A DNA stretch of 51,307 nt from Plasmodiophora brassicae (lineage: Eukaryota). The notes beneath the pieces were generated by a model. The model worked only from the letters and a program-made list of their open reading frames with translations. It did not search any database and was not told the origin of the DNA. The position numbers and the translations under genes are program-made. Below, one piece after another: positions 1 through 51,307 of this stretch (position 1 is the stretch's first letter; the number at the start of each line of letters is the position of its first letter). The stretch covers positions 1,240,001 through 1,291,307 of the forward strand of contig CP145415.1 in the NCBI GenBank assembly GCA_036867785.1. The letters are read 5' to 3'.

Positions 1-2228
1 TTGCATATGGCCATGTACGCCATTACACTGACGATGGGAAACCATGAGCTTAGGGGTGGGAGCCACGGTTGCCACCCGACCTGGATCCGATGGGGACCAG
101 CGATAGGAAGAAGACGTGCCAATAAGCGAAGAAATTCTCAGGGCCACAGTACAGCAGCCACGAGAACGACGACAGGAACGCACCGGCTATTGAGAACATG
201 GCTGATCTGAGCAACAGGTTATTGAGCGCCAACCGGTAGAGCCGAACGTGGACGCTGCCTAACACTCCCAACGCGTTCCTGTATCGTGCATCAACGATAA
301 TGTCACGAGTGAACGGCAGCATGGTGTAGACGTTGACCAGACGAGCTGGCAGTGAAGGTCAGCGGGCATATACAGGGCGCGATAAAGTTGCTCTACCCTT
401 ATTTGGAGTATACAGAGCCATCATCAAGGAGACCACAGTCACGACAACGACGACGATCTCAGCAGCAATGAAAAACGAGACGTTAAACTTCAGCGTTAGC
501 AGCGTCACGTCTTTGAAACTGTCAATTTCATACGTGCTGTACAGGCGAGCGTTCAGGCATGTTAGAAACCCGGCCTAGCAAAGGCAGACAAACACCTGCT
601 ATATTCGCAGCTGGGGCTGTCGCATATCGCCAGCTTGAGGTAGAACGAATTGGGTGCTTCGTACACGGAATACGTGATAACCTACGATGAAGGCATTGAG
701 AAAAGGGCACTGACAGTGATGGGAACCAAACCGCACTGACAGGTCTGCCATCCGAGGGACGCAGGACCATTGAGATCTGCATCTCTGAAACGATCCATAA
801 AGGACTCTCGTCAACGACGGAAGCATCAACACACTGATCGGTATCGTCAATGCAGAGCGGGGCGGCACACTTGAAGACCAGCAGCGCGCCACCGACCCCG
901 CCTTCCCAGGCCTGAAAGAAGGCAATGATCGGCAGTCCACCGCCTGCGAACACGCTGGTCACTCGCATCATCGGTATGACACGGGCCGCCTGAACGCTAC
1001 ATACCAACAGGTAGGCTTCTGCTTGTACACCTTATAACGGGCCAGTTGATGGCCTGCGCGCTGTTCATCAGCGTCCGTATCGTGCAGTCCTTGGCCACCA
1101 ACGATGACGTGCTGCAAACGGCCAGTTGCAGGATGGAATACGATTCATCAGCGTAGGCGACGAGCAAATTGCCACTGTGGTCCAGCGCGACCGACGAATA
1201 CTCAGACGCAGACTCATCTGAACACCGGAACGAAAAGCGTCAACGACACGAACGCAGATGCGTCCTACTCAGACCCTGCCTAGCGTTACGATTCGAGGCG
1301 CGTCGCACGTCCCCTGATCGCAGACGCACAGCTGTAACGTGCCCGTCGTCCCATTTGGGTTCCTGCGGTCGTGGTGTCAAACGCGGTAAATGACGCATGC
1401 AAACGGGGGAGGGGGCCAATCGAGGACCATTGCTGGAAGCTGATGATGGTCGTGTTCCCTGCAGTGACAATGTCGGTGGACCCGTACGAATGGTAGAACC
1501 CTCCCAGCTTATACGGGAACGTGACATGGGACGACCGACAGTCATCGGTCAAACCTGCCCTGAGAGTTGGACATCAGATTGTACACAGAGATGAGCACCA
1601 TCACCAACAGGTCGCGACGGCTAGGGAATTTCTTGTCTTGTCCATGTAGGCGACGAGCGGGAGGCCGTTGGCGCCGACCAGGGCAGCCGCCGCAAACCCG
1701 ACATTCGACGTGCTGCCAATCTTGGTCGTCGTGAACGCGGCGCAGGACGAATCAGAACACGACATGCCATACAAAGTGGCGGCATTGCCCGACTGCAACG
1801 GTGCAAACGCGATGAACGGGCGATTGCGCACGAACGTCAGCGATGCGGCCGCCAGCGGCGGTGTGCATCCCAGATGCCGACTTCGCTTCGATTCCGTATC
1901 GCACTGCTCTGCGTTCGGCACAAGCGCCCTGCCTGAGTCGGTCTGCACGTCTTGACGGTGGGCCGTCTCACGACCGACCTGCGTCGCACGTGGTCATCTT
2001 GAGCCCCCAGGCGGATCCGTAGACGACAACGATGGACCGCGTGACCGGGTCCAGTTGCAGGGACGGGTACTGGCCGAGGTCGGTGACACCAATCGGCCCG
2101 CCGTCCATTGCCGCCCCCCACGCCGACACCGTCACGATGATCACGCCAGCGACCACGCCGGCACGGCATGCCATTACGGCACGCGACCCTCCGACTAGAA
2201 TAGCGAATATAAGGGGGGACGGGGCCAT
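1..2228 (-). CDS. Multi-exon secreted/membrane protein with repeated propeller-like motifs and C-terminal TM helices; 3' end runs off the window
   Basis: Minus-strand exons give a hydrophobic N-terminus (GVVAGVIIVTVSAWG). Repeated units follow (LGQYPSLQLDPVTRSIVVVY..LKMTTCD; VGFAAAALVGANGLPLVAYMD..LAVATC; EYSSVALDHSGNLLVAYAD), then TM segments (FFIAAEIVVVVVTVVSLMMAL; ORF 50-322). Boundaries are approximate. Confidence 0.6.
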
Positions 2229-2288
2229 CAGACCGGCCGGTCCCTGACGCCCCCCGGTTCCATTTACTTATCGTATCGTACAATCTGT

Positions 2289-2702
2289 TTAAGCGGACGT
2301 GTCGTCGTCGTCGTCGCCGCTCGGCGATCTCGGCAGTTTGAAGTAGGACGATTCAACGTGCGGCGCGTGTTGCAGGATATCGTCGTGGGGACACGGGTCC
2401 AACGCGGCGTCTTCCGTAAGGCGCAGGCTGTGTCCCCAGAAGTCGAGCGGTGATACGACCGGCTGTACGTCATCGGGGACGGGCGCGTTCTGCACCTGCG
2501 CGGTCCACTCGATGACGGCAGCAATACCGGCGTCCGATTCGCCATCGCCGACTTTGCACATCGCCTGCAGACGACCGCGTTCATCTTCACTCAGCACGGG
2601 CGTTGCCCTCGACGCCGTCGCAGCCGACAACGCCTGGCGCAGAGACCAGGTCGACGGTGGCACCAGAGCTCGCGCCACGGCGCGCCCCGCGATCGACCCC
2701 AT
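2289..2702 (-). CDS. gatC: Glu-tRNA(Gln) amidotransferase subunit C-like (organellar GatC)
   Basis: 137 aa from ATG at 2702 (MGSIAGRAVARAL, presequence-like). Contains the GatC-like pattern VQPVVSPL..LRLTED..DILQHAPHVESSYFKLP. Confidence 0.7.
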   Translation of the reverse strand: MGSIAGRAVARALVPPSTWSLRQALSAATASRATPVLSEDERGRLQAMCKVGDGESDAGIAAVIEWTAQVQNAPVPDDVQPVVSPLDFWGHSLRLTEDAALDPCPHDDILQHAPHVESSYFKLPRSPSGDDDDDTSA

Positions 2703-2847
2703 TTCGGAACGCGGCGGCGACCGAGTGGCGCTCACCACGGACACGCCGATGCCGATCAGCCACAGCAGCCAGTAGCGAAGCGGGCGCTGCTCGTGTATTG
2801 CAGAGAGCACGTGCGGTAGTGGTGATTCCAACCTGCGCCCGCGTATG

Positions 2848-3714
2848 CTAGACCACGTTGTTCACGATGTGCTCCTCTGTTGAGGTGCTGAGACCCCGGG
2901 CCTTCTGCGGGACCGTCGGCCTGTCGGTCCTGGTGGGACGGACCGGATGCGCAGCGAGATCTCTGCTCGATTTCAGGGACAGCAAATACATGGACATGAA
3001 GCAGGCGGGAACCAGGGTGACAAACGCGTTCAGCGTGCTGATGATGTTCGTCGGGAACACGTTCAGCAGAATCAGGTAGGACGCCTGGACGAAGAAGGAG
3101 AAGGTGGCCAGCGATTCCTGTTCGCCCATGATTTTCGAGATGATCTGCCGCGTCTGCTGGCTCTTCATGGTGCCCAGCTGCCGCATTGAAAGGTAGAGCC
3201 GACCGACGATCATGCAGGCGATGAATGCGTCAAACACGAGGTCACCGACTTTCTGCAGGTAGCTGGTGGCCAACGGGCTCTGCGTCAGGCAGACGCCGTT
3301 GCTCGACGTGGTCGTGTAAAGGAACGCACCATAGACGGCCTCGATGCTGGCGCGTATAAAAAAGCTGACAGCAATTACAGCAACCAGATACGATCGTCGC
3401 ATATATCGGGCGTTGAGATGGTACACGATCTGGAGCTGGAACGCCCAGACGGCCGCAAACTGCAATGCCTGCACAGGGAACACTGTAATGATCTTGAGCC
3501 TGCAGTTTGGAACCAGGTAGTAATCCCACAGGAAGGACTGAATCTGTAGTTCGGCGAGGGATACCGCGATCACGATGCAGGTCCACCTGTGCCATCGAGT
3601 GTGAATGCGTCGGGTCATGACGACAATCACAACGAAGCAGGCGCCGAACCCGGCCGCCATGCCGCGAATGAACTCAGTCAGTAGCTGGTCCGCGGTGAAC
3701 AATGGCTTCGACAT
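2848..3714 (-). CDS. Intronless seven-transmembrane (GPCR-like) protein
   Basis: About 288 aa from ATG 3714 with ~7 hydrophobic segments. Cys residues in the predicted first (PNC) and second (GVC) extracellular loops, and a polar C-terminal tail. Confidence 0.65.
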   Translation of the reverse strand: MSKPLFTADQLLTEFIRGMAAGFGACFVVIVVMTRRIHTRWHRWTCIVIAVSLAELQIQSFLWDYYLVPNCRLKIITVFPVQALQFAAVWAFQLQIVYHLNARYMRRSYLVAVIAVSFFIRASIEAVYGAFLYTTTSSNGVCLTQSPLATSYLQKVGDLVFDAFIACMIVGRLYLSMRQLGTMKSQQTRQIISKIMGEQESLATFSFFVQASYLILLNVFPTNIISTLNAFVTLVPACFMSMYLLSLKSSRDLAAHPVRPTRTDRPTVPQKARGLSTSTEEHIVNNVV

Positions 3715-4129
3715 CCCGCTGTACCCTTGTGCAGGCGTGCGTGAGCATAGCCACAATAGCAGACTCTACTATACTGCTACAGCACTTCCACCGACTGCCC
3801 TGTCACTGAGTCGCGGCTTTCCCTATCAGGTGCGCGTGAACCTGGAGGTGCGCCCACCCAGTCACAGGGACCTCCAGGTGCGCGCACCTCCAGGTTCGCC
3901 AACTAAGTGAAAATGAGTCATCTGGGGCTCTGTGACATACGAGAGCCAGCAGCCTCCGTTACGTAAAAATGCAATACGTATCTGCAATTTGAATTTCGCG
4001 CGGGGTATCATTGCCGCCGTTCATGTCCGCTTCATCATTCATCGCCTATACCCTTGTCACGGATTCGCCTGTCGCCTGGCCACGATTCTTTGCACTCAAA
4101 TCACCGTGACCGGCTGATACCGCCGATCG

Positions 4130-4752
4130 GCTAGCGTCCACTTCGTATCGTTCCAGAACGGGCTGTTGCCGTTTATGCACGCGTTCAGCGTCAAGCATGG
4201 ATTTGTTATCGCACGCAAAGCACAACACGAATGATTCGGCGAAGGCGGTGCAACATTTCGGAGAGGAAAAGGTCGTTCAGAGGGGTTATTATTTCTCCTG
4301 CAGCTCTAGGCTCTCATATTGGAGGCTGTCCGTTTCATGTCGACTTCACATACGTCTTCACAGACCGGCGATACGTCGTAGAGAAGGACAACACGGTTCC
4401 GCACAGAAACGCTCTTCAACATCTCTTGTTGTTGTCGGAATTTTATTCAAGCAGAAGGACGCTGAACGGACTACCGAGGAACGGGAAGCCATTCTGGAAT
4501 TGGCTCCTTTTGTTAGCATTGGCACCTCCCGTGTGCAACGTCGACGCTGGCCGATGATTGGTTTCGACCGCAAACTGCTATACCGCTTGAAAGCAAAGCG
4601 TCGTGAGATTGCATTTGCCTCCGACCGAGACGCCATCAACCGCTTCATGGAGGAAGGCCAGAAGATTCGGGATGCCGGTGGAGTGTTCGATATTCGCTTT
4701 GACGATTGCCTACGTATTGAGGAAGTTCTCGTCCAGAACCCATCAGTGAAAG
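4130..4752 (+). mobile_element. Degenerate Mutator-like (MULE/FAR1) transposase remnant
   Basis: Frameshifted pieces appear in FAR1/MULE order: HFVSFQNGLLPFMHAFSVKHGFVIARK, YYFSCSSR, GCPFHVDFTY..RYVV, then GGVFDIRFDDCLRIEEVLVQNP, which resembles the segment preceding the MULE catalytic core. Family assignment is by motif recall. Confidence 0.55.
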
Positions 4753-4888
4753 TATCGAACACTCCACCGGCATCCCGAATCTTCTGGTCTTCCTCCATGA
4801 AGCGGTTGATGGCGTCTCGATCGGAGGCAAATGCAATCTCACGACGCTTTGCTTTCAAGCGGTATAGCAGTCTGCGGTTGAACCCGAT
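4557..4888. repeat. Long inverted repeat (hairpin): 136-bp arms, 60-bp loop
   Basis: 4557-4692 is the reverse complement of 4753-4888 with 6 mismatches. The same peptide LLYRLKAKRREIAFASDRDAINRFMEE appears in both + and - ORFs. Confidence 0.95.
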
Positions 4889-4914
4889 AGCACAGAGTGT
4901 CGCCTCATCCAGAG

Positions 4915-7083
4915 ATGGAGTACGACGACCGTATATTGGCCACGTTAGCACATGCGCGGACGCCGTGGTGGGTGCACCCACGGAGTTGTTCGGCGGCAAT
5001 GGACACGAAAGCCAGATCTCGCAGCGACGGCCACAGGTCCAGGTCACGCTCGCGGTCCCCGGGTAGGAGGCCGACGTTGGCACACTGTCATTCAACTGCA
5101 CGTGTATCGATTGCTGACACTGCAGTTGCAGACCACAAGCGCCATCGACGAAACCGGGAGCCATCCCTCGAACGGGACGCGCGACGCAAGGCCAAGAAGG
5201 AGGCAAGACGTCATAGCAAACAGTCTGGCGCCTTTGGGTATACCGATGACGCCAACCCGTTCGGCGATCCATCATTGTCGAAAGTATTCGTCTGGAAGAA
5301 GAAGCACAAGGCCGAATTGGATGCCGGTTAGCCTGCGCTTTGGCGATCGTAATGCCCACTCATTCTTCGCGTTACGGCTATGCACAGGAACGCCCGTATC
5401 GAAGATTGAAAAGAAGGTTAAACGTAGGCAGCAGGAGTTGCGGGATGAAATCGAGCGTATCAAGCAACGCAAAGAGGAGCGCGAGATCGAGAAAGAGCAG
5501 ATGGAGGAGATGAAAATGCAGATCGCACGCGAAATGGAACGCGATGCGAACGCCGACTGGGATCGGAAAGAAGAAGAATTTCTTAGGGAACAGGTATGGA
5601 GTTTGGGGTCATCGATTGATAATGTACCTGACACTCTACGTGCGTCATCAGCAACGAATTGTCGTCGCGCGTCGCATTCGGGAACAGCGGCAGAAACCTT
5701 CGGACCTGCTGGCACAGAATTTGTTTGTTCTGGAGTTGGATGGGAGGAAACCTACGACACCTGGACATGGCCAGGACGTCGTTGATCACGATACGTTCGA
5801 CCTTATAGATCCGATCGCTGTCTTTCGCGACCTAGGGCAGCAAGAATTGCTGGAGCTCTTAAAGGATGTTCAGGACCAGATTGAGAACGGGGAACATGTC
5901 GAGTATTGGTCAGCACTTAGCGTTATCTGCGAGGACGCCCTCGTGGCGAGTGCCGACTCGAACCTGATCGACCCCGTTCGGTCTGATCTCGAAAAGATAT
6001 TCCATGTAAGGGACACAGTGTAGAAGAACCATCGGCCGTATGCCTGACGCACGACACAGGAGAAGAGCGTTCAGGACCTGCGCAACCTGAAGGACAAGAC
6101 CACGGCCAAAGTTGCTGGGCTAGACGCCGACGATTCGGTAGCTGTCGATGTCGATTATTGGCAGTCTCTGCTGCCTTTAATGGACCTTGCCATTGCTAAA
6201 GCCTATCTGCGCGAATTCTACAATAACTTGGTCCAGATGCGTCTCCAGCAGTTGGCTCAGGATGAGATGCAACTTGCAGGTTTGTCCGATTATCTGACTG
6301 TCAGCCATCCCAAGCGATAACCCGTCCGGTTCCGTGCAGGTTGCGAGTCGCATGCTGTCAACAGTGGTTTGCGGAGCCCAGTTCAGTTCGTCGACGAGGA
6401 GCTGTCGCGTACTGCCATTGCTCCTGCAGATGACATGGCATCGTTACGTGAGCAACGCGCTTCTATTGTCGCCGAGGAATTTGCCAAGTTCAGTGAGAGC
6501 CGGGGCCGACTCGTTCCTCATCAAAAGAAACTCGAGGTACGTTTGCTCAGTGATCCCCAATGCAGAACGTCCCGGCGTCTAACTCCGCGTGACGAAGGTG
6601 TCTGCTGCTGCATTCGATGCGAACAACCTGATGAATACGATGACCGAGGACGAGCAACAGTTCTCGGATGTTGTCCAGTTGGCAAGTGACGGGACTGTTC
6701 CTTCGTGGGCTGACAAGTACAGGCCTCGCAAGCCGAAGTTCTTCAACTGTGTCAAAGCCGGGTACGAGTGGTCGAAGTACAATCAGACGCACTATGATCG
6801 GGAAAATCCGCCGCCCAAAGTCGTTCAAGGCTACAAGTTCAACATATTCTATCCGGACCTGCTTGACCCGTCAGTCGCTCCAACGTTCACGAAGTTGAAG
6901 ATACCAGACGATCCAGACTTTTGCATTCTACGATTCTCGGCCGGACCACCGTACGAGGACATTGCCTTCAAGATCGTCAACAAGCCGTGGGAGAGCTCGC
7001 AAAGGCATGGGTTCCGAAGCAAGTTCGAGAGAGGCGTCCTCTGCCTTTACTTCAACTTCAGGCGCATTCGATACCGAAGATAA
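4915..7083 (+). CDS. cactin: Cactin (spliceosome-associated), multi-exon
   Basis: RS-rich N-terminus, GYTDDANPFGDPSLSKVFVWKKK, a coiled coil, and the C-terminal domain KYRPRKPKFFN..GYEWSKYNQTHYD..PPPKVVQGYKFNIFYPDL..AGPPYEDIAFKIV..LYFNFRRIRYRR. Confidence 0.95.
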
Positions 7084-7148
7084 ACCAATCGGTATCTTAC
7101 TTGACCCCGAAACTGTTCCATACCTCCATTCGACAAGGTGTAAGGCCT

Positions 7149-9182
7149 TTATGTATATCGCCTCTTCATGTCTTTGATGAAAGTTACCGTTCGCGACAGT
7201 ACAGGCATCAGGATAGGAACGAAGAACGGCGTGTAAACCGCATAGACGTGCTCGTCAGGGAAGTACATCAGCGGGATCATGGTCTCATCGAAGAATGCCG
7301 ACTGCGCATTGCTGTGCGCATCCAGGCACATATCGAATGCAGTCTTGTATTCGTGCCGCATTATTGCAGACCGACAGCCATCTGCAAAGCGGGCTCAGAT
7401 TGAAAAATCGGCACGTTTAGATGGAGATTTACGAAGAGACGAGACTGCGTTATGGACAAGAGCCGCAACGTGATCCTCAACGGGCAACTGTAAGTTCTCA
7501 CGCAACAATGACGAAAATGCTCCAAGCGTCTGGACTGCGCTCGCGTGGTTGGAACGTATGCGATCGCGTCGGGCAAGATCGACTTCCCATTGTGCCACTC
7601 CGGAAGGTGCAGCGAGCTGCTACGCATGGCATCGTTGTAAGTGGTTACGATACGCAGTCGAGATGTTACTTACGTCAATGTCAACGCCATCAACGGACCA
7701 TGCAGGTAGCGGGAGCCCAAGAAGCGTCCTGATCTGCGCAACGACAACGCCCATGACCGAGGAGATGCGTTCGTCCGTTGGGCTATTAACAGTCTCCAGC
7801 GAGTTACCGATTACAAGGCCTCCCCACCTAGGCAGCATGAACGATGTCGACGCGGGGGCAGCTAATCGACACGGAAATGAGTACACATACGGTCCTGCGG
7901 AACACGTCGGTAGGAGTACCAGCTGTCGGGCGGATCGTCAATGGTGTGTGCCGACGAGGGGGGATATAAATGAAAAAGTGTAACGCAGGAAACGATGGCG
8001 TGTGGATAGACTCTGACACCAAGTGAATAAACCGGGCACGATAATCTGCGCGACGGCCAACTCACCAACGTTCCATTTCGTACGTCCAATAAACGTCTCC
8101 AGCTGCGAGGGGGTGATAAACGACACGTTGTTCCTGCCGACGTTGATGCCATCAACAATATCGGCGAAGTATACGACCTGGGAGTCCACCCGAGCGTTAA
8201 AGACGTTACGGATCTCGTCAAGGAACGGAGTCAGGTGAGCTGCGTCCTTCACGTCAGAGCATCCGCAACGCATAGGACGATAACGAACCGTTTAAAACGT
8301 CTTTGAAGCTCCAGGATAATGCTTTGCTGGGGGTGTCGATAAGCAGCGAGAAAGAGAGCAGGTAACTTCGCTGAGAATGGACCTGCATATTGGACTGGCC
8401 GGCATAGCGTAAGCGCCGGCATTATTCCAGTGACATGATGGGTCCACCTGGTGCACAGCATCGCTCCCCGATACGATGGGCCTCCACATTGCACGGACCA
8501 GATCAGAACAGCGCTGAACAAGTTCAAGTACGGGTTTTCCTCCTGATTGGACGTATAAACATACACATGGCCATGACGCCCAAATCAGCGTACCTGTTGT
8601 AATCCACGCGTGTTTGTACTTGCCGAGGACGGACAGCTCCTTCGGCCCTTTGATAATGAACACGGTAATATCGGAACTATCCTCTGTGTCCGTCTTCAGC
8701 AAGTCATCGAAGTCTATCCAGCTATGAACGGAAATGCCAGGCAATAAACGAATCGATGCAATGACCTTGCATGTCTTCCTCAGTTTTGGGCATTGCAGCT
8801 GCGAGCCGGTCAGCGCCGACGAGTGAACACAGAACATTGAATTGCTGTTGGTCAGCAACAGACACGTGTAACAGGGCTTCCAGACGATCGCAGAACGGTT
8901 TGGCCGTCGACAACGTGTCGTCTGCAAGGACAACGTGCAGGTTTGTTTGCCAGGATAGATCGGACTGCGACTATGTGAGTTTGCCTGTGGCGACCCTGCA
9001 AATTCGAGCAGCCGTACGCAGCTTGCCGGCAGATGAGACAAGTCAGGCAACGGGGCACGCTCCACCCGTGAAGTTGTCATGTAGACACCAGCACATAGAG
9101 CGAAATATGCCAGGAAACACGACAGGATGACGACACGGGTGGTGACTGTTTCCTCCGGCACTGCACATCGTCCCATCAGCAT
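7149..9182 (-). CDS. PIGS: GPI transamidase component PIG-S, multi-exon
   Basis: N-terminal TM followed by TTSRVERAPLP; SFMLPRWGGLVI; C-terminal AFFDETMIPLMYFPDEHVYAVYTPFFVP. Start at 9176 or 9182. Confidence 0.88.
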
Positions 9183-9408
9183 CCGCGCGCACACCGAGGT
9201 CAGACCCGGCTACCATATAACGTGGGGCTCCCCGCCGCCGACGCCATCGACGACGCTGAACCCACCAGAACGCCACCGAAATGGCCCGCTGGCAGCAGAC
9301 CTGTTGGTCGGCAACTTTCGAACGCAACGCCGATCGTTTTTTTGTGTGTTTGTGCGCCCGCTCAGTTTGTCGCCTCCCGCCTGGTCCGCTACCGCTGCTC
9401 TCCATGCC

Positions 9409-12400
9409 ATGGTGGACCTCAGCATAGTCGGCGCCATTGGCGACTTGCATCGAGGCACACCATGGAGTCGTCATCAGGCGAGACGTATCGCCTATGAGTC
9501 GTTGATTGATGGCAGAGAGGGGCGGTACAGGCACCGGCGCCGTTCCGACCTGGAGAGGTCCGTCTGGCAGCGCTTGCTGCAGGTTGAATTGCACATGCGC
9601 GCAACGGGACAGTCAGAGCGATCGTTTCGTCTTGAAGCCCTCGTTAGCACGGCGCTCTCGTAAGTGCGACTTCTAAGGATGCCATGCTTGCTGCTTCTCA
9701 CGTACGAGCTGGCATGGTCGCAGAGCCGATCGTGTAACGCTAGAGAATGGCCGCACAATCCAGTGGACATCGGTCTGGCAGCTTCTGGATGTTCTTGTTC
9801 GTCTACAACGAACACGACCTCCAGTAGATTCACGTTCCTTCGTCGCCAACTGTATGTTCGTCTGCTCCGCATGCCTACGTACCTAACCGACTTTGAGCAG
9901 TCTGGCTGCCGCCGACAAGATTCCGCAGTACCATTGCTGAGTTGCCGAAAATGATGGACGTGTCGCCAGGGCTACCACAACACGATCAGTATCCACCCTG
10001 CAACGGCCAAGCGGCGTTGTTTCGGGACCGTGTCGATGTGCTAGAGATGGATCGTCATTCGCGTTCACCTCCTGGCTGGGCATGTCTCCCGTTTCCATAT
10101 AGAGATAGCAAGGCGGAACCTTCACTTAGCGTGCCTAAGGTATATCCGCATTTGTCGTACCATGTATGCAGGCCAAATAAGAAATTATCGCAGGCTGAAG
10201 AAATGGTGCAATCCGAAGTGGACGTTGAAGATCGGGTATCGTTCGAAAGCATGTATACTGCTGCCGTGTTCGGCGAAGACATCGAAATTACAGAGCAATC
10301 CGCATTCGTCGCCAACACGATGCTTGCACTTCAGGGCATTCCTTCGTCGTCGTTCGCACTCGACAGAACCTCTGGAAAGATCCATTTCCGTCCTGAGCGT
10401 TTGGTATGTGGTCGCGTTCCCTGTTCGATCAAGGGGCTGCCGATTCTCATTTGCGCATTCCCTTTCAGGAGAATCACAGCGCTGTCTTATTACGTCACTG
10501 TAGCTGCTGGGTGATAGACGTTGCCGAATCTATTGTCCGACTGGAATCCCGGCTAGTATCGCTGAGCGCCAAGGACAGCGTTATCTCTCATTGGAAACGT
10601 CGTGTCCGAGATCAAATATGCGGCTATCGCATCGAAATGAATCTCGTCCAACCTCATCCAACCTGCGTGCTCGATGTGCTGTGTGGGCCGATTCGGGCGA
10701 TGGCTGAGAGTTTCAAGCGTTTCGTCAACATCATGTTATGGTGCTCGAAAACCAGGTACACGGTTGCCCATGTCCTGATGATATCCGTCACCTGATGCCC
10801 CGAATGTGCCTTTAGTACTGGAGTCGATTTATTATCCTTCTTATTCGAATCGTGCGTCCAATTGGAAGCGCAAACGAGCAGCGTTAGTCGCATGGTTCAC
10901 CACATGTTCGGCGAGTGCTTTTCGCTATACCTTCGCAGCCTGCGCCTGCGCCTCGTACCAGACGACACGATTATCGTCGTGGATGACAACACGGAGCCGT
11001 TGCGGTTCCCTGCATTTATGTCTGAAATTGCATCTGATGTCGCCCGGAGCGACAAGTGCCTTCGTAATTTGCGCCGTGCTGTAAGGCTCCGGCAAGCCTT
11101 TTCTTTGTTGGCAACCACTAATGTTCGGCATTACAGGCACCTGCATCTCAAGCGTTTGTCGATGAGCTCCGTGCCGCTCCTAGTATTTCGATGTGTCGAT
11201 CCAGTCTGGAGCTGAACGTCTGCCAGCAGCAGCAGCAGGCACGTCTTCGCGAACTGGAAGCGGTACGTTCGCGACTCCAGAAAGCCATGAACCCTCCTGT
11301 GCAGTCACCTCCGAAGCGGTACATCCCTCGTCGTCACGACACTGATCCGGCAGAGGCGCAACGACGCGCCTTGGCGACCGCTGCGAAACGTCGTCTCTTT
11401 GCGGAACTTCGGACAGCGCATGAGGAGTCGATAGCGTCCCGTAAAGCGGCTGCTGACCTGGAACGGCGTCTAGATCGTCAGCTGATCGAAGACGGCCAAT
11501 GGAAATTTGACGCCAAGCTTGCTCTTGCAAAAGACGAGCTGATCGAGATCTTCAGGCGCCGAGGCGCATCTTACGATCGCATTGATCGTTTACATCAGTG
11601 GCGGCAGCAGCGCCAGCGAGCACGAGTCCTGGTTGGCGATTCGCCGACAGTTGACGAACATTGGTCAGAATTTGCCGCCACTTCTTTCAACGATGGAGAA
11701 CAGGGTACCTTTTATGATTCTGGCTATGATGACGTCGAGGACGCTGGTATAAGCGCTGGCCGTACTGGCGATTCTCAAAACATTGATGCTGATGTCAACT
11801 ACGGCGGAAGTGGTAGCGGGTATGCTACAGACGAAGTCACCGACGGTCACGATCAAGCAGAGCACGGGATCGAACTTGACGAGGCGACATCGACAGACAG
11901 CCACGAAGAAGGAGCAGCCATCGGGACTGTCGGCGATGCCGACCGAGGCCAAGCCTCTGACGATCGTGGGAAGAACGCTACTTCGTTGCCGCAACAGTTT
12001 CTTGCACTGCTTCCAGTGTCCCTGTTGGCAGGCGACGCACGCTCCGAGGTGGCTCCATCAACAAGAGTGGTTGCCGATCACACGCCGAGTGAGGATCTTA
12101 GTCTGCAACTGGGCGTTAAGTTCGGCCTGTTGCCAGTGCTGAGGGAGCGCTGCGCCCTGATCGACATGGTGTATGTGGCATGGGTTCTGACGCCGGAACC
12201 GTCCGGTCTGGGCTTGCCCGATCACGTGCGCAACCTGCGCCTGTTCTGCCTCCAGACGGCAGGCAACCTGTTCAACGAGTTCACCAGCGACTTACTCGAG
12301 ACGTACAACGTCAGCGGCGACCCTCTCCGAGACAACAGCGCCAAATTCCTCAATGGCCTTCTACAGTATCACATGCGTTCGGCGAATTATTCCTGCGATC

Positions 12401-13095
12401 GGCTGGCGTTCATCGACCAGGACAACGGCGAGTGCCGCCTGACCTACGACATCTCCGGGCCCATCTGCGATGTCATCACACAGGAAGCCCTTCTCGGGTA
12501 CTCATCCATCTTCAAGTTCCTGCTCCTCGTCAGGTACGTCTTGTGAACGTACCGTTACGTGTGTGCGTTCGGGTGTACTAACGGGTGTTTCAATAGACGG
12601 ATGTCGCATGCGCTGCGATCGGTTTGGCAGACTCGAGCGCCCGTGAACCGGCGCCTCATTCTGGCCCTGCATCAGTGCCGGCACTTCCTGACAACGTTGC
12701 AGGACTATATCGATGGCGACGTTCTGCACCGGATCAGCCATGATTTCGCGCGGCGCCTTTCGCTGGCCAGCAATGTCGACGAAATGCGGGCCGCCCACGA
12801 TGAATTCATTGAAGGCATGCGCCGCGCCTGTTTCCTGACCGGGCCGGCAGCGCGCGCAGCGGGCATCTTCTCGACGATCTCCCGTCTCCTGGATCGACTA
12901 CGCGTCCAGATCGCAGCGAACCGACCGGCGGACGACATCATCGAGCAATTCCAAGGTGCCGTCGATTTCCTCGTTCGCATTCAGCGCCAGATGGCAACGC
13001 AGAACCCCCTGGCGCACAATACGCTCCTGCTACGTCTCGATTTCAATGGGTTCTACAGCGATGCCCGTGCCCGCCGTCGCGCTGAAACCTTGTAA
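9409..13095 (+). CDS. Gamma-tubulin complex component (Spc97/Spc98 family, GCP6-like), multi-exon
   Basis: GRIP2-type motifs LPDHVRNLRLFCLQTAG, LTYDISGPICDVIT..YSSIFKFLL, HDEFIEGMRRACFL and LLLRLDFNGFY. A long coiled-coil/acidic insertion between the GRIP domains suggests GCP6. Start is approximate. Confidence 0.8.
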
Positions 13096-13195
13096 ACTAT
13101 TGAGGTTGCAACAGCAGCAGCGACAGAAGGATGGCGTGGGGAATGCAGGTGGCCAGGAGAATATATTGTGAAGGGGGACGGGGCGGAAACGTCTT

Positions 13196-13494
13196 TTAGT
13201 TGCCGCTGCCGACGAGAATGTTGTTGATCGGGATGTGGATCAGCTTGATGAAGAACCCAGTAAAGCCCATGACCAGGAATCCGACGGACGTTGCCAGGGC
13301 GATCTTTTTAAATTCTGTGTGACCAGGAATCAGGAGGCGACGAGACAACGACTCAGCGGTGCTGCCAGACCTTTGGCGTCCGGCTTCGTGCACTTGTTCA
13401 ACAGGCGGTACGAATCGGCGGCAAAGTTGCGCAGCGGTCCAACAACGTAGTTGACGGGATCCTCGGTGAACGTTGCTGTCTGGCGGCGGCCCAT
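13196..13494 (-). CDS. SEC61G: Protein transport protein Sec61 gamma subunit (2 exons, intron 13315-13370)
   Basis: Splicing a 56-bp GT-AG intron gives 80 aa: ..[54 protein letters not shown]. Confidence 0.95.
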
Positions 13495-13671
13495 CGTGAT
13501 ACTGACAGATGACGTGTACAACAAACTGCCAACGCCAACGCCAACTCTGGCAAAACAGCGCGGCCGCCCGTCGGACTCCGGACCGCCCAGGTTCCCGAAC
13601 GCGGGGACTTTGCCTCGATGTTTGCTCGATTTTTGCAGGGGCAGTCATCTCCGGCAGAAGAAGGGCATGCA

Positions 13672-14955
13672 CTACGTTGTACCGACCTGTCCCCAAGCCG
13701 CTTCAGGCCTAGTCGAACGAAGCACGGGAGGATACGACCCTGCGAAAGCATCGTTCGCTGCGCGTGACGTTGGTGGCAGCAAGCGTGAAATCATGCCATG
13801 TAGCACCCAATGTCCAAGACGTCGACACGGGCAGACGGGACAGCGGGTCAGACCGTCGTGGCCGACATTGCCGTTCATGTCATGTGCCTTCATGCAAAAC
13901 GCGCATGCGAGGTAATTAGCGGCATGGTTTACGATACTGGGGTTCCCAGTCTGCTACGCGGGACGCCCATTGTCTCCTTATGGCCTGCCGTGCTTGTCCT
14001 TCGAGAACCTGCTGTACAGGTCGCCCTGCTCAATCAGCTCGATGGGGCCGACCGACATGAGCGGCCGGATTGGTCGAATGCGCCGTGACGACGAGATGAG
14101 CATGTACGCGTACGTCGAATTCGTGCCGTGCACGGCCCGAGACGAATTATTGCGAGCCTCCAGCGACGCTACCCTGCACAGGTATCATCAGCAACGTGTG
14201 CCGGCAGACGTAAGTTGCACAAACGATTGCGATTTGTCAAGCAGCTTGTTGACATCGACGGGTCGATGTGCTCCCAGGTTCCCCTGCGACCTGCTCGTGC
14301 GAACCCTGTCCGCAAAGGCGACCGAGGCCCTCATCGGATACCGGACGCGGATGGCCCCTTCTGGTGTCGCATACGACCCCGGCCCAACGTTACCATCCAC
14401 GTGCTGATGGCCAGGGATGGGTGCCCGGGGTATGGTGACACCCCGTTTGTCTAACGTGCTGATGGACAGGCCAACTCCTGACGACATCGAGGCACTGTGC
14501 TGTAACGACAGCTTGGGAGCGGTCGGGAACGACACCGATGGGCCCGCTGGTAACGTCCTGGGCGTTAGCAGCCGGAACGCATCCGGCAGGTCGTCTAGCG
14601 ATGGGGCCGAGTACCGAGACGGGGCCAACGTGAACGGCTCCTTGGCTCGACAGATGGATCGAGGGGCGGTCACCGGCGGGGGCATGTAGTAATTGCCCGG
14701 ATCCGCCGACCGCCGTTCGATAGGGGCCCGGCACTGTGAGAATGTGTACCCAGGCAGCGGACGAAACGATTCGCTATTCAGATTCGGGGGGCGTCCACGA
14801 AGACGGCGCCGGGCAACAGCCTGACGACTGGGCACATAGTACTCCTCTCGCACCCATCGCTGGGTCTCGAGGTTGACCTCGTGGCGCCACCGACTCGCGT
14901 CATCGCTCCACGCCGATGCACTCCATTGTTGCTGCGGGCGCCCAGGTGCCAGCAT
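13672..14955 (-). CDS. Probable PG-rich repeat (ODF3/STPG-like) flagellar protein; exon structure uncertain
   Basis: ORF 14188-14955 has Pro/Arg-rich motifs ADPGNYY and NVGPGSY, resembling PGPGxY repeats. A related GNVG segment lies in ORF 13672-13893. Confidence 0.4.
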
Positions 14956-15336
14956 TGTACCACCTACCTATAGGACAGGGGTACGACCCGTCGATCTATG
15001 AATGTGCGGTTGCATCGGGCACGCCTGACGATGCAGAAGCTCAGCCACTGGAGTCATACGAATTCGCCGCACCTCGTTCACACTGCGATTACCCACCCGA
15101 CGGATTCTAGCATGGTGGACGTGGAATCGAAGAACGGAACATGGAGGGCGAGGGTGACGTCGGTGTCAACCCAAGCGCAGGAGCAGATGTGCTGCGGCGA
15201 GCTCCATACTGTGGGGGCGACGTCGCGTATAGTGCTGTGTGGCCATGGGTATGTCACTTCGACATGGTATGTACGTATATACTTTATATGTATGACTCCA
15301 GTAGCCTGGAGGAATGCCCATCAGGGCACCGAGTGA

Positions 15337-15673
15337 CTACCGCTCGCGCATGATGACAAAGACGACGTAGACAAATAGGGAGACAATAGAACATGAGGCC
15401 AGGAGGATGACAGCCATCTGAATGATCTGGCACTTGTGCGTGTTGAGGAGCGATCTGGAGTTTTTCGACGATGCCGAGGACGCCCGACCGTACCTGGCCA
15501 GAGATGGATGCGTTTCTTCGCTGACGGGTTTGGGTGTGGACATGTCGATATCCTCTCGGGCCTCGAACCATACCGACCTCCCCTTACCAGTCACCGGCAG
15601 CGCTGCCGGCGCTGATCGCTGACGTCGATGTCGTCGCTGTTGCTGATGTTGCCGACTGACATACCTATCGGCG

Positions 15674-15713
<40 letters not shown>

Positions 15714-16239
15714 TACTCGGTGCCCGGATCGGATAGTAGTACGACAGTGGCTGCGATGACGACCGCGAGGATGACGACGACGGTGACGTGGAAGCAGATT
15801 GCGAGTGCAGGTCTTCGTCAATCTTCTCGACACGATACGGGCCGTCGTCGAGTTCGTCGGGTGGATCGATCGTGATAATCACGGAGGAGCTGGCACTGCG
15901 GCGAGGACCATGCCGACGACTATTGCGGCTCTGGATCGGCGGGAACCTACCTACCAACGGTGTCACCTCCTTGCTGGATTGGGGCTGGTCGTCAGCGTGC
16001 CGAGAGGTTCGCGGTTTGAAGTAGACAATGGGTTCTTCGGGGTCGGAGCGTTTCGTCCCCGACGACGTCGCCCTTTTCAGGACCGGTTTCGGGACGTACG
16101 TCATGCCAAAAGGCAACTGGGTGCCATCATTGTCGGGACGACTGAGAACCTCCTTGACGAAGTCACCGCCCGATGACGGTGACGACTGCTCGGCAACGGC
16201 ACGACGAAAGCGCCGTGCGTTTCGCGGGTCGGCGGCCAT
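15337..16239 (-). CDS. Hypothetical low-complexity tail-anchored membrane protein with polyQ
   Basis: About 300-aa ORF, Ser/Arg-rich, with a CAG-encoded Q tract (~15674-15712) and one C-terminal hydrophobic helix (IIQMAVILLASCSIVSLFVYVVFVI). Confidence 0.6.
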
Positions 16240-16470
16240 GAATGTTCGCAAGAGTGCAGATGGGTCAACGACCAGTCAGCATTGGCGTATCGCCAACTAC
16301 AGCGGCGGGACGGGGCGTTGCACCTTTGCAACGACTGGTACAGTGACGCAAGGCAGGGTGGCGCGTGCCTGCACCCCGACACGGTGACAACTCATGACGA
16401 TGGCGCACCTGGTATGTACAATGAACCGATTAACGCATCGGTACGGCGTCGATTTACGTGATTTCCAGGA

Positions 16471-17671
16471 TCAGCTCGGTTCGATGCCGCTGGGACGTAT
16501 CGCGATGACTTCATTGGGCCTGGACGCGAGGGCGGGAGGACGACGCCCTGGCAGATACTGGCGGGAATCGGTACTCCTGTACGAACATGGATCCTTGCTT
16601 GCCTGTGAACATTGGCGAGAAATTGTAGATCAGGTGCGCATCTTCCGCCTGCACGCTCGGGAACGTCGCATGGGATCGCTTGCAGGCATCGATGAACAGA
16701 TCGGCGAGGTATTGCCCGGCGGATCGCGCCGGTCCCGTATGGGGTATCGCATAGCGGGACGCCCACTCGAACCTGTCTCGACGATCGATTAGTCATGTGG
16801 ATCACGCAGCATGACCCGCGGTTACAGCGGCTTCTCGGGATGAAATTGGACACCGAAGATGGGTGCCTCGACGCCTTCGAAAGCGGACACGAAACGACGC
16901 TGGGCCCTGTCGACGTTGGTCGCCACAACGCGAAGACGTGACGACAGCGTCTCCTGGAACTTTGCGGGCGACACGCCCATGACGTGATGGTTGTACGTGA
17001 TGTTCAGCGTCTGCAAATCCTGGAACACTGCCAGCCCGCCCGGTCTGCTGGCCGCTGTCCACCACGAAGTCAGGGAACAGGCGCGTCGAGAAAGCCGCAC
17101 ACATCGATTGTCATACGGAACATTCGCCCACCCCAGGCATTACGAGTGAATTCCAGCGGCATCGCAATGTCCAGTGCGTCGAATCGGTCTAGAACGCCAA
17201 TAGCAAGATGGCTCAATGCGGCAGCGATGGCTTCGAACCCTTTGCCCTGTTTGATCATTGCATCCGGTGACAAGTGTGCACTGTTTACGTACCGAGGCAT
17301 ATGCCGAACAAGGGCAGGGCTCGCCCATTGGCGTTCTCATTCAGGACATAGTCGACGATGGTGACGATGGAATGGGATACGCGTTTATGGGGGTCCAGAT
17401 CGGCGCCACCACCAGTCAGCAGCACCCCGCTGAGGTGCGACAGCAATTCCAACAGGTCATCGTGCGCGATATCGAAATCGATCGGGACGGCACGCGCGCC
17501 ACCAGCCTCGACGAACTTCACGTAGCTCGCCGCGATATACGACCCGCGCTCATGGCGATCGCCCTCGAGTGGCAACGACAGGATTCCGACGATGGGTCGA
17601 TCGGTGTCGGAGGATACGGGCCCGGATGCCAACCAGACGACGAGGACGACCAAGGTAATACATAACGTCAT
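16471..17671 (-). CDS. GGH: Gamma-glutamyl hydrolase (peptidase C26) with signal peptide, multi-exon
   Basis: RPIVGILS, SYIAASYVKFVEAGGARAVPI, GVLLTGGG, catalytic PLFGICLG(FE), NHH and GVQFHPEK motifs. Confidence 0.92.
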
Positions 17672-17998
17672 CCGCGCGACTGGATGTTGAGTGGTCACGA
17701 CGCAAAGTACCGTAACGCGATCCGCGCCAGACTGCGATTGGATCTGCCCCCCGCGCTTCTGGACTATTTCTCGTTCAATCTGTCGCTAGCTGCAGGACGA
17801 CCCCGCCTTGGCACACTCATGCGAGGGATACGTCATCCAGCGTATCGCAAGTCCAAGACCAGCTCACACAGGAAGCGGCAAGCGAGGACCTTTGCTTACG
17901 TAACCGACAAATTGGAATGCATCATCTGTAGAGCTCCGTCTCTGTATTGGAATGTAGCCACCCCCGGTTTGGGCGCGGTCAGCGCAGGTAGGGCGCAA

Positions 17999-18571
17999 TC
18001 ACGTCTCCAGGTTCTCAAAGAAGTCGTCGCCCATCGCTTCTTCTTCCGATTCGTCTTCGTCCTCATCGTCGTCCGGGAAGACGCCCTTGTTGATCAGGTA
18101 CTGGATCGAGGTCTTGACGGCCACATCGCGAACCTTGGCAGGGAAAACGCCATTGCCCTTGTCAGCCTCCATCTGGCCCTTGCAGATGTAGCCAGTGCCA
18201 ACGTCTGGATCAGCACAGATGATTTTGCCATTGTAGGCGGCCATTGTGTGGTTCATCCACTCAAAGACGTTGACCTTGTCAGCGAGGTCTTTCGGGACGT
18301 AGCCCACGGCATTCAGCTTGTCCGAGTCGTACGAGAAGATCATCTTGCCGACGGCGCCAGATCCACCCTTGCGCTCCTCAGCGTTCGCATCAACGGGCGC
18401 ATTCATGGCAGTCATGCACTCGACGAGGAGCGACATGTCGCCTTCGGGAGTGTCAACAGTGGTGGCGAAAAATCGCAGACCACCCATGTCTGACCATCCC
18501 TCGATCTCGACGCCCTTCTTGCCGCCCTCCTTAACGACCTTGGCCAGGCGCTTCGGGTCAACGTTCGTCAT
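17999..18571 (-). CDS. Conserved-looking protist protein of unknown function with acidic tail
   Basis: 190-aa intronless ORF from ATG 18571, GC3-biased codons, with motifs KEGGKKGVEIEG..DMGGL.FF and AEERKGGSG.VGKMIFS. Confidence 0.75.
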   Translation of the reverse strand: MTNVDPKRLAKVVKEGGKKGVEIEGWSDMGGLRFFATTVDTPEGDMSLLVECMTAMNAPVDANAEERKGGSGAVGKMIFSYDSDKLNAVGYVPKDLADKVNVFEWMNHTMAAYNGKIICADPDVGTGYICKGQMEADKGNGVFPAKVRDVAVKTSIQYLINKGVFPDDDEDEDESEEEAMGDDFFENLET

Positions 18572-19091
18572 CTTGTCCAGGATATGGAAATGAGAGCGGC
18601 TGGCGGCAGTGCGCGCTCGAAACTGCGCCACGGTGTCCGGACGATACCGTACATACGTGGCCCGCTTGGAAACAGCGCAAGTGGACCCCACAGGCCCACA
18701 CACTGGTACACAAGCGCATAATAATGGACCATGATGGCGGGTTCTTGCTGCCGCAACAAATTATCTAGAGGACAACGGGGAACCTTTCTTTCTCACTGCG
18801 TCAATCGAAACCAGCCTTGTATCATAGGGACCGGGTAACCCAACAGATCACCGAAGGCCCCGAACAATAATATTGTCCCGGCTGGACGCTCAACGCGTTC
18901 CGCTTTCTCTGCGGGCTGAAATAACCGATCCGCTGGGTTCGCTACGTAGGTGCTCACGACGGGACGACTTAGGAATTTCGTGGGTACGTCAAAAGAAGAG
19001 TCCGGAGGTTCTGGTACACGGGATTTCAAGTCGACGAATCCAGTAACGGGTCGCCCGCTCGGCACTCAGTTGTCCGTCCGCGGACGCGTCC

Positions 19092-22000
19092 ATGGCGGAA
19101 CAGGATGTCGTTATCGGCATCCTGTCGTGCGGGCCTCCTACCGACCATGACCCAGTTGCGTCGTACAGCAGCGATTATGCAGCCCTGACTGGGGCTCCCG
19201 TCACGCGCATCGATGCCGACGTCCACGCCGAGGCCATCTTGGTCGACCATCTCGTACGAGATTTGCGAAATGGTCGTGTCGTCCGATTCATGATGAGTCG
19301 ATGTGTAGAGCTTATCGGACCCGTTCGAATACCTGGAATGCGTGTTCGAACAGTCTGTGCATACAGGCCATGTCCAGATGCAGGCCATGGTCATACGGTA
19401 TGCGCTGCTTCTCATATCAGATCCGTACCTAGTCCCGATGGAGTCGGGTGCTGACCTGTCCCTGTCTGCTGCTTACGACTGGCTGGCGCGCGAATCGGAA
19501 CCAGTGCCCCCGTCAACCGAAGCGCTAGGCGACCCATCGTCAATGCCGGCTACCCGGCAGCAATGTCGATTTCTGTCGCGTTTCCTTCCTGTCCTGATCG
19601 ATGCCATGTCTCCGGTGCATGTGCAGGCCATCGCAGCCACATTAGTACGTGCACAGCGCTCCCTGTCAGTCGTATCGCCAGATGGGCTTCGAGCCTTACG
19701 CGCCCTGCATCGTTTCTTGTTAGCCGGCAGCCCAGCCCTTCAGGCATGGGTTGCGCTGCCGTCGTACTTGAACCCATGGGTCAACGGCAATGCCTTCCAG
19801 CACGATACCCTCCTTGGGATCTTCATGCCTTGCACGCCTGCTCTTAGGTCAGTCTTGTATGAATCCGCTCCACGTCGCCAGGTCTGATGAGCGCTTATGG
19901 AACAGTGACGTCAGCGGGCAGAACGAACAGGAACGGTTGCTCTATGTGACGAATTTGCGTCATAAATTGCAAGGAGCGCATGCCCTCCTGGTCGACATCT
20001 GGCGTAAAATGCTGGACAACGGAGGGATAACCAGGTCGGCACTACTGGCCTGGGTTGCGCTGCTACTGCTGGGCAACTGGGGTCGGACCCGGCTGATGAG
20101 ATCGCAACGGGATCGTACCACATCGACGGACGAGTTCCTGATGTCGCTCTGCCTGTACATGATGGAATGCGTCGACATGGGTACGACGCCTGCGTTCGAG
20201 CCGGATGTGTTCCTTCGGCATTCGCGCCTCGACCTGGGTGACCAAGAGACTCGTCTGCATCTGCCAGCCGCCCAGGCTCGGCAGCAAGTCTCCGAACTTA
20301 TTGTCCCCGACCAATCGGATGATGATCAGGCATTCATGCGCTTATCCATGCACAACGACCATTCCGGCATTATTTGTAAGTCGCCCGGAGATGCGTATGC
20401 TGTATGCACCTGGTTGACATTGAAGTACCTGCTTGACAGGCGATAAATGTCGGTCCAAGTTCATCCGAGGAATTCGGTACAAGTGTGCTCACTGCAGTGA
20501 TTACGACCTTTGCGAAACGGTAATGTATATGGGTGATATCGGTCGCTCCTATTCGTCGTCAATGACGCTCGTCGTTTTTCATGCAGTGCGAACATGACAT
20601 TTACTGTAGCACGTTGGGGCAGTCGACTGTTCCTGGACATCTCTTCGAATGCCCATTATCGCAGACTTGCGGTTCGACTGAATCCTTCACGGATCTGCAA
20701 CTTCGTCGGCATGTTGCAGAACACCATACTCAGATTGAGCTGCCCGTTCCCTGTCCAATTTGTGCCGGTACACACAGTGGAACTCAGATGGGATCTCGAC
20801 ACCTGACTTGTGCGATGTGCCTCACACAGCGAACGGTTCGTCCGCTGTTTCACGTAACCTGCACGAACACATGGAACGTGACCATGCAGACGTTCATGAT
20901 GCGTCGCGTCATCTAATGATCAAGCTTCGTCATGCGGTGCCATGTGGACCCTTCAAACGGATATCGCCGCTGCCGGTGCCGCCCTTGCTGGAGTCCTTCA
21001 ATGCCGACACATCGGCATCGATGCAGTTCGACGCGGACACGTACCAGGCTACCGTCGTGCATCAAAACACACAATGCGGCAACTGTCACGTCTCGCCGAT
21101 TCGCGGCGTACGCTTCGCATGCTTTAACTGTGACATGGACCTATGTGCGGTCTGTGAAGACCGCGATGAGGTTCGGCGGCAGCATACAGCCTCTCACGTT
21201 TTCGTACAGGTTAGCACAGTACGACAAAGGGTGTGACCAATGCATTCCGTGCTGACCTAGCGTCCAGGTTCGTCGTGCGGTCGCCGTGGATTGGTGTGTC
21301 GGCAATCGACACAACCCGCCCGTCTATCCCATGGCGATCGTGGGTTCCTGTGGTCTTGGCTTTGCAACGGAATGGAGGGTTCTGACCATGCACGCCCTGC
21401 ACGTCGGCTTCATACAATGCACGGCCCGCTACAGTGTAAAACCGCATGGTTCGTCGTTGACTGTGTTTAACGGCTAACGTTTGCGTATGTAGTCGCAGCA
21501 GGCACCAGCACGCACGTCCCTGTCCGTCCAACTGCTGGATACAAGATTCCTGCACGGTGCGACCCTTCTTTATGGGCAAAGTGCATCTATCCTGCTGAAC
21601 CTACTGAAGACGGAGCAACTGTCGGTCCTGGACGCTGTTCCTGAGTACTGGGTCGACGACATGGCCACCGCGTTGATTTTCCTCGCGGAGCATGCTATTC
21701 ATGTTGTCGAGGGACGTCTTCACACGGATTGCCTTCCCATCCTTCAGCTGTTCGTTCGTTTCATCGGTAGCCCAGACCGAGTTACCAACCCGTACTTGCG
21801 TGGCAAACTGACGGAGGCGCTGTGTGCTCTGGCGCCAATTACAACTGCCCATGGCCAAGGAACCACTCGCATGACAACTGTCATGTCCGAAGACCCTGTC
21901 CTCGTCTCTCAAGCAGTTCCATCCGTGCTTGGCCTGTATGTCCAGATTGAGCATACTGGGACGACGTCGCAGTTCTACGACAAGTTTAACGTATCTGACA

Positions 22001-23209
22001 ATCGGCACCGCTCCGTGTTTCCGAGCAGACCGATTGATTGCCGCTTGCTGTATAGGTCCGGAACGTCGTCGAGCTTGTACTCAACTGGCTGCTGTCTAAC
22101 CCAGCGCATCGTCAGCGCCTGGACAATTTCGTGTAACGCGAACTCTGCAGAAATAATTTGTCTTTGCTGATGTTACTGTGCAGACGCTCGTGCCCCGAAG
22201 TTGCTCTGCAATTTATGCATTGTCTGGTCACTGACCTCGTCTTTGTCCTCGATGAGGCTATCGCCAAGGTTCGAAACCCTCATGTTCGAAGTGTGTGTAT
22301 TCTTGACGTATCGTGTATGATGCAGTCGGAATCGGTGTCCGCTGCTGAATCATCAGCCGAGGCCTCCGAGCAGCGATCTCTCGTTCAGTTACGACGGCAC
22401 CTTAGAATCGTGTCTGCCCTGGCGACTGAGGCGCTGCGCACACTGGTGATCATGGCTGGGCATTCGGGTATGACGACACACTGTCAGCTGACCTTCACCG
22501 ATGACTCTGCTGACATAGCGACAGGCATGCTCACTGTTATGGAACGCCCTGAAATGGTGGAGCGGCTCGCCCACACGATCAACTATTATGTCGTGCGATT
22601 GCTTCCGCTGACGCAATCCTCAACCGAAGCGCACGCTCGGCTTGGATTCAACCCTGCTGCCTGGCTGAAACAATTCGCCGTGCTATATCTCAGGCTGGGA
22701 CACTCGCACCCGTTCAACCGGGTATGGACATGCGTGGGGCACATGTAGCAATCGCGATGAGATCCTAACTGTGTGTTCAGGCTGTCGTAACGGATGGGTG
22801 CTCGTTCCGGCCAGACCTGTTTCCCGATGTGCTGTCTGCTGTCAGTGCATGCACAGATGGAAGCGAGGAGGACGTCGCCAGTAGACTTGGCCCGTATTTC
22901 GAGCAGATGACGACAATGGGACGGGACGAGGCGGCCCGCACCGACGTGCTAGGCGAGGTGCCATCCGAGTTCCTTGACCCGATCTTGAACACGCTCATGA
23001 CGGACCCGGTGATCCTGCCGGCGTCAGGCATCACCATGGACCGCGCCGTTATCTGTCGTCACCTGCTGTCAACACAGACGGACCCATTCTGTAGGGAACC
23101 TCTGACGCCCGATATGCTGCGATCCGATACCGCCCTGCTCGAACGTATCACCGCCTGGCGCGAGCAACAGCTTCAACGAGAAACACAACGTCCTCCGGCA
23201 CCTCGATGA
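19092..23209 (+). CDS. UFD2: UFD2/UBE4-like U-box ubiquitin E4 ligase with inserted ZZ and C2H2 (Di19-like) zinc fingers, multi-exon
   Basis: UFD2 core motifs STDEFLMSL, DQETRL, FATEWRVLT, VPEYWVDD, NPYLRGKLTEAL and IEHTGTTSQFYDKFN. C-terminal U-box VPSEFLDPILNTLMTDPVILPAS..DRAVICRHLLS..DPFCREPL. Confidence 0.9.
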
Positions 23210-23356
23210 TGAATTCCCGTCTACAGCATACATACCTACCTATATCGCATCCTGACACATGAAGGCATGCATGACTTAATTGACGGATATTCATTTGGGA
23301 ATGGGATGACGTCGAAGAACATTTTCGGGCGTGGTCGACGAACGGCGGCACCCGTA

Positions 23357-24301
23357 TCATTTCCAGCCGCGAGCCAGCTGCGCACCACATGCCAGCCCAA
23401 CGGCAGGGACGGCTATCGGCGACCGAGGCATCATCTCGCGCCACGATGAGGACAGCTTGTTACCGGACGCGTCCCGTCTGACATCCTCAATGGCTTTGGC
23501 GACGGGTTCGCTGTCGGCAAACTCGCGAATTAGGCGCGCCTCCTCGGCGGTCGTCTCCCGGTTTTCAATTGTGTTGTTGACGACGGAGCACAGGAGACGT
23601 ATGCCACGCTGCGACTCCTCCAGCATCAGCAGCTGACGGTCGTGCTTGGAGGCAAGCTCCTCGATACGTGACTCCATGCCATCGATCTTGCCGGCCACGA
23701 GATCCACAACGCCTTTCACGCGGTTGACTCCTTCTCCGAGGACGTCGACCTTGACATCCAACTGTGATAGGTCGGACGCCATCGACGCCTGGGCCGCCGC
23801 CATTTTGTCCTGTTTACCGGACAGGTCGGCCACTCTTGACAGGAACTGATTACGAACCTATGCACAGCGTCAATTAGCAGTACGTTCTGAGTTCGCGTGC
23901 ATGTGCACCTTGTCAATGGAATCCTGCAGATGGTCGAGTCCTTTGCTGAGCTCCTGGACGCTCTTCTTCCAGGCGCGACGAGTGACCCAGAGCAGGCCGC
24001 TCAATGACACGCCCGACAGCTTCATGACGCAGTACCCGACGCCGGCAACGCAGACGACGGTGACCGTCGTCGATACCGTCGCCGATGACGACGCAGGTGC
24101 AGGAGATGTCACGACGGTAACGCCGGTCGGGCTGGGCGATGGATGGCGGAGGGCGGCCAGGGCCTGGGCCAATTGCGATGAAGCATCAGACTCAGACGAT
24201 AGCAGCTTGGGGGCGTAGGCGGCGCCCGCCCCGCCTGCCAGGCCGGCCAGCAAGGTCGGAATGGTACGGCCGCCGGCCTGCACGACGAACGGCGCGGCCA
24301 T
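23357..24301 (-). CDS. DUF1664-like membrane-anchored coiled-coil protein (2 exons)
   Basis: TM followed by GYCVMKLSGVSLSGLLWVTRRAWKKSV..L, then a heptad coiled coil ending GIRLLC, matching the DUF1664 layout as recalled. Confidence 0.6.
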
Positions 24302-24852
24302 GGCGTGCCCTAGGGCTAATCGGACAGCTTGTGACGGCGGCGGTTCGAACTAGCGGATGACAATGGACAACAATGCCCTGTTCGTGTACCGGTCGTCAGT
24401 CCCGACTGAGCAGGGAGCGCAGCACACCCAAACACACCAACCACTGACGCACTGCGCAGCCACCCCGTCAGTCGCCAACTCGCGGTCCGTCCCGCTCTCG
24501 ACTCGGCTCCCCTCACCGGGATGACCAGAAATGCGGGCCCTCTTTCTGCGAGCCGTGGTCGCCACTCAATATTCACCACCGACCCGGCTGCGATCACACC
24601 AGACGGCAGCGTATGATACGACGGCGAGTGGTTGGCGCGGTAATAATTAATGCGTTATGCCGACCACTCGTCCGTTTAAACAGTCGATCCCTGAGGTACG
24701 CCGCGAGCGTCCCTATTCGAAGAACGACCGATGTATCATCATGCCAATACACGCAATCAGCTGTCATCCCGTTCTGTGATATTCCTGGCCACGCTCCTCA
24801 TAGCCATCAGTGAAGCGCGGCGAAAAGAGCGAAATAAGAACCTGATCCCTTG

Positions 24853-24908
24853 GTGATACGGAACTGCGACAGCCTCAATATTGAGGCGCTGTCGCAGTTC
24901 CGTATCAC
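24853..24908. repeat. 56-bp near-perfect palindrome at the gene/rDNA boundary
   Basis: GTGATACGGAACTGCGACAGC (24853-24873) pairs with 24888-24908. The inner GCCTCAATATTGAGGC is itself palindromic. Confidence 0.9.
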
Positions 24909-24979
24909 GGCGAGTTGAGCGCTGGCGCGGCTGGGCATCATGGTTCGTTTAGGCGCCTTCGCAAATGCCTTTGACAGTT

Positions 24980-51307: not shown

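What the first reader, a model, noticed from the sequence alone, without database searches (positions are those of the whole stretch)
4130..4888. Mu killer-like inverted duplication of a MULE transposase relic directly upstream of cactin
Seen: 136-bp arms (4557-4692 and 4753-4888) with a 60-bp loop. The 6 mismatches argue against a read fold-back artefact. The left arm continues a frameshifted FAR1/MULE-like frame, and the right arm ends 26 bp before the cactin ATG. Established: maize Mu killer is an inverted duplication of part of MuDR whose hairpin transcript silences the family. Inference: cactin 5'UTR or divergent promoter transcription could express this hairpin, or the stem could regulate cactin itself.
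Basis: partly seen in the sequence, partly recalled or inferred. Interest (0 to 1): 0.8.

Follow-up and report, generated by a model that had tools for sequence, protein, structure and literature searches.

The report
Folded-back transposase relic upstream of cactin
A broken leftover of a Mutator-type transposase gene in the clubroot pathogen ends in a 136-base inverted copy of itself just upstream of the cactin gene; the repeat is real, but it looks like a DNA-repair scar and there is no evidence yet that it acts as a transposon-silencing hairpin.

Summary
Arms 4557-4692 and 4753-4888 (136 nt, 6 mismatches, 60-nt loop) are real, and contigs from two independent DNA studies bridge the loop/right-arm and right-arm/cactin junctions. 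The organism is Plasmodiophora brassicae or a very close relative, and the window is a chromosome end.

The left arm lies in a pseudogene (about 4142-4752, at least 3 frame changes). It matches residues 3-172 of a 738-aa P. brassicae paralogue whose relatives carry ZSWIM1-3 RNaseH-like, MULE and SWIM domains. The relic stops exactly where the inverted copy begins.

The best reading is a fold-back (snap-back or template-switch) repair scar at the break that truncated a MULE-type gene. It now sits in the divergent promoter region between an upstream gene and cactin.

The Mu killer-like function is not shown:
- RNA contigs cover only 4251-4676, at very low depth.
- Spliced cactin RNA contigs begin at 4974-5009, downstream of the arm.
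- None of the published P. brassicae miRNAs lies in the hairpin.
- No hairpin 21-mer pairs with cactin.

The idea is not dead, because this species has AGO and a Drosha-like nuclease but no RdRP, and the source of its siRNA precursors is unknown. Interest is modest.

The parts
4142..4752 (+). Pseudogene relic of a MULE/ZSWIM-type transposase-like gene (N-terminal ~23% only). Frame pieces: 4142-4216 (frame c), 4233-~4310 (frame a), 4321-4410 (frame b), ~4401-4751 (frame a).
   Evidence: tblastn: P0002 residues 3-172 at 4233-4751, E 2e-65; P0034 residues 85-109 at 4142-4216 in another frame. Frame b 4321-4410 is 77% identical to P0002 residues 28-57. Nothing in the window matches P0002 residues 173-738.
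4557..4692 (+). Left arm: the original copy, inside the relic's reading frame (about P0002 residues 108-153)
   Evidence: It keeps the paralogue's residue at all 3 polarisable differences (D, K, G against N, R, D on the right arm).
4693..4752 (+). Loop: continues the relic's frame (IRFDDCLRIEEVLVQNPSVK) up to the truncation point
   Evidence: Homology to P0002 ends at residue 172, at 4751.
4753..4888 (-). Right arm: inverted copy of 4557-4692, starting exactly where the relic is cut off
   Evidence: Read on the minus strand it gives IGFNRRLLYRLKAK...EEDQKIRDAGGVFD. DNA contigs 4709-4871 and 4842-5900 in X10 and X5.
4889..4998 (+). Spacer between the right arm and the probable cactin start. It holds the upstream in-frame ATG at 4915; the earliest laid cactin RNA contig starts at 4974.
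4999..7083 (+). Cactin gene (first three splice joints at 5061/5131, 5325/5387 and 5590/5649, all GT..AG)
   Evidence: Pfam Cactin_mid (E 1.3e-14 and 1.6e-06) and CactinC_cactus (E 1.3e-57). Spliced contigs in X15 and X16.
3834..3904 (.). Small palindromic element that is multi-copy in the genome, about 240 bp upstream of the relic. Whether it is related to the relic (for example a TIR remnant) is unknown.
   Evidence: Arms 3838-3858 / 3877-3897. DNA contig depth 1203 against 267 (X10) and 600 against 69 (X5), with loose ends to other flanks. Only this one copy in the window.
2848..3826 (-). Upstream, divergently oriented gene (305-aa ORF 2848-3765, no Pfam family). Its RNA contigs reach 3785 (X15) and 3826 (X16).

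Best explanation
This is a structural scar. A copy of a Mutator-superfamily (MULE/ZSWIM/FAR1-like) transposase-type gene was broken after codon ~172. The broken 3' end folded back on its own strand, or the polymerase switched template. It copied 136 nt of the sequence lying 60 nt upstream in inverse orientation, and the end was then joined to the DNA in front of cactin. The relic has since picked up at least 3 frame changes and the arms 6 mismatches.

It sits in the ~1.15-kb divergent promoter region between an upstream gene and cactin, about 46 kb from a telomere. It is at most very weakly transcribed. It has no demonstrated function, and any small RNAs it yields would be incidental.

Shown: the repeat, its reality in independent data, the pseudogene and its family, and the breakpoint coinciding with the arm. 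Inferred: the fold-back repair mechanism and the lack of function.
For: - The inverted copy begins at 4753, the base after the last position homologous to the paralogue (4751/4752). No sequence for residues 173-738 exists in the window.
- The loop is the relic's own continuing reading frame.
- The relic is dead: frames c, a, b, a. It lacks every conserved catalytic-type residue of the family (D185, D244, C263, H266, E355 in alignment A2).
- All 3 polarisable arm differences are derived on the right arm, and 4 of the 6 mismatches cluster at its outer end. That fits a copied, possibly error-prone, end (not significant: p = 0.125).
- A second repeat with the same anatomy (an ORF running through the left arm and loop, then its inverted copy) lies at 26299-26483 / 26525-26709. 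This suggests a recurrent DNA-level process.
- RNA: spliced cactin contigs start at 4974 and 5009. The relic has contigs only at 4251-4676 (X15, depth 5.3-6.1) and 4410-4579 (X16, depth 8.8).
- No Table S8 miRNA of PMC13547706 lies in the hairpin (by eye). The 12-nt arm motif is absent from its supplements.
- 0 hairpin 21-mers match elsewhere in the window at 3 or fewer mismatches.
Against: - P. brassicae has working RNAi (two AGOs and a Drosha-like RNase III that cuts long dsRNA) but no RdRP. Small-RNA loci are mainly intergenic, then TEs, and the source of siRNA precursors is stated to be unclear (PMC13547706; abstract, sections 2.2 and 3 read). A genomic hairpin is just the kind of precursor that would be needed.
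- There is some RNA cover on the relic, including 120 of the 136 nt of the left arm, in runs of two studies.
- An apparently intact paralogue exists as a possible target.
- The repeat is held by runs of 5 studies, although the species is reported as largely clonal (abstract start of 10.64898/2026.10.14.759018 in a search listing).
- Microhomology at the presumed priming site is minimal (one A:T pair next to a G.T; read), so the fold-back mechanism is not proven.
- siRNA and phasiRNA loci of the published study are given only as coordinates of another assembly and could not be mapped.
Confidence: 0.6

Rival explanations
1. Mu killer-like silencer. A transcript starting in the relic or its upstream flank reads through both arms and folds into a 136-bp stem. 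The Drosha-like PbDRL cuts it into 21-nt siRNAs, which AGO uses against mRNAs of intact family members such as PBTT_08695.
For: Near-perfect stem (-291 kcal/mol, z = -36.7). It derives from a Mutator-superfamily gene. An intact paralogue keeps the family's conserved D, D, E, C..H and SWIM-like residues. The RNAi machinery has no RdRP, and long-hairpin 'miRNA' precursors up to ~970 nt and a 'palindromic genomic region' giving small RNAs are reported (PMC13547706). Low-depth RNA contigs reach into the left arm. EDTA counts 600 Mutator copies, 1.57% of the PbJS genome (Table S5 passage).
Against: No contig of any RNA run was seen on the loop or right arm (a hole, not proof). The hairpin is not among the published mature miRNAs. 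The arms are 136 nt against about 2 kb per arm in Mu killer, and they contain no TIR. The only known intact relative is 84% identical in protein over the region, with 6 of the 45 arm codons differing, so runs of 21 identical bases may be few. Its DNA could not be fetched. Mismatches are accumulating in the stem.
Confidence: 0.15
2. Cis-regulatory role for cactin. The repeat acts as part of the cactin promoter or of a long 5' UTR isoform (cruciform DNA, RNA stem, or local chromatin silencing).
For: The right arm ends 26 bp before the first in-frame ATG (4915), 85 bp before the first base of a laid cactin RNA contig (4974), and 110 bp before ATG 4999.
Against: The cactin RNA contigs laid start downstream of the arm and carry high contig depth in both RNA runs (about 950; a poor measure). 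No hairpin 21-mer pairs with cactin. A 60-nt loop makes cruciform extrusion unlikely (general knowledge, not tested).
Confidence: 0.05
3. Assembly or read fold-back artefact.
For: Fold-back chimeras are common in long-read data (general knowledge). No laid contig covers 4677-4708.
Against: Short-read-derived contigs of two other studies reproduce the loop/right-arm and right-arm/cactin junctions and the arm-specific letters with 0 differences. 14 runs from 5 studies hold 82% or more of the words.
Confidence: 0.02

Closest known systems
Mu killer (Muk) of maize
   Same: A natural inverted duplication of part of a Mutator-superfamily transposase gene, sitting next to a host gene whose transcription could read through it (abstract start of PMC3440606 in a search listing).
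   Different: Muk carries two TIRA copies plus part of mudrA, gives a ~4-kb hairpin RNA, and is genetically shown to silence MuDR. Here the arms are 136 nt of internal coding sequence without a TIR. No read-through transcript, small RNAs or silencing are shown, and the known intact relative is only 84% identical in protein.
Ac killer 1 (Ack1) of maize
   Same: [quoted passage not shown]
   Different: Ack1 arose by alternative transposition of an active element. Here the breakpoint anatomy points to fold-back repair of a truncated gene copy, and no small RNAs are shown.
Long-hairpin 'miRNA' and palindromic small-RNA loci of P. brassicae (PMC13547706)
   Same: Same organism. Intergenic hairpin-forming loci, with listed precursor spans from about 60 to about 970 nt, processed by a Drosha-like enzyme.
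   Different: This hairpin is not among the Table S8 mature sequences (by-eye comparison). Whether it is among the siRNA or phasiRNA loci could not be checked, because those are given only as coordinates of another assembly.
Fold-back (snap-back) inverted duplications at DNA break repair junctions; young miRNA genes born by inverted duplication of target genes
   Same: An inverted copy abutting a breakpoint with a short spacer; a hairpin whose arms are still recognisably coding sequence.

Membership tests
Mu killer-type transposon-silencing inverted duplication | Inverted duplication of part of a Mutator-superfamily transposase gene | tested here: met
   (arms both translate to the paralogue's residues ~108-153). 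Family.
Mu killer-type transposon-silencing inverted duplication | The duplicated part includes the element's terminal inverted repeat or promoter | tested here: not met
   The arms lie wholly inside the reading frame. No TIR was identified. The multi-copy palindrome at 3834-3904 lies outside the arms.
Mu killer-type transposon-silencing inverted duplication | A hairpin transcript spanning both arms, driven by a flanking promoter | tested here: inconclusive
   RNA-run contigs cover 4251-4676 and 4410-4579 only, at depth 5-9. None spans the loop or right arm. Contigs show neither strand nor ends.
Mu killer-type transposon-silencing inverted duplication | Small RNAs from the arms | not testable with these tools
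   Only the published mature-miRNA list could be compared: none matches.
Mu killer-type transposon-silencing inverted duplication | Near-identical active target elements, and trans-silencing of them | not testable with these tools
   One intact-looking paralogue, 84% identical in protein over the region. Its DNA was not obtainable.
Mutator-superfamily (MULE / ZSWIM1-3 / FAR1-like) transposase-derived protein | RNase H-like MULE catalytic domain | tested here: not met
   For the relic itself: Pfam finds nothing in the window frames, and the relic ends at residue 172, before D185, D244 and E355. For the family: P0002 scores just under the thresholds (PF21056 24.3 against 27.2 bits; PF10551 23.5 against 27.6). 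15 of 25 scanned relatives hit PF21056 at E <= 0.01, 5 of them above the gathering score; 6 hit MULE, all below it; 9 hit nothing; 1 hit unrelated families (5 of the 30 hits, the shortest, were not scanned).
Mutator-superfamily (MULE / ZSWIM1-3 / FAR1-like) transposase-derived protein | SWIM zinc finger | tested here: met
   For the family only: PF04434 is precomputed on P0033, and a conserved CxC...C block is seen in A2. Absent from the relic.
Mutator-superfamily (MULE / ZSWIM1-3 / FAR1-like) transposase-derived protein | N-terminal FAR1/WRKY-GCM1-type zinc finger | tested here: inconclusive
   Pfam FAR1 (PF03101) is not reported for P0002 or any of the 25 relatives. A C-x5-C-x25-H-x-H pattern with conserved C24, C30 and H56 is seen in A2; equating it with the WRKY-GCM1 pattern is recalled. 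In the relic this segment is out of frame and reads H-R-N.
Mutator-superfamily (MULE / ZSWIM1-3 / FAR1-like) transposase-derived protein | Terminal inverted repeats and target-site duplication (a transposon rather than a domesticated gene) | not testable with these tools
   No genome and no DNA of other copies.
Annotated P. brassicae miRNA loci (PMC13547706, Table S8) | The mature sequence lies in the hairpin | tested here: not met
   All rows Pb-miR001 to Pb-miR225 were read and compared by eye on their first 6-8 nt with both arms, the loop and its complement. The longest shared run inside the hairpin is 10 nt. The comparison was not computed.
Rfam miRNA precursor families | Score at or above the gathering threshold | tested here: not met
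   MIR856 scores 96.6 and 94.6 bits on the two strands against 297 required. Three others are also far below threshold. This reflects the shape of a long stem.

The most novel reading that the evidence does not exclude
The locus is a natural Mu killer analogue in Rhizaria. A fold-back relic of a Mutator-type gene supplies ready-made hairpin dsRNA to an RdRP-less, Dicer-less RNAi pathway (Drosha-like PbDRL plus AGO) and keeps the remaining intact family member(s) silent. Together with the second folded-back ORF at 26299-26709, it would point to genomic inverted duplications as the unexplained source of siRNA precursors in P. brassicae.
Probability: 0.08. Interest if true: 0.65.

Novelty: new member of a known kind. 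Interest (0 to 1): 0.3.

Why it matters
As it stands this is a well-documented transposase pseudogene with a fold-back duplication, which is an ordinary kind of genome scar.

Its only wider interest is as a test case. A 2026 study found that P. brassicae makes abundant 21-nt siRNAs without any RdRP or Dicer, and says the origin of the dsRNA precursors is unclear. Genomic inverted duplications such as this one, and a second in the same 51-kb subtelomeric window, are concrete candidates that can be checked against public data. If they yield siRNAs against their parent families, that would extend hairpin-initiated transposon silencing, known from maize, to Rhizaria.

Tried and rejected
- **Whole genome:** none is held for this window, so family copy number, TIRs and the paralogue's DNA could not be examined.
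- **RNA holders:** no RNA holder is listed on record. Six runs guessed to be RNA hold 36-49% of the words. The two laid (X15, X16) carry spliced contigs, so they are RNA.
- **Holes in RNA cover:** no RNA contig covers 3908-4215 or 4677-4973 in X15 or X16. These holes prove nothing about silence.
- **Holes in DNA cover:** no DNA contig covers 4604-4708. This is probably graph collapse of the two arms (my inference).
- **X15 cactin contig:** it carries 935 unrelated letters before 5009. Its 30-nt loose end is absent from the window at 3 or fewer mismatches, so it is a chimeric contig or remains unexplained.
- **Cactin start codon:** the search with the cactin C-terminal ORF listed 120 of 4942 hits, none from P. 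brassicae, so the annotated start could not be seen.
- **Pfam:** nothing on the relic frames and on 4142-4216.
- **Supplement motif search:** a 12-nt arm motif gave 0 occurrences. This is weak, because only one mature sequence per locus is listed.
[quoted passage not shown] A computed comparison of Table S8 with the window was left out because it would have needed typing sequences that are not the session's own; it was done by eye instead.
- **Rfam:** only sub-threshold long-hairpin miRNA models, scoring equally on both strands; rejected as homology.
- **Metagenome scan with P0002:** 67 pattern matches, none confirmed.
- **Second inverted repeat's ORF:** no Pfam family. Atlas scores of 0.89 or lower to unnamed clusters, with retrotransposon-gag leads only at 0.76-0.77. 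Unresolved.
- **Nearest fragments:** cluster look-up of the closest fragments gave metagenome sources without organism names.

Full report
**Observation**

Aligning the left arm with the reverse complement of the right arm gives 6 mismatches, at left-arm 4559, 4562, 4566, 4573, 4625 and 4657. Four sit in the outermost 17 nt, so the core is 119 nt (4574-4692 / 4753-4871) with 2 mismatches. As RNA, 4540-4905 folds into one long stem at -291.1 kcal/mol, against -114.4 +/- 4.8 for 100 shuffles (z = -36.7; none folds as well). Only two inverted repeats of 40 nt or more exist in the 51,307-base window.

**Is it real DNA?**

No whole genome is held for the window. The stretch 4100-5400 is held at 82-94% of sampled words by 14 DNA-type runs from 5 studies. 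I laid Logan contigs of two DNA runs from different studies (X10, X5) and two probable RNA runs (X15, X16) on 3600-5900.
- In both DNA runs an identical 163-nt contig covers 4709-4871 with no differences. It bridges the loop/right-arm junction.
- Contigs 4842-5900 bridge the right arm into cactin.
- Contigs 4160-4603 and 4178-4603 run into the left arm.
- The contig breaks at 4603, 4842 and 4871 are where a k = 31 graph would branch at the edges of the 119-nt core (my inference).
- All right-arm-specific letters and the four outer left-arm letters are reproduced in both DNA runs. The left-arm letters at 4625 and 4657 are reproduced only by the X15 contig 4419-4676.
- Nothing laid covers 4677-4708, so the left-arm/loop junction itself is not independently bridged.

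An assembly artefact is effectively excluded.

**Organism and setting**

- The best protein relative of the relic is 'Uncharacterized protein PBTT_08695 [Plasmodiophora brassicae]' (P0002, 738 aa).
- The window ends in (TTTTAGGG)n, the telomere motif reported for P. brassicae (PMC6823432, passages; PMC13547706, passage).
- The window is therefore the last ~51 kb of a chromosome of P. brassicae or a very close relative, and the locus lies about 46 kb from the telomere.
- Downstream is cactin: Cactin_mid (E 1.3e-14 and 1.6e-06) and CactinC_cactus (E 1.3e-57).
- Upstream is a minus-strand 305-aa ORF (2848-3765) whose RNA contigs reach 3785 and 3826.
- The relic and repeat thus lie in a ~1.15-kb divergent intergenic region.

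**What the left side is**

Pfam finds no family in the window's own frames. The frame-a translation (P0001) finds P0002 at 84% identity over residues 100-214 (E 2.1e-51; 1 hit among 138 candidates of 381 aa or more). An exhaustive phmmer search finds 30 cluster representatives at E <= 1e-3, 8 of them at E <= 1e-10.

tblastn maps the relic as follows:
- P0002 residues 3-172 lie at 4233-4751 (E 2e-65).
- Residues 85-109 of a longer relative (P0034) lie at 4142-4216, in another frame.
- The middle piece 4321-4410 is in a third frame (77% identity to P0002 residues 28-57).

The relic therefore changes frame at least three times. Nothing in the window matches P0002 residues 173-738.

Family evidence:
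- P0002 scores just below the Pfam thresholds for ZSWIM1-3_RNaseH-like (24.3 against 27.2 bits) and MULE (23.5 against 27.6).
- Of the 30 representatives I scanned 25, leaving out the five shortest (P0008, P0016, P0022, P0028, P0029). 15 hit PF21056 at E <= 0.01, 5 of them above the gathering score. 6 hit MULE, all below it. 9 hit nothing, and 1 hit unrelated bacterial-type domains.
- A 53%-identical relative carries SWIM (PF04434, precomputed).
- All ten best Atlas clusters are MULE, SWIM or FAR1-type (scores 0.91-0.96; a lead only).
- In a 13-protein alignment, C24, C30, H56, D185, D244, C263, H266, E355 and a C-terminal CxC...C block are invariant or nearly so. Reading these as a zinc finger, a DDE triad and a SWIM finger is from memory.
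- Pfam FAR1 itself was never hit.

The 'MULE/FAR1-like relic' reading is therefore supported as MULE/ZSWIM-type, through the paralogue.

**Anatomy of the duplication**

The loop (4693-4752) continues the relic's frame (IRFDDCLRIEEVLVQNPSVK), and homology to P0002 ends at 4751. The inverted copy starts at 4753, so the truncation point and the start of the inverted arm coincide.

The right arm, read on the minus strand, gives IGFNRRLL...EEDQ. The left arm gives IGFDRKLL...EEGQ, and P0002 has D, K and G at those sites. All 3 polarisable changes are thus on the right arm (p = 0.125, not significant).

The simplest history is a break inside the gene copy. The 3' end then snapped back, or the polymerase switched template, priming 60 nt upstream. 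It copied 136 nt backwards, and the end was joined to the DNA in front of cactin.

A second repeat has the same anatomy: 26299-26483 / 26525-26709, 185 nt, 98% complementary, 41-nt loop. An ORF runs through its left arm and loop before the inverted copy. Its origin stayed unidentified.

**Transcription and cactin**

X15 and X16 carry spliced contigs with GT..AG joints at 5061/5131, 5325/5387 and 5590/5649, so they are RNA.
- Cactin contigs begin at 4974 (X16) and 5009 (X15). In X15 the contig goes on into 935 letters that are not from this window.
Contigs cannot show a true 5' end.
- The search meant to show the annotated P. brassicae cactin listed no such row.
- On the relic there are contigs at 4251-4416 and 4419-4676 (X15, depth 5.3 and 6.1) and at 4410-4579 (X16, depth 8.8), all without differences. 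Cactin contigs have depth of about 950. Contig depth is a poor measure.
- The X15 contig carries the left-arm letters at 4625 and 4657.
- No RNA contig was seen on the loop or right arm. That hole is not evidence.
- No 21-mer of the hairpin matches any other place in the window at 3 or fewer mismatches. Pairing-based regulation of cactin by hairpin small RNAs is therefore excluded within this window.

**RNAi context**

PMC13547706 (abstract, sections 2.2, 3 and 4.5, passages, and the supplementary workbook read) reports the following for P. brassicae:
- mostly 21-nt, 5'-C, phased small RNAs;
- two AGOs and a Drosha-like RNase III that cuts long dsRNA;
- no Dicer and no RdRP;
- small-RNA loci mainly intergenic, then TEs;
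- a 'palindromic genomic region' giving miRNAs;
- the statement that how siRNA precursors arise 'remains unclear'.

Its Table S5 lists 600 Mutator copies, 1.57% of the genome. This keeps the hairpin idea alive.

However, I read all rows of Table S8 (Pb-miR001 to Pb-miR225) and compared them by eye with both arms, the loop and its complement. None lies in the hairpin. The longest shared runs are 10 nt inside it, 12 nt just upstream (Pb-miR197 against 4539-4550), and 14 nt in the sense direction in cactin exon 2 (Pb-miR185), all compatible with chance. A 12-nt arm motif is absent from the supplements. [quoted passage not shown]

**Comparison with the known**

By the abstract start of PMC3440606 (search listing), Mu killer is a partial inverted duplication of mudrA with two TIRA copies. 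A ~4-kb hairpin RNA made by read-through from a flanking gene is proposed as the siRNA substrate.
- This locus shares the first feature: an inverted duplication of part of a Mutator-superfamily gene next to a host gene.
- It fails the TIR feature.
- It is inconclusive or untestable on the hairpin transcript, small RNAs, near-identical targets and trans-silencing.

It works like a Mu killer only potentially, and it should not be filed as one. Rfam gives only far-sub-threshold, strand-symmetric matches to long-hairpin miRNA models.

**Verdict**

- Observation: confirmed.
- Structure and ancestry: confirmed.
- Function: not shown.

My odds:
- real repeat: 0.98
- MULE-type relic: 0.95
- fold-back or template-switch origin at the truncating break: 0.7
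- some small RNAs from the arms: 0.3
- functional trans-silencer: 0.08
- cis-regulator of cactin: 0.05

It is a new member of a known kind. Interest is 0.3, chiefly as a ready test case for where an RdRP-less RNAi system gets its dsRNA.

Noticed in passing
window 50990-51307: The window ends in about 300 nt of (TTTTAGGG)n with a few variant units. This is the telomere motif reported for P. brassicae, so the window is a chromosome end.
   Followed up: partly
window 26299-26483 and 26525-26709: A second, longer inverted repeat (185-nt arms, 98% complementary, 41-nt loop) with the same anatomy as the finding: an ORF runs through the left arm and loop, then meets its own inverted copy. It has no Pfam family. 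Atlas leads are weak (0.89 to unnamed clusters; retrotransposon gag only at 0.76-0.77).
   Followed up: partly
window ~26900-38200 and ~40000-51000: A near-identical (99-100%) tandem duplication with 13.10-13.11 kb spacing next to the telomere. The segment holding the second inverted repeat (about 25.6-26.7 kb) has no counterpart in the second copy.
   Followed up: no
window 25044-25607, 26645-27078, 39147-40150: Minisatellite arrays of 32-33-nt units flank the duplicated blocks and give the strong GC and AT skew seen there.
   Followed up: no
window 3834-3904: A small palindromic element (arms 3838-3858 / 3877-3897). Its DNA contig depth is about 4.5 to 8.7 times that of the flanks in two runs, with a G>A variant at 3869 and loose ends leading to other, similar flanks. 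It is a dispersed repeat, about 240 bp upstream of the relic, and might be a transposon terminus.
   Followed up: partly
window 5009 (run X15 contig): The 4375-nt RNA contig carrying spliced cactin goes on upstream of 5009 into 935 letters that are not in this window (30-nt loose end: 0 matches at 3 or fewer mismatches). It is either a chimeric contig or an unexplained alternative 5' part.
   Followed up: partly
window 5033-5143 (run X16): An unspliced contig across the first cactin intron (depth 160, against 965 for the spliced form) suggests some intron retention or pre-mRNA.
   Followed up: no
window 32600-38400 and 45700-50400: Short conserved blocks (45-83 nt, 62-100% identical) recur at spacings of about 1.03, 1.06 and 3.43 kb inside each 13-kb copy. 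This suggests a small tandem gene or repeat family (families D13-D19).
   Followed up: no

What the first reader, a model, noticed from the sequence alone, without database searches (positions are those of the whole stretch)
20345..21215. KCMF1-like ZZ + Di19 zinc-finger module and a second ZZ inserted inside a UFD2 E4 ligase
Seen: spliced exons between the UFD2 motifs DQETRL and FATEWRVLT encode [33 protein letters not shown] (ZZ) and FECPLSQTC..LRRHVAEHH..VPCPICA..NLHEHMERDH (two C2H2-like fingers). A second ZZ follows: HQNTQCGNCHVSPIRGVRFACFNCDMDLCAVC..HTASHVF. Established: canonical UFD2/UBE4 lacks these domains. ZZ+Di19 is the KCMF1 layout, KCMF1 partners the E4-like ligase UBR4, and ZZ domains bind N-terminal Arg degrons. 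Inference: a single-chain N-degron-reading E4 ligase, an architecture I do not recognise.
Basis: partly seen in the sequence, partly recalled or inferred. Interest (0 to 1): 0.7.

Follow-up and report, generated by a model that had tools for sequence, protein, structure and literature searches.

The report
E4 ubiquitin ligase with inserted zinc-fingers
This is a real, expressed gene for a ubiquitin chain-extending enzyme (UFD2 type) that carries, inside its core, the zinc-finger module that another such enzyme uses as a separate subunit (KCMF1) to recognise protein N-termini; relatives share the design, and I found no paper describing it.

Summary
One 13-exon gene (+ strand, 19092-23209, 1135 aa) encodes a UFD2/UBE4-type U-box E4 ligase whose core is interrupted by ZZ, two Di19-type C2H2 fingers (DZB) and a second ZZ. 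Single assembled contigs in three runs from three studies carry all 12 GT..AG splices, so the zinc-finger exons sit in the same spliced form as the UFD2 core and U-box.

The ZZ+DZB part is KCMF1-like by sequence and by predicted fold of a relative. The first ZZ keeps the three acidic N-terminus-pocket residues; the second does not.

The design is not unique. It is collinear in a 1203-aa environmental protein, in the foraminifer Nonionella stella and in several other environmental proteins, always at the same place in the core. The nearest large UFD2 clusters lack it.

Five literature searches aimed at the fusion found no description of it. This scan had not noted it on other DNA.

Best reading: an E4 with a built-in N-terminus receptor, parallel to UBR4-KCMF1. 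The architecture is shown; the function is inferred. I rate it a new variant of a known kind.

The parts
19092..23209 (+). Whole coding region of the UFD2-type E4 ligase gene: 13 exons, 1135 codons plus stop. Introns: 19254-19308, 19848-19905, 20376-20439, 20520-20586, 20768-20829, 21210-21267, 21436-21492, 21991-22055, 22133-22183, 22269-22325, 22468-22524, 22722-22780.
   Evidence: The frame is open only after removing 12 GT..AG introns of 51-67 nt. All 12 joints are present in single contigs of runs X1 and X4, and 11 in X2. None is in X15, which holds the unspliced form.
19907..20374 (+). UFD2 core, part before the insertion
   Evidence: Pfam Ufd2P_core model positions 35-155, E 1.5e-10.
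20360..20589 (+). First ZZ finger, N-terminal part (residues H386-C418, six conserved Cys), crossing two introns. It holds the CDKC and DYDLC pocket motifs.
   Evidence: Pfam ZZ at 3.9e-8 on exon 20442-20519. Solved ZZ domains of MIB1, HERC2, p62 and KCMF1 match. The Cys columns are conserved in 11-12 of 12 rows.
20650..20885 (+). Two Di19-type C2H2 fingers (the DZB of KCMF1): C439/C445/H459/H464 and C473/C476/H491/H496, crossing one intron
   Evidence: Pfam zf-Di19 at 1.2e-5. Five of the six solved-structure hits of this exon are KCMF1. All eight ligand columns are conserved in 12 of 12 rows. In the fold of relative P0055, the DZB lies on KCMF1 with Z 9.1 and rmsd 1.7 A.
20895..20930 (+). Segment with two invariant His (H500, H505) and a strand-like motif. 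Proposed to close the first ZZ finger after the nested Di19 fingers.
   Evidence: H500 and H505 are conserved in 12 of 12 rows, and no His pair follows C418. About six ZZ structures listed (for example p300, CBP, PRT1) align 44-64 residues across model residues 25/33 to about 160 of the P0055 model. This is an inference, not shown.
21060..21197 (+). Second ZZ finger (H555-H600), complete with eight ligands but without the conserved acidic pocket
   Evidence: Solved ZZ of HERC2 at 3.8e-6 and p62 at 1.1e-5. Ligand columns are conserved. There is no Asp after the first Cys in 0 of 12 rows.
21268..22721 (+). UFD2 core after the insertion (six exons)
   Evidence: Pfam Ufd2P_core model positions 235-405 (5e-24), 434-458 and 525-583. 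It is collinear with P0002 and P0001, whose core match resumes at model position 162-163.
22958..23170 (+). U-box (E2-binding domain)
   Evidence: Pfam U-box at 1.6e-25 on 22781-23206.

Best explanation
Shown:
- The window holds one expressed gene for a 1135-aa UFD2/UBE4-type U-box E4 ligase.
- About 220 residues (386-604) are inserted into a loop of its armadillo-like core: a ZZ finger, two Di19-type C2H2 fingers (the ZZ-DZB unit of KCMF1) and a second ZZ finger, with 24 conserved Cys/His ligand columns, enough for six zinc sites.
- The insertion sits at the same core position in all relatives that carry it, including a foraminifer. It is therefore an old, conserved feature of a clade that includes at least two rhizarian lineages, if earlier notes on the window's organism are right.

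Inferred:
- The first ZZ keeps the three acidic residues that p62 and KCMF1 use to hold a free N-terminus. The module would then act as a built-in substrate receptor: it holds a substrate by its N-terminal residues while the UFD2 core and U-box, with an E2, extend or branch the ubiquitin chain already on it.
- This would put into one polypeptide what UBR4 (E4) and KCMF1 (ZZ-DZB receptor) do as two subunits.
- The second ZZ lacks the pocket and more likely has a structural or other binding role.
- Which N-termini are read cannot be told from sequence.
For: One gene:
- Twelve GT..AG introns give one open frame.
- Single contigs of 5512, 4350 and 4591 nt in X1, X2 and X4 (three studies) carry the joints. 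X15 carries the unspliced DNA form.

UFD2 identity:
- Pfam Ufd2P_core and U-box on the window's exons.
- P0002 matches yeast Ufd2 at 3.3e-45.
- The model of P0077 lies on yeast Ufd2: 2qj0 Z 28.1, rmsd 3.1 A, 436 residues.

KCMF1-like module:
- P0002 residues 419-516 match KCMF1 chain 9jni_A residues 2-103 in one stretch, E 9.2e-10.
- P0055 matches KCMF1 at 6.1e-13, and its top 7 of 27 solved hits are KCMF1.
- Five of the six solved hits of the window's Di19 exon are KCMF1.
- For the P0055 model (pLDDT 79.3), all 4 Foldseek hits at E<=0.001 are KCMF1, and the top 4 VIA rows are KCMF1 with Z 8.8-9.1.

Pocket of the first ZZ:
- The Asp in CDxC is present in 10 of 12 rows.
- D[YF]D[LM]C is present in 12 of 12 rows, aligned to KCMF1 D10, D29 and D31.
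- D29/D31 mutation abolishes ABHD10 recognition (PMC12286842).
- p62 D129A abolishes N-terminal Arg binding (PMC8038991).

Precedent:
- KCMF1 ZZ-DZB is the substrate receptor of the E4 UBR4.
- Plant UBR4 carries an internal ZZ of its own (PMC7618180).

Conservation:
- The window protein is collinear with P0002 (42% identity over 1151 columns) and with Nonionella P0077 (31.7% over 941 columns).
- The core match resumes at Pfam model position 161-163 in P0001, P0002, P0049, P0076, P0077 and P0154.
Against: - No binding or activity data exist for any member.
- Specificity is unknown. Reports on human KCMF1 disagree: Nt-Lys and MK/MR, a Thr2 preference and no RA/RR/RL binding.
- In P0154 the first pocket Asp is Asn.
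- The first ZZ lacks the usual His pair after its sixth Cys. Its completion by H500/H505 rests on a predicted model of a relative.
- In SIFI the same KCMF1 domains also bind the DOC1 domain of UBR4, so the module could be a docking unit.
- The whole-protein model of P0077 is of low confidence around the module (pLDDT 64.7, pTM 0.53). The position of the module relative to the U-box is therefore unknown.
- Window-only Pfam scores for zf-Di19 and the second ZZ are below the curated cut-offs.
Confidence: 0.5

Rival explanations
1. The module is a docking unit, not a degron reader. It ties the UFD2 ligase to a partner, for example the DOC1/beta-sandwich domain of a UBR4-like scaffold, so that two E4 systems work together.
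For: In SIFI the KCMF1 ZZ and its two C2H2 fingers bind the DOC1 domain of UBR4, and point mutations in that region impair UBR4 binding (PMC12286842, passages). The module is KCMF1-like.
Against: The main anchor of KCMF1 to UBR4 is its C-terminal helix. Alignments of P0002 and P0055 to full-length KCMF1 chains stop at residue 115-157, so that helix has no counterpart here. The pocket Asp residues are conserved, which docking alone would not require. Whether this organism has UBR4 could not be checked, since no genome is held.
Confidence: 0.2
2. The first ZZ acts as a RING-like catalytic unit. The protein would then join a chain-starting E3 activity to the chain-extending U-box in one polypeptide.
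For: One group found that the KCMF1 ZZ domain is needed for ubiquitin conjugate formation by KCMF1 purified from UBR4-deleted cells, and called it RING-like (PMC12286842).
Against: Another group found no ubiquitylation by KCMF1 with any E2 tested and concluded that ZZ-DZB is a receptor, not an E3 (PMC7618180). No E2-binding feature was tested here.
Confidence: 0.1
3. The module is regulatory or structural. For example, it binds the ligase's own N-terminus or another internal segment to gate activity, or binds non-degron tails as the ZZ domains of HERC2 and ZZZ3 do with SUMO1 and histone H3 tails.
For: The second ZZ matches HERC2 and ZZZ3 ZZ domains best. Those entries are titled as complexes with a SUMO1 tail or a histone H3 tail. 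The second ZZ lacks conserved pocket residues.
Against: Those ligands are themselves held by a free N-terminus, so this rival overlaps the main reading. There is no evidence for self-binding.
Confidence: 0.12
4. Artefact: the zinc-finger exons belong to a separate nested transcript, or are normally spliced out.
For: None found. The listed runs are only guessed to be RNA, and contigs drop rare isoforms.
Against: Single contigs in three studies join these exons to both flanking UFD2 exons with exact GT..AG joints. The resulting frame is open for 1135 codons. P0002, P0049, P0076, P0077, P0154 and P0043 carry the module and UFD2 core in one predicted protein.
Confidence: 0.02

Closest known systems
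Yeast Ufd2 / animal UBE4A and UBE4B (U-box E4 ligases)
   Same: Ufd2P_core plus a C-terminal U-box. The ortholog model superposes on yeast Ufd2 with Z 26-28. P0002 matches Ufd2 at 3.3e-45.
   Different: About 220 extra residues (ZZ, DZB, ZZ) sit in a loop between Pfam core model positions of about 155 and 161, near yeast residues 350-376 by the aligned ranges. The nearest large UFD2 clusters show only Ufd2P_core and U-box.
KCMF1 (ZZ-DZB substrate receptor of the UBR4 E4 complex, also called SIFI)
   Same: A ZZ followed by two Di19-type fingers. It is the best sequence and fold match. Pocket residues D10, D29 and D31 are kept.
   Different: Here the module is internal to another ligase, not a separate subunit. 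There is no counterpart of the C-terminal UBR4-binding helix. The His pair that closes the ZZ appears to lie after the Di19 fingers. A second ZZ follows.
Arabidopsis UBR4 (BIG), with its internal ZZ, and DI19
   Same: This is a precedent for an E4 ligase that carries its own internal ZZ N-terminus reader, with the Di19 part separable from it (PMC7618180).
   Different: The ligase family differs (a giant hemi-RING E4 against a U-box UFD2). In plants the ZZ and the Di19 fingers are on different proteins; here both are in the ligase.
p62/SQSTM1 ZZ domain (N-recognin)
   Same: The same fold (Z 4-5) and the same acidic pocket motif in the first ZZ. p62 D129 is needed for N-terminal Arg binding (PMC8038991).
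   Different: p62 is an autophagy receptor, not a ligase. The residue after the second Cys (p62 N132, which tunes specificity) is Arg in the window's first ZZ.

Membership tests
UFD2/UBE4 E4 ligases | Ufd2P_core (PF10408) armadillo-like core | tested here: met
   Four window exons match model positions 35-155, 235-405, 434-458 and 525-583, with a best E of 5e-24. The P0077 model lies on yeast Ufd2 with Z 28.1.
UFD2/UBE4 E4 ligases | C-terminal U-box | tested here: met
   PF04564 at E 1.6e-25, covering model positions 1-71 of 73.
UFD2/UBE4 E4 ligases | Extends or branches ubiquitin chains on already ubiquitylated substrates | not testable with these tools
   This needs an enzyme assay. The yeast activity was read only in passages of PMC5303827.
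KCMF1 | ZZ finger directly followed by the Di19-type zinc-binding domain (ZZ-DZB) | tested here: met
   Pfam ZZ then zf-Di19 on consecutive exons. P0002 residues 419-516 match KCMF1 residues 2-103 at 9.2e-10. The DZB of the P0055 model lies on 9upz_A with Z 9.1 and rmsd 1.7 A over 62 residues.
KCMF1 | C-terminal helix that anchors KCMF1 in UBR4 | tested here: not met
   Alignments to full-length KCMF1 chains end at residue 115 (P0002) or 157 (P0055). In the window protein, the second ZZ and the UFD2 core follow the module.
KCMF1 | Stand-alone protein with the ZZ at its N-terminus | tested here: not met
   The module lies at residues 386-604 of a 1135-aa UFD2 protein.
ZZ-type N-terminus readers (p62, KCMF1, plant UBR4/BIG, PRT1) | Three acidic pocket residues: the Asp in the first CxxC and the two Asp of DxDLC | tested here: met
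   The window's first ZZ has CDKC and DYDLC. Across the family the first Asp is present in 10 of 12 rows and the later two in 12 of 12 rows. The second ZZ does not meet this: 0 of 12 rows have the first Asp.
ZZ-type N-terminus readers (p62, KCMF1, plant UBR4/BIG, PRT1) | Binds peptides through their free N-terminus | not testable with these tools
   This needs peptide-binding assays.

The most novel reading that the evidence does not exclude
In a rhizarian clade, the KCMF1-type ZZ-DZB receptor has been built into the UFD2 E4 ligase. One polypeptide would then both check a substrate's N-terminus and extend its ubiquitin chain, an independent single-chain version of the UBR4-KCMF1 logic. The Di19 fingers would be nested inside a split ZZ finger, an arrangement I found in no solved structure. 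If these organisms lack a separate KCMF1, UFD2 would have taken over that branch of N-degron quality control.
Probability: 0.3. Interest if true: 0.65.

Novelty: new variant of a known kind. Interest (0 to 1): 0.55.

Why it matters
Work of 2025 showed that the giant E4 ligase UBR4 chooses substrates by two marks at once: prior ubiquitylation, and an N-terminal signal read by the ZZ-DZB unit of KCMF1. It also showed that plants moved the ZZ into the ligase itself.

This gene shows the same receptor unit wired into an unrelated and much smaller E4, UFD2. That offers a compact natural system of about 1100 residues in one chain for testing how an N-terminus reader steers chain extension. It also suggests that pairing an N-degron reader with an E4 has arisen more than once.

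For UFD2 biology, it marks a surface loop that tolerates a 220-residue insertion.

Tried and rejected
Searches that gave little:
- No whole genome is held, so I could not ask whether the organism also has KCMF1, UBR4 or a second, plain UFD2.
- The word-index search with exon 20832-21209 found nothing. With P0002 residues 405-680 it found only P0002 itself and two unrelated ZZ proteins.
- The Atlas search on the module alone gave no usable hit.
- Metagenome scan: alignment A1 had no stretch conserved enough. A2 gave one locus, L001, which is an unrelated IBR-type ligase with a C-terminal ZZ.

Alignments and profile jobs:
- Alignment A3, made of many exon fragments, was mis-aligned and not used.
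- The profile job on A4 failed at over 1,200 positions (hmmbuild gives 1242). I sent the single exon instead.
- That search is swamped by generic multi-ZZ proteins: 942 hits, of which only 150 are listed. Weaker module-bearing proteins may be missing.

RNA evidence:
- No RNA holder is listed on record as RNA. The evidence for splicing comes from the contigs themselves.

Structure:
- The whole-protein model of P0077 is too uncertain around the module to place it relative to the U-box.

Rejected ideas:
- The idea of an intein inside the first ZZ of P0003 is rejected, because its close relative P0043 has an intact first ZZ.
- The intein idea for the 440-450-aa insert in the core of P0003 and P0043 has no support from Pfam or solved structures.

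Other:
- The paper behind the Ufd2/K29-diubiquitin entries 9khs and 9kht is not in the library.
- Earlier scan notes hold nothing on this architecture.
Full report
OBSERVATION

Pfam was scanned exon by exon, because a spliced protein could not be handed to the tools:
- Ufd2P_core model positions 35-155 on 19907-20374, E 1.5e-10.
- ZZ on 20442-20519, E 3.9e-8, above the curated cut-off.
- zf-Di19 on 20587-20766, E 1.2e-5, 25.8 bits against a cut-off of 27.5. An intron splits the domain.
- ZZ on 20832-21209, E 0.002, below the cut-off.
- Ufd2P_core 235-405 on 21493-21990, E 5e-24.
- U-box on 22781-23206, E 1.6e-25.

The weak second ZZ is confirmed against solved structures: HERC2 ZZ at 3.8e-6 and p62 ZZ at 1.1e-5.

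GENE MODEL AND TRANSCRIPT

Twelve GT..AG introns of 51-67 nt turn 19092-23209 into one open frame of 1135 codons. The ATG at 19092 is the first after an in-frame stop.

Twenty public runs from 13 studies hold the stretch. Nineteen of them hold 0.73-0.74 of its words and one (X15) holds 0.98. I laid four of these runs:
- X1 has a single contig of 5512 nt with all 12 joints.
- X4 has a single contig of 4591 nt with all 12 joints.
- X2 has a contig of 4350 nt with 11 joints. Its contig breaks at the first intron.
- X15 has no joint and runs through the introns.

The three spliced runs come from three studies and carry three organism codes.

The runs are only guessed to be RNA, but a form lacking 12 introns at exact GT..AG borders is a spliced form. 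The zinc-finger exons are therefore joined to UFD2 exons on both sides. Contigs cannot exclude rare skipping isoforms.

RELATIVES

Searching with the core exon 21493-21990 gave three proteins:
- P0002, 1203 aa.
- P0003, 1706 aa.
- P0001, a 581-aa fragment.

Pfam finds Ufd2P_core, U-box, ZZ and zf-Di19 in P0002 and P0003. P0001 starts at the end of the second ZZ.

An exhaustive phmmer search with exon 20832-21209 against 1.84 billion representatives gave 942 hits at E<=0.001, mostly generic multi-ZZ proteins, of which 150 are listed. I scanned those 150 with local profiles built from the window protein and P0001-P0003:
- 5 have a UFD2 core: P0043, P0049, P0076, P0077 and P0154.
- 8 match the whole module in one piece: those 5 plus the short fragments P0044, P0047 and P0055. 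One more, P0122, matches it partly.
- Pfam shows Ufd2P_core, ZZ and zf-Di19 in all 5.
- P0044 ends in the first residues of the UFD2 core, so it is a fragment of the same design.

P0076 and P0077 are EukProt entries of the foraminifer Nonionella stella.

The window protein is collinear with these relatives:

| Relative | Identity | Alignment columns |
|---|---|---|
| P0002 | 42% | 1151 |
| P0077 | 31.7% | 941 |
| P0076 | 27.9% | 954 |

Earlier notes of this scan call the genome Plasmodiophora brassicae. I did not check this. If it is right, the design spans Endomyxa and Retaria within Rhizaria.

The nearest large Atlas clusters to P0002 carry only Ufd2P_core and U-box. Scores there are 0.84, so this is a lead only.

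ANATOMY OF THE MODULE

In a 12-row alignment, 24 Cys/His ligand columns are conserved in at least 10 rows:
- Six Cys of the first ZZ: C391, C394, C406, C409, C415 and C418.
- Two C2H2-like fingers: C439/C445/H459/H464 and C473/C476/H491/H496.
- Two further invariant His: H500 and H505.
- All eight ligands of the second ZZ: C560 through H600.

The first ZZ has no His pair after its sixth Cys, whereas KCMF1 has one there (alignment).

I folded relative P0055 with a 14-row alignment (pLDDT 79.3, pTM 0.69). In the second-look alignment:
- KCMF1 chains are the top 4 rows: Z 8.8-9.1, rmsd 1.7-1.9 A, 59-62 residues, over the Di19 fingers.
- The second ZZ matches HERC2, p62 and PRT1 ZZ domains with Z of about 5-6.
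- About six ZZ structures, among them p300, CBP, PRT1, BIG, Ada2 and dystrobrevin, align 44-64 residues across model residues 25/33 to about 160.

I read that last point, together with H500 and H505, as showing that the Di19 fingers are nested inside a split first ZZ. This is an inference from a model of a relative.

In Foldseek, all 4 hits at E<=0.001 are KCMF1. The rigid-body fit over both domains is poor, with rmsd near 11 A.

POCKET RESIDUES

Aligned to full-length KCMF1, the first ZZ keeps D10, D29 and D31. Across the family:
- The first Asp is present in 10 of 12 rows. The exceptions are Asn in P0154 and a doubtful N-terminal gene call in P0003.
- The later two Asp are present in 12 of 12 rows.
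- The second ZZ has no Asp at the first position in 0 of 12 rows.
- The second ZZ has both later Asp only in the window.

INSERTION POINT

The window's core match stops at Pfam model position 155. It resumes at position 161-163 in P0001, P0002, P0049, P0076, P0077 and P0154.

The P0077 model (pLDDT 64.7; core 80-95, module and N-terminus weaker) gives these ranges:
- Residues 418-869 lie on yeast Ufd2 residues 376-886: Z 28.1, rmsd 3.1 A, 436 aligned.
- Residues from 12 onward reach yeast residue 258 in one row (9khs_A).

The module therefore replaces a loop near yeast residues 350-376. These are ranges only.

HOW IT LIKELY WORKS

From passages only:
- KCMF1's ZZ binds N-degron substrates, and D29/D31 are required. 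The ZZ and C2H2 fingers also bind UBR4 DOC1, and one assay suggests that ZZ-dependent conjugation occurs (PMC12286842).
[quoted passage not shown] It prefers Thr at position 2 and did not bind RA, RR or RL peptides. Plant DI19 lacks the ZZ, and plant UBR4 has an internal ZZ that binds N-terminal Arg (PMC7618180).
- KCMF1's ZZ reads Met-Lys and Met-Arg starts (bioRxiv 10.64898/2026.09.15.751905).
- p62 D129A abolishes N-terminal Arg binding, and N132 tunes specificity (PMC8038991).
- Yeast Ufd2p branches K29-linked chains, which it holds by two N-terminal loops (PMC5303827).

By analogy, I propose that the first ZZ with its nested fingers holds the substrate's free N-terminus, while the UFD2 core and U-box extend the chain. 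The architecture is shown. The function is inferred, at about even odds. The rivals are a docking unit for a UBR4-like partner, an auxiliary RING-like activity, and a regulatory or structural role.

NOVELTY

Five literature searches were aimed at the fusion:
- Plasmodiophora brassicae with U-box and E3 ubiquitin ligase.
- Ufd2 with ZZ domain.
- UBE4 with ZZ-type and protist.
- Plasmodiophora with Ufd2, UBE4B or the E4 name.
- The E4 name with ZZ-type.

No title, abstract start or term count in those listings pointed to a UFD2 with ZZ or Di19 domains. A further search, on KCMF1 with ZZ domain and N-degron, supplied the background papers, of which I read passages only.

The library lacks most subscription journals, and automatic database annotation may already show these domains. 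I file this as a new variant of a known kind: a member of the UFD2 family, not a KCMF1 orthologue, that carries a KCMF1-like receptor.

LIMITS

- No genome was available.
- The taxa of most relatives are unknown.
- Only 150 of 942 hits were seen.
- The window's own spliced protein could be analysed only exon by exon or in local scripts.

Noticed in passing
Proteins P0043 (about residues 1087-1537) and P0003 (about 571-1010), relatives of the window protein: Both carry a 440-450-aa insert inside the UFD2 core. It begins with Cys, has a TPDH motif about 110 residues in, and ends in GN followed by Cys. That layout recalls an intein, from memory. The two inserts are 57% identical, while the proteins as a whole are 79% identical. 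Pfam and solved-structure searches of the insert found nothing.
   Followed up: partly
window 25143-25652 and 25875-26032: Tandem repeat arrays about 2 kb downstream of the gene. The first is a 33-nt unit x 14.6 copies, with a 99-nt higher-order period x 5.1. The second is a related 32-nt unit x 5.1 copies. Long ORFs in several frames on both strands run through this repeat region.
   Followed up: partly
window 19000-23300 and beyond: The spliced contigs run past both ends of the laid stretch. X1's contig is 5512 nt and extends about 1.4 kb beyond 23300 and about 0.5 kb before 19000. It therefore continues across the neighbouring minus-strand ORF at 23357-23857. This could be overlapping convergent transcripts or an assembly join.
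   Followed up: no
L001 51-2582 (+): A metagenome contig picked up by the ZZ pattern encodes an 843-aa protein with IBR-like Cys-rich repeats and a C-terminal ZZ. My reading of the translation is an RBR-type ligase. It is unrelated to UFD2.
   Followed up: no
P0003 residues 1-230: The N-terminal 230 residues of P0003 do not match the UFD2 N-terminal region, and they replace the first half of the first ZZ. The close relative P0043 has an intact first ZZ and a UFD2 N-terminal region. The start of P0003 is probably a wrong gene call.
   Followed up: partly
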